64,000 bases of DNA. Source: Fistulifera solaris (taxonomy: Eukaryota). Shown here piece by piece: positions 1 to 64,000 of the stretch. Positions within the stretch are counted from its first letter, which is position 1. Each line of letters opens with the position of its first letter. The translations under genes and the position numbers were made by a program. The notes beneath the pieces were generated by a model. The model was given only the letters and a program-made list of their open reading frames with translations. It ran no database searches and was not told where the DNA came from. The stretch lies in NCBI GenBank assembly GCA_030295235.1, contig AP026144.1, positions 372,001-436,000 of the forward strand. Direction: 5' to 3'.

Positions 1-2362
1 TACTGCGCTGTGTGTCTTCGCCTTTCTAGCGGGCGTCGTTGTCTTTGTGGACCGTTACACACGTAAAGAATTGCGTCAAAGTTGTGAGGCTACGGAGCAT
101 CTATGTGAATTGTCAAAAGGCATTCCTCCGTCGGCGCAAAGTCTCGAAGACTTTGACAGAATCTCCAACGAGATGGGGCTTTCTGCGCTCTGGAAAAAAA
201 GAAATTCAAGGAAACGAAAATGTCTTCAAGATTCTTCTCACCGGAGTCACCGGGTATGTCGGGAAAGCCTTCTTATTTCAACTGTTGCGAGAGATCGCTA
301 ACGCTGAGAAGGATGCAAAGAAAAAGCTTCCTCACAAGGTCTACGTCATGGCGCGCGGCAACGCTCGCAAAAATCTCTCCGCGGCGACTCGGCTTTCGAT
401 GATTCGCGACGAGCCAATGTTCGCTCCTTACAAGGAACAGTGGGATGCTATTGTCATGGCGGCCGAGTCGGGTGATTTGCAAGACGAAAACTGCGGCATG
501 TCCAGCGAGACGCTTGACATGCTCAAAGCCGCCAAATTGACTCACATCGTTCACTGCGCTGCGGACGTGAACTTCAACCGCCCTATCCCCGAGGCCGCTG
601 GAATGAATATTTCTCCAGCTCTCAAGCTGCAAAAATGTCCAAGGAATGGCCGACCTGCACTCGATTCGTTCATTGCTCCACTTGTTTCATCAACCCCGAG
701 TGCGGCTCGGAAGACAATCCTCTTCCCGAACAGTTGTACTCGTTGGGCAAATACGATCCTCAAGACATTTATGATTCGATGCGCGGTGACCAAGAACTCG
801 CTTTGAAGGTGAAGAAAGAATTTGACTTTCCCAACAACTACTGTTTCACGAAATGCGTTGCCGAGCATCTGGTGGCCCGCAACAACGACGACGAAAAGGT
901 AGAGCTTCGAATTGTGCGTCCTGCCATTGTGGGACCTGCCTGGTTACTTCCTAAGCGAGGCTGGAACGGTGACAAACCCTCGACAATCTCGGGTGTATTT
1001 TTGCTTTGGGGAACGCGTGTCATTCGTTTCGCACCGGTCGTGACGTCTCCCATGCCGGTCATTCCGGTGGACGTGGTGGCTGCGTGCATCGTCAATGCCA
1101 TGGTCGCTCCATCTGTAAAAAAGGTCGCTGACAAGTACCCGCTCAGTGTAAGAAACATCATCTGGTCGCACAAGTCTCCAAAACAGTTCATGTCGGGCTT
1201 GCGGATGGCCAAGTCTGCCATTCATGCTGCCATGTCGATTGGTCATTTTACTACCACGGAAGCGTCAGTCTCCTACATGCTCTTGGACTTGGTTGTCAAA
1301 ATCCCGTTCTTGTTTAGCTTCCTCCATGCTGTATTCAACTTGGGACCCCTTTACCTGCTCAAGTTTGTGTGTTGGGTAGTGAAAACGGCAGGCATCAAGT
1401 CTGTCCTCGAAAAGGTCCCCGTCGTGCAACTATTTAAATTCTCGGATATGCTGAACTTGTACAAACCTTTCATGGGCCGCGTTTACAAATTTGCGAGTAC
1501 CATCGATGTGCCTGAAACGTTCGACAATGATTGCTACGTTGCTGGCCTAATTACGGCCACCCACTCCTTCTGGGTGAAAATGTTCCCAGGAACTGTGCAA
1601 GATCTCCGATTCCTTGAGTTGCTTCCCAAGGGCCGATTAGATTTCTGGTGGGCTATGACACAGCCGTCACAAACCTTCCAAAACAAGATGGTTGGTTTCT
1701 TGGCTTGCAAAATTCTACGAGCGACCTGCTCCAGTGCAGAGTTTGACTTTCACTCGGCGGACGAGGTGCTACACTTGATGGTACAATTGGAAAAGTCAAT
1801 GGCAAGCCAAAAGCACTCACTTTGCTTCGCTTCTACCCGCAAATCTGTTCTCGACTTCATTCTTGTCAAGTTTCTTGCCTTTAACTTGTCAGCCATGGGA
1901 TTTGACATCCCGACAGTGTTGTCCAAGACTGAGTTCGAGGATGCTGCCCTATCGAAAAAGCTCGATGTAGTATCACGGAACTACGATAGACATGCATCGG
2001 TCGCGGCCTTTATGGAAAGAACAGGACTCAGCAAGAAGCTAAATGCTACTGCTGTACAAAAAATTGCCCAGATGGCGAACGTCGATGATGTCATTATGAT
2101 ACCGACTTGTATGGAGCACCAAGGACTGAATGACAGTGAAGTTATATTGCAAACTGTTCGAACTAACAGTGATGTGGGTCTCAAGGACATGGTTTCCCTT
2201 TACTGGAAGATCTGTGTTCTCAAGCAGGCTAAGCCTGTGTCACTTGGCGATGTCCGAATCTCTTTCGGATCTCCATTTGAGCTGCAGGCTACTTCCGACG
2301 CCGAAAAAGTTGTTCAAAAAGTGTACTCCGAATTGGACCGCGTATCAAGCGCTTCTAGCTAA
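1..2362 (+). CDS. Fatty acyl-CoA reductase (extended SDR, male-sterility type) with C-terminal GPAT/DHAPAT-like region; 5' end lies outside the window
   Basis: Rossmann motif ILLTGVTGYVG, IVHCAADVNF, catalytic YxxxK (NNYCFTKCVAE) and IVRPAIVG. The reading frame is stitched from ORFs 47-301, 39-806 and 635-2362 across A-run indels near 193-200 and 631-635. Confidence 0.85.
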
Positions 2363-2539
2363 GGCTCGCATTGAATGAGCTTCGTGAAATCTAAAATCTA
2401 TATGTTTTCATCCCTATTATATTACTCTACTCCACTGCAATTGATTCTACGTTGGCTATAGAATACACTCAACTGAACGTGTCCTGGTTGTTCCCACAAA
2501 TGGAGATATTATTTTCCCACAGATGACGACATCACTTGT

Positions 2540-4234
2540 TTATTGACCTTGATGAAGTCCGTTTGTTCGTTGCGACCGTTCTCGGTCGCGAGCTTCTCCT
2601 GCACCGCCCCGAGAAGATGGCCCGGGTCTACTTGGGCCCCGGCCAGGTTTGGTGCTTGGACTGGTTTGCTGTGCATAATCTGATTTTCGCGATGACAATC
2701 CATCAATTGGCTGACCAGACGTTACAGCGCGCTCGATTGCATTCGCGAGCACCTTATCACGCTTTGCTACTAATGCAGTGACTTTTCCTTTCTGTCCTTG
2801 TCGCGCGGTTCTTCCGGTTCTGTGTAAGTAATCCAGTGCATTCAGGGGGGAAGTCAAACAAGACCACATGGTCTACCGTCGGAATATCAAGTCCTCGCGC
2901 TGCCAAATCCGTGCAGACCAGTACCTGGCTTTGATCGCTGCTGCGAAATAATTTCAGATTCTCCAAACGAGCAGCCGAGTTGAGTTCTCCATGGTACGCC
3001 AGCGATGGTACGGATACTTCGGAAAGTGCAAATTGCACGGCTCGGCAAGAAGCGGCCGTGTTGCAAAACACCATTGTACGTGCGGACTTTTGCGACGCCA
3101 GCAAATCCAGTAACAGATTGATTTTGTTCGAGCCACCCACATCGACAAATACTTGCTGCAAATGTGGAACTGTTTGATGTAATCCTTTCGCTTTCAACAC
3201 TTTCATTTTGGGAAGAAGTAGGAGCGGTTGATTCGGTGCCGATGGCTTGGCAGCCGAATTGGTTTGATGGTGCTTCTTCGCGCCCACCAGTTCATCGTCA
3301 CCCAGAATTTTTTGAATGGCCTGCGTCATGGTGGCGGACGTGAAGACCAGTCGCGGAGCATCCTCCTGTAAGTCCGTCGCGGGGTCGATACCTTTTTGGC
3401 CGGCTTGCTTGTGATACATAATCGGATAGAGCAATTCACGCAAATCACCCACGAATCCCTGTTCGACAATGGTATCCATCTCATCTAGTACGATATGTTG
3501 CACTCGGCTGAGATATATGTTACCGTCTTTCCAATGTTTCAAAAGACGTCCCGGGGTTGCAACAACGATATCAATGGGACGGTCGAGATCCTGTCGTTGT
3601 CGACCATACGATTTGCTACTTCCGTATAGTCCACCCGCACAAGAAAGCTTCAAACCATGACATATCTGCTTGACAATGCCAGTAATTTGCACAACGAGTT
3701 CTCGCGTTGGCGCCAAAATGATGAGTCTCGGTCTCTTGCTGGGGCGTTCGCCATCCATCGATACATCTTGTAGCTTACACAGTTGCAAGAGAGGCAAGGC
3801 GTAGGCGAGAGTTTTTCCCGACCCCGTCGCTGCTAGAAATGAAACATGATCTTTTGTTTCAATACAGCAGGAATAGCGAGTTTCTGGACCGGCGTTGGAG
3901 AAGCAAATCCGAGTTCGTCGCGTACGAAGTCCGACAGATGAGGCCACAAACCAAGACTATTCCATGTGACAGTTTTTCCACCGTCTGTATCTTCTTGAGA
4001 CAGTTTTGGATTCGTAAATGGAGCTCTACTTTTAGAGAATGCGGACGCGTCGTTGGTGGCGAGACATCGAACGCGCGGAGCAGATTGTTTCTGTAACAAG
4101 AACGTGTTCTCCGACGGAACGACAATGTTAGCTGCGAGTCTTCTTCGATCAGAACTTCGTAACGCGGTGAAGCATCGCGCCCTTCCTGCAATCATGACAA
4201 ATATTATAACCCACAGAGAGATCATAATAACCAA
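2540..4234 (-). CDS. DEAD-box RNA helicase, probably plastid-targeted
   Basis: Q motif (GFASPTPVQ), ATGSGKT, PTRELVVQ, TPGRL, DEMD, SAT, ARGLD and HRTGRTAR. N-terminal signal peptide ends ARC-FTAL. Frame shifts at about 3852-3855 (T run) and 2845-2850 (G6). Confidence 0.92.
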
Positions 4235-4390
4235 TCAAGGGAGGAAGATTGGAAAAGATCTTACAGAATGCAATTTTGCGAGAGGCCGTAATCTCTGCGA
4301 TGGACATCAAGCATTTATTTTGCACGGATGTCACGCTTTTTTTTATTGGCGACAGTTACGTGATGGCGGTCGAAGGACAGGGTTCCAGTT

Positions 4391-4412
4391 CCCCGACTGG
4401 ATTTCAGTCACG
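4391..4412. promoter_or_regulatory. Copy of a dispersed palindromic intergenic element GACTG-N4/5-CAGTCAYG; other copies near 4761, 19599, 23973, 24352, 31638 and 45452
   Basis: ccccgactggatttcagtcacg here matches 23973-23994 at 20 of 22 positions. All copies are intergenic. A regulatory role is inferred only. Confidence 0.5.
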
Positions 4413-4964
4413 TACAATCTTCAACTTCGTCTGCCTTTCACTAACGAAGACCTTTTTGTCCCCGCTAACCGGTCATTTATTCGCTGTCTGGTACATCATT
4501 GCTTATCAAGCTTATGGCATGCAGGATGAGCAACTTTACACGATAGAGCAGCGAATAAGCAACTCGTCGAACGCTACATGGGAGGACGAATATGAATCCA
4601 TTTTTACTTGCTTTCCGCCAAAACTCGTATCATTCTGACTGAAATACGAATAAACTGTATCGGACGAAAGTTTCCATCAAGTAAACGCACTTTAAAATGA
4701 TAAACTTCTCCCAAATTCGGCACCTCCAAATTGTTCTATATGCTGTTCGTTTTTCTCCAAGACTTGTTTCTCAGTCATGAGACGTAAACTATTTTTCAGT
4801 ACGCAAATATTTGTCATTCGGAGCAACAATTATTGACCCTTGGATTTGAATTGCTTTCCTAATGATCAAATGGAGTTGTTGAACGTAACAAAAACCGACT
4901 ATTTACCATGCTGTAAATAGTAGGCGACCTTTTCTAATGACTCAACTAAATGCAGTCCCGCATC

Positions 4965-5376
4965 GACCACACCCCCAGATTTTCTGGGGACAATACCAGG
5001 TACCTACGGGTAGCCGATTTCTGAAAGAGAGAAAACACCACATCCACAGATTTTCTGTGATCGTGAAGACATTACAGACCCAGATTTTCTGTGGGTGTGA
5101 AAATACCATTTCCCGAGATTTTCTGCCGATGTGAAAATACGAAAATACCACTTGCCCAGATTGTCTGTGGACGTGAAAACACCACATCCACAATTTTCTG
5201 TGGACATGAAATCACCACATTCCCATATTATCTGTAGATGTGAGAATGCGACACTCCCAGATTTTCTGGCCACGTCAAAATACGAGCTATCCAGATCACG
5301 TGAAAACACCACATGCCCTCCTTTTTTCTGTGCGGATGAAGTAACCACATGCCCAGATTTTCTGGGGACGTGAAAT
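4965..5376. repeat. Degenerate 34-bp minisatellite, about 11-12 units, each with an internal hairpin
   Basis: The core cagattttctg, or a variant, recurs at 4976, 5047, 5081, 5115, 5157, 5191, 5224, 5258, 5292 and 5354, mostly 34 bp apart. Approximate consensus GTGAAAACACCACATNCCCAGATTTTCTGTGGAC. Confidence 0.85.
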
Positions 5377-5540
5377 TCTCCGCCTCTCACAGGCTCCTTA
5401 AAACACTACAGCTCCAGGCGCCTGCCACAATCGATTTTGTTTTCCTCATTCATCACAAACAGATACGGATAGATCATTTCGCCGACAAAAGGTGCCATCT
5501 TCTTTAAATTGACTGATTACTTCGTTTTATTGCAACAAAG

Positions 5541-6086
5541 ATGACGGGAAGAACGGGCCGAAACATTTGGATCATTTGCTTGGTCAGTAGCGTCACGCTG
5601 ACATCTTCCTTCTCCGCACCAGGAAGGCGGCCGCGTAATCCTTCGATCCGACCGCCCTTTTGTAAAGAAACGAACTTGCACTTTTCGGTATCGGAAGTCT
5701 CTTCTTCAATTATCCTGGCGGAAACAGAATCTTGGCGTCAATATGTTCCATTGGCCGTCAGCGGCTTGGTGATTTTGGACATTTTACTGGGGTCACCGGC
5801 AGCGAATTCTGTCATGGGCCTCATGCGGGCTCAAGAGAATGACGATGCAGAAGATGAAGCTTCGCAATCGGGAAAACGACGAACTGTCGTCAATACGGCG
5901 GAACGGGTCGACTCCATGGCGGTAGCACAGGCAGCCATTGACAAAGCCAATGCTACACTGGAGTTGAAACGATTTCTGGAGGACCAGAAAACAGATTGGG
6001 ATAAGATGGAAGATATACGAAAAAAGATGGATCGACAAATGCAAGAGCTAGACGAGAAAATCAAAGAACAGAGGGAACAATCGTAA
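5541..6086 (+). CDS. Hypothetical plastid-targeted protein with one TM segment and a C-terminal coiled coil
   Basis: Intact 181-aa ORF. Signal peptide ends TSS-FSAP, followed by a basic transit-like segment, a hydrophobic stretch VPLAVSGLVILDILLG and a charged helical tail. Confidence 0.75.
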   Translation: MTGRTGRNIWIICLVSSVTLTSSFSAPGRRPRNPSIRPPFCKETNLHFSVSEVSSSIILAETESWRQYVPLAVSGLVILDILLGSPAANSVMGLMRAQENDDAEDEASQSGKRRTVVNTAERVDSMAVAQAAIDKANATLELKRFLEDQKTDWDKMEDIRKKMDRQMQELDEKIKEQREQS

Positions 6087-6825
6087 TCGGATCGATTTTT
6101 CCATGATTCGAGTGACGACATTACAAGAGCATTCTACAAAATCTAGCTGGCTATCATAAATTTACTATTTTAGCAACACGCAAAACGCAAAACGCAAAAA
6201 AAACTTTCAGGGACAGTATCTACAAGAAATCGTGTTGAAAGGATCAGATCGCACATTATACAAGAACAAACCAGTTGTAGACTTGAGATTTAGCAATCAT
6301 TCTATTCTGCTTTTCATTATGACTCTCATGCAAGGTTTCGTAGCCATCATCGTAGCATTCAAAGTCGACTTCTCACGAGAATGGTCCCCTTTTCTCGTAT
6401 CGAGCCCTTTGATGTGACTTCGCAAAAACGCAATGATCAAATTAAGTCCAACTAAATCGTCAAGGACACCGTTAACGACGGATTGATCATTTGGAAGCAA
6501 CACTGCGAATAGGACAAAGTATTTCACTCACAATAAGGGCCCTGGGTCAAAGAGATATTATAAAACAACGGGGTAAAGCTTGCAAATGCCGGGACTGAAA
6601 ACGAGTCAACAGTAATATACTCTAAATAAATGGATAGTTGAAGGGTCACAAAAGACTTCTACCAGGAAAATTATGACCCTCGAAACATTCTTGAACTGAC
6701 GACGACAACTAATTATTTTGGTTCCCTTGGTAAGATAAAACAAGAAAGTAGGATCGGGAACCTATTTAGAGCAAACCATTTTATTTGATTGAGCCGACCG
6801 ACACATTATAACAGCAAAAGACAGA

Positions 6826-8016
6826 ATGAAACCACAGGCGTTGCAGGATGCGATCAAAGGACTGGCTCTGAAAAAGCAAGAAAAGGGCGAATGGAAGGAT
6901 CCTTACGTGAAAAAGTACACCATCACGAAAGAAGATTATTTGCGAGAAAAGCAACGCAGCAATTCAATGGTAGCTCGGTCGTTGGAGGAACCGGCTAGTG
7001 CTCTTCCCGCTGATCCGCTCATGTTGACCCAGATGCGAGCCTTGTTGGAGCAAATGCAAGCCGAAAAGTACGACTGGACAAAGGAACGCGACAGTTTGAT
7101 GAATGAAATGGATCAAGTCCGAGCACAAATGAAGACGAGGATTGTGGCTTCCACCTCAAATGCCGATAATAACAATACTTCCGCAGCAGGAGTGAGTTCT
7201 TTACGGACCGAAGTCTATGGCTTGAAGCAAGAACTGGAACGATTGCAGAAATCGCATGCCAATGAGACGGAAGCTTTACGGCAAGAACTGACTTCGGTAA
7301 AATATAGTGCCTCAAGCACTCCATCGAGTTCTAATTCTGACAACTCGAAAAGTGAAATAGAAACTCTTCGACGAGAACTACAATCATTGCGATCTGTTGC
7401 GAGAGAAGTGAACGAACTCAAAGACGAAATCGCCAAACTCAAGGCGAAAGCATCGACAGCACGAAATGGGTCCGGTGGAGGTGACATCGATGATCTGAAG
7501 GGAGAATTGTCTCAGCTAAAGACGAAAGTGGTTAGTTCGAACGATATTATGGACGATCTGCGCAAGGAAATCGCCGAACTGAAAGGGGCCGAGGCGACGC
7601 GACCCAGTACGCCCTCGAGAACCAAGGCCTCTGTGGATCTACAAAATTCACTCAAGTCACCCCTGAAGAGAGGGAAAGAAAAAAGCACACTGCCATCGTG
7701 CAAGCCACATTCGGTACAAGAACTTTCTGACCGCCAGCGCAAAGACAAGATCTTGAAAGAGTACTTGCTTTCGAAAACGGGTCTACCGTTTTCGTATAAG
7801 AGCATGTCGATTCCGGACTACCAAAACGAGGAAGGCGAAACCAAACACTTGGTATGTTTTGACAATCGTCTTTATATTCCCAAAAAGTTACGAGACGCCA
7901 CCATGGAGTATTACGTGCAGCATCATCCTTACGATTCTTACACTGCCATGGAAAGACACTGCATTTGGCCGGATTGCGAGGAAGAAATGAAGGAATACAA
8001 GAAGAATAGATCATAA
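6826..8016 (+). CDS. Coiled-coil protein with a C-terminal segment resembling the gypsy-type integrase zinc-binding region
   Basis: Intact 396-aa ORF with heptad-rich repeats. The tail reads QRKDK...LVCFDNRLYIPKKLR...YY...HP...RHCIWP. Confidence 0.75.
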   Translation: MKPQALQDAIKGLALKKQEKGEWKDPYVKKYTITKEDYLREKQRSNSMVARSLEEPASALPADPLMLTQMRALLEQMQAEKYDWTKERDSLMNEMDQVRAQMKTRIVASTSNADNNNTSAAGVSSLRTEVYGLKQELERLQKSHANETEALRQELTSVKYSASSTPSSSNSDNSKSEIETLRRELQSLRSVAREVNELKDEIAKLKAKASTARNGSGGGDIDDLKGELSQLKTKVVSSNDIMDDLRKEIAELKGAEATRPSTPSRTKASVDLQNSLKSPLKRGKEKSTLPSCKPHSVQELSDRQRKDKILKEYLLSKTGLPFSYKSMSIPDYQNEEGETKHLVCFDNRLYIPKKLRDATMEYYVQHHPYDSYTAMERHCIWPDCEEEMKEYKKNRS

Positions 8017-8062
8017 TTCTATTTAGGAATGAAACTTTGATTTTCTGTTTTCTTGAAATGAT

Positions 8063-8922
8063 TTAATTGCCGGGCCGTCTTAAAATGAAAACGGAACCTT
8101 TATGTCCCCTCGTTATCCTAATGGTATCATCAATGTAGACCGTTTTCAGCCATCCTGTGGGACCTAGAATGCCCAACGGAATGTTCCAATCGAGCAAGGA
8201 CGACTTGATCGTAAATCGACATGCTCGAAACTTGACATCAATTTGTCGTGCATTTCTTCGATTCGGTACAAAATCGACCAACACCGTGACAGTGGCTCGT
8301 TGCCGTTTCCCAAACACATTGATGTCAACTGTGACAACATTGATCACCTGCTTCGATTTCATGTCTATTGTTTGTGTGCTTCGAAAGTTACCGACCGATG
8401 TTGTCAGCCCCGCTTCTTCTAACTTATCTTCTAAAGTGCGGGGAAGGACGGGGTTGGATCTACCTTCTCGGTAAGGCTTGATACTGTACGATTGATTCTC
8501 CAAGGGATTGATCCAAGATAATAGCAATCGGTTCGACTCGGGTGCATTGGGGTCTTGTGCCGTCCAGATGAGTTCCCACGGGCCTAGAACACAAATTGAA
8601 TTTATCACATTGTGTCAGAAGTCGGCGAAAGGCAACAAAAACGTACCGGCTAAAGCTTGCAAAATTTCAGCATCAGGCGTCGGGCATTCCTTCTCTAACA
8701 ATCGGACCGTCGTCAAGATATCCGCAGTAAGCTTCTGACTGGTAGGTGTATTCTTTGGAGCCTGTTGAAGGAGCTCAAAAGACCGTCCTTGGTGCTTGTC
8801 GTAACTTGGAGACCCTGCTGAGAAAAACGCGCTGAAGAGCAATGGCGGACGACAAAAGCAGATGCCAATGAGAGGGCGTGAAAGATGTATACCGCCACCA
8901 AATAAACAGCACTTCGAAGCAT
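8063..8922 (-). CDS. Plastid lipid-associated protein / fibrillin
   Basis: Presequence LASAFVV. The motif LAGPWELIWT is formed across a GT-AG intron at 8646-8584. C-terminus GWLKTVYIDDTIRITRGHKGSVFILRR is typical of PAP/fibrillin. One indel near 8776-8780. Confidence 0.88.
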
Positions 8923-9127
8923 GTAATGATTCTGTTTTCCTATAAGGCGATTGAAACAATGTGATGTTTAATCGACAACTGTTGTTAATTCTATTCGTTT
9001 TGTGAGAATAAATGATCGGTCCAACCGAGAGCGCAAAATAAAGTGTTCATGAATCATCATCGTGAGTCACGAATAAATCAACAGGGCAACATGCAACATG
9101 CTTTGTAGGGTATAGCAGGGCAAGCGC

Positions 9128-9156
9128 TACCAGGTACCGGTACCGGTACCAGGTAC
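9128..9156. repeat. Palindromic (GGTACC)n / TACCAGGTA tract in the divergent fibrillin-CCT2 intergenic region
   Basis: Sequence taccaggtaccggtaccggtaccaggtac. A similar tract lies at 62418-62456. Confidence 0.75.
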
Positions 9157-9307
9157 GCTGCGCTGCGCGCTTATTAAGAACCGTCCGTCGTCCGGCACTT
9201 GGAATCATCCTCATCAAAAATGGACCGCATCTTCTTTGCATACAACATTTTTGTGAATTTGTGAAAGACGACGAAATATCTCCAGACTATTACATAATAA
9301 AACGAGA

Positions 9308-11260
9308 ATGGAACAAGCATACATATCCGAAGGAACCTCTATCGATAAGGTGAGAGCCTCTTTGGTGCTTCGATTACAGGAAAAATTAGCCGTCCTGTCG
9401 TGTCATTCTTGCTTATGCGTTGTCGTCGATGTTGGTGAACTATTTAGTCTACCTGAATTCTAGATTCCCTTTTGCTATTAGCCTGTTTCAGTGTTCGAAG
9501 CTATTCGATGGAATCTCTATCTTTCATTTCTTTCACTTTTTGGGAACTGCATTGCTGTTGCCGTTATTTTTACTAATAACAAAATTTCATGTCTGATTGT
9601 CATCTCTACACGACTTTCTATAATAATAGGGCGAAAATGCACGATTGAGTTCCTTTGTAGGAGCCATTGCGATTGCCGACTTGATCAAAACGACACTGGG
9701 ACCACGAGGACTCGACAAGATCTTGCAAAAGTCGATCCGAGTGATCAAAGTATCACCATCACCAACGATGGGGCCACGATCTTGCGGTCCGTTCATGTCG
9801 ATAATGCGGCAGCTAAAGTTCTTGTGGACATCGCGAAAGTGCAAGACGAACAAGTGGGTGATGGGACCACGTCCGTGGCGGTATTTGCGGGAGAATTACT
9901 CCGTCAGGCGGAGAATCCTGGTCAACAATCGCATTCATCCACAAACGATCTGTGATGGATGGCGATTGGCGAGAGAGACTGCGCGTAGAACACTTGAAGA
10001 AGCTGCGACGAATTCATCCGAAGATACTGATGCGTTTCGCAAGGAATTAATGGAAATCGCGCAGACCACGCTTTCGAGCAAAATGCTGACTTTTGAAAAG
10101 GCTCATTATGCCAAGCTAGCAGTAGACGCGGTGCTGCGTTTGAAAGGTAGTAATAACTTGGATCACATTCAAGTACTCAAAAAACCCGGCGGTTCACTTC
10201 GAGATTCCTATTTGGAAGAAGGGTTCTTGCTTGATGGAAAATCGCCAGGAGTGGGTCAACCGCGCCGCATCGAAAAAAGCAAAGATTCTTCTCGCGAATA
10301 CAAGTATGGACACGGACAAAATCAAAATTTACGGAAGTCGTGTTAAGGTTGACAGTATGGACAAAGTAGCTGCGATTGAACAAGCTGAAAAGAAAAGATG
10401 CGAAGAAAGGTGGAAAAAATTGTGGGGCATGGGATTTCGTGTTTTATCAACCGTCAGCTTATCTACAACTATCCCGAGTCATTGTTTGCTAGTGCTGGTG
10501 TTATGGCGATCGAGCACGCTGATTTCGATGGAATTGAACGATTAGCCGCGGTTTTGGGTGGTGAGGTAGTCAGCACATTTGATCGACCCGATCTTGTGAC
10601 CCTTGGGGAATGCGATATTATTGAAGAGGTGAGTCAAGATTGAGACTTTACTTTTCTTTTTTAAGATGTGTTTTTGATTGTTTTCTGTAATCTTTGCTTT
10701 TGCTCAAATAGGTAATGATTGGTGACGACAAAGTCCTTCGATTCGGTGGCTGCAAGTCCGGTGAAGCGTGCTCCATAGTCCTTCGTGGTGCCTCGTCACA
10801 CCTGTTAGACGAAGCGGAACGATCGTTGCATGACGCTCTAGCCATCCTGATCGCTACAGTGAAAGAACCGCGAACTGTCTATGGCGGTGGCTGCACAGAG
10901 GTCATGATGGCTGCTGCAGTTGATCGTGCTGCCCAGGAAACACCGGGAAAGAAAGCTTTGGCTATGACTGCGTTTGCTACAGCCTTGCGACAGCTACCAA
11001 CTATTGTCGCTGACAATGGAGGCTATGACGCGGCAGAGCTTGTTACGGAGCTGCAAGCAGCGCATGCGGCGGGAATATCTTGTTCTGGTCTTGACATGGA
11101 TAAAGGATGCATTGGTGACATGAAAGAACTAGGGATCCGTGAATCATTTGCGAGCAAGTTGAACGTTGTTATGAGTGCATCCGAAGCCGCGGAGATGATT
11201 TTGAGAGTAGATGACATTATTAAAGCAGCACCACGTCAAAGGTCTGAAATGGGATACTAA
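9308..11260 (+). CDS. CCT2: T-complex protein 1 subunit beta (chaperonin CCT2)
   Basis: [69 protein letters not shown] and [15 protein letters not shown]. Introns at 9350-9629 and 10629-10711. Indels near 9727, 9915, 10275 and 10395. Confidence 0.95.
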
Positions 11261-11312
11261 ATGGATCATTTACTCAACTTATAATAAGACACAAGGCCTA
11301 CAGATCATCTAT

Positions 11313-12392
11313 TTAAATACCTAGTTGTAGCTGCATCCCTTGTCGACGGTGCATTTGCGCATCTCTTTGCTGTTCCAGTTCTTGTGCGGCGATCTCTTCT
11401 TGTCTCGAGTTCCAGGTACTTTTGTGATCCATGTAATCTGTATATACTTTGGTTTGAGAAGTCCGTTCCCTGTCGCGGAGCAACATCTTATTCTTCAATT
11501 CCAATGCTTCGGGAGGAACACTAGTAGATGGGATAGCAGAGCGCAAGTTATCAGCCGATTGGTTACAACAAATGGGATGCTTATCGTGTGACACAACGTA
11601 CCATTCAATTCGTACCGGATCATCCTTTTCGTGTAGCTGGTAGCGACAACACGGACAAAATACAATGCTGCTTTCGGCTGAACAGCTGATTCTACCGCAG
11701 TAGAGGCAGTTGACAGTAACATCGTGTCGTGTGCCAAAACAGTCACAAGGTTTTACCTTCGCATCGCCTTGCGGTGGCTTGCGCAGCGACGATAATTTCC
11801 GAAAGACAGGTTTTATAGCTAGTTGTGAACTTTCATTCTGCATTTGGGAAGATGAAGGCGTTGATGGAGGAATAGCATCATGATCGAAGGAAGCTTTTGA
11901 CGATGCTGGTTTTTCTTTCACCGATAACTTCTGCATGCTATTTTCAAGCACTTTCACGTTTCGAACAGATTTCGCGGCCGCTTCCAGATTTGACTGTTTT
12001 GTTTGATGTTTCATTTTGTCTGGTAACTTTGTTGGGCTGCTTTGTGGAAGAACTGGTCCAGAACTAGCTTTTGACTCTTCAACAACCAACGGCTGACCTT
12101 GCTGGTATCGAATCACATTGTCAACAAAGATATCAAATGTCGGTTGCTTGCGCGCTGAAGATCCTAACAGTTGCTCCAGATATTCCGATAAATCCTATAT
12201 TCCAGTGCGAGAGACGTTAGAATATGACGCGGCTCGTGTTTCTTTCGTTGCAGTAGATCAACTTACAGCCTTTGAGTCGATCGTAAACAAATGCTCCACG
12301 ATATCGCTTACGCCATCCGCGAAACCAAAAAGTTTAGCAAGCTGATCACTGAGGAGTGAAAGATCGATAGCTTTCTCATCATCGGTCGTCAT
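11313..12392 (-). CDS. ASC-1/TRIP4/Rqt4-like C2HC5 zinc-finger protein, without a visible ASCH domain
   Basis: CDCFGTRH...NCLYCGRISC...CPCC followed by ALELKNKMLLRDRE...TKVY.D. Upstream exon begins MTTDDEK...SDQLAKLL/GFADG. Probable introns near 12195-12266 and 11521-11601. Confidence 0.8.
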
Positions 12393-12602
12393 TGTGTTCG
12401 TTGAATATTATTTTGGAACTACTATTTTGCCGGCCTCGATGTGTGTTATGATTGAGCGGGGCGATTTGCAACAAAAAAGTAGTTCGTGAGTCAATTCGGT
12501 TTCGAGTCATAGATCGAAAAAACCTTTGCCGTGAAAACACAAAACTGAATATCAACCAACTAAATTGAAAATCGTACTAGAAGTCATTTCATTCAAAAGC
12601 AG

Positions 12603-15000
12603 CTACAAGAAGTAATCACTTGATATCTTTAACCCAGGCTGGGTCGACGTTAATGTGGGCCCTTGCATGATGCTGACTGGCGCGCTTTCTGTGGCACTGT
12701 CGGGAGAGATGTCGTATTCGCGGGGAGGCTCGGGGACTAAGAGATGTGGAGTCGGTGCCATTTCAGGTTCCTCGGAAGCATAGGCGCTCGATAGCTGCAC
12801 ATCGCTGTTCTCACTTGTATACACGTCGCTGCTCGCCCTCTTGCTCGCTGTGGAGTACGGTGCTGCCTCTCGGGCTTTATTGGGTAGCATGGAACTATTG
12901 CTGGCGAATGGGCTCGAATCGTCTTCTTCCACCATCATATCTTCCTTCAGACTTTCCAAGTAGTGGCCGCTACTTCTTCGACTTTTGAATTCAAGGCTGG
13001 ATTGGGAAGAATTCATACTTTCTCTGCTATCAACTTTTGCCCGGCTATGCATCCGTTCGCTTTTCTCTTGGAACTGGAAGTCACTAGAAAACCCAGATGC
13101 GTTCGAAGAACCCGTTCCTCTTGTTGATCGCCGTTGGCGTGAATCTTTGCCTGAGCTCGGATCGATTCTTGAAGCAGACGCCGCTGTGATCCCTCACTGC
13201 GCCCAATAAAGCGTTGAGCAAGAAGAATTTTAGGTACAAATATTAGCAGAAGGACAGCGGAAGCAATCGTAAAGATCATGAAAACAATAACCAAGTAGAA
13301 TGCTTGCGGTGACTCCTTGACAACAAATAGAATCGGAATACCGGAAAGCATGGCCTGAAGCAAGGAGGCCATGGATGTGGCAATATATTTTGACTCGGAA
13401 AACTCCGACTCGATGTAACGCGCTTCGTACGCTTGCCAGTTTGCCGCAGCGAGAAGACTGAGATTTACAGCAGCCAGTGGAAGAAGGAAGCGGAGAACGT
13501 TCTCTGATTTGCAGGCGCCGTACGTAGCAATAACGCGATCCCAGCCATCCAGACCAGGTAAGTCTTGCCGGGTATACGTCAGTGGATCGAGCACACTCCA
13601 GAGAGTCAATATCACAGTGTTTGCCATGAGAAGGCCAAAGAAAGGCAAAGCAACATCCTTGGGCTTAATCTCAACTCGCGCAAATCGCGACTTGCTGTGG
13701 AAGATTTTGTTCACGCGCATCGTCTTGGCAAAGAGAGCAGAAAAACTGATTGTAAAGCCTGTGGACGCAAGCCAGGGAACAGACATGCAAATAAGTTTGG
13801 CTTCTGTATCCGAAGGATCAAAAGGAATGCCGTTGTCGTCAAAGGAGAGCGGAATGAGAGACGACGCGAGAACCAACACACCAGCGGCGACCATTATCAA
13901 GAAAAACGGTTGCGCAGCTTTCACGATAATCAAATTTCGGTAAACGAGAACCCAGCATGAAAAGCCGATCGCAGCAGCTGCGATGAGGGCGAATAGGCAG
14001 AAGCCAACAATGTCGAGCGAGCCGATGAGGTTGTTATCGACCTCCAATGGTGGTAGTTCAAGTGGAATCAGTAAATGGGACAGGACGTTTGTCCCAATAA
14101 TATCTCCTTTTATGGGCTGGTCTTGGATCAGCTTGATTAGCGTATCCACAGACAACAGCCCCATCTCATATGGCAACTGTCCTACGAGACCCTGGACGTA
14201 CCCTCTATCGAGAAATTCCAGTTGATTCGGCATTGCATCTCCCGAGACCAGCGTAATGTTCTTGCTTCGATGTTCGTTGACAAAGTCCTTCCAGCAACAA
14301 CTCCTCATCGGTGCTCCCATGACCGGAACAATCGCCGTCGGAGGAGGATCATAACGAGCGAACTCCTGCATTTTCTCAATCGCTATCGACACATTAGCGG
14401 CAATATCAGCAGGAGAGTCTATCACTTCTCTCCACAGAACTCCTTTCTCCCGTTTCATTTCCTCCTGGAAGCCGCGAACGCGTTCTTGAAGATTCGGACT
14501 ATCAAACGTCGTCAGTAACGCATAAGTTCCTCCGTTCGGTTGCAATTGTTTGAGAACCTTGGCAATCTGGGCTCCAAAGAAAGTATTATCAGTGCCGATG
14601 TATGCCTGTCTATTAGAAAGTGGTGCGTCACTGTCGAAGGTAACGACGGGGATTCCTTTCTCGACCGCACGATTGATAACATCGACAATAACTTCGGCGT
14701 TTCGGACGCTGATTGTTATACCGTCTACGAGGTCATTGTTGATGAGATCTGCAATTATTTCAGACTGCTGAATTCCCAGTTCATCCTCTTCTTCTGTTTC
14801 CGGTCCGACATAGGTACAGTTGACCTCCACGTTCATACGACCCCCGAGAATGAGGGCACCATCGATGCAACCTTCTCGGGCACCGTCGAAGTAAGGGTTT
14901 GTAAGCGCCTTAGTCACCATCGCAATTCTAATCACCCCTTTGCGTCCTGCGCTCGAGCCAGCAGGAATGGGAGGAGGGTTATCAATGTCTTGAAGTACAT
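12603..15000 (-). CDS. Class C (GABA-B-like) 7TM GPCR with an RbsB-like periplasmic sugar-binding ectodomain, copy 1
   Basis: Signal peptide MYFKTLITLLPFLLARA. PBP motifs NPYF, PVVTFDSD, YIGTDN, ERVRGF and GQLPYEMG. 7TM motifs VKAAQPFFL, FSALFAKTMRV, EFSESKYI and LIFVPK. Indels near 14935 and 13130. Ends SDYFL. Confidence 0.9.
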
Positions 15001-15581
15001 GACAGACCGTCCCGTTTTCGATAATCGTATTTTTCCTCCTGGATAAGTTCTTAGTGAAGGTAAAATGACACAGATAAAAACTTCCTAAACGTTTTCTCTT
15101 TCCCCCCTCACGGTTTCCCTTTCTTGCTTGCGTTAGGTAGTGTTTCGTATCAAAGGGAAGCAAAAGAATGGCACAAGCTTCATCAAAGCGGAACGTGCGT
15201 TATAGTTATATATCTTTTTTTCGTCGCCGTCGCTGCGCTTGTTACTTTTCTTGCTTTGAATTGTCACTTCAATCCAGTCATCAGTCGGAATGACCACTAC
15301 TCTATCCGAGATAGAACTCAAGCGAATACGAAAACCGATATCTTCTATGTCCAGCAGCTATCCAGCTACAGTAAGAGGCTACCAACTGTCCTATGTCAGA
15401 TGTCTGATTTCGAAGGCCTTATTTTCTCTGTAGAAAAACGCAGAGTCAATTCTGCTTTCGTATTGGAGTAGTATCTAACCAGTCTACAAAGTAGAGTCTC
15501 AAACGGGGCATAAGATGATTTATGTCCTAATGGCTTCCCCCTAACGTTTCAAGAACGCAAAGCACCTCAACGACTACTCAT

Positions 15582-15666
15582 CAGGAAGGTGCGGGAAAAA
15601 GTGTACACTCACGTAGGCCCCCGTAGAGATATGTACCAAGCAGAGGTGCGTTCCCGTGTCTCCCAG
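15582..15666 (+). repeat. 85-bp dispersed non-coding element, copy A
   Basis: Matches the reverse complement of 33950-34034 at 77 of 85 positions. The core 15612-15666 matches at 54 of 55. Confidence 0.9.
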
Positions 15667-16043
15667 GCCAAAGTCAAAATTCAAAATTCAAAACTTCATC
15701 GTAGAAAGCCTGAATTTTGAAACCATTCAATGCTAAGAAACGCTCACTTTGAAACTTTTGTCAATTTATTTTTAGAATAAATCAATATTTCATACATTTT
15801 TTGCTAAAAACAGCAAAAAACAATGATCCAAAAATTGGCGACCGCGACGAAGCCAGTCTTCTTCGAATTTCAACGCGAAAAAAAGCGAAACAACGATGAG
15901 ATTATTTTAGTGAGCCAAATTCTTGCCATCCGCAGATCGTGATGGTCTCGCAACTACTAGCTACGACAACAAACTACGGTACATCGTAAGGTAGTCAAAA
16001 GAAAACATTTACGTCTACGAGGTAACGATGATGGGGTGCCCGA

Positions 16044-18421
16044 CTACAAGAAATACTCGCTCGGCTTTTTCTTCTTTGGCACTGTCGTACGGGCTGATTC
16101 CGGTGGAGGTAACTTTTGCCCGTGATCCGCCATAAGATGAGCGTTACTGATTTGGTGTTCTTTCGGTGGCTCTGGCACCACAAGCTTCGATGTTTTTCCC
16201 GATGTCATCGACGATAGATTAACTGCAGCTTGATCGGTGTTTGCGAGCTCCACGTCGCTGCATTCACTCGGCCACGCCTCGCTGTCGGATGTCTTGTTTC
16301 CAATGAACTGGGGCATATTCTGCGGCGCCTCCGGTGGTGAGCTATCTTCCTCGATCATTACGTCTTCCTTCAAGCTTTCCAAGAAATGGCTATTTCGTTT
16401 GTTCTTGCCGCCGCGAGTGGAGTGCGATGATTTCACGCTTTCGCGACCATTCACTTTTACACCGTTGCCATCCGGTCCTTGAGACTCACATGACGACGCA
16501 GCGGAAAATCCACCCGATGGATTCGAAAGACCTGAAATATTAGAGGATCGTTGAGGACGCGCGTCTTTGGCTCGAGCCCGGATGGACTCTTGGATGAGAC
16601 GACGTTGCGAACCATCACTGCGCCCGATAAATGGTTGCGCAAGAATGACCTTGGGGACAAAGATCAGCAAAAGGACAGCTGATGAAATGATGAAGATCAT
16701 AAAGACAATAACTAAGTAGAATGCTTGAGGCGACTCGCGGACAACGAACAGTATCGGAATACCAGAAAGCATGGCTTGGAGAAGTGAAGCCATCGACATG
16801 GCGATGTACTTGGACTCCGAAAATTCAGACTCGATGTAACGCGCTTCGTACGCTTGCCAGTTTGCCGCAGCGAGAAGACTGAGATTTACAGCAGCCAGCG
16901 GAAGAAGGTAATGGAGAACGTTCTCTGATTTGCACGTGCCGTAAGTGGCGATAACTCGATCCCAACCATCTAGGCCAGGTAAGTCCTGCCGCGTATACGT
17001 CAATGGATCGAGTACACTCCAAAGCGTCAAAATCAGCGTATTTGCCGTGAAAAGGCCAAAGAAAGGCAAAGCAATATCTTTTGGCTGAATTTCAACGCGG
17101 GCAAAGCGAGACTTGCTATGAAAGATCTTGTTGACGCGCATCGTCTTGGCAAAGAGCGCAGAGAAGCTGATGGTAAAACCAGTGGAAGCCAGCCAGGGAA
17201 CAGACATGCAAATAAGTTTGGCTTCTGTATCCGAAGGATCAAAGGGAATGCCGTTGTCGTCAAAGGAGAGCGGAACGAGAGACGACGCGAGAACCAACAC
17301 ACCAGCGGCGACCATTATCAAGAAGAACGGTTGCGCGGCTTTCACGATGATCAAATTTCGGTAAACGAGAACCCAACATGAAAAGCCGATCGCAGCAGCT
17401 GCGATGAGGGCAAATAAGCAGAGGCCAACGATGCTGAGCGAACCGATAAGGTTGTTATCGACTTCCATGGGCGGTAGTTCGAGAGGAATTAGTAAATGGG
17501 ACAACACGTTTGTGCCAATAATATCTCCTTCAATGTCCTCTTTTGGATCAGCTTCAAGAGTGTTTCAACAGACAACATACCCATCTCATAAGGCAACTGC
17601 CCGACAAGACCCTGGACATATCCCCTATCGAGGAACTCCAACTGATTCGCCATTGCATCTCCCGAAACCAGTGTGATGTTTTTGTCTCGATGTTCGTTGA
17701 CAAAGTCCTTCCAGCAACAACTTCTCATCGGTGCCCCCATAACCGGAACGATCGCCGTCGGGGGCGGGTCGTAATTGGCAAACTCTTGCATCTTTTCAAT
17801 AGCAATATCAATATTGCTTTCGATATCAGCAGGAGAGCCCGGTACTTCTCTCCACAACTCTCCTTTCTCACGCTTCATTTCCTCCTGGAAACCGCGAACG
17901 CGCTCTTGAAGGTTAGGACTCTCGAGAGACGTTATCAGTGCATAAGTGCCTCCATTCGGCTGCAACTGCTTGACGACTTTAGCAAGCTGCGCCCCAAAGA
18001 AGGTATTGTCTGTACCGATGTAAGCACTTCGCATAGAGTCCGGTGAATCGCTGTCAAACGTAACGACAGGAATACCTTTTGCTACAGCACGGTTGATAAC
18101 CTCAAGCAAGGTCTCCGCGTTACGGGCACTCACAGAGATACCATCTACGAGATCGTTATCGATGAGATCGGCGATGATTTCAGCTTGCTGGATACCAAGA
18201 ATGTCTTCATCATCCTGTAGGGGGCCCACGTAACTACAATTTACTTGCATGTTCATGCTATCACCGAAGATGAGGGCACCATCAATGCAGCCGTCTCCGG
18301 CCACATCGAAGTACGGATTGGCAATGGACTTCGGCACCAGCGCGATTCTCGTCACGCCATTCGCATCCTGCGCTCGGGCTAGCAAGAGTGGAAAGAATGT
18401 TAGCAATGTTAGAAAGTTCAT
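16044..18421 (-). CDS. Class C (GABA-B-like) 7TM GPCR with an RbsB-like periplasmic sugar-binding ectodomain, copy 2
   Basis: Tandem paralog of 12603-15000 with the same motifs. Signal peptide MNFLTLLTFFPLLLARA. ORFs 17489-18463 and 16044-17507 join across an indel near 17540. Ends SEYFL. Confidence 0.9.
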
Positions 18422-19933
18422 GTTACTCTTTTTATGATCTACTTCTTCGTTTTCATCTGACACCTCGGATTGATAATGTCAAAAGTTAGGTCAGGAAGAT
18501 GATGCACACCTCGAACGAGAAATGAGAAAAGAAAGACATCTTCGTGATTTGTGGCATCAGACATCCAAGGGCTTGCGCTTCGGGTTTTTGATTGCAAAAA
18601 TAGTAAAGACAATACGATAGTCGCATGCCATAACTACCGAAGATGACTCTGTGAAACACACTTCCTACTTCCTGCTCAGAATGGCTTTCTGCGTCAGGCC
18701 AGGACATTTTGTTTTCTTGCAATTTACTAATGATGGCTACTGATTTTAGTTTTCACCGTGTTACAAGTATTAAGAGTTTGAATGAAAATCGTCGAGGGTC
18801 TTGGTCAATAGTTGTCAGTGGTTAGCTTTCAGTCTTTTGTTTGCTGCGAATATTAAATGCTAATTGCTAAGATCTTGTCGTGATATCGTTCTGCCGTCCT
18901 GCTTCAAAAGATCTTGAGAGTAGGGTACCAGGTAGGGATAGGACGTTAGTTCAATAAATTCTATCCATTTTTATTCTCTCTCTCCTGGGCTCCTGGGTAA
19001 AGGGTGAAGAATGAGAAATGAGAATGGGAACTCCAGGAACTGGCTTATGACTCAAAACTCAAAATAATAATGAGTACGCATGACAACCGAAGATGATTGA
19101 GTGACAATTGATAGGAAAATGTGATGACCGGCGCCAGAGACGACCTGAACATTGAATCTGGCTCTTGCTCTTGGCTCTTAACTCTGATCCTGCCCTTTTG
19201 CATTTTCCTTCCTTCCGCCTCTTATCCGTGCTCTCTGCACCCTGCACCCGACACATTGTTTCATTTTTTTGAACCCTGATGTTTCGGTGATGTGATTGGT
19301 GATACTTGATCTTAAGTCTAAGCTAATTCGTAAAAGACAGAAGGCCATAAACAGTGGACCCTGTCATTATTCATTATCAGATATCAGAGATCGGAATTTG
19401 GTGTTTGGTTGGTTATCGTCAAAAAGTCATACAAGTTGATCCCTCATCGACATCCCCCATCGCCCGTCGTAAAGACCTTTTGATGACCTTCAAGTTCAGG
19501 CTTGTAAGGCCTAGCATCCAGGAAAGAGTTTGAGCGTATCTTTTATACTCGTACAGTATGTCCTCAATCTACGTGAGGGCCAAAACATGGGCGATAACTC
19601 ATGACTGAATTCAGACATATAAAAGCTAAATACATCATGGTTGAGGAGCCGCATCCATCAACACTAACGACATAACGAACGCCAAACGATACATGGTTGC
19701 GTTTCGTACTTATACATAGCTCATACAGATCCTTGTTACATTAATTCTGTGTGATATGAATTATCCGAATTTGTAGCATCAAGAGTGAGAAAACAAGCAG
19801 ATGAACTGGAATAAAGTTCTTGGCGAGGACCTTAATTTTCTAGGTACGAGCTGGCTTCAAGTTTAAAGTACAGCATTTTTTGTGCAATTTGTGCAAAATG
19901 GTATATGCAAAGCAAGACATAGACAACCCCACT

Positions 19934-21085
19934 TCAGCCTATCACAGCATACGGGCCGTTGGAGTTTTCGGGTGGGCATGCCGTAGGCACATCCCACTGA
20001 TAAATCCAGTCACTCATCGTTTGGGGTGCATCTGACTTGACGTTCACCGCCTGCGTGGCTCGTTGCTGGCTGGCGGCCTGCAAGTCGAGGCAACGTTGAC
20101 GGCGTTGTGGCGTATAGTGGAGCAGCGGCCCAGTGGCCAACGTGACGGCATCTTCCAATGCCAAGCACGCCGACTGTCCGTACGATCCACTCATGCAGTG
20201 GGCGGCATCTCCGACCAAGACCACATTCCCGTGCACCATATCCTCAGGAATATCGGCTTGTCCCGAGGGTTGAAAGAATACTTTGTGCGGAGGAGTGGCT
20301 TGTACCAATTCCCGCCAGATTTCCGTCTCGGGACTCGTCAAGCGCGCAATGAGTTGATCAATTGACAAATTCACGGCTTCGGGGTTTTCGGTGGCTAGAG
20401 AAATCGCCCAGTAGTAATGATGGGGTCCGGAGGGTCCGAGGAAGCAAGCAACTTCCGGATTTCCCAGAAAACTGTACGTCGCATGACTTTCGAAATGAGG
20501 AGGGAGGTTCGAAAAGGGAATGGTGGCTTTCACGTTCAATCGAGGACTATACTGGAGAGGAGTTGGTCGAAAGGCAGATTTGCTTCCATCCGCTGCTACC
20601 AACAGGGTCCGGTCGGAAATCGGGTAGCGTTCTTCACCATCCTCCCGAGTTGCGGTTAAAATTCCCGCCGAAAAATCTTTCACGACAGTATCGAACTCGA
20701 TACAGAAGATATCTTGTGGAATTGCTTCGAACAAAAGCTTTCGGAGCAATCCCCATCGCATCATCAAGGTCCTCGTCCCTTGAGGAGGCAAAAGTGTGAT
20801 GGTATCGTACAAATCGTTACCGCTGGGCAAGATCATGTAATTCTTTTGCACTTCAACCGCATGATGAAGAACCGTTTGCAAGAGGTCTGCAGAAAGAAAC
20901 TGAAGAGCCTTCAACCCATTGTCGGAAAGCTGCACCGCTGCACCGGCTTCCGCATCATGAAAGGCCTCGCACGAGGACGCCTCTAAGATAGTAACTCTGG
21001 ATGCAAATGGCGAAAGGGCGATTGCTGTAGCTAATCCTGCAATGCTTCCACCGATGATAATCACTTCATCGTATTGTTTCGACAT
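19934..21085 (-). CDS. FAD-dependent monooxygenase (class A aromatic hydroxylase-like)
   Basis: IIGGSIAGL dinucleotide motif, VAADGSKS (DG motif) and VLVGDAAH...GQSACLALEDA (GD motif). Intact 383-aa ORF. Confidence 0.92.
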   Translation of the reverse strand: MSKQYDEVIIIGGSIAGLATAIALSPFASRVTILEASSCEAFHDAEAGAAVQLSDNGLKALQFLSADLLQTVLHHAVEVQKNYMILPSGNDLYDTITLLPPQGTRTLMMRWGLLRKLLFEAIPQDIFCIEFDTVVKDFSAGILTATREDGEERYPISDRTLLVAADGSKSAFRPTPLQYSPRLNVKATIPFSNLPPHFESHATYSFLGNPEVACFLGPSGPHHYYWAISLATENPEAVNLSIDQLIARLTSPETEIWRELVQATPPHKVFFQPSGQADIPEDMVHGNVVLVGDAAHCMSGSYGQSACLALEDAVTLATGPLLHYTPQRRQRCLDLQAASQQRATQAVNVKSDAPQTMSDWIYQWDVPTACPPENSNGPYAVIG

Positions 21086-22097
21086 GATTGATTAGTAATG
21101 AGAATGTGGTTAGTAATTGTATTGAGCATCATACTCATCGCATTCAACAGACAACGCAACGTTTTTGAACCCTGTTCGGCTCCGTTTGTCACTCTACGGA
21201 GGACCTGTACACATGGCAACGCGAATGCGGAATGCCAATTTTTTCTCACCGGTTGTTGGTATAATCCATTAGTGTAGGCTGGTGTCCGCCCCTTCTGTCA
21301 TTTTCTATAAGAAAAGCATTTTGTATTGTGTAGAAAGTAGAAGGAATTCTGCGCAAACCACGGCGTTCGAAATTGGAAAGAATGACGTTTTTTCTTAATT
21401 ACGAATTACGACTATAATTACCTGGTACGACAGAGGCAACGCGTTGATTGTTGGGAGATGTGACTTCCCTTTGGTTGAGATGATGGAAGGACGTAATATT
21501 TTTTATCTAGACAACAACCGGTCGATTCTGAGATGAAAGATACACTTTAGCGCTTCGCTAGACATGCTGTCAGCGATGTTGTCATCCTATCTTGTGCGGC
21601 CTCTTCTGGAAAGCGAACAAACGGGTAGTAAACAACAACAGCGAACAACCTCATTTTCCGTTAGTCATGTTTCGTCGAGGAGAGATTATTGGCTACAAAG
21701 TATCTTTAAATTCATAAGAGAATCCTCTAAAGAACTTTTACGTTAGAGAAATCTCCCCTGGTCTTTAAATCATGGCTGAGAGCCGATGTTGACGCTAAAG
21801 AGGCAGCTCGGATGGACTAGCGGATTACCTAAACCGACGAAAGCCATAAAATGCTGGTTGTTTTTCTTTCTGGTGATAATAATAATAATAATGCTTTGGA
21901 GATGACCTTTGTGGTGAACGACACCAGTCATTCACCTTTCCTTTAAAGAACGCGATAGCCGATCCTCGGGTTGATACTACTACGGACTCAAAGCAATATA
22001 GCAAGCTGTCGCCAGAATTTATCATACACACCTGCTGATCAACAACGTTCTAGCTTCATAATTTAATATCGCCTTTAATAAAACTTAACAAACATCA

Positions 22098-23664
22098 TTA
22101 GACAAGTCCTACCATGACGAGGGCGAGGCCGAACGAGAGTACGGCGCATCGATAAGCCCCCGAGGAGGATACAGGCGGCGTTTCAACAGCCACCGGAGTG
22201 GATGAAGGTGGGATCGTAGTGCCTCCTTGTGGTGGAGCCGTCAGCGTCTCCGTGGGCGTGCTCACCGGCACACTTGTCGGTGGATCTGATTCATCAACGG
22301 TCTCCGCGCTAGGCGAACCAGTGACATCATCCGGAATTAAGCTTGGGATGTCAGACAAATCAGATGCGGATGGACTAGGGGCAGGTGTATCGTTCTCAGT
22401 GACTCCTTCTCCCTCGGCGGGCTCTTCAGGTCCAGTAGGTTCTCCTTCGCCATCAGTTCCATCTACGGGGCCTTCTCCATTGGTTCCATCGCCTGGTGCT
22501 TCGCCATCAGTGCCATCAGTTCCATCGCCAGGGCCCTCACCGTCAGTACCATCGCCAGGACCATCTCCATCAGTGCCATCGCCAGGACCATCTCCGTCAG
22601 TGCCATCGCCAAGACCATCTCCATCAGTGCCATCACCAGGACCATCTCCGTCAGTGCCATCGCCAGGACCATCTCCGTCAGTGCCATCGCCAAGACCATC
22701 TCCATCAGTGCCATCCCCAGGACCATTTCCATCAGTGCCATCTCCGGGACCATCTCCGTCAGTGCCATCGCCAGGACCATCTCCGTCAGTGCCATCACCA
22801 GGACCATTTCCATCAGTGCCATCACCAGGACCATTTCCATCGGTACCATCTCCGGGACCTTCACCATCGTCGGGCTGATTATCCGTTTCCGGTTCTTCGG
22901 GTGTTCCAACGGGAGCTTGCACAGGTTGTTCATTGTCTGTCTCTTTTCACAGGAGCCCCTGCCGGGGCTTTGACTGGAGCAGCAACGGGAGCTTTTACAG
23001 GGGCTGCTACGGGTGCTTTTACCGGAGCAGCAACAGGAGCAGCGACAGGCGCTTTCACTGGAGCAGCGACAGGCACTTTCACTGGAGCAGCGACAGGCAC
23101 TTTCACTGGAGCAGCAACCGGGGCGGCAACAGGAGCAGCGACAGGCGCTTTCACTGGAGTAGCAACCGGGGCGGCAACAGGAGCTGCAACTGGGGCACCA
23201 TCTGCTGGACAAAGTTCTACACATACTTGCGAGATATCGAAGATATTCAGTCTTGGGCAAGGGCATCCGTTCGGCTGGTTAGAGCAGCTGTCGGTACATC
23301 CATCGACATAACAGTCAGCAACCGAGCTACAGGTTGAACTTTCCGCCGTGTAAGGTCCATCGCATTGGGTGGTTACTCGGAAAGTAAAACTCTGGCCGCT
23401 GCCACACAAATCTGGGCAGTAAATTTGGTCAACAGGAGTGGCTGTTGATGCATCATGAGTTCCTTCGTATTCACATCCTTGAGGCGTTGCCAACAAAGGG
23501 ACAGTGTGACGAAGTTGACGGGCGCTTCGTTTGAAAGCAATACTTGCCTCCCATTGGTCGAAAAGCGTCTCGTCGACACCCTTGTAACCCAAGAACGACG
23601 AGGAGAATTGGGAGGCTTCGACAGCGATAAGCCAGGTTGGAAAGATGGTTGCAAACGTTTTCAT
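22098..23664 (-). CDS. Secreted or GPI-anchored surface protein with a Cys-rich domain, (A/K)APV repeats, GDGTDGDGP repeats and a S/T/P stalk
   Basis: Signal peptide [17 protein letters not shown]. ORFs 22930-23691 and 22098-22922 join by removing one base in the run at 22943-22947. Hydrophobic C-terminus follows SSSGA. Confidence 0.8.
22445..22870 (-). repeat. 27-bp coding tandem repeat, about 15 units of GDGTDG(D/N/E)G(P/L)
   Basis: Directly visible as ccatctccgtcagtgccatcgccagga repeated on the + strand. Confidence 0.95.
22945..23200 (-). repeat. 12-bp coding tandem repeat, about 21 units of (A/K)(A/V/T)PV
   Basis: Directly visible; translates as [11 protein letters not shown]... Confidence 0.9.
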
Positions 23665-24656
23665 TGCTTTCGTTTTTCGTCTTTTAGTCAAGCAAAAAAT
23701 ATGAGTGCAACAACTGCCGTGTCCGATGAACGTTTGAGGCGCGAATGGATGTAGGTTGACCGATACTCCGTTCCGTCAACGGTATCAAGAAAAAAATTTG
23801 GATAAATAACACGGTCTGCATTATAGTGCAACGGTCCTCGCACATGGCTATTTATCGTACTATTTTAGCGAGACAGAAAGTACCAGTTTCTGTTTCAACT
23901 CCGACCTGAAACTCCAACGCACGCGGAGCTCGTAAACAAGCTACTATCACGCAACGTGTAGGCGGGACTTCTCCCCGACTGAAATTCAGTCACGAGACAA
24001 TCATCGAGTTTTCCGACCTATTATTTCCTCTTGTTTAGACTAAGAGTCCGTGTTATGTTCTACGACTATAAATCGACATACCTAAATAGTAAAGTTTGCA
24101 TTACACACCTGGAGCGGATCAATTTGGGATGAAAATGGACTATATGTAAAAAAGTTTTTTCATGACCCTACCTGGTATTGTCATTCTCTCGCCAGAGCAT
24201 GAGCCCAACCAAGCATTTGTAAGCTGTAATTTCTTGAATCACTAGTACCAGTACCATTTGTCATAGCAATGTTTAAAGTCATATATTTTTACAAAAACTC
24301 GGCGAAGGAGGGCTCCTGCGAGCAATAGCAACGTGTGAAGTGTACGCTTGACACGACTACGTTTCAGTCATGAGTCATGAATCAACTTTTATTCTATACT
24401 ACTTTTTCTGTTGATGAGGCTTAACCCACAATAGAAAAAACTTGTCGTCAACTTGCATTCTCCAGTGTTTCTTCGCGCTTTTTCACATGCCCTAAAACAG
24501 CAACCGCTTCGATTGCTACTTTAAGACTGCTAAATACAGGTAAGAATCGTTTTCGTTTTGGCTGGAGCGACAGCGGCAAGTCGAATATTTACAATCCCAC
24601 GATGCTTATGTACATGCACAGTGCGGTTGGTGTGAGGTCGCTGTCGGTAAGTCGTG

Positions 24657-26013
24657 CTAATTGAAGCCTATGAAGAGCAGGATCATACCAAAACCAAATC
24701 GTGCAAAGCTTTGAACAGAGGATGACACAGGAAATTCATCCAAAAGATCCGAAACAACCGAAGGAGATGCTGGCTTTGTTTCGTTTTTCGTTTTTGGTGA
24801 TCCGGTGGGGACAAGAGACGGTGCTAGTGAAGCCAAGGCGGATGGCACCAGGGACGGAACCTCCGAAGGCACGGCGGAAGGTGCCAAAGAGGGTGCCTGC
24901 GAAGGCACGAAAGAGGGCTGATCCGAAGGCAATAAACTCGGAGCTTGGGACGGAAATGGTGAAGGGACATTGGATGGTGAAGATGTTGGAAATGAAGTGG
25001 TCAATGGGGTTGATGATGGAGATGAAGTTGCCTGCCATAAGGCCGTACTCTCGGAAGGCATGTCTGTGAAGCCAAAGATACGCATTAGTGCTGAAAAATG
25101 GAAGCACATTTGTACTGCGTTTCAGTTCTAACGTACCTATTGGTATTTGGGAGCTCTCAGAAATGCTTTGTGAGCAATCAGAAGGCGGGTTGTCGGTTCG
25201 AGTGCACAGGAATTCATCAATCCAGTCAACGTAACTGCTGATGCGTGTGTAAACACCTGGCAGGTTCGGCCTAGCACATCCTATTCCGAAAGACACGATC
25301 CCATATTGGAGATTCGTATCCTGTGCGTCCACCAACGGACCTCCCGAGTCACCACCACAGGAATCTTGGCCGCCTTCGGGGTAGCCGGCACAGAGATGAA
25401 TATCGGAGACAAACAATCCTGGAAGCAACATCTCACATGTACTTTGGTCGACGATTTCCAGAGTTGCCTGCTTGAGCTCTGTCGAAATATTTCCCCCTTC
25501 GGATGTCAAACCGAATCCCATGATAGTAGCTGGCGTTCCGGCTGGAGGAATGGTGCCGTTCCGATCGAGTTGCACGACTTGAGCATTCACAACGGGGGTG
25601 GCTAACTTGATTAACATGATGTCATTCAGCTCCGGACCTGGTGTGTATTCAGGATGGGGGAAATTGTATTCGATGGGATAGAATTCGGATGTGCTATCGT
25701 AACCCATCCAATCCAGCGTACGGAGAATGACCCCGGTGCTATATGCTTTCACACAATGGGCTGCACTGAGGACAACTTCGGGATGTATCAAAGAACCACC
25801 ACACAAATCACCATCAACACCATGCACATAATATGGGAACACATCCGCACTTGCAACGAAGTCACCTCCCACGATTCGCGGCGTGATGGCAAATGTATCG
25901 TTCCCAATTTTCAATGTCGAAGACAGACCTCGCGGTTCACCTTTACTCATCGCGCCCAGCGAAGCTATCACACCCAACCAAGGACAACACGATAACCAGA
26001 TCAGACGCCTCAT
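24657..26013 (-). CDS. Trypsin-like serine protease (S1) with PS-rich stalk and GPI-like C-terminus
   Basis: Signal peptide, activation site R-IVGG, SAAHC, NDIML and QDSCGGDSGGP. A GT-AG intron at 25136-25064, with a cactaat branch site, joins it in frame to the PSxxPS stalk and hydrophobic tail. Confidence 0.93.
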
Positions 26014-27158
26014 CGTCACAACAGCCTGGACGAAAAAAAGAAATGAGTCGATTTTTCGCACGATATAATGGGTGTGCGTTTTCTCCTACCGACGACTTCC
26101 GAGTGAAAAGGGAACGCAACGCGCAGCTCGTGCCTGGTGCTAGAGCAATAATTCCACCTCAACCCCAACAGGAAGCAACAGTGATTCAGATGATAGTGTA
26201 AAACAACAATACTACTTTATATCTATATAGATAATCTTTGGTCTAGCGATGTGAGTGGGTTGACCTGCCTTGTACTTAAGAACTTATCGCGCTCTATTCT
26301 CAGTTGGAGGGAGTTTTTTCGCCTTCCGCCTTGCGCTATTTGCTTGCTTTAGTTTTCACATCCAAGTCAGTCACGTCTTTCCTACTTTGACCAAGCGTAT
26401 TATGCGAAATGTTGAGAGCGACTTGCCGTTTACGAAGCCACTCATCATGATCTCTTTGTGACTTGCCTCAAGGCAAGCGAATCATCGGCGTAACGTACAA
26501 GGGAAACCCCCTTTAAAGTCATATCATTTTCCATTACCACAGCATATTATGCAGCACAAGCTTCTTGATGATTCTTGAACAGTAACATGTGTTACCAGAT
26601 GCGGGAAAGACTACGTTCATTGCTAGACTGGCTAAAGTGTCGTTGTGTGCGAATTCAACCTAGCTCGCTTGAAATGGGAGTTCCTGTTTCACACATATAT
26701 CAGGAAACGATGTGCTTTGGAGTAACACTTTCACTTGGATTGTGTTGTCAATGTCAGAATAACTTCATGAGACAACTCTAGTCGAATGGCAATCTGGCTC
26801 AGCCGGCGCAGAAACGAAACTGACGTGTAAGTCAAATCACCTCAGTACTTATACGGACATCCGCTTCGAGAGTCGATAGAGTCAGACATTAGTGGACACG
26901 GTCCAAGACAGACGATTCATTCACGGGCAGCCATCGAGATAGGCGACGAGAAGCGAGCGACGAGGAAAAGATGAAAGAAAAAGTTCGATGACGGTTGATG
27001 AAGTGAAAACATTCAAATGATTCATTCACTCCATAGTGGTCAACCACGAGACAATTGAGTGAAATAAGTGCTAGGCGAACGACAAGCCGGCAATCATCAA
27101 AGAACACTTATTGCTCTTGCACACCAATTATTGTTTCACAATTGCTTTATTGAAACAA

Positions 27159-30100
27159 ATGGAATTCATAATAAGACAACCAGTCTCACTTCTGTCACTT
27201 TCGCTTGTATCCTACGCTATTGTTATTGCTACGCCGCGCTGTCTAGCCTTCACCTCGCCGATCGGTGTGAGACATAGTGCATCCTCAAGCCACAAGCAAC
27301 CGAAAATTGCATCGTCGAGAGTTGATATCGACGCAATTTTTGGAAGTGCCAATCAGTCTACCGGAGGCGTGAGCTGGGGCGCCGACGATGATGACGGAGA
27401 TTATATCGATCCACAGAAAAGCCATCAAGATCGGGTTGCAGAGCTCTTACAAGAGGCTAACAAAGAATTTAAAGAAAGTAGAAGGCAAAAGAAGTGGGGG
27501 AAGTTCGCCAACATTACGAATGCAGATGAGCTGCGCAATGCACTACAGAAAGAAACGGAGCGAGTAGATGCCGAACACGAATTAAAAGCCAATATGGCAG
27601 CACTTTCTGGAGTAGAATACTCCGTGTTGGAGGCGAGGGAAACTGGATCCAGGGTATTCGACGAGGGTGGCAATGTTCACATTACTGCTGGGTCAAAGTC
27701 ATGGTTTGCTGAAGTCGATGATGAGCTAGAAAACGAATGGCAGGCTTTAACAGGCGATCAGGGTCTGGAAGTCCAGCTTGACGATACTTCCGGGAAAATT
27801 GTAACCAGAGACGCACTTGCTGGAGTTCGAGTGGGAAGTGCTGGTGGTTGGACCTTGGAGGTATTCCCAGGGGATTTTATCGTTCATCGAAAGTACGGGA
27901 TCGGCCGCTTTGAGAGGACTTGTCTTCGGCCAAAGACGAAATTAACACCGGAAGAAAAGAAAGCGCAAGAAGCCCGTCGAGGAGAGATTCTGTCGGCTGC
28001 ACTGAAAAAGATATCAGGTGGCGTTACTCCAAAAGATATTCAGGACATTAGGTCGAAGTTCGGTACGGATGAAGACACTGATCCCATTTCAAATCCGCAA
28101 TCTACCGTATTAGAAATATCGTACGCCGATTCAATAGTTCATGTACCTGTGGAACGAGCATACCGTATTAGTCGTTATCGAGCTGGAGATGCAGTTGTAA
28201 AACCAAAATTGTCCAGGGTTCGTGGAGAAGCTTGGGCTAAGGCGAAACGAAAAGTCGAAGACAACACGCTAGAGATTGCTCAGGATGTACTAGCTTTGTA
28301 TGCTACTAGAGAAATGCTTCAAAGACCCCCTTTCGATCCCTTACTAGAGGACAAAGTAAAACAATTTGAAAAAACATTCCCGTTTGAACCTACAGCGGAC
28401 CAGAAGAAATGCTTTGAGGATATTGAGAATGATATGGTTTGGAAAAGCCGCCCGATGGATCGGTTAGTGTGTGGTGATGTAGGTTTTGGAAAGACGGAAG
28501 TTGCATTTAGGGCCCTCTTTCGTACTGTGGTAAATGGAAAGCAGGCGGCATTTCTTGCCCCGACAGGTGTTCTTGCTGCTCAACACTATAAGAACATTGT
28601 TCAACGCATGGCTGGATTTGACGTCAACATATCTCTTCTTCGCGGAGGTATGACCCGAAACACCAAAGTCGGTCGAGAAATGCGAGAAGAAATTGAATCG
28701 GGAAAAATACAACTGATTGTAGGCACACATGCTTTGCTTTCGAATGATCTAAGATTCAAGGATTTAGGACTTTTAGTTGTTGATGAGGAGCAACGTTTCG
28801 GTGTGAAACAAAAGAGCGCCTCAAACTGATTTCCAGTGGTATCGACGTTTTGACACTTACCGCTACTCCAATCCCAAGAACTTTGCAGATGAGTCTTAGC
28901 GGAATCCGTGACACATCAACAATTCGATCGCCTCCTCCGATGCGAAAGTCTACAATCACTTATGTTCAAGATTTTTCGGAGGAGATGGTAGCAAATGCAA
29001 TTCAAACGGAACTTGACAGGGGCGGTCAGTGTTACTATGTTGTCCCCAGAATTTCTATGTTAGCGGATGCTGAGGCAATGATGGTCAAGCTTTTCCCTGA
29101 TATTCGCATCATTCAGGCTCATGGTCGTATGCAGAGAGGTGGTGCTGAGGAAAATGTAGCAAAATTCGCTGAAGGCAATTATGATGTGCTGCTCGCAACG
29201 ACTGTCATTGAAAACGGAGTAGACATTCCGTCGGTCAACACAATTATTGTGCAAAACTCGCAAGCCTTTGGTATGAGTACGCTTTATCAATTAAGAGGTC
29301 GCGTTGGGCGATCTAATCAGCAAGGCTATGCTTATTTCTTGCATCGCGAAGACTCGGTGACGGAGCAAGCTGCAATGCGATTGCAAGCGATTGGTGAGCT
29401 CTCTGAACTCGGAGCTGGTTTCGATGTTGCTAACCGAGATCTCGAAATCCGTGGAGCTGGTAGTCTCTTAGGGACAGAACAAAGTGGAATGGCTGCAAAA
29501 GTGGGTTTCGATCTGTATATGCGCATGCTTAAGAAGAGCATCCGTAAATTGAGAGGTCTCGATTTACCTGTTGTTCCCCGGACGAATATTCTGTTGGATA
29601 CTGGCTGCAATCCCAGCACCTTCAAGCTTCCACCAGATTTTATCCCTGACGAAAGCAAAAGACGTATCGAAGAAAGTAAAGCGCGATTGGCAGAAAGCAC
29701 TGCAGCGCTCGTGAATATCACCAGTTTGTGGAAAAGTGAATATGGCCAATTGCCAGTAAGCCTACAGTCGCAATTGAAAACAATGCATCTCCATGCATGC
29801 ACTCGTCGCTTAGGCATCGATCTGGTCGGATTTGTAGAATCAGACGAAGAGGGTATGTTCGATTGTATTCTCAGATCACCTGGTCTCAGGCCACGACATT
29901 GGGGCATCATTCTGTCGGAATCCCCTCGACCAGCTGCCCCGAAGGGTTTGGACGTAATCTTCCCCTCTCGTTTTACGCTCTCGGGTGAAGATGAGATGTT
30001 CCTAGGAGGAAAGAAGGTCGATTTGAAGCTGCTAATGGCGGAAGAACGTGTGAACGAAGAAGAGGAAGAGGAGGTATGGGACGCCATGGATCAAGAAGAA

Positions 30101-30391
30101 CAAGAAGCGTTGAGAGATATTGCTTCTGCGGTAAACGTGGAGAGCTTGGATGATATCGACATAGATCAGTATCCGCGATTTGTAATACGGAATTTTGAGT
30201 CCGAAAGCAAGGCCGTCGACGAGCTACTTAAGCTACTTCTTCCTATCTCTAAGGTAGTGTACGAGAAGCAAGAAGCGCAGGCAGAACAAGCAAAGGCGGC
30301 TGTGGAGCTGCGCAAGAAACAAGAATTTTTGCGAAATCGGAAGGCTACTATGGAAAAACTTGACATACAAAGAATGAACTTAGAATATTAG
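27159..30391 (+). CDS. mfd: Transcription-repair coupling factor (Mfd/TRCF), plastid-targeted
   Basis: RID motif PGDFIVHRKYGIGRF, MDRLVCGDVGFGKTEVA, DEEQRFGV, TATPIPRTL, QLRGRVGR and DLEIRGAG. Presequence CLA-FTSP. One indel at about 28810-28813. Confidence 0.95.
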
Positions 30392-30487
30392 TAAAAAATG
30401 TGAGCCAACTATCGTATAAACATTTTTGAATTCAGCAGTTAGTTGAACCAATATCGACGTCATGAATTTCGTTGTATCATTTCCTTG

Positions 30488-31291
30488 CTAGTGTTTGCAA
30501 AGTCTAATAAAGATTCCTGATGGCCGGTTGACTGAATGGACAACACCCACCTCTTTCAACCATTCAATCATAAGCTCAACAGGTATTGGACCCGTCAATT
30601 GCTTTAATGAATGCAATGATTTCTCCCCATAATAGCTTCTTTTGATATTCGCTACAAGCTTACCACGCGATTCTTGCCAAGCATTCAAGACAGTCCCCCA
30701 TTCTGGAAGCCAGAGCTGATAGGCGTGAAGCTCGTGGCTGGGCAAAACGACCTGGATCGTTTGCAACACTTCCATGACGCGCTTCGGTCCTCGTATACCC
30801 ACCAGTGGATCGCGACGGAATGAGTCTTCGACATCGGCTTCCCGAATATACCTCCCGGTCCAATCGCGCACGTGCTGAACAAACCATTCTACGACTTTCG
30901 TGATTTCGTTAGAGGAGTCTGTCGTTTCCTTGATTCCGTACCTTTCACGAGCATCGCGAACTCCCCGTATGTAGTCATGGGTGGCCAATAACACGGACAG
31001 AATCTCTTCCACGCCATCCTGTGAAGGAGCTCGTAGTTGGACCAAGGAACCGTTAACGTCTTTCGAATCCAAAAGGTCTTGTAATTCGCTACAAGTCGAT
31101 GAATCTCGCAATCGATTGTGTACTTGACATTCCAACACAGCTTTGAGATAGTGAGTAGTTTGTTCATGGTGCGGAGAATGCAAAATTGGTATCAAAATGC
31201 TCGTTTCCGGATTGTTTTGTAGTGCCTGTATTACCATCCAAGCATCCGATGGAAGATCCACAAGGGCATTATCATTCACGGTAGGCTCCAA
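30488..31291 (-). CDS. STK19-like winged-helix protein; 5' end unresolved and may extend toward 31511
   Basis: YQLWLPEWG..LNAWQESRGKLVANIKRSYYGE and the terminal GVVHSVNRPSGIFIRL parallel the STK19 C-terminal pattern as recalled (YW.A.PG.G...GR..V...VRK..Y.E...V.....SG.L.RL). Confidence 0.6.
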   Translation of the reverse strand: MEPTVNDNALVDLPSDAWMVIQALQNNPETSILIPILHSPHHEQTTHYLKAVLECQVHNRLRDSSTCSELQDLLDSKDVNGSLVQLRAPSQDGVEEILSVLLATHDYIRGVRDARERYGIKETTDSSNEITKVVEWFVQHVRDWTGRYIREADVEDSFRRDPLVGIRGPKRVMEVLQTIQVVLPSHELHAYQLWLPEWGTVLNAWQESRGKLVANIKRSYYGEKSLHSLKQLTGPIPVELMIEWLKEVGVVHSVNRPSGIFIRLCKH

Positions 31292-31963
31292 ACTATTAGT
31301 ATTTTGATTATCTTGAGCGACAGGTGCGCTTTCTGTGAAAAAAAGTCCTTGTAGGGATCCCTCTTGAAACAGTCGTGCACGTTTGAAAGCGTTGTTTCAA
31401 TTGCGGGTGTCGTCGTTTGATGACTACAACAGTTTTCTCCCGCGTACACTCTCCTATTCTTCCATTACGTTTCTGTAAACCTTTTTTTCTTTCAGTGTTT
31501 CTTTTGTCCATGATGGTTTTTATTTCGCCGCTTGCTTTGTGTTATTATTGCTTGCTTGTTGCGTTGCATTGGACGAAGAGTATTTTTATCAATTGGCTAT
31601 CCTACTGTGCGTGAAAGTGTAGGATCAACAATTCCAAGACTGATTTCAGTCATGACCAAAAGATTGCTCTCGTCTTTGTCATCCAGTTCCACTCCCCGCG
31701 ATCCTGCATTTCCCATGCGAACAGATGTTTCATAATCAAAGCTGCTTGAAATGTCAAACTACATTGGCAATGCACGGGTTGGTCATTGATGTTCGAAAAT
31801 CGTCCCAGATAGTAATACGCCTCTTGCTTATCACATGCTCATATGCCATTCAAGCTCGTCAAACTAGCTAAGATCATTTACTGTTTGTTATCTACGCCTA
31901 AAATTCGAGCTTTCTCATCTTCCACCTTACCATCCTGTACTCATCACGGCAAAGTTCCTTCCC

Positions 31964-32422
31964 TTACCACCAACCCAGGATTCCTGCCGCAACGGAAATA
32001 GTGGCAAAAATAGATCCAAAGTACCCAATAAATTTAATGGCTCCACCTTTCGCGTAACGTGCCATCTTGACATCCTTACTCATGTCCTTGTAGCCCAACA
32101 AGTAAAGATAACAACCCGTACTATACATGACAGAGCACGCGGTACAGGTAATCGGATGACGCAGACCACCAATCAATGTCGCAATCGCAAACGTTCCCAA
32201 AGATTCGAACATGTTCTGATGACCGCGCTGGACGCGATTGAATTCATCCGCACGCTTGTGAAAACCCGGTGTAGCATAAAGATTCGGGTACGGAACATCG
32301 CATTCCTTGCGTGCCGTCATAACAGAACCGCCCATGATGGTAGGAACAAGAAACATACTTCCCACGACGGTAGAAAGAATCACATAGCCGTAGGTATCGG
32401 GAACTGTAATAGAGACTGTCAT
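31964..32422 (-). CDS. MAPEG family microsomal glutathione S-transferase (MGST3-like)
   Basis: YGYVIL...V..ARK...VPYPNLYA...FNRVQRGHQNMFE, with four hydrophobic segments. Confidence 0.92.
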   Translation of the reverse strand: MTVSITVPDTYGYVILSTVVGSMFLVPTIMGGSVMTARKECDVPYPNLYATPGFHKRADEFNRVQRGHQNMFESLGTFAIATLIGGLRHPITCTACSVMYSTGCYLYLLGYKDMSKDVKMARYAKGGAIKFIGYFGSIFATISVAAGILGWW

Positions 32423-33083
32423 GTTGATGTTGGCGCAAAAGATGTCAACAATTCGTTGTGCTGAAAGGTATTGCCACTTTTTGCGAATGAATACTTACAA
32501 AGATTCAATTGCGCGAACTGCACCGTGTTGCACGCAGCACGCAGCACGCACACAGCGGATCTTTTTTCGCAAGAAGCACGAAGAATTCATTCGACGTCAT
32601 ATCTCATGATTGCAATTCAGTCTTGTCGGAAAACGAGAACTCTCTACGCTATAATAAAGTGAACGATCCAGAACTATTGCGACGCCAATTGTTCAACTTT
32701 TTCTTATCCTGACTGTAAAAACCTATAATCAATTACTACGTTTATTTTTCAGCATTCAAGCAACGTAGAACGGGGAGGAACGCGATTGACCATTGCGGAA
32801 GCGAGAAATACATTAATGGCGAGACTTTTTCTCGTGACTAATTTTTTTATCCAGTGTTGACCAACAAGAAAATTTTTCACATGCAACTGCAACTTCAGCT
32901 TGTCTTGGACTTCATCAAGTAGAGGAGAGAAAGTTAATTGCTTGATATTATTCAAAATGATTAGCATAGGGAGGTAGCTGTCAACGCTAGTTCTTTCAAA
33001 CAGAGGTGTGCATTCTCCTTTCCGCGGCCGTGTTTTCCAAGATAATTTAAGAAACAATAATTGATGAAAAAGTCTAGTATAAT

Positions 33084-33830
33084 TTACAGTTCCGTGAGGT
33101 ACACAGGTTCGCGTCGGATGGTCGTCCCATTTTGCTCCATACTGATGGGATGTACTTGGCCTGGTTTCGACGACAGAGTTTCTACTTGTTCCAGTAGTAA
33201 GCGCATAGAAGGGGAGTACTGCTTTGGTGGGGATTCTTCATCATCGATCCCATCCTCCAAAGGCACCTTTCGTTCCTTGGTGGGGCTCGATTCGGGAGGC
33301 ATGGTCACGGGAGCGCGGGGAGGCATGACATTATCGGCCAAGACGGCTACCGAAAGATCCTTAGGTACGTGGTGCTCCTTTTTCGAATTCATCAGAGAGA
33401 CCGGCAACGGAATGGTTAACACCGATTTTCCTCCGGTAGCTGTACTTCGTGATGCCGCGCTGTCCATGACCGAACTCGCGGAATCGTGCGGGAGATTGTT
33501 GGTGGTGTCGAGAGATGGTTTGCTGCTTTTCACGTGTATTTTCTTTTGTAAAAGGGTGGAACGGATGATCATCGTGACGATCACGCATGTGCACAGGAAG
33601 AAAGCGGATACCATGGCAATGATAGCAAGATATATAAAGAGCTCTTTGTTGTCGTTTTCGTCATCGTCTTGTCCTTGCTGAGCGCCAAAGATACCAGGGT
33701 TGTCGATGTTGTTGACGGAGAGATCAATGGGTTGCCCCTGAAGACTCTCGGGTGCGTCTTCTTCGAGACGTCGGTGGACGGCATGGAGAAGAGTTTCGGA
33801 ATATCCGCGGAGCCTTCTCAATTCAATCAT
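33084..33830 (-). CDS. Hypothetical single-pass membrane protein
   Basis: 248-aa ORF with one TM segment (LFIYLAIIAMVSAFFLCTCVIVTMII) and a low-complexity tail. Start uncertain. Confidence 0.6.
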   Translation of the reverse strand: MIELRRLRGYSETLLHAVHRRLEEDAPESLQGQPIDLSVNNIDNPGIFGAQQGQDDDENDNKELFIYLAIIAMVSAFFLCTCVIVTMIIRSTLLQKKIHVKSSKPSLDTTNNLPHDSASSVMDSAASRSTATGGKSVLTIPLPVSLMNSKKEHHVPKDLSVAVLADNVMPPRAPVTMPPESSPTKERKVPLEDGIDDEESPPKQYSPSMRLLLEQVETLSSKPGQVHPISMEQNGTTIRREPVYLTEL

Positions 33831-33949
33831 TTTGCTGATTGCGCACCTCTTTTGAGACTGTTGAACCTTCTATCACTCTTCCTTGATCGATCAGAGCCGT
33901 CTGTTGTGCTTTGAGACTACGATTCCTGTCGAGAAATAATAACAATACA

Positions 33950-34034
33950 CTGGGAGACACGGGAACGCACCTCTGCTTGGTACATTTCTCTACGGGGGCC
34001 TACGCGAAAGTACACAATTTCCCTCACCGTCCTG
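33950..34034 (-). repeat. 85-bp dispersed non-coding element, copy B (inverted relative to copy A)
   Basis: Reverse complement matches 15582-15666 at 77 of 85 positions. Confidence 0.9.
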
Positions 34035-34717
34035 GGAGTTGATTTTATTGGAGTCGTAAAGACAGTATCATGGACGATCGGTTGGTGGAACGAATGAAAG
34101 GAGGCAAGTGAAAAATTTCATCCTCTCCGCCGCGCGCTGAAACCGCCAATGAAACACGTAATTTATGTCACCACGGATCTTTGCAACGGAAATTTCGAGC
34201 CTAATTAGCTGGAAATAGACGTTGGCACATTGATACGGTATTGAATTGTTACTACACTTTACTATGGAAAATCTGTTTCGTGGACTAACATTGGATTATG
34301 AGTCACTGTATTGCGGCGACGCGACACGCGACACGCAACACTTGACCCGTAAATCTCAACCTCAACCCTAAATCAAAGCATAATCTCTTGTGAATTGCAT
34401 TGGGCCTTTGATATTTGATATGCCTTTTAACTAAGGGGGCGCGCCAGTTTGGGTAGTTAGATAACGATCGACAATTACGAATGAATAATCATCATCAATC
34501 ATCATACTATCATACTTCTTTATCAACCGTGTACCGTTACGAGTTTGTCGCACGAGTCATTGAAGAAGACACATGGTCGAAAAGTTTTCGGTCACTTCTG
34601 TTGGCATGGGTCTTTTGCCTTCAGGATTTTGACATGCACCTCATTCGTTCTCTTGTATCGGAGTTTGCAAAGCGTTTACCTGATTATCGTCCATTATCTT
34701 ACCAAGAGTGTATAAAG

Positions 34718-35434
34718 ATGCTTTCCAAACTTTTTGTTCTCGCACTAGTTGCCGCCGTCGCTCGAGGCGAAAGGTTTCAGTTCAATTACAACGAAGCTGT
34801 TCCTTACGTAGAAAACCAACTCGGTCAGCGCTTCATGCAAGTTACGCAGCCAGAATGCAACCCTGCTGGTTCTCTCTTTGTCTGTGAAAATGTCGGAACG
34901 ACGGTACGAGATACTGCGGGGAACTCGGTAGCCATTACTGCTACCTTGGTTTGCAGTTTCTCTCCGTTGGTTCAGGTCGATTTCCGACAGGCCGAGGGCT
35001 GCAGCTGTGAGGCGCAAGTTGCCACGGCGGACGGGGGATCCAAAAAGTGTGCTTGCACTCTTTGCCCGGCTGGCTATGGTGATAATCCCATCAGTATTGA
35101 TTGTGATATGAGCAACACGACGGCTACCAACATGACGGATACCAACGCCACGGGCGTCGACGCAGAAGGCGAAATGGAAGCCGTTGACCCCTTTATTCTT
35201 GACTCGTGCACGAGCTATGACTGTGATTTTAGATGCAATGGCACTTGCAAATTTGGTTGCGACGAAGTTCCTTTGCCGGAGGAGTGCTTCGAATTATGTG
35301 GAACACCTCAACCCACTGGGGCGCCAGCTGGTGGTGCTACCCAACCAACCTCGGGTGCGCCGACTCTTTCCACCATGTGGCTGTTCGTTTTCGGTCCTTT
35401 ATTTATGCTGATCAAATACCAGTATAACTACTAG
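34718..35434 (+). CDS. Secreted Cys-rich protein with a GPI-like or hydrophobic C-terminus
   Basis: Signal peptide MLSKLFVLALVAAVARG, about 14 Cys, clustered N-x-T sequons, and TSGA followed by a hydrophobic tail. Confidence 0.8.
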   Translation: MLSKLFVLALVAAVARGERFQFNYNEAVPYVENQLGQRFMQVTQPECNPAGSLFVCENVGTTVRDTAGNSVAITATLVCSFSPLVQVDFRQAEGCSCEAQVATADGGSKKCACTLCPAGYGDNPISIDCDMSNTTATNMTDTNATGVDAEGEMEAVDPFILDSCTSYDCDFRCNGTCKFGCDEVPLPEECFELCGTPQPTGAPAGGATQPTSGAPTLSTMWLFVFGPLFMLIKYQYNY

Positions 35435-35645
35435 TATAAAAAAGAGCTAGGTTATACCGTTTCGTCGCAATGTAAACGAATCGGATAGTAGGAATAGTAT
35501 TGTTACAGGAAACGAGAAATTTGACCGATAATAACTACGGAGTAGTATACATGGCGTTGTTAGTAATTTACAAAATTGAGTTTTTAATCCTTCCATTTGT
35601 ATATATCTTCGAAAGCATTCGCTTATTGAATGAACGGCGGTATGG

Positions 35646-37850
35646 CTAGTGTTGTGGAATAGGCAGAACCATCAGATCCCAAGCTGCAGCAACTTGAGTT
35701 TCATTCAGACCGGATGCCTTCATAGCTTGCATTTCGATTCTCATCATGATCGATAAGCTGTCTACGGAAACATCACCCTTGTAGCGAGCTGAAAAGTGAT
35801 TCAAAATGAGCCGTTTGCCGTTGACAGCTTTGCTAAAGGCTCCGGCAATCTGTGGAGTAGAATGTCCGTGTGCTATGGCGTCTCGGGTTACTTCTCGAAA
35901 AGAGGTGTCTTTGTCAACGCCTTGTAAGTAAGCATTTGTGGCTTCGTGGATAATGACGTCTGCGTTCAGTGCCAAACCTCGCAATGCACGACTATCCGCA
36001 GTATCACCGCAAATAACAACCTTTCGCCCTTGTCGCGGTGCTTCTACGGCGTCCTCATGCGTCACAACTGTACCGTCGGGAAAGGTAAACGCGCCCCCTG
36101 GAGGAAGGTTTTTGATAACAGCCATGGCTTTCATTGGCGCTCTAAAACCAGCCTTCTTGAGAGCAGCAATATTCCTTTTCACAATGGGCTCGACATATTC
36201 GTTCTTTAGTCGTCCTGGTCGGGATAACTCTTCAACTACGTATCCAACACACGGAATTCCGTGGCTCATTGGAGCGGCGAAAACCTTCACGTCCCCCTCA
36301 TCCTCTACCTCCCAAACCGGAGCACCGTCATAGGAGCGCGGATGATTATAGATCGGATAGATATTTCTCCCACCTTCTACTTCTGAGAAGAACGGAGAAG
36401 GTTCGAGGCTCATACGGTTGGCTTGTGAAATCCAACTGATCGGGTCTTCACCTGCCAAACCCTTCGTGCCCCACTGAGCCCCCCTGATTGGACACGCGGT
36501 ATTCATTATGAAAGTAACGGCGAAACCTAGGTCGCAGTTCCCATTCGGGTGCCATGGGAACATCCATTATCTCGTGCACTCGATAAGGTGGAACTATACG
36601 ACTAATGGAGTAGCGAATGGCAATACGAAGCCACATGCGCAACCCTTCCGGACCATATATTTCTACGGGAGGGCGATCGGTTTCGCGATCCCGATCTTGT
36701 CCCATCAGACAGAGCAAGCCAACGAGACCCAGTGTATGGTCTTTGTAACAAAACAAACAATGTTAGCAATCATTTTTCAACAAGAAATTTGTAGCTCTAG
36801 ATAATTACCTCCATGTGCGTGTGTAAGAAATATTTTTGTGATTTTGCTTGGTTTTATAGCGGAAGAGCGTTGTACTTGAAGCTGCGTTGAAAATCAGCAG
36901 GTGTGAGTCTATACTTGTCTTGACTTGCAAGACAAAAGGAGACGTTGGTAATGCATCGGAAAAGTTATAAAAAGATGATTATCAGCACAGACACAGAGAA
37001 CAAATGAGTGTATCAGACTGGTGCCAGCATCGGTGTTTCGTCACATGCAACAAAACGAAAGGTACAAATAGTATCAACCTACCTGAGTACATTCACCAAC
37101 ATCAAACAACCAAGTCCCAGCATAAAATGTGCTGGGCTGATCTCCATCGTTGGAAGCCCCAAACGCACCGCGCGGTCTCCAATTCAATCGTAAAGCGGTG
37201 CAAGAAACACCTCGGGTAACTCCCGGTGTACAACTCGCCGTTCCGACGAAAACGACGTCCATATCCGAGGATGCGATGCCGTTTCTGAAGATAGGGTGAT
37301 GCAACTGACGGATATCATCCGCCGGTGTGGTTGTAACCGGCTCTCGGGCATCACGAGTCATCGGATATCGCTCGTAGACTCTCTCAAAAATAGCGTCTTT
37401 CGGTGAGCCTGTAATTTTCATCAAAGACGGCAGTTCCGAAAGCAGCTGCGATGCAGCAAGAGACTCTATTTCATCGTTCTGTAGATCTGTCATCTCTGGC
37501 TCCATTGCAACCGTGCTGTTGGTGGGTAACGGATGTCTGGCTTGGTTATGATTGTCTTCCAAGTAAGCTATTAAGTCTTGTTTTTTCTTGAGGCTAGAAA
37601 GTACTCCACGTTCAGCTGAAGATTGTTTGACAAGTTCTCTTAACTCTTTGACTGTCAGTCCGCTCAACGCGGCCTGTAACCGTGAAGAGCTCTGGCTACG
37701 TCGGAAGTGATGTTGGCTCTGAAATGCATGAGTTATGTAGGGTGATAATAGAATCGCTAGACCTAGTTGCAAGGTAATTGCGACTCTCGATCGTTTTCCT
37801 CCGACGAGTTTGGTATGAGTGTCAAAACTTCGTCCTTCATCAGCGACCAT
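35646..37850 (-). CDS. Ribonuclease Z (short form, metallo-beta-lactamase fold) with an N-terminal SAP/Rho-N-like helix pair, probably plastid-targeted
   Basis: FVGTAS..P...RGVS and WLFDVGE. The motif THAHGDH is formed across intron 36808-36741. Also IYGP, CGDT, HEAT, GHST and LNHFSARY. First intron 37082-36882. Indel in the C run near 36480. Presequence THA-FQS. Confidence 0.92.
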
Positions 37851-38496
37851 AACAGACACGGCGGATGATTTGTCGAACAGATGATGATAGCAATGTCGAG
37901 AAACTCCTTTTCGCTCAAGACACTTCAAAATGGCGTTCTGATGAAGAATTGCTGTCTCTTTGCAAGTCTTTTATTTCGATCGGTAACACTGACAGCTAAA
38001 GTCAATAATCATAAGCATACAAGCAACAATCTTGGTTTGTTTTAATCAATGCAACGTGATTATTGTGAACACTCACAGCTGCAAATTCCACGGTCTACAG
38101 AAGTCCGTCGGCAGGTCATCCGTTACTGTAAAGGAAATTGTGAATTAATATGTCGCAACAGGATCTTCACCTGTGGTACATTTTTACTCTTTAATTAAAA
38201 CCGTTACTGAACTCGTTTTTGGACGAGGTTTTGGAAATTATTGGGCCGCCACTTTTTTTCGTCGGCTCACACGACAAAAACTCAAACGTGCGTTCCTTCA
38301 TCAATCGTATCAACATGCATGCGTCGTCATCGTCGCGTCTGTTTTTTCTTTCTTTGAAATCGTGCATCGGCACACGTCGGTCGGAGTACTACTCATGAAA
38401 CATCCCCCGTTATACTTGGAGGGGCCATCTATTTAACAAAAACAATTACAACAACTTAAAACGTGGTCTCAGTATTAAGTCGAAAAGTAGCGAGCC

Positions 38497-38949
38497 ATGA
38501 AAGACCAATCATCCTCGCGATGGACGAATACGACATTGATGCCGTTGCGTCTGCCGAATCATGACAATGATGAGTGGAAACAGAAATCCCTTCGATTAAC
38601 GTTCTCTCCTACATCTACAATGGTTGATTTTTCGAACCAAGTCTCGACCAACAGAATGGACGTTGTATCCAGGAATAGCGACCAACAATCGTTTCTCGGC
38701 ACCATTGCGTCTTCGTTATCGGATGACGAGGACGAAGAACTCGTTCCGATTGAGATTGAGTTTATGGCGATATCCAGGCAATCGTCAAACGATTCCGATT
38801 GCACTTGGCACGATATCCACCATGCGGGTGAAAAAGAGCTTTTAGGCTTGCAATTTGTCAATGAAGACGTTCTCGACGACTCTCACGAATCCATGTCGGT
38901 CCAGTCAGTCCGCTCAGTTACTCATAGTTACTCTCATGCGCATCGTTAG
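38497..38949 (+). CDS. Hypothetical acidic Ser-rich protein
   Basis: ATG-initiated 150-aa ORF filling an otherwise empty interval. No recognisable motif. Confidence 0.45.
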   Translation: MKDQSSSRWTNTTLMPLRLPNHDNDEWKQKSLRLTFSPTSTMVDFSNQVSTNRMDVVSRNSDQQSFLGTIASSLSDDEDEELVPIEIEFMAISRQSSNDSDCTWHDIHHAGEKELLGLQFVNEDVLDDSHESMSVQSVRSVTHSYSHAHR

Positions 38950-39106
38950 CACGACGATGAGCGACTACACTTCATCCGCCGCGCCATATTGATTCATGAT
39001 TTATTATCTGCGTACAGGTGTTCACCTCCTCTTTAGAGCATAAAGTAGAACTTAATTTGATACAAAGCGAGACAAAAAAACTACTTAAGTTTTCTACTAT
39101 TCTCGC

Positions 39107-40228
39107 TTAGATGCTTTTGAAGCCACACAACGTATAAAGAGCTTCAATGGTCAACAACTGAAGCGTCGCTTGAGGAGCGAATCGCGCCCAGATCGGAACG
39201 AAGCCCCTCCACAGAGACAAAACACCGTCGGCTTGTACTGTTTTAGTCAAGCAGTCTGAGAAGCCGTTATAAATCTTCTTATCCGTGGGCTGGTTCATGA
39301 GTTTGGTGCGAAGCATCTTAAAAAGAAAAAATATGAGCAACCCCGTTCGAATAGACTGCAATCGACGCTCACTAGCAACTTACATCCCAGGGCGCTACTG
39401 TGCAAGTCATAAAGAATCCCGCAATGAAGGCTGCAGCAAACGAAGTTCGAACTTCCTTTCTCGACCATCCAGTGTAGTCACAGACGTATCCCTTGGAAAT
39501 ATCGTAAACTCCCATTTTAGTGGCATTCAAAACGCAAGCACGCATGATATTGACCTCAACACCACGATAGAATCCGGCAATGCCCTGATCTCTGTACATG
39601 TTTCCTACCAATTCCGCGAGTCCGGCTTTTCCAGTGTTTGTTTGCGCCAATGTCTTGAGTACATCAAATGGCTTTTCAAGTCAATTCGTTTTTACGATGG
39701 CTAGTGAGACTCAATTGCAGGCTCTGTTAATAGAAAACTCTTCCCACTTACATTTCCGGCAACCGATCCCACGCCGCCCGTAATGGCCCCTGCCAAGAAC
39801 TTCATGTAAAGGGAGAATCCTTTCCGGCACCCAGAGCATCTCTGACTGGCGCGTAAGCTCCGAGTTTGATGCTAGTATAGCTCATTTCACGCTGTATGAA
39901 ATAACAAAGTAAGTTGCTTTAAGGGCGGTTTTCGCTTTCAAAGTCGCTCGCTATTTACTTACACCGTACGCAAATGCTAGCCCTTTCCAAAAGGCAGCAA
40001 TTCCTTCGTTTCGCATGACTCCCTTACATGTTTCGACGATGCCTAAGCCAGACGCTTGAATGCGAACTTTCACCAGTTCCAAGGGATGCTTTGAGCCGTA
40101 AAGCGTGAGTGAATGATGATGCTGAACCATAAAGGGCAATGACGACGTACCGTAAAGTTCACGGCAAACATGGCGGCACTTCCGCCCAGTGCCATCGACT
40201 GAAACAAACTAGGTTTAATATCCGACAT
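39107..40228 (-). CDS. Mitochondrial carrier (SLC25; oxoglutarate/malate or UCP-like), multi-exon
   Basis: Exon 1 [26 protein letters not shown]. Three PX[DE]XX[KR] motifs ([27 protein letters not shown]), plus [14 protein letters not shown] and [14 protein letters not shown]. Confidence 0.9.
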
Positions 40229-40800
40229 GCTGTAGCAAGAACAGCTTCTTCAACTATTGCTGCAACAATTCACCAGAGGGATGCTTGGTTCCTTTGGTCG
40301 ACAGAATGGATGTCTTTGAAGTAAGAGATTATTCTGTTTTGCAATTTGCAACGGCATGAAGCGAAAGCGAACAATGGACGAAGGACGCGAAAGGACTTCT
40401 CGTTGTTGCAGTTGAAGCCTCAAGCAACTTGCACAGTCCGCAGGAAAGTAACATCCCATCTGTCATAGAGACACCCAGGAGAAAAGAAACCGCTGCGACG
40501 TCGGTACGAGACTGAACCTTGGGTCTTGCATCGCTATGGTCAATCATCATTTTTGACATACTGAAGATGAATTGGTAGATGGTTTGGATAAAAGAATAAT
40601 CAACGACTTTGACTGATTTGAGGTATTTTGGATGGTTTTGTGAGATGAAGGATCAAGCGACAAAATGAGAGGTCACACCTCAGCGTTCTAACGAACAGGC
40701 AGTGTGGAATGAGTTCATTGCGTGGATACGATAATAATATAGTGCTCTCTATATTATCGCACCACTGTACGCTGGTCTTATTAGATTCGATCGATGCAAC

Positions 40801-43800
40801 CTAGACACTGGCACTATCCGATGGCGCGGAATAGTCATCATGATGATACTGCGAAGACGACTCATCCGCGTACTGCATTCCATTATCCTCGCTAGAGCTT
40901 TTCAAATCGTACAAGGAGGACCTTTTGAATCGTGAATCGACATTTTCTTTCGCAATACGATTGTCGAAGGCATCAAAGTCAGGTTGCGTCACGAGAGAAT
41001 TTGGTGACGAATCATCCTCGTCATGGTCATTGTCGATTAGCATCACGTCGGAGGTTTCCTCTCTAGAAGTTGTGGGAGTGTTGAGTAGCTGCAATCCGCT
41101 TCCACTATCCTTCGAGCCTTCACTTTTCAATGATCTCTGGCTGTTCTCCGAGTGTCCCATTTTATCCAAGCTTTCAGTCTTATCCGAGAATCCTCTTTCA
41201 TTATCAGACGTGCTTCCACTTTCCTTTTCTTCCGCGCTTCTGCTTTCCTTGTCCTCCGATACTTCACTTTTCTTTTTCTCTGAAATCTCATTCGCTTCCT
41301 CCTTCGTTCTGTTCTCGGCCAAAATATTAAGTCGATTTGGTTGGTCTCGATTTGCTTTCCACCGTAAATATATAGTACTAAGGCGCTCGATCAGCTCCTT
41401 CATTTCTTCGCGTAAGTTCGCAATGTCATCCAGGGTGAATTTAAACTCGGCCCCGCATGAAATCATTGCAATCTTCTCTTCCATGAGTTCTTTATACGAG
41501 AATGCACGGTTGCGTAATTGGAATACACCGGACGCATAACGACAAACAAAAACACCACAATCCCACGAGTTGTTCTGATAGGGCACTGTGAGAAAGACAT
41601 GAGTGAGTACAATAATGAATCAAAGAATCGAAATCGGTTAAGCTTACCTTTGGGTGTTAGGACTGGTAGCGACGATTTGTTGAAAGGCGCCTCAACAACA
41701 GCCGACTTTCTCAGTCGCATCCACTCTGCGTTCAACCATTTCGTCACGTTCCTGTGCACTCTATCTTTCTGGTGCATTTTTAGTGAATCGAAGAACAGAA
41801 GGCAAGGCATCGGGGCATCGTCACCAGATGAAGGAGCACTTTGATCAGCAGATGACAGAATGTAACCAGGGTTTACTACCACGCACAAAGACCAGTGAAG
41901 AGCTTTATTAACTAAGGATCCGGCAATCATGTGAGACGACGAAGCGAAAAGATCAAATTTCACGACGGCTTACTTACTAGGAATGAACACAAACCTCAGT
42001 TTGAACACGTCAATCTTCTTCTTTGTTGTCCAGTTCGACACTCCTTCCACTCCGTTATCTTCCAGAGTTGTATAGAAATGAGTGGTGAAAACGTGAAAAT
42101 CTGGCGAAGTATGCTTTCGTGTCATCCTTAAGCAGAAAGAGTTTGTCAGGATCAATTAGAAGTCTTAAGATGAACAGGTCGATGAACTTACCATTGGAGA
42201 AAGAAATCAATCAAGGTATCATTCAAATATACACCCGGATCTAGCCTTTCAAAATCCTCGACGCGGATTTCCACATGATGTCTTCGTCGAGTGTCCTCAC
42301 TTCCCTCCGCATTGCGGATGTCCGACGACGTACCTTGGTCACAATCTTCGATATCTACCTCATCCATCTCTGTATCCGTGCAGTTAGCGAACTGAAACTC
42401 GTTGAGGCCACGTGCAGTATCATCTATGAGACGTGGGTCGCCTCCAAAGGGAAAGCTAAGTAAAATTTCGTGGCTTGCTTTCCCGGCGAGGAAAACCAAC
42501 ACGTTTAGAAGACCCGATTTTCTTCTTTCGGCTAAGGGCTTCTTTCTTCGCGTCTGCAATAAGCGCGGTTGCGAACAAGTCAGATCGTCTTCGTGGTAAG
42601 CGGCTATCATTCGTGAAGTACGCTTTGAAATGCACATTTTCCTCAACCACTCGCAGAAAGGTGGCGATGTCAGCATCTGATCGAAATTCTGCCATGATAA
42701 GCCCTTTTTCGTCTGTTGAATTCCCAGGTACATATGAGCCAACACTGCTGAAACCGTTAGTCTTAGTTTTTTGTACCTTCAGCGCGATAAAGGATCCCGG
42801 TTCGGTAGCAGCATCGTCACTCGCTAAGCGCCCAGAATTGTCAACGCCATTATCAACATAATAGTAAACTTCATCCACTTCTCCTTTCGCGAAATCTATG
42901 TTGTGGACCTTTTCTTTCGAGCGGACCGAGTACGCACACGATAGAATACCATCATTGAAAATCTTTATCTGACAGGAATGGTGCTTCACGCTTGATCCGA
43001 CCGCTATTCTAGCAACGTCAAACCACACCAATAAATTCTTGAACAAGAAGGAAATTTGGTGAGATGAAGAGAATGTGAGATTTAACAACAAGAAATGCAA
43101 CTTACCTGTTCGTCGTCCGAACCATCGTCGACCATGTCCACAAAATCATTTTTCTTTCGTTTCGCGGAGTTTGAATCCGAAATGGAGCTTCTACGCGCAC
43201 TCGACCTAGTGTGATAAAGCGTGCGCGCTGTGTCTCTAATGCAATTGCTGCGTTTTTCCACTGCAACCGAGGTTGCAGACGACAAGTCATCGTCGAAAAG
43301 ATCATCCTTATAATTCTTGGTTGGTTTGTCTTTGGTCCGCAATTTCGCCGATGAGTCGCAGCTTTCCTTAGAAAGGTCGTCCCTATAAGGTTTGATCGAT
43401 TCCTGCGACGCGCGACTCTCGGTCCGCTTTTTACTGAAGTCCAAAAACCGGTCGCTGCTGGAACGTGCATTGTTCGTTCGCAACGAAGCGCCGGGGACGA
43501 TTGCCCTACCTGCATTCGCACTCTTTGCACTTTTCTTGCTTTTAAGCGAATTTGTTGGAACCTCAACTGTGCGACCGAGGGAAGATTTGCGTTTCGTACC
43601 CGCTGTTGCTGTCGGTGAAGTATACGTTTCCTTAATTTTCCTACCTTCGCTAGAAGAAGGTGCTTTTGATAACGTAAAGGCCGTAGAAGGCACATATGGT
43701 TTGTCGTTCTCGATAGCGTCTAATGTTTGCAGGATACTTTGCTCCTCTGCGCTCGCTTTGCGGGTATCTTTTCCTGTAGGTTGGTCCAAAGCCTTTGCTT

Positions 43801-44813
43801 TCTTTGTCGCTCTGAACGTATCACCACCACGCTTCGAATGAATGGCAGTGTTGTCTTCTGACTCCGTCTCGCCGTCTATGCACAAATCGATTGCAGTGGA
43901 ACTGCCACCTTTCTGCCTTTCCTTAGGTTTGCTATGTACAGATGTTTCGTTCGACGATGACAAGTCGATGGAACAGTACGCGTCCTTGGGTTTGAAGTCA
44001 TCGTTAAGCATCGTATTGGATTCTCTCTCCCTGAACACTCCTTTGCGGCCGAAAATGGGTTTCCTTGGAATTCGAGCAATCATGTCTGGCGAGGTCGCTT
44101 TGACTGGTTTGTCTAGTATCAACTTTAGTTGTGCCGGATATTTCTTCGTAACTTCCTGAACTTCATCGTCGGACTCTGTCTCAAAAAAATCATTTTTTTT
44201 CTTTCGTGAGCTCAGGGATGACGGTCTATATTCGCGACGACCAAATACTTCCTGCTGTTCGCGTAGTACAGAATCCAGAGGACCCTCCGTAATGTCCTTG
44301 GCTCTCTTCCGGTTGGATTCTTTTTGACGCGGCTCCGTTAACAGTTTTCGTGCTTTTTGGCTGATATCTCCTATTTTACTGTTGTACGATGCTTTCTTCA
44401 TTTTCACTTCTCCCAGAAAGCCCAAGCTATCGACTGCTTCGCTGAAGTTTGCTTTCTCCTCAAAATTGTTGAAGGAAAAATCCGTGACATCCACATGGCC
44501 GTTTCGTCTCAGCTTTCCCGTCCCTTGATGACCCCGTCCACTGGTTTTCGGGGGGCCTTCCGCGTAGTAATCGATAGTGGAGGCTGGACTATGTCGAGAG
44601 CGCTTCTTTCTGGATTTGAATTCGCTCATGATTGGCTCTCGTTTCGTGGTCGACAACCTATGTGCCTGTTCTCCTCTCCCGAATCAAATTGCACAAAACC
44701 TGCGCAGCTCTCGTGCACGTCCCGTCGCTTCTATTGTCCAAGTTTTGGAAGCGAGTACGAATCAGCTTTGATGTCACGATAGTTTAAACTCTTTTTTGTG
44801 CTTTTGATGACAT
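40801..44813 (-). CDS. Ulp1/SENP-family SUMO protease (C48), SENP6/7-like, with a long disordered N-terminus; multi-exon
   Basis: LDPGVYLNDTLIDFF, HVFTTHFY, NWTTKKKIDVF, LHWSL (His), FFDSL (Asp) and QNNSWDCGVF (Gln/Cys). Several GT-AG introns. 5' end approximate. Confidence 0.9.
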
Positions 44814-45709
44814 CGAGACGCTTTTGGTGGATTCGTTCTTTTATTCAAACGGGCAGGACACGATTGTGTTGCGTACGATGTCTTAGCCCACACTATGCCG
44901 CATAAAGTACAACGTTGGCGGGAAAAGTCAATCAAATCGCGAGAAGCAACTTTCATAGGTGGCGGTGAGACTAAGGTTGCATTCAATTGAACCTAAGTTG
45001 CAAAAGCAAGTTTGTATTTGAATTGATGTAGTTGTGTATGCTTAATCCAACCACTTGTGTTGTCGTTTTCTGCCCGCAAACAGATTAACTATTTTCGAAT
45101 GCCGCCCCTCCATCAATTCAGCGTCTATTATGGTTTGGGGAGCCGCTTGATAGTCCGATGCTTTTCACGAATAATAAGAGATAAGGGAAGGAAAAGCGAC
45201 CAATGGCACGGTGACACCGTAGGCGATTGATCACGCGGTTAATCGCATGTTTAGTCACCAGAGCCTTGAGCTATACAGGATGTCTGATCTGCTAGCTTTG
45301 CAAGCATGACGTTTCTTGATCGAATCATCACAACTGCTTCTAGCAAATTGTTTAAATGTGCGCTTCAGATCAAGTTCTTTATGTCTGATTTCAAAATGCG
45401 GATCGTTGCCACAACAAATTACTGTGGACCCAAGTGTAGACGACCTTTCGCCACGACTGATTTCAGTCATGAGTCATGTTGTTTTTTGGTGAGACAGCTA
45501 AGGTTTGCCTCATTCCCCTTTCTTCAGCAAGCTGCGTACGCTACATTTGAATTTACCTCCAGCTCCATTTGTATCAATGATTCTTTTTATAATCCTACAG
45601 TCAATTCCAAATTGCCACTCAAAAATTACTCCGTAAAGAGATGTGTTCGTTTCATGCAAAAGACTAACTATGTGCAAATTGAATTGACGACGGCGTCTAG
45701 TAATAAAAA

Positions 45710-47320
45710 CTAGCATTCAAAACAGCACGGGCAGATGACGGTTGACAGATTTCCTTTGCAATCGGACTTCATCTTTTCAAACTGCGGCCATATCGTCGTA
45801 CAAAGCGTTTCGTCTGCTGGACCCAAGGATCCCGTCAGCGCGGAGTTATTGTGCAAAAACAGCTTCTGCAAGTTGGTCCACTCGTATCCGAACGATTCAG
45901 GTATCTCACCACTTAATTGGTTGTTGTGTAAAAACAAGTGAGACAGAGAATTATTCCTGGGGGGATCAATCGCTGGCAGTGTACCCGTAAGTTCGTTAAA
46001 GTCGAGATATAGATAGACCAAGCTAGCGCTGCCAAAGTAGCTTCCAGGGATTTTGCCAGTGAGGGTGTTCCAATACACGTTGAAGTGCTCAAGCGCTGGT
46101 GGTATGGGATCCGGCAAGCGTCCACTGAAGTTCGAATTCACGGCTTCTAAATGCGTAAGTTCTGGTAATTCCGACAGCCACGAAGGGAGACTTCCTACCA
46201 AAAAATTGTTACTCAGTCGTATTTCGGTCAAATTCATTGCTGGGCTGGAGTTTGCGAATAGCTCAAAGGGTCCTTCGAGTAAGTTGTCGGACAAATCCAC
46301 AGTTTTTAGGGAGGGGATAGACCAAAGCGAAGGAGGAATGAGTCCTGTTATATTGTTTTTGGACAAATCGACATGGTATAAGCTTCGCATCTGGTCGAAA
46401 ACAGTGGTTGAGATCGTGCCAGTTATGTAGTTGTCCGTCAAATTGAGCCATTGAAGTTTAGAAAGATGACCCAACTCGCTGGGTAGGGTGCCAGTCAAGT
46501 TGTTGAAGGGCATGTGAAGAGTAATGACTGCTTCGTCATCTTCGCTGCAAGAGACTCCTGCCCACTGACACTCGGACGTGTCTCGAATCAGAAATGTCTC
46601 GTTATCGGAATCAAACCACTGGTCACCGTTTAACGAATAATAGAATAGGACCAGTACATATCGCTGTATTACCCAAAACGAACCTTCTCGGATCACGTCT
46701 TCACGGAGAAGATCTTGAAACAGCATCCACTGGCGGGCTTGGTAATAATGGGATGTTTGGTTGAGTGTCAAATTATCATAATCCGGTGTAACTGTTCGCA
46801 AAGTAGCATCTAACAGCGCGATGGTTTCCGGAGGAGGAACTGTATTCAAAGGATCCCCCGCCGGTGTTCGTAGAGAAGGTCGTGAAGTTGGAAAATTCAG
46901 CAAAGGACTCGTCGTGGGTATATTCGGCGAGGCCGCTATCGCTTCTGGCCCGCTCACCGCCGAAGGATCGTCCATGGGCGCGGTAGCAACAACCACTATT
47001 GCAATGATGACTCCTGTCACCAGAATACAGCCGACGAGAATCAAAACAAGATTCCTCTTCAAAAATCGCTCGCACGCTCGTTTCTTCGACGGTGCGCTTT
47101 GTGCTGTTTCCGGTATGATGGTACTTCCCGGCAGAATCGCTCCTACTGAGGACGGAGCTTCACTGCGCGGTCCATTCCGAACACTGTTAGCAACATTCGA
47201 TACTTCGGAAGGGGAGCGAGGGCCTCGGGTAGTGTTATTGGGGAGAACGAAGCCGGGCGCAATCGAACTGGTGTCGGATCGGTCTTCATGAATTGTTTTC
47301 AAAAATTGGTCTTGTTGCAT
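45710..47320 (-). CDS. Type II membrane leucine-rich repeat protein
   Basis: N-terminal TM segment, S/P/T linker, QRYVLVLFYYSLNG..W...ECQWAGVSC cap, about nine plant-type LRRs and a terminal CPCCFEC. Confidence 0.92.
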   Translation of the reverse strand: MQQDQFLKTIHEDRSDTSSIAPGFVLPNNTTRGPRSPSEVSNVANSVRNGPRSEAPSSVGAILPGSTIIPETAQSAPSKKRACERFLKRNLVLILVGCILVTGVIIAIVVVATAPMDDPSAVSGPEAIAASPNIPTTSPLLNFPTSRPSLRTPAGDPLNTVPPPETIALLDATLRTVTPDYDNLTLNQTSHYYQARQWMLFQDLLREDVIREGSFWVIQRYVLVLFYYSLNGDQWFDSDNETFLIRDTSECQWAGVSCSEDDEAVITLHMPFNNLTGTLPSELGHLSKLQWLNLTDNYITGTISTTVFDQMRSLYHVDLSKNNITGLIPPSLWSIPSLKTVDLSDNLLEGPFELFANSSPAMNLTEIRLSNNFLVGSLPSWLSELPELTHLEAVNSNFSGRLPDPIPPALEHFNVYWNTLTGKIPGSYFGSASLVYLYLDFNELTGTLPAIDPPRNNSLSHLFLHNNQLSGEIPESFGYEWTNLQKLFLHNNSALTGSLGPADETLCTTIWPQFEKMKSDCKGNLSTVICPCCFEC

Positions 47321-48099
47321 CGTCCGTGTTATCTAATCAATGTGATCATTCAGTAGTTGTGCAAATCTGAACGTCAACACGCTTATTGCCTGTCTGTTTT
47401 GAACGAAACGAAGACCAAACGGCTTCGATAATTTCCTTGTTTGTTATCGTGCCAGATTGCGTTTTTTGCGTTACAACTCACCACCACATCCATTTCGAAT
47501 TTTTTTTGCGATGCAGCGCGATTATGGGGAGGACGTGTGCGCTGGGACACAATCCTCTACAGTAACGTGGAGTCTATTTACCGCTTGGAGTACAGTATGT
47601 ATGACGTATCTCTCAACGGTTTCTTGCCGACGGTTTCGTTGCATGTGAAAAGACACGGTAAAAAAGGCAATCGAAAAAGATGCACGATCGCTGTGTAAAG
47701 TTGAGTGTGCCAGGGAACAGGACACCCGAAGGTACAAGTAAACTAGCTTCGTTCGTCGTCATCCTCAGTTCTCCGAAGTTCAATTCCACAAACTTCCGTC
47801 AGCATTGAATTCCGAAAAACTACCAGGGACATTCCAGCAAGCCGAGACTAACACAGAGTTCAATCGTGTCAAAGACGCACTGAAAGTATCCCCTCAGAAT
47901 ATCAGTTAGTCTTTCGAGGAAGTGAGACGGCTGTCGTAGCTAGAATCTGGAAAGAGAGAACAGACAGGGTTCTTGTTGGTTGAGAATGATCTCTAGGTTC
48001 TACGTTTAATGATGGAGGAGCGCCTGAATTCGGAGCATTCCTTTTACTATCCAAAAATGTATTCTATACAATAATTACATACAAAGACTCGGGAGCAAT

Positions 48100-48585
48100 T
48101 CATTCATTTGTTTCCGCGATTGATTCCGAGTGGAGATTGGCTAAATGAAACAAGCTTCGGACGACGACATGCAATGAAAGAACCGTGATGAATAGCACCA
48201 TGACAAGAAAAGCACCTTCCAAACAGCCTGCGGCACTCAGAACAAGAAGAAGGACAGAGACACAATCGGGAATGGTCTTTATATATTCGCCCTGGACCGT
48301 TTTGCGAAATAGTCGAGAAGCAATGATCCACAGGCCGATGCACCAATTGACCGTATATTGATGTAGATTCTCGGAATTATGCCCAACGTTAAACTGAATC
48401 ACCAGCAGCAGAGACAGTATCGTCCTGACAATAACACGGGCCATGGCACCTTTGTAAAAAGGCGCATCTACTCTGTGTGATTCGCAACCTTCGCTAGTAT
48501 CCTTCCTTAGAAACGGCTCATTTAACTGCTCTTGTATCATCTTATCCCCAACAAAAGAACTCGTGGAGAAATCTGAACTCCACAT
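48100..48585 (-). CDS. Hypothetical small multi-pass membrane protein
   Basis: 161-aa ORF with about four hydrophobic segments. Confidence 0.55.
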   Translation of the reverse strand: MWSSDFSTSSFVGDKMIQEQLNEPFLRKDTSEGCESHRVDAPFYKGAMARVIVRTILSLLLVIQFNVGHNSENLHQYTVNWCIGLWIIASRLFRKTVQGEYIKTIPDCVSVLLLVLSAAGCLEGAFLVMVLFITVLSLHVVVRSLFHLANLHSESIAETNE

Positions 48586-49224
48586 GAGACGCTTGGAGAG
48601 TCTATTATAGGTGAAAGAACAGTTGGGGTGCGATGAAAATGGATGGGCGTCGTTTGTGTGTATCTATTGTTCCTCGAATCAAGTGCCGTTTTCAACACTT
48701 CAAATTCGCAGCGCCGCTGTTGTCGGATGATCCAGTAATGTCGAAGAAGCGAAAGAGTTGCTGCCTTAGCGGTCGACTTTCGCCATGGTCGTCCGCTTCT
48801 TTATGCGTTACTCTTCGCATTTCGTTTTTGGTTGGTGTCGATGAACAGTGAACCGGTGCATGGCAGGCGCTCCGTTTTCCGTTGCTACTTGGATGTATAG
48901 CTCATACAAAGTATAGAACGAATTCTTTTCCGTTAAAGTGGATGGGAGTTGTGAGACGTCTGGGCTTGGCACGAACCTTTGTGAAGCCAGAAAACGTCCA
49001 AAATCTTTGGAAGGTCGACGCGACGAGTGCAGTCAATGAACATAACAGAAAGTTCTGGTTTACTGATATTTACAAACAACAAGCACATAGCTCTTGCTTA
49101 TTATCTCTTGAAACAAATTCAGCGTCTCTTTATTATTATCTCACGGTGACGAGTATTCGTGCTTTACACGCGAAGTAGTTCTTTTTCTTTTTCTCGAGCA
49201 CGATCTGCAGCATCACCCATCGTC

Positions 49225-52200
49225 ATGGCGGGAACGAAACGTCGTAGAGGAGGGTAAGTGCTGTCTTTTAATAAAGGTTCTTTTGTGTTCGTCAAGTTAA
49301 CTCTTACTTCTCCGAAGCTCCAAGAAAGCCGCGGTCCATAAAGTGTCTTCCGTTTCTCCGGTGAATCGCTTGATTGCACGACTCTTGCAATGGCAGAAGG
49401 AATCTCCCACGGCGGTAGAACGTCTTTGGAACGACGAATCTCCCGTGCAATTTCTGTCGGAAGACTTTCGAGCAACTTCCGAACCCAACAAGGATGCTGT
49501 TGATGCGGAAGATACCCTCGGATACGTTCTGTTGCTAGCGGCGCAAACTCTGGAACGTCTCACTAGTCGTGAAAATAGTGCGGTCAATATGGCGTGGTTG
49601 GCTTTTGCGGTAGCGCCCTTGGCGTGTCCGCCCTCAGATTCCTGGTCAACGAAAACGGCTCGCCATGTGGCGGGTCGTGCCTTTCTGGCCAGCGTTGGCG
49701 GCGCACATCAAGCCCTCGCCCAGATGGTCGCCCACCCATCGAGCGATGAACGCACCGCCATGGCGATGTTGGCCGCCATTCTGACTCTGGATACGGCATT
49801 CTCTTCTGCGGGAATCAAAGACAGTACTAATTCCTCGCGACAAGCCCGACAGGTTTGGGAACGGTCACGAGCAGCTTTGCGACTTCATGCAGAGAAGTAC
49901 TGGCTCGAGAAGGAGCAAAGCGAGATGGACGATTCGACTGTTTGGGACGCAAAGATGGAAGCATGCTGGTCTTGTATTCATGAGGAAATGGTTGCCGTCC
50001 AAAGTCTTCACGATTCATTTGCTCAAGCGATCGACATTTTTTATTTGATAACGGATCACAGCACTGTTTCTAGTCGGTGGGTAGCAATGGCGTTGACGAT
50101 ACGTGGTGAGCCGCATTGGTTGGAGACGAGTATTGTCTTGCTGGAGGGGCCCTGGATGGAATACTGGTCTTGTCCTGTGATCAGTGATGTCATAGCCCAG
50201 CAAGAGGCTTCTTCGACGTCCATTCGAAAGCGCGGAACAAATGATCCTGTAGAGAATGGAACGCTATACGAACTATTCGGGCCTGCTGTCGCGGTCATGC
50301 TGGTATCGAAAATGGTGCAATTCTTTCGGACGATCAACAAAAGTATTGAGCGCAAATTCAAAGGCAATCTTTACGTCTATATGAATGCTTGTTGGTCGCA
50401 ACGCATTGATAATAAGCAAGACCCACGCGACACCGGTGCCATGCTTTTGTATCGACTGTTGGATGTCCATCGTCGATGCTTGGATGAAATGCAGATACCG
50501 GTTGTAAACGACGATGACGCCATTGAAAGCACGGAGGCCCCTGGGAGCTACTATCCTTTCATAAGCGATGTCTTGGAGCAATTATCAACCGCAATTTCGA
50601 GTTCCCCCTCTCTTTCACACGAGGCTCAGGTTCAAGTCAGAAGCGCTTTGGACGGATTGGCCGTCGCCTTCATATTCCGTCACCAACAAAACGCAAAAGT
50701 GATAGATGCACGTCTCCTGCAATTCGCGATGTTGCAGGTCGTTAGAGCGCTAAACATATCTCGTGGCTCTAATGAAAGTGCGTCGTCGTTGTCGAAAAAA
50801 TCTTCGATGCTGCCATTACCAGTACCCGCATTCTCAAAAACGAAAAGCCAAAAGAAAAAGCATAGCACAAAAAGTACTTATGCTGGGATGTTTTCTACAG
50901 ATTACGGCCCTCCGCATAGAGGTGACGCGAAGCTTGCTTTATTTCTGCGGGCGATTTCCTCCGTTGGTTCATGGGATGCACGCTGCTCGGAATTTCTCTC
51001 TATCCTGTTGAATCTTATCGCTCTTTTGTATGATACAAGAAATTTGGAGTATCCAACCACTTTGACGCGAAAAGCTTGGATTGTCCCTACAAATAATTCT
51101 TCTCCTCGTTCTCACTCGCGCAACTCTTGGACAGGAAAACGGCGCAAAGTAGAGAGCGAGGAATTTGATCGCGTAGCCTCTGCTCCATCATCGTGGTCTA
51201 GAATGACTGCTACCAGAACATTAGTTTGCTCAACTACTCTCGATGCTCTATCGCTTTGTTTGCGATTTTCCCATAATGACCTCAGTCTATCACAATTGCA
51301 GAAACTCTTCAGATCAAGCTTGAGTGTTGAACATGTTTTCATGTTTATTCGTTTGAGCAATTTGCTCCCTTGTGTCTTGCCAGGCACGCTTGTTGATGCT
51401 CAGCCCGTACGTGAAGATGCAGGACACGAAGATATTTCTTATACTGACGGGGAGAACAAGTTATGGTAGGTTCAGAATCGTCTTGGTGAAAAATGATGTT
51501 AAGATGCTAACTCCCTCTCATGAAGGTCTTCCCACATAAATGCTTGTTTGACATTAGCGCGAGGGCGGATATCTTTTCGAAGTGATGATAGGCACGTTTA
51601 TTTGGGCCCGTGGAGGGTGAATATTTTGAAAGAAATCTCTAGTCTTTGTGGATGCCGGGGAATAATGTGGCCGCTGTGGCTACCGCCGCCTCTTCGTGTA
51701 ACCGTGGCTGCGAATCTGGTGTGCGAAAATTCTGAGCCAGGTTGCTGCGATGCCGAGCTTTTTATTGTGAACGGCGCGCTTCTGTCGATCGAAGAAGTTC
51801 TGAATTCGTTTGCAACTTGGCGGTTTCGAGACCCCAGCAGAGAACACGCGATGGTGTGCAATGCGTACGACGAAGTGCTTTTGTCGCTTGAGGACGCGCG
51901 ATTGATCTTATGCGCCCTATGCCGTCTAGACAGAGACAGTCAACGCGATTTTTTCACGAAGTTGACACGGATTGTTCGTCAATGGATTGAAACTATCTAT
52001 GAGCGATCCGGCGACTTCACACAGTTGAAAGATAATTATGAGGCGTCGGGATTCGTGTCGCGTATTACTACATTTGTCTCAAATGTATATTTTCTTTGCG
52101 ATCTGGAGTTGATGTAAGACGCGAGTTATTTGAACTTGTTGGTTCGTCCCAAACTTCATCTGTGTTGAAGTTGAGACAAAGTCCACAATACTGTGCGGAA

Positions 52201-55200
52201 AAGAGTTTTATGGGGGTTCTAGGAAATTGGAAAATTATGGACGATGTTTCGTCTAAAATAATGCTTGAAGATGTTGATCCCATAGCACAGGAATCGATGA
52301 GGCATGTTCTTGAGGAAGCCTTTCGTCTTGGATTTTCGACGGGTCAGACTGACAACGGGCATTTAGTTTATTCCGCTTGGAACGGTTTGGGGAAAAGCGA
52401 TCTGTGGAGTATGAAGGAAGAGATCGCTTCAATTTCTCAACGATTTGTTTTTGATGCATCTAAAGTACCGTCCGTGATCCTCGAACTCCGAGATGATCTT
52501 TGTTTAGTCAAACGGCTTCTCCGCAGAATATATCTGAACGCATCTTCAACATCTCCACTTATGGCTGCCGTCGATAGTCAAATGAGATCTGATTTTGGAA
52601 ACAAAACAGAATTGTCGCTTAAGATCGGATCATGTTTACTTGCTATGATTAACAAGGCGTCCGCATTGGTAGAGATTTTGGTAGGGAATGAGATGGGCGA
52701 AGCTTTATCGATGTCATCTCAACTCCCTTCTCTTGTTCATACATTGGCGACATACGTTTGCTTTGCTGCATCATCTTGCACAATACCCAAAAAAGATTTT
52801 TTCTCTGCGTTTGGTCAAAAGCGAAAACGAGGGAATTCTACGGAGAGTGATACGAGCGTCTCGGACGACGATACTTCTGAGGTTGGCAATGCCGAACCGA
52901 CAGATTCTTTGCAGAGTTTCCAAGACATCTGTGCTCAAATAGGCGCTAGTCCTGTCTACCCAGATTGGCTTGACATGGATTGCAATTTATTGGATCGAAC
53001 AAACCCTGACATGGCGTTGGACATTGCAGAAAAAGCTAACATGTGCATTACGTCATTGGTAACGGTTTGCATTCGCGAAGTGAAAGCTCGTCAAGCTATT
53101 GTCCTTGCTGGCGAAAAATCTTTTCTACCTGACCTTGATTTACCTATCATCGAACTCTGTTGGTTGGACCGGTTCTGGGATGAAAGCTCATCCTTTTTCG
53201 GGAGCCGTGCTCAGATTTCCGTGCAGGATAGCGAAGGAATGTGTGTATTACTAAGCCAGCACTTAGGGATCGAGACCGTTGATATGCGCTTTGCCGTTGA
53301 AATTCTATCTTCTAAGATTCGTGGCAGTCAATCCATGACATCGTTTACATGCGGTGCTTCTCAACGCGTAAATGGAAAGTTGGCTGATTTTTTGCGTCGA
53401 AACGGTGTGGGTACGATTGCCTTAAGTACTCAAATGCTGCGAGCGACTTGTGAGTGGGAAATACTTCTTGCTCGGGGACTCGCTCCTGCTTGTCTAGGGC
53501 ACGATGAGGTTCTAGGTGTTTCCGCTAGGTCCAGACAGCCCTTTCTTGAAGCAATGCGATGGATGAACGCGCTGTCTGGAGCTATCGACTGTTTCGCTCC
53601 AGTGGTAGCTTTGATTTACTTTGGAGTCCACCGAGAAAGGGATGTACGGGCCATACGACGATCCTCGGACATTCAGATTGATGATTTGGAAAGAAACTAT
53701 GAGTGTTTCAGGAGTTCTATTGACTGCGCTGATGTACCCATTTCTTTGAAGAAGTCGGTGCACGAGACGCTAGCAGTGTTATCTGTTCTTCCTTCATCAG
53801 TGTGCGCGAGCTCGTTAGCGGTGGAAATATTTACTGAAGAAAATTCTTTTTGCGTTTGAAAATCGACACTTGCCTGTTGAAGGCACTTTGTATTCTAAAC
53901 GAATGGCCAGTGCCAGAGAGGTTTACGGGTCGGGAATTATTGTGTCGAAGCGTTGTAGACAGGTTGGTTCTTTTCATGGAAAACGCGCTAAGCGAACAGA
54001 AAAGCTCGAGCGATACAGCCTCCTGCGATACGCTGTTGTCAGCTCTTTGTGGTTTTGAGTCTCCCAAGACAACAACACTTGAAAGGGTACAGTTTGATAT
54101 GAGGATTTTGAAAGAAGTTATACGAAGATCTGTATGTCACACTGGAGATCACAGAAACATATTTGAAATCGAAAATTTCGGCTTGCTTCGCTGTCTCACG
54201 AACTTGATAAAGTCGAGTCTCCCAAGCAACCGATCACGTATCTTTTCGTTGAAAAGGTAACAATGGTTTTAAGAAATTTATTAGAGGATGACGATGAGGA
54301 TGGACGAGTATCATCCGTAATGGGAATTTTGAAAGAATGGGACGACGATGCACTCCGTAGTCTTTTTACTAGATGACGTTTGCTTCAGCTCTCAAAGTGA
54401 AAGTGGGAACGCACTGTCTATGGAACTCCAGACGAAACTGTGTTCCTTTTTTCAGTCGTCCTTCTTTGTAAGGGAGGCCTGTATTTCGGATATCGAACGT
54501 CGAAGATGATTACAAAGACCCTATTGGAATCCTTCAAGATTTGGTGGAAAAATTCACTGCACGCAAGGGTTCGAATTCTCAACTTACTTCTAGTACATTC
54601 GACGGTTACTAGAGAACTACATTTAGTTGGAGAAGCACTAATGGCATTTCACGAGGAGAGTAAGCTGCTTTCTACAAGAGACTTCTGCTACTGTTTTATA
54701 TTTGTTTCCTCTCTTCAAAAATGTTTAGAAGGGAGGGTCAGCGCAGACACTGGGACGGAGGAAAGAATGCTCGCTACACTTCCTTCGGTTTGCACCTATG
54801 TCGCGTTCTCAGATTTCCAAGAGCAGCATTGGTGTACGTTTGTTTCACGTCTCTTCACCCCCCAAATTTTTTCTCACATTTTGTTATCCACTTTTGCAGA
54901 CCAATGCTTTACTTGTGGCTTGGTCGGCGACCGAGGATGTTGCTCGTTGTGCGCCCTTGTTTGTCACAGAGGCCATGACGTTTCCTACGCACGCAAGAGT
55001 TCTTTTTTCTGTGATTGTGGAGCTGAACAACCCAGCAATGGGGACACGTCGAGAGTCAGATGCAGGTGTTTAAGCGCTGTTTCAAAAGTTGAAATAGATG
55101 AACTTCAGGCGGTAAAGCGTCAAAGTGTCTACAAATATTTGTTAAAGCCAAAGGATGAGGAGGGCATGATTACGTCGGCGTTCGTGGAACGTCTTGTTTC

Positions 55201-58200
55201 GTTGTACCGAAAAGAGTGCATATCTGCCTTAAGCTTATTTAAAAGGAAATCTGGATTCAAGGAAAGGTCGAAGGAAATTATCATGAGCCTCGCAAACGAT
55301 CTTAAAGCAGAATTGAACTCGCCTGCTTCGTTGACCTCGCGAGACTGGCTCTATCAAAGATCTGGATGGAATTGCTCTGTGCTGAGCACATCATTAAAAA
55401 GCCGGAGCGGTTCGTCCAATTTCAATGGAACTATCTCTCTTATGGAACAGCCTTGCTTTTCCTTTTTAGAGAAGATTCTCTCCGTGTAACCTTGTCCTCG
55501 TCAAGACAAACTTATCTTTCCGAAAAGAGGATCAAGCGACGAGCGGTTCAGGCCGATTCAAGGGGAAGACTGTTTATTGGAGAATCTTACTCCGTTCTAA
55601 TCTGTAACGGTTTTGCGGTATGTCGCTTCTTTCAACACCAATCAAATATTGTTGCAGCTAGTTCACGACAAGCCCTTGGAATAATAAAGTCAATACCAAT
55701 TCCTTTTGAAGCTATTGGTTTACAGCTTGCGCCAGGAAATGAACGAATATGTGCTGTTTGGGGCAGCAATCATATTACAATTTTTGTCATGAAACAGACC
55801 CTTGATGATTATGAACACAGGGTTAATCTTTCCATCAACATTGATGAGGGAGAGGCTTCTCTAGATATATTGAAGTGTCACTGGCTGTATGGATCAGCCC
55901 GGTACCTCGCCGTATCGTGTTGCGAAATGCTGCTTTTCTATGATATTGAGGCTTCGGACAGAACACCAGTTGCCACGCTACGAAGTCCTATCGTGGATGT
56001 AGGTGTTTCCTTGGAAATCGACGATTTCATCAGTGTCCCTATCCAGCATCCAACTAATAAAGGTCAATCATGGGAAGTGTTTGTCGTGCTTAGAGATGGC
56101 ACCTTGTCCAGCACGACTTTAGCAGCTACACATGAGCTTCAACAATTATGTCTACCTTATTCGCAGCTTTCCAGGGGCCAAAGGATGTCAGTTGATTCTA
56201 TTTCTTGCGGAGAGATTCTGACGGCAAATCCTTGTCGGATGCATTTTCTGTCGAAAAGTTCTCTCCTCTTATTTCAGAAAGGGCCGTTCGTGCAAGCGTT
56301 GCATATCAACGACGACGGGAAAGTTGACCACAGTTTCCCACTTCTTCCAAACCGTATAAGTTTGAAGCTATCAGGAAGTCTGACAACGGTTGCGGTCACG
56401 GAATATTCACACTGGTGTGAATTAGGATTAGTTAGCGACGAGTCATCCCAACCCTACTTTCGAGTAACGTGCATCGCTCAACAAGAGTCATCGGATCGAC
56501 AATTTCTAGTGATTGTTGATTTCAACAGTGAGAAGACAAACATCAAAGTGGCAAATCTCACACAGGTCGATGACAGCTCTCTCTGTCAGTCTGAAATAGA
56601 TGTCATAGGTTGTGCTACAATTTCGTTTCCGCTTGTCGAAAGGTCTGGTGACCAGCGGGTTGTGAAGCAGGAGAAAGCGTCCGTTTGCATGGTCTCGGCG
56701 AAAGGATCCTTAATTAGTTTCATGGACGGCTGTTTGATTCCGCTGAAGTTTTCAGTTGACCCTGTCGTGGACCGCAAAGGGAATTTCGAGAGACAACCAG
56801 AGCTTCTCATTGAATCAGACGCTTCTTTGCTATCGTTTGAAAAATTGACATTTATCGAAAGGTGAGCAGGCGCGTGTGAAAGTTATTGTTTTCTCTCGTC
56901 TTTTCTTACTAAAATGCTTACATCGATCAAGTTCGGATGAGATGAAATCGAAACTTTTCCAAGAGATAAACAGTATCGAGCATCCTGAATTTGACGGCTC
57001 TACAGTGAGCATCGTTTCGCCATGTGCGAACATGGTGGTAGTGACTGTCCGTGTCCGGATATCGACAGAAATAGCAACGGTTTCGGGCTCGAATCGGTGG
57101 CACGATTTCCATTTGACCAGGCAAGAAATAATCGCTGGGATACGTTGTGGTGTATATTCGTTTCACATCAACAAAACCTTTTTTGGGAGAAGGAAAGCTA
57201 AAATCGACGGCCTCGAATTGTATGGTGTAGAAAGGGCTTCTATTGATTCCTGGATACCAAATGCAGTGTCCCCATACGACTCATGGCAAACATTAGGCGC
57301 TCTCGAAGGAAAACTGAATAGATCGCAAAGACTATGCCTGGTTCTTCATGGACTGAGCAGTTGCGCGTGTGTCTTCGATTGCCGTGCTACCGCGGCTTGT
57401 GACAATGATATTTTAAGTTATATTACCACTGAGACTTTTCTCAGCGGTGATGCTGAAATGGGTGATGCTTTGAAGCAGATGGTCGCGTCCATATTGGAGG
57501 ACGAGCGCCAAAACCTCCTGGACAACGCTTTGATAGTCTCGTGTCTTGGCCTCCTAGAACAGCTGCACAGTAACTTCTTTGTGCAGCAAACAGGCGGCTC
57601 GGAGTCGAGTATTGTTGTCTGGCGCCGATATCGGCCTATTTTGAGGGCATATCTCAGATGTGTTGCCGCTGTTGCTCGACTACGGCCCAATAATTACTTT
57701 CGGTCGCATGATCGCTTCTCTGGGTCTATCGCTAAACAAATACAAAAGCTCTTGGACGACGAGATCCTTCGTTCGCTGGATAATGCTGAAATCATTTCCG
57801 ACTTCGTTGAGCTTGCCCTTCTCGAATGTGCGGTCGTAAGAAACTTAGGGGAAAATTTTGACTCTCAAAAGAAATTTGCTGATTTCACACTTTTGAAACC
57901 CGTTCTTACCGGCACCAATCAGCTTCTTGTACAAAGAGCCACTCTTGATATTTTGAATTTTTGCAAAAGTATAGTACCGAAAAAAATCTTTCGGAAGAAG
58001 AGACGGATCTTTTCGTCACGGCTCACTCAATGGGCGTTTACTATTGCTGCGATTTTTGCGACAGGCATATAAAGGGTGTTCGCTACGCACTCGAGGACGA
58101 AGATAACCACATTGACCTTTGTCGAAAATGCTACAACGATGCGTATCAGCATGCGAGTACTCTTAAATTTAGCGGTAGTGAAGACGTTGTTTTAGGTCAA

Positions 58201-61200
58201 GACTCCAAAGAAGATCGGCCAAGACTGACCTGCGCTGAAGTGAAAAAATTGAAGCCACATAACGAAGCGACCGAAAGTTCTGGCATTGATTCAGATAGTG
58301 ATGCCGTTGGAGAGGTCCGGGGGCAAGTCTTTGAGAGACAGCGGCTTTTTGGCGACTTCCTGGACGGTCTCGTTTGTACAATTGGAAATATGGTTGCCGT
58401 AGAAATTGAGAAACAACAACTTCACGTTCCCCTTTTGATTGCTCTCGTAGATGAGTTATATCATTTAAGCCACCATGGATCTCGCTGCGATAGAGAGGTT
58501 TGGTTAACCAGGAAACTTGTTGAAGGGCTTTCACGGACTCTGCAACGTCTTCAGCTTCGATCTCCTCCGTCAAAGGAAATGGCATTGCTTTTGGTATGCG
58601 TACAGAACTTTACGTTAGCTTTGACCAGCCTTGTCGTTCCTGACCAAGAAGCACGAGACTACTTGATCGATCCCTTCAACGACGATGGACCCCATCACTT
58701 AGTTGACAGTGAATCATCACCACGATACAAATGTAACCATGGTATGCCTGCTGCGCTTCGGACGCTAAAGCAGGAGTCACTGAGCCAACGTTCATTCTAT
58801 TCCTGCTGTATGAAGTCGAAAGCCCATAAGTGTAATTATTTTGAATGGTCAGACAATTCTTTTTGCCAGCGACGGCCTTTGTTTAACGAGAATGTCGCGC
58901 GAAAGATTTGGGAAATGATTTCGACAACACAACACGGTCGAAGGCACTCTACAGAAAGGTTGCTCTGTTACCTTACGAGACAGCTTTTGTCGGCGATCGA
59001 AGCCTCCGCTCGCGAAGAGAACAAAGGTAGCGAGACGATGCGGCGAATTACCAATGAAGATGTGCTTAAGAATTTCAATGACGGGGTATATTGTAGCGTG
59101 TGCCGTGTGCACAACACCTTTGACAACTCACCAGGCAATGAACAATTTCCACTTTATAATTCATATCCCGATTTAGCGCAAGTCCGTTCTATTCTTGAAC
59201 TCCTTGCCCTTGTCGGTGACGAAGGCGACGTCGATTTGTGGTTCGACCCGCTTTGCGCGATCCTAGTATCCCCTCCTAAGAATACTTCGAGTTTTCGGCC
59301 ACTTGCCAAGCGATGTCTGTTTCAACTTTGTGGAAAATCCCCGTCACTGTTTCTGGAGGTACGCGACACCTTCCTTTTAGAAATCGATTCGAACGTCTCA
59401 TGGCGATGTGTCAAGAAGTCATGAATTATTGTTTACTTTTGAACAGAAAGGCTTCACCACAGAAGAGAAGAGGTCAAGACGTGGAAGAACTGGAATGGGA
59501 AAAATTGTCTCTTCGTGAGATTATAGGTACTACTGATCTCATAACAGAAAATGCATTTTTACAAGACTGTTCATCCAAGTTTGGGGCGGCCTTGGAGGAG
59601 CTTCTACTACACGCTTTTAAGCGGCCTAAGAACTGGAGAGCGTTTTGTCAGTCAAAAGGGTCCAGACCAACGAATAAAGAGGGTGGTGATTCGTACCGCC
59701 ACCCTATTTGTGACGTTCTCGCACTACCATCGCTTCTGACCGGTGAAAACCGTGTTCATTCCATGAAATTGGCCAGCCTTGCGTTTTCATCCCCTTCGTT
59801 ACCGGCTGATTCCCAGGAAAACTCAATAGCACCATCGGAAGCTCACAGTGCGAGCTGGTCAATAAATAAAGGAGAAAAGGAAGATGACATCGTCGCTTTC
59901 ATCATTCGATTTGTCTGCGGCGACGAGTCGCAAGAAGTCCGTCGATTAGCCACTGTTGTCGCACGGGGATTATGTGATGGAGAACAAGAGGCGGCACAAC
60001 TTTTTACTCGCTTACTCAAGAGTCAAGTTGCAATAATGGGAAATACGGGAAAGCTCTTTCTTGAGTTTTTCGATGTGCTGAATACGTTGGTGCGGGCGAC
60101 TAGAAAGGAATTTATGGACATTCATTCGATGCTTGCTTTAGTCGAATGCTTGTTTTGCGAGCAGACATCTGCCAACCATTGCGATCAATTTGGAAGGGCG
60201 ACACATTGTTTTGAAATCAAGAAGAATGCCGCAATTCAAAGAACAAGATTTGATCTTATCCCATGTGGTCACATCATTAGCCGCCCCCGAGAAAGACAAA
60301 AACCAAAAGACACCCTGAACAAGTGGGTCGATTTGCTCGTTTTCGACTAAAAACAGACCCAAACTCGTCATCAAGCCACGACTTCAATCACTTCGTGGTC
60401 CTACCCCATCGAAGTGTTATCTCTGAAATACATTTAGAGATTAACGACCCTCATGGGCGGTTCGTGAAGACCATCAACTTTTACTACTCTCCGCGGCCGG
60501 TAAACAGTCCTACTGATCTGAAAGAAACCGATTATTTTCATGTATGGAAACTTTGCGGAACACTTAATTTGGAGAGGGCAGCCGAGAAAGCATCGTTGAA
60601 GCTAGAAGTTTTAGTTGCTGCATCGAATATACGCATCGAATTCGACGAATTCTATGACCGCCCGGGAAGTAATAAATCAGACGAATTTGTCATCCATTGC
60701 CCTCGTTGTATGCGTGTTGTAACAAATGCGCACGGTGTATGTGGCAGCTGCGGGAAGTTGCTTTCCAGTGCAGAAAATGCCGCCATATCAACTATGACAG
60801 ATTAAATGCATTCCTCTGTGTGGAATGTGGCTATTGCGCATCGGGTGGACTGGCATACGAATTAACAGCTGCAGTTGCATCAAACGCAGTTGCTATCACT
60901 TGTGACAATGATTACAAAGAAGCGCTTTCAATGTTCGCCTGGGGCTCCAAAATATCAGAAGACCTACGAGCTGGTCTAAAAGCAAGCTTGGGAGCACTTT
61001 CAGTAGAATTTATGAAACAACCAGCAATCGGGGGCTCCGTACTGATTGGTAGGGCCTACGAAGGCCAACTACCACTGAAACCCGGCTCAACGGAACTTAA
61101 GTTGGAGAACCCATCGTTGAAACAATTTGACAAGTTAGGTTCCGTTGTAAGGGCTATTGCGGAAAAACGAAAATGTTCACTGAATGCCGCTGATAGATCT

Positions 61201-61908
61201 AACTCCCAAAACACTGTCAATAGTCACTCACGCGGGTTTCACCGAGACGATTTTGATGACGCTTCAGAGTTCTTTGGTGGGTTATTGGAAAGTTCTGGAA
61301 TGAGTACAGGTTTGGATCGTCTCATGGCCTCGGTTCGGCGTCAGCGTGAGCGAAACGATAACCCAGACACCGCTCAACACCAGCCCCTTCCAAAGAATGG
61401 CGTCGCCGAGTGTGATCATCTGTATCATCTGGTCCACGAAGCGCAACGAGAATGTTTTCGGTTAGAACGCCGTATTGAGGCATGGCAAAGGCTTGAGACA
61501 GGAAGCATGTTCAGTGACGAGCATAAAAGCTTAACGGGCTTCCAGCCATCAAGATGCTCCGTTTGTTCCCCGCTCGTTACCAGACAGCTTCTCATGTTGT
61601 GGCACTCTTTGTTTCTGCTGGATCCGAAGGATGCACAAGTCAATGACGGCATGTTAGCCATTTTGTTGACAGAAGATGTCACGGCGATGAAGGACGTCCA
61701 AGAGATGAAACGGATCATAGTAAAAGACATTGCTGTCAACTCAGAGAAAGGCCGTTCTGCAATTCTGGCAGCATTAAGCAATCGATTGATTGACAGACAC
61801 TGTGCTGAAATAATTGGAACCATTTTGAAAGAAGAAATCGATCCAGGAATCGTAAATCCCTTTCTATCGCTGGCGGACCACATCCTTGATTGCAATCTTG
61901 CACTATAA
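49225..61908 (+). CDS. Giant UBR4/BIG-like protein with UBR box, ZZ finger, GRF-like finger and Cys-rich domain; fragmented by indels and introns
   Basis: UBR box CTY...QHWYQCFTCGL....CCSLCALVCHRGHDVSY....FFCDCG (intron 54834-54899). ZZ finger YCCDFCD..I.GVRY...DLCRKCY. UBR4-type HCPRC...V....GVC..C.EVAFQCRKCRHINY....AFLCVECGYC, preceded by FVKTINFYY. Contiguous + strand ORFs span 12.7 kb. Confidence 0.88.
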
Positions 61909-62417
61909 CAAATCTTTGGGGTAGCATGAAGGAATAAAATAGATGCTTCTTTTGCCTATTCGTGAATATTAAGCGCAGCATTTCGGATAATGTTGATTGA
62001 TTGTCAGCAAGGTTACCGCTGGACCTCGGAAAATAATCCAGGTACCCGCTTTTTTTATCCATACCACAATAAACTCATAATCACGTCTTAATCAATCTCA
62101 TATCCCCTCTACTCTAATAATAGAAACGCCTTTATCAATTTCTCCGTATCAGTTTTTGAGTCGGAAGACTGAATGCAAATGGTTTGAGACTTCGAGACAG
62201 AGGGCCTCTCTGCTAGAATCTCCAGAGCTAGGTCCTTCACTTTTGTTCCGAAACAATTCAGAAAGCTCCAGGGAACTCCGACCGGTATTCAAGAATGCTT
62301 AATTGATTATATCTCATCGGCATTCCCTGCATTATACAGTAACCTTAGTCGAATTTTTTCTAAACCTTGCGTGGCTTATATCACGAGCTTTGAACCAAAA
62401 AGTTTGAAATGCAGCGA

Positions 62418-62456
62418 TACTGGTACGGTACCGGTACCGGTACCGGTACCTGGTAC
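62418..62456. repeat. Palindromic (GGTACC)n tract about 90 bp upstream of a start codon
   Basis: Sequence tactggtacggtaccggtaccggtaccggtacctggtac. Confidence 0.75.
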
Positions 62457-62548
62457 TTTTCGAAAAGCAATGCCAGTCGTGATAATTGGCAAATAGATAC
62501 TCCGTATTACATTCAAAACGGTAGCTGTATAAAAAGATCCTGCAAAAC

Positions 62549-63244
62549 ATGAGTGGTTTCCTTGCGAAAGCGAAGAATACAGCGATTATCGCCAAGATCA
62601 AGGGTGAAATCGCTCTCCTAGATCGTGAAGATAAGCAGCAGCGGCAAGCGTTTGGCGTGGAACTGTACGATCTCCTTGATTCGATGTATTCGAAAAGTGG
62701 TTGGGATAAAATGCCTCATTTCCTTGGCAAAGAGTCTCAGCAGATCAAACAAATTTTCGATGTTTGTCAGCTGGACATTCGACAACTTCTCGACAGCAAA
62801 GACGCTAAGGAACGAGAGGTGGAGCACTTGCAGATCGACCGCGAACGTGCGCTTCCACCTACAACGAACAAAGAAAAGCTTGCTCAGGCAGGAAAATGGA
62901 TGTCATCTCAAGGCAATGAAGCAAAATTGAAGGCTGAGTCTGCTTTACTTGACCACAAGATGAAAGCCAGGAAAGGTACTTTTGGCATTGATGTGTTTTC
63001 CTTGGTAACAGGGGATGCATCTGCTGAGTCGATTCTTGGAGAGGATTCTAGCGAATCATCGTCGAAAGGCGGTATATTAAGCGGTGTCAAAAGCGGAATT
63101 TCGAATCAAATCTCGAAATTGTCCGGAGATGAGAAGAAGATTCAGGACATCATCAAGAAGGCCAAGGCAGATGATGCTCTGATTCAACAGCGAAAAGAAC
63201 GTAAAAGACGCGAGATTGCTCGATTGCAGCAAGAAATCAGCTGA
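62549..63244 (+). CDS. Hypothetical helical protein with an internal duplication
   Basis: Intact 231-aa ORF. AKIKGEIALLDRE....QAFGVELYDLL is repeated as AKLKAESALLDHK....GTFGIDVFSLV. Confidence 0.75.
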   Translation: MSGFLAKAKNTAIIAKIKGEIALLDREDKQQRQAFGVELYDLLDSMYSKSGWDKMPHFLGKESQQIKQIFDVCQLDIRQLLDSKDAKEREVEHLQIDRERALPPTTNKEKLAQAGKWMSSQGNEAKLKAESALLDHKMKARKGTFGIDVFSLVTGDASAESILGEDSSESSSKGGILSGVKSGISNQISKLSGDEKKIQDIIKKAKADDALIQQRKERKRREIARLQQEIS

Positions 63245-64000
63245 TAGACGTGCGCAACCTATCAAGACAAAACATTAGTCGGTGTTCGAGGTCCACCAAC
63301 TATCGGGTCGGCGGGACCCGATAGAAAAGGCGGACAGTCATTAGGAATTCACCACATATCCTGTAGCCTCTAACTGTCAGTTTATTGTTTCGTCTCCTTT
63401 CTTCATAACTGGTCAAGCCTTAAGTACTTGGTCGTATTTGGCTCTTGTGATTGTGACCGTCTATTGAGTAATTTCGTCGTCGGCAATGAGTGTTGTCGCC
63501 ACTTTAATTGTCGCCGATGAGCCATCTAGACACTAACGGACGAGAAAATTCTTTTGTCGTATCTCTCTTGTCGCATTAACAAGTTTTCTTAAAAGCTTCA
63601 CAATTACTTGTCCTGTTCGAATGAGTGGAAAGGAACTAATTTGACGTCGGTCTATGCTCTTCGTTTAGGTCGAGACTGGAATCCGAGCATGGCTCAGTAC
63701 CAGTACGACTTCACCTTGGTTCCTATTAGGTCTTGCAGCGTGCGCGGATGCGTCCTCGCCATCTTCACGTTCTTTTGATCTCCCGTTTTCCTTCTCCACC
63801 TTCACGCGCTGGCTGTCAATCATTTCATTCAAGTTCCAGACCTTCTCATCATTGCGTGGATCAATCATTCACCTCAATATCTTCACAAGTCACAACAAGT
63901 TGCTAACAAGAGCACCTTGTCGCTCACGATGAACTCCAATGATGCGGAAGACAAGTTGCCGGAAGCAGGGAACTCCGCGTCAAAAATACATGCCGGTATG

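Follow-up and report, generated by a model that had tools for sequence, protein, structure and literature searches.

Two adjacent genes of the diatom Fistulifera solaris raise the question of what receptor results when a binding domain of bacterial transporter type precedes a seven-transmembrane (7TM) region, where such a domain came from and what it might bind. The initial annotation had read the pair as tandem G-protein-coupled receptors (GPCRs) with an ectodomain like that of E. coli RbsB, perhaps derived from a bacterial donor. Two such genes are indeed found on the minus strand at positions 12603-18421 of the window, which is the whole stretch of 64,000 nucleotides that was analysed, and they are intact tandem duplicates encoding class C (GABA-B-like) GPCRs. 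The order of parts is as described there, and comprises a signal peptide (recognised by eye), a Peripla_BP_4 ectodomain, a stalk without cysteines, a 7tm_3 domain of GABA-B-like type and a Ser-rich tail in each gene, with both Pfam families that had been expected. The features are as follows.

12603..15000, minus strand: gene A, with ATG at 15000 and stop at 12603-12605, equal to F. solaris FisN_7Lh167 (open reading frames and deposited protein)
14935..15000, minus strand: gene A signal peptide MYFKTLITLLPFLLARAQDAKG (by eye and from the N-terminus of the deposited protein P0004; the main open reading frame is in a different frame in the window)
14120..14917, minus strand: gene A Peripla_BP_4 ectodomain (Pfam PF13407, E 6.7e-37, residues 2-267 of the minus-strand open reading frame 13016-14920)
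14018..14119, minus strand: gene A Cys-free stalk from the ectodomain to TM1 (short strands 279-281 and 284-288 in the full model)
13229..14017, minus strand: gene A 7tm_3 domain, seven helices and helix 8 in the model (Pfam PF00003, E 1.7e-37; GABAB2, E 1.6e-19; AF2 pLDDT 94.1)
12606..13228, minus strand: gene A cytoplasmic Ser-rich tail, ending in ...SSDYFL (open reading frame 12603..13193 and P0004)
15001..16043, no strand: intergenic spacer between A and B, containing a short dispersed repeat at ~15586-15666
16044..18421, minus strand: gene B, with ATG at 18421 and stop at 16044-16046, equal to F. solaris FisN_7Lh168 (open reading frames and deposited protein)
18356..18421, minus strand: gene B signal peptide MNFLTLLTFFPLLLARAQDANG (by eye)
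17540..18346, minus strand: gene B Peripla_BP_4 ectodomain (Pfam PF13407, E 1.2e-39; AF2 pLDDT 96.0; top structural match AraP, Z 28.9)
16650..17441, minus strand: gene B 7tm_3 domain (Pfam PF00003, E 6e-37, residues 42-305 of the minus-strand open reading frame 16047-17564)
16047..16649, minus strand: gene B cytoplasmic tail, ending in ...PSEYFL (from the sequence)

The putative signal peptides, as judged by eye, read MYFKTLITLLPFLLARA and MNFLTLLTFFPLLLARA, each followed by QD. The deposited protein of FisN_7Lh167 (P0004, 799 aa) is 100% identical to gene A of the window over 287 tree columns, and that of FisN_7Lh168 (P0175, 792 aa) is 100% identical to gene B over 261 tree columns. The paralogues, which share 75% identity and have near-identical 7TM domains, stand side by side in both subgenomes, and the genes around the pair are ordinary eukaryotic genes. 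A Pfam search of the gene A tail returned nothing at the gathering threshold.

Ectodomain, stalk and transmembrane domain

The ectodomain is a CUT2 / Peripla_BP_4 type-I periplasmic binding protein and not an animal ANF-receptor Venus flytrap (VFT), as had been read from the sequence at the outset. The Peripla_BP_4 profile scores 127.9 bits in gene A and 136.8 bits in gene B against a curated cut-off of 35.1, and neither gene has a Pfam match to ANF_receptor or NCD3G at E<=0.1. The AF2 model of the ectodomain (pLDDT 96) has the two-lobed type-I fold, and the 50 matches listed from Foldseek and VIA are all SBP-fold entries, with no class C VFT among them. AraP is the best structural match (Z 28.9, rmsd 1.9, 254 residues), and further matches include a glucose/xylose-binding protein (Z 27.8), XylFII (26.6), GanP (25.5-25.7) and the ribose-binding protein RbsB (2dri, 23.9). 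Among the listed matches with a named ligand or function most are sugar binders, accompanied by the AI-2 receptor LsrB and designed allose binders, and several further entries are unassigned structural-genomics SBPs.

Among solved structures the closest relatives are the bacterial CUT2 proteins AraP (6sw4), GanP (6gq0/6gt9/6guq), the T. maritima glucose-binding protein TmGBP (2h3h), the glucose/xylose-binding protein 3c6q and the B. graminis SBP (5hqj), which have a common fold with the ectodomain (Z 24.0-28.9 over 252-254 residues), although sequence identity is just 25-31% (E 2e-25 to 5e-16). In the three alignments given, those with 5hqj, GanP (6gq0) and TmGBP, these proteins share with it the motif D-S/T-D-S/A-P..R..Y-I/V-G-T-D/N-N together with R, D and Q pocket residues. 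The comparison with RbsB that had been drawn initially holds at the level of the Peripla_BP_4 family and the common fold, but RbsB itself is a distant relative, with 23% identity and a fold rank of 30 or lower, and the trees place it far off as the outgroup; a clade of SBPs of alphaproteobacterial type is closer (39% identity). The bacterial CUT2 proteins serve ABC transporters as soluble or lipid-anchored partners, whereas in F. solaris the domain forms one chain with a 7TM receptor and no permease or ATPase gene lies alongside, the neighbours being unrelated eukaryotic genes. The XylFII-LytS xylose sensor (5xsj) likewise employs a CUT2-type sugar-binding protein in signalling and not in transport; however, XylFII is a separate protein that docks on a bacterial histidine kinase, and is neither a fusion nor a GPCR.

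The 7tm_3 profile scores 129.9 and 128.1 bits against a cut-off of 33.5, and the closest solved relatives of the 7TM domain are GABAB2 (the best match) and GABA-B1 (E 2.6e-18), with mGluR4 reaching only 7e-7, in agreement with the GABA-B-like character first noticed by eye. The FVPK stretch of TM7 is aligned in the matches to GABAB2 and mGluR4. In the full AF2 model seven helices are predicted (305-331, 336-363, 376-413, 425-449, 480-507, 513-538 and 543-577), in addition to helix 8 (581-591), the stalk strands and an ECL2 hairpin (453-476). Since the cysteines ahead of TM1 are limited to C45, C62, C235 and C236, the Cys-rich linker is indeed absent, as had been proposed. Animal GABA-B receptors also have a two-lobed binding domain before the 7TM region without a Cys-rich domain, but in them that domain belongs to the ANF_receptor / LIVBP type.

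This architecture is not new, because class C GPCR candidates with an N-terminus like an ABC sugar transporter had been described in Phaeodactylum tricornutum (Port et al. 2013, PMC3727952). As far as the text of that report considered here goes, three sequences carry such an N-terminus, and GPCR1a and GPCR1b are splice variants of one gene. The F. solaris pair, although from another species, matches the description (a diatom protein with a sugar-ABC-type binding domain and 7tm_3 but without a Cys-rich domain), and the likeness is one of description, as no P. tricornutum sequences are among the homologue matches listed. P. tricornutum cells overexpressing GPCR1A adopt an oval form that colonises surfaces (Fu et al. 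2020, PMC7452957). The portions of PMC3727952 and PMC7452957 considered here give no ligand, pocket analysis or ectodomain phylogeny; room for novelty lies in the ligand and the formal analysis of origin, where the initial annotation had also placed it.

Family spread and origin of the ectodomain

The family comprises at least 135 clusters at 50% identity (E<=1e-30) from pennate and centric diatoms, with matches named from eight diatom genera, and 119 of the 120 homologues listed, transcriptome-derived proteins of other diatoms included, have both domain families. In a careful IQ-TREE run all 33 GPCR ectodomains form one clade (support 99/97), which falls within a 48-row clade together with bacterial SBPs (100/99); further presumably bacterial rows lie outside that clade (100/99, 100/100), and a FastTree analysis of 279 rows agrees. 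The trees are rooted on RbsB, and the rows without a transmembrane segment ('noTM') are taken to be bacterial by assumption. The nearest bacterial homologue (L002) lies in an ABC operon with an ATPase, a permease and an SBP. This nesting among the binding proteins of bacterial ABC transporters, shown by an origin tree that is new here, is consistent with a single acquisition from bacteria and a single fusion, and the bacterial donor suggested at first sight fits the trees. With the root on RbsB, transfer would have run from bacteria to diatoms.

Binding pocket and candidate ligands

The stretches NPYF, FDSD, ERVRGF, SGDA and GQLP, in which the initial annotation had recognised sugar contacts of RbsB, are all present in both genes and align with RbsB by hhalign (probability 99.5). 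They were compared with ten residues that we take to be the ribose contacts of RbsB, whose types at those numbers agree with the RbsB sequence. Six are identical (N13, F16, D89, R141, D215 and Q235) and one is conservative (F15 to Y), but three are altered (R90 to S, F164 to I and N190 to M). The position of F164 is unreliable because hhalign and MAFFT align it differently, giving I in the former and S/A in the latter.

A census of the pocket across the family, which is new here, covered 171 GPCR-linked ectodomains. The D/R/D/Q core is retained in 163-169 of them (D89 in 167, R141 in 165, D215 in 163 and Q235 in 169), F/Y15 in 165, F16 in 152 and N13 in 104, and the position of RbsB residue 190 is highly variable (M in 49, G in 44, L in 16 and T in 15). 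Conservation of the pocket could partly reflect constraints of the fold. The retained contacts also occur in the aligned stretches of TmGBP, GanP and the SBP 5hqj (the last without N13), which argues for a sugar-like ligand and not for ribose. Specificity for ribose is not supported, since RbsB is not the closest relative, identity to it is low and the three contacts are altered; a monosaccharide-like ligand is plausible from the sequence comparison.

The explanation that we favour, and consider reasonably probable, is that a bacterial CUT2-type module was acquired once and fused once to 7tm_3, and that a carbohydrate-like ligand drives G-protein signalling. An SBP gene of bacterial origin would have been taken up once by an ancestor of the diatoms and joined, in a single event, to a 7tm_3 receptor, after which the family expanded. 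A small carbohydrate-like ligand (an aldopentose, an aldohexose or a closely related compound, and not ribose in particular) would be held between the two lobes by the conserved putative contacts N35, Y37/F38, D123, R174, D255 and Q275. Closure of the clamshell would reach the 7TM bundle by way of the short stalk without cysteines and the hairpin in ECL2, the bundle would then activate a heterotrimeric G protein, and the variable pocket positions (RbsB 13, 164 and 190) may tune specificity among paralogues. The more far-reaching proposal, that one ancient transfer brought in a bacterial ABC sugar-binding protein which, fused to a GABA-B-like 7TM domain, founded a large, diatom-wide carbohydrate-sensing GPCR family, is offered tentatively, as a possibility that falls short of being the expected outcome. 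If true, sugar sensing by class C receptors would have evolved separately from the T1R sweet receptors of animals, and diatoms could detect dissolved sugars, breakdown products of exopolymers or bacterial neighbours, and then switch to surface colonisation.

The same architecture might instead serve a ligand other than a simple sugar. Polyols, sugar acids and a bacterial signal of the AI-2/DPD kind are candidates, as are further small metabolites that bacteria or other algae release. The AI-2 receptor LsrB is among the Peripla_BP_4 relatives (5gta, E 1.7e-8; 3t95; 1tjy; 1tm2, Z 26.2), the positions equivalent to RbsB R90, F164 and N190 are altered, with 190 highly variable in the family, and the bacterial sister clade has no characterised ligand. 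However, the LsrB sequence score is far below those of the sugar-binding relatives, the closest solved relatives with a named ligand, by sequence and fold, bind arabinose, glucose, galactose and xylose, and the RbsB-type hydroxyl-binding core is almost invariant, so we regard such a ligand as rather unlikely.

GABA-B subunits function as heterodimers, and the tandem pair could by analogy form one in which one or both ectodomains no longer bind, leaving a constitutive receptor or a non-binding partner, like GABA-B2 for GABA-B1. The resemblance of the 7TM domain to GABA-B subunits and the adjacency of the paralogues in both subgenomes speak for such an arrangement, which nevertheless appears improbable, because the nine reliably aligned pocket positions are all the same in A and B and the core is conserved throughout the family, which argues that the binding site is maintained in both. 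The close similarity of A and B is also unlike the specialised GABA-B1/B2 pair, and heterodimer specialisation of the GABA-B kind is not evident in them.

Frame breaks in the window sequence

The reading frames are interrupted three times in the window, each time by a one-base homopolymer deletion.

14934..14938, minus strand: gene A, first frameshift, G-run one base short (an X1 contig has one base added behind 14934)
13145..13148, minus strand: gene A, second frameshift at the start of the tail, A-run (T on the plus strand) one base short (an X1 contig has a base added behind 13145)
17536..17541, minus strand: gene B, frameshift at the boundary of ectodomain and stalk, A-run (caaaag) one base short (a base is added behind 17540 in two contigs each of X1 and X2)

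Contigs from the independent runs X1 and X2, whose labelling as RNA is a guess and on which expression of the genes rests, have one additional base at exactly the three break sites, and P0004 and P0175 read through all of them, making introns unnecessary. Because both contigs and deposited proteins read through, the apparent frameshifts are deletions of this assembly; within the same 6.3 kb, five more indels relative to the run contigs lie outside coding sequence and likewise point to assembly error. The three breaks would fit pseudogenes, or separate genes for a secreted binding protein and a headless 7TM protein, and in gene B the two domains do fall in two overlapping open reading frames of the window, but such a reading is hardly credible given the restored bases, the non-coding indels, the full-length deposited proteins in both homeologues (7Hh167 and 7Hh168 included) and the single unbroken 635-aa open reading frame of gene A that holds both domains. 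In the spacer between the genes, the short dispersed repeat at ~15586-15666 reaches a depth of 3689 in run X1, with many loose ends.

Gene pair and reading frames

The two genes, A (FisN_7Lh167, protein match P0004) and B (FisN_7Lh168, protein match P0175), are arranged in tandem on the reverse strand of the window, and their frames are interrupted at three homopolymers.

12603-18421, - strand: ORFs of the gene pair A and B
15000 (ATG) to 12603 (stop), - strand: gene A
18421 (ATG) to 16044 (stop), - strand: gene B
~14934, - strand: gene A, first break, G-run with one base missing in the window
~13145, - strand: gene A, second break, A-run with one base missing in the window
~17540, - strand: gene B, break, A-run with one base missing in the window

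These three frame breaks are assembly errors, and both genes are intact. Contigs of the public sequencing runs, compared over 12400-18700, carry one extra base behind 14934, 13145 and 17540, and the best database matches, P0004 (799 aa) and P0175 (792 aa), are continuous through the breaks and otherwise identical to the translation of the window. Over 6.3 kb, the window differs from the contigs of other runs by eight 1-base indels (12473, 13145, 14934, 15102, 15161, 15537, 17540 and 18428), three of which fall in coding homopolymers and the other five in non-coding parts. Neither the contigs nor the deposited proteins depend on the window assembly, but they may derive from related data and are perhaps not independent of each other. 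Introns can be ruled out as the cause of the breaks, because homology is continuous over each of them and one added base restores the frame. Other ORFs of the window may carry similar assembly breaks; a TCP-1/cpn60 chaperonin gene occupies two separate ORFs (9630-10346 and 10712-11260, + strand), divided by either an intron or an assembly indel.

The spacer between A and B contains a short dispersed repeat (15586-15666). It has a very high contig depth, 3689 in public run X1, with many different flanks, and it recurs in the window at 33966-34006 (- strand) with 2 mismatches over 41 bases. It matches neither a tRNA nor an Rfam RNA.

A and B are 75% identical overall, with nearly identical 7TM regions, ectodomains at ~81% and diverged tails. 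Their homeologues in the other subgenome, 7Hh167 and 7Hh168, are full length and also adjoin each other, so the tandem duplication predates the merger of the F. solaris subgenomes. The C-termini (12606-12700 and 16047-16140, - strand), although otherwise diverged, both contain VPEPP[RK]E and end in [DE]YFL, which could be a sorting or docking motif.

Receptor architecture and known relatives

The domain architecture read by eye in the initial annotation is matched in both genes by Pfam. Peripla_BP_4 (PF13407, E 6.7e-37) and 7tm_3 (PF00003, E 1.7e-37) lie inside one unbroken 635-aa ORF of gene A, and the same families (1.2e-39 and 6e-37) are spread over two overlapping ORFs of gene B. The proposed lack of a Cys-rich linker holds as well, since the ORFs of both genes do not match NCD3G at E<=0.1 and only four cysteines (45, 62, 235 and 236), which probably form two disulfide pairs, lie upstream of TM1 in both proteins, the stalk having none. 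ANF_receptor is likewise unmatched at this threshold. The N-termini are typical signal peptides, as judged by eye, and the tails are Ser-rich and match no Pfam family. The solved structures closest to the 7TM region are GABAB2 (1.6e-19) and GABA-B1 (2.6e-18), followed by the metabotropic glutamate receptors (7e-7), which bears out its description as GABA-B-like; the TM7 FVPK stretch is part of the alignment. Modelling of gene A, ectodomain to helix 8 (pLDDT 94.1, 99-row alignment), predicts seven helices together with a hairpin in ECL2 and two short strands in the stalk.

An alternative reading would place the ectodomain and the 7TM region on separate transcripts. Coverage in run X2, labelled RNA on a guess, is confined to the two gene bodies (13455-14931 and 16198-18518) and the repeat, with the other intergenic bins empty, and the contigs of this run bridge the junction of the two domains in both gene B (17382-17716) and gene A (13961-14296). 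Furthermore, the two-domain homologues of other diatoms include transcriptome-derived proteins. Uncovered parts of the locus in runs X2-X4 were left out of the evidence. Together, the bridging contigs and the homologues speak against separate transcripts, although less strongly than raw stranded reads would.

Both Pfam families occur in 119 of the 120 full-length homologues among the matches listed, and an exhaustive ectodomain search at E<=1e-3, 1e-10 and 1e-30 yields 3008, 700 and 135 representatives, respectively. The named members come from Fistulifera, Amphora, Seminavis, Cylindrotheca, Nitzschia, Entomoneis, Cyclotella and Thalassiosira, and a transcriptome sequence of the ciliate Tiarina is positioned inside unnamed GPCR-linked rows. 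In P0111 and P0122 (Nitzschia sp.), the receptor's cytoplasmic tail carries a fused ornithine cyclodeaminase/mu-crystallin domain (PF02423).

A and B were previously in databases as hypothetical proteins and are ordinary family members. The novelty first claimed for them was overstated, as they belong to a known kind of receptor, the P. tricornutum class C GPCR candidates whose N-terminus resembles an ABC sugar transporter protein (Port et al. 2013, PMC3727952). These Phaeodactylum receptors lack the Cys-rich domain and have unique tails. GPCR1A, a GPCR of the 2013 set that perhaps carries this ectodomain, leads upon overexpression to the oval, surface-colonising form of P. tricornutum, and the accessible sections of the study state no ligand for it (Fu et al. 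2020, PMC7452957). Outside animals, 7tm_3 receptors combine with various PBP-fold domains, as described by Krishnan 2012 and de Mendoza 2014. In main texts, we found nothing on the Peripla_BP_4 plus 7tm_3 architecture beyond Port 2013; it may be included in supplementary figure S3 of de Mendoza 2014. Likewise, a search of publications without their supplements found none on the ligand, pocket or origin of a diatom Peripla_BP_4 GPCR ectodomain. To this, the present analysis adds the single-origin tree, a census of pocket residues and the demonstration of gene intactness.

Fold and predicted ligand pocket of the ectodomain

The ectodomain of gene B (residues 23-294) was modelled with AlphaFold2 from a 42-row alignment at pLDDT 96.0 and pTM 0.88. 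All structural matches listed (Foldseek, VIA-align) have the fold of bacterial ABC-transporter solute-binding proteins (SBPs) of the sugar-binding type, among them AraP (arabinose, Z 28.9), the glucose/xylose-binding protein 3c6q (27.8), XylFII (26.6), 5hqj (26.1), GanP (glucose/galactose, 25.5-25.7) and the E. coli ribose-binding protein 2dri (RbsB, 23.9), along with LsrB, designed allose binders and SBPs without an assigned ligand. By sequence, the closest solved relatives are 5hqj (2e-25), GanP (1e-21) and the T. maritima glucose-binding protein (3e-19); E. coli RbsB is absent among the 31 solved-relative matches at E<=1e-3 and is 23% identical to the diatom ectodomain in pairwise BLASTP. 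Since RbsB is distant and other sugar SBPs are nearer, the ectodomain belongs to the 'RbsB family' solely in the broad Peripla_BP_4/CUT2 sense: the sugar-SBP fold of the initial annotation stands, and the assignment to RbsB itself was too specific.

To compare the pockets, RbsB was aligned with the diatom ectodomain profile (probability 99.5, E 3e-22). The ligand contacts of RbsB, which we take to be the ten residues tabulated below, agree in residue type with the fetched E. coli rbsB at those mature numbers.

Presumed RbsB contacts and the aligned diatom residues (P0004/P0175 numbering)
RbsB N13: diatom N35
RbsB F15: diatom Y37
RbsB F16: diatom F38
RbsB D89: diatom D123
RbsB R90: diatom S124
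RbsB R141: diatom R174
RbsB F164: diatom I200 (unreliable; S/A by MAFFT)
RbsB N190: diatom M228
RbsB D215: diatom D255
RbsB Q235: diatom Q275

Of the ten contacts, six are the same residue, one is a conservative substitution and three differ. The core of D, R, D and Q also occurs in 5hqj, GanP and the glucose-binding protein (three alignments), so it does not point to ribose. In a census of 279 rows aligned with MAFFT --auto, this core is near-invariant among the GPCR-linked ectodomains (D 167/171, R 165/171, D 163/171 and Q 169/171), and the aromatic pair is kept at position 16 (F in 152/171) and position 15 (F or Y in 165/171). At position 13, N occurs in 104 of the 171 and S in 43; at position 90, S is found in 145 and R is not among the six commonest residues listed, and position 190 is variable (M 49, G 44, L 16 and T 15, n=171). 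A conserved core combined with variable positions is the pattern that we would expect of a sugar-type site that has been maintained and whose specificity can be tuned. A sugar as the ligand class is plausible by homology, and specificity for ribose is not supported.

Diatoms account for a large share of ocean carbon fixation and their chemical contact with bacteria is close, and to our knowledge a ligand is known for no diatom GPCR. For proteins of the SBP-type fold, thermal shift or ITC usually identifies the ligand readily; as the ectodomain is predicted to be soluble and well folded, the question of what diatom GPCRs sense becomes directly testable. The identity of the ligand would also bear on biofilm and biofouling biology.

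Bacterial relatives and origin of the ectodomain

Stand-alone bacterial relatives with 39% identity were found at 45 loci, chiefly in Acetobacteraceae and other Alphaproteobacteria. The nearest of them (locus L002) is encoded downstream of an ABC ATPase and a permease, and its surroundings suggest a sugar-uptake neighbourhood. Another Peripla_BP_4 gene at this locus is paired with a permease of its own (10608-12716), and genes for two MFS transporters and a response regulator lie close by.

A FastTree phylogeny was built from 279 rows (171 with 7TM, 67 without, 40 bacterial loci and RbsB), leaving out rows with <235 profile positions and five duplicates. All 171 7TM rows fall into one clade (support 99) with 35 rows that have no detected 7TM, and the sister group of this clade consists of 33 bacterial rows. 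In a more careful tree of 65 chosen rows (IQ-TREE, LG+C20), the 33 GPCR rows group in a single clade (99/97), which recurs in all 200 bootstrap trees. Support is 100/99 once five basal rows without 7TM are included, and the further inclusion of bacterial SBPs gives a 48-row clade, also at 100/99, outside of which lie more presumably bacterial rows (100/99, 100/100). The bacterial donor first proposed as a possibility agrees with both trees, and the nesting of the GPCR clade among bacterial SBPs fits one bacterial acquisition followed by one fusion, with the RbsB root and the source of the unnamed rows as the weak points of this reading. The trees would then illustrate cleanly how a component of bacterial transport was rebuilt as a eukaryotic receptor.

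Two well-supported Peripla_BP_4 clades in which no 7TM was detected (P0210/P0229/P0226 and P0207/P0235/P0231/P0247) are basal to the GPCR clade and may represent stand-alone eukaryotic forms older than the fusion. One of their members, P0229, carries ~350 residues without assignment ahead of its Peripla_BP_4 domain.
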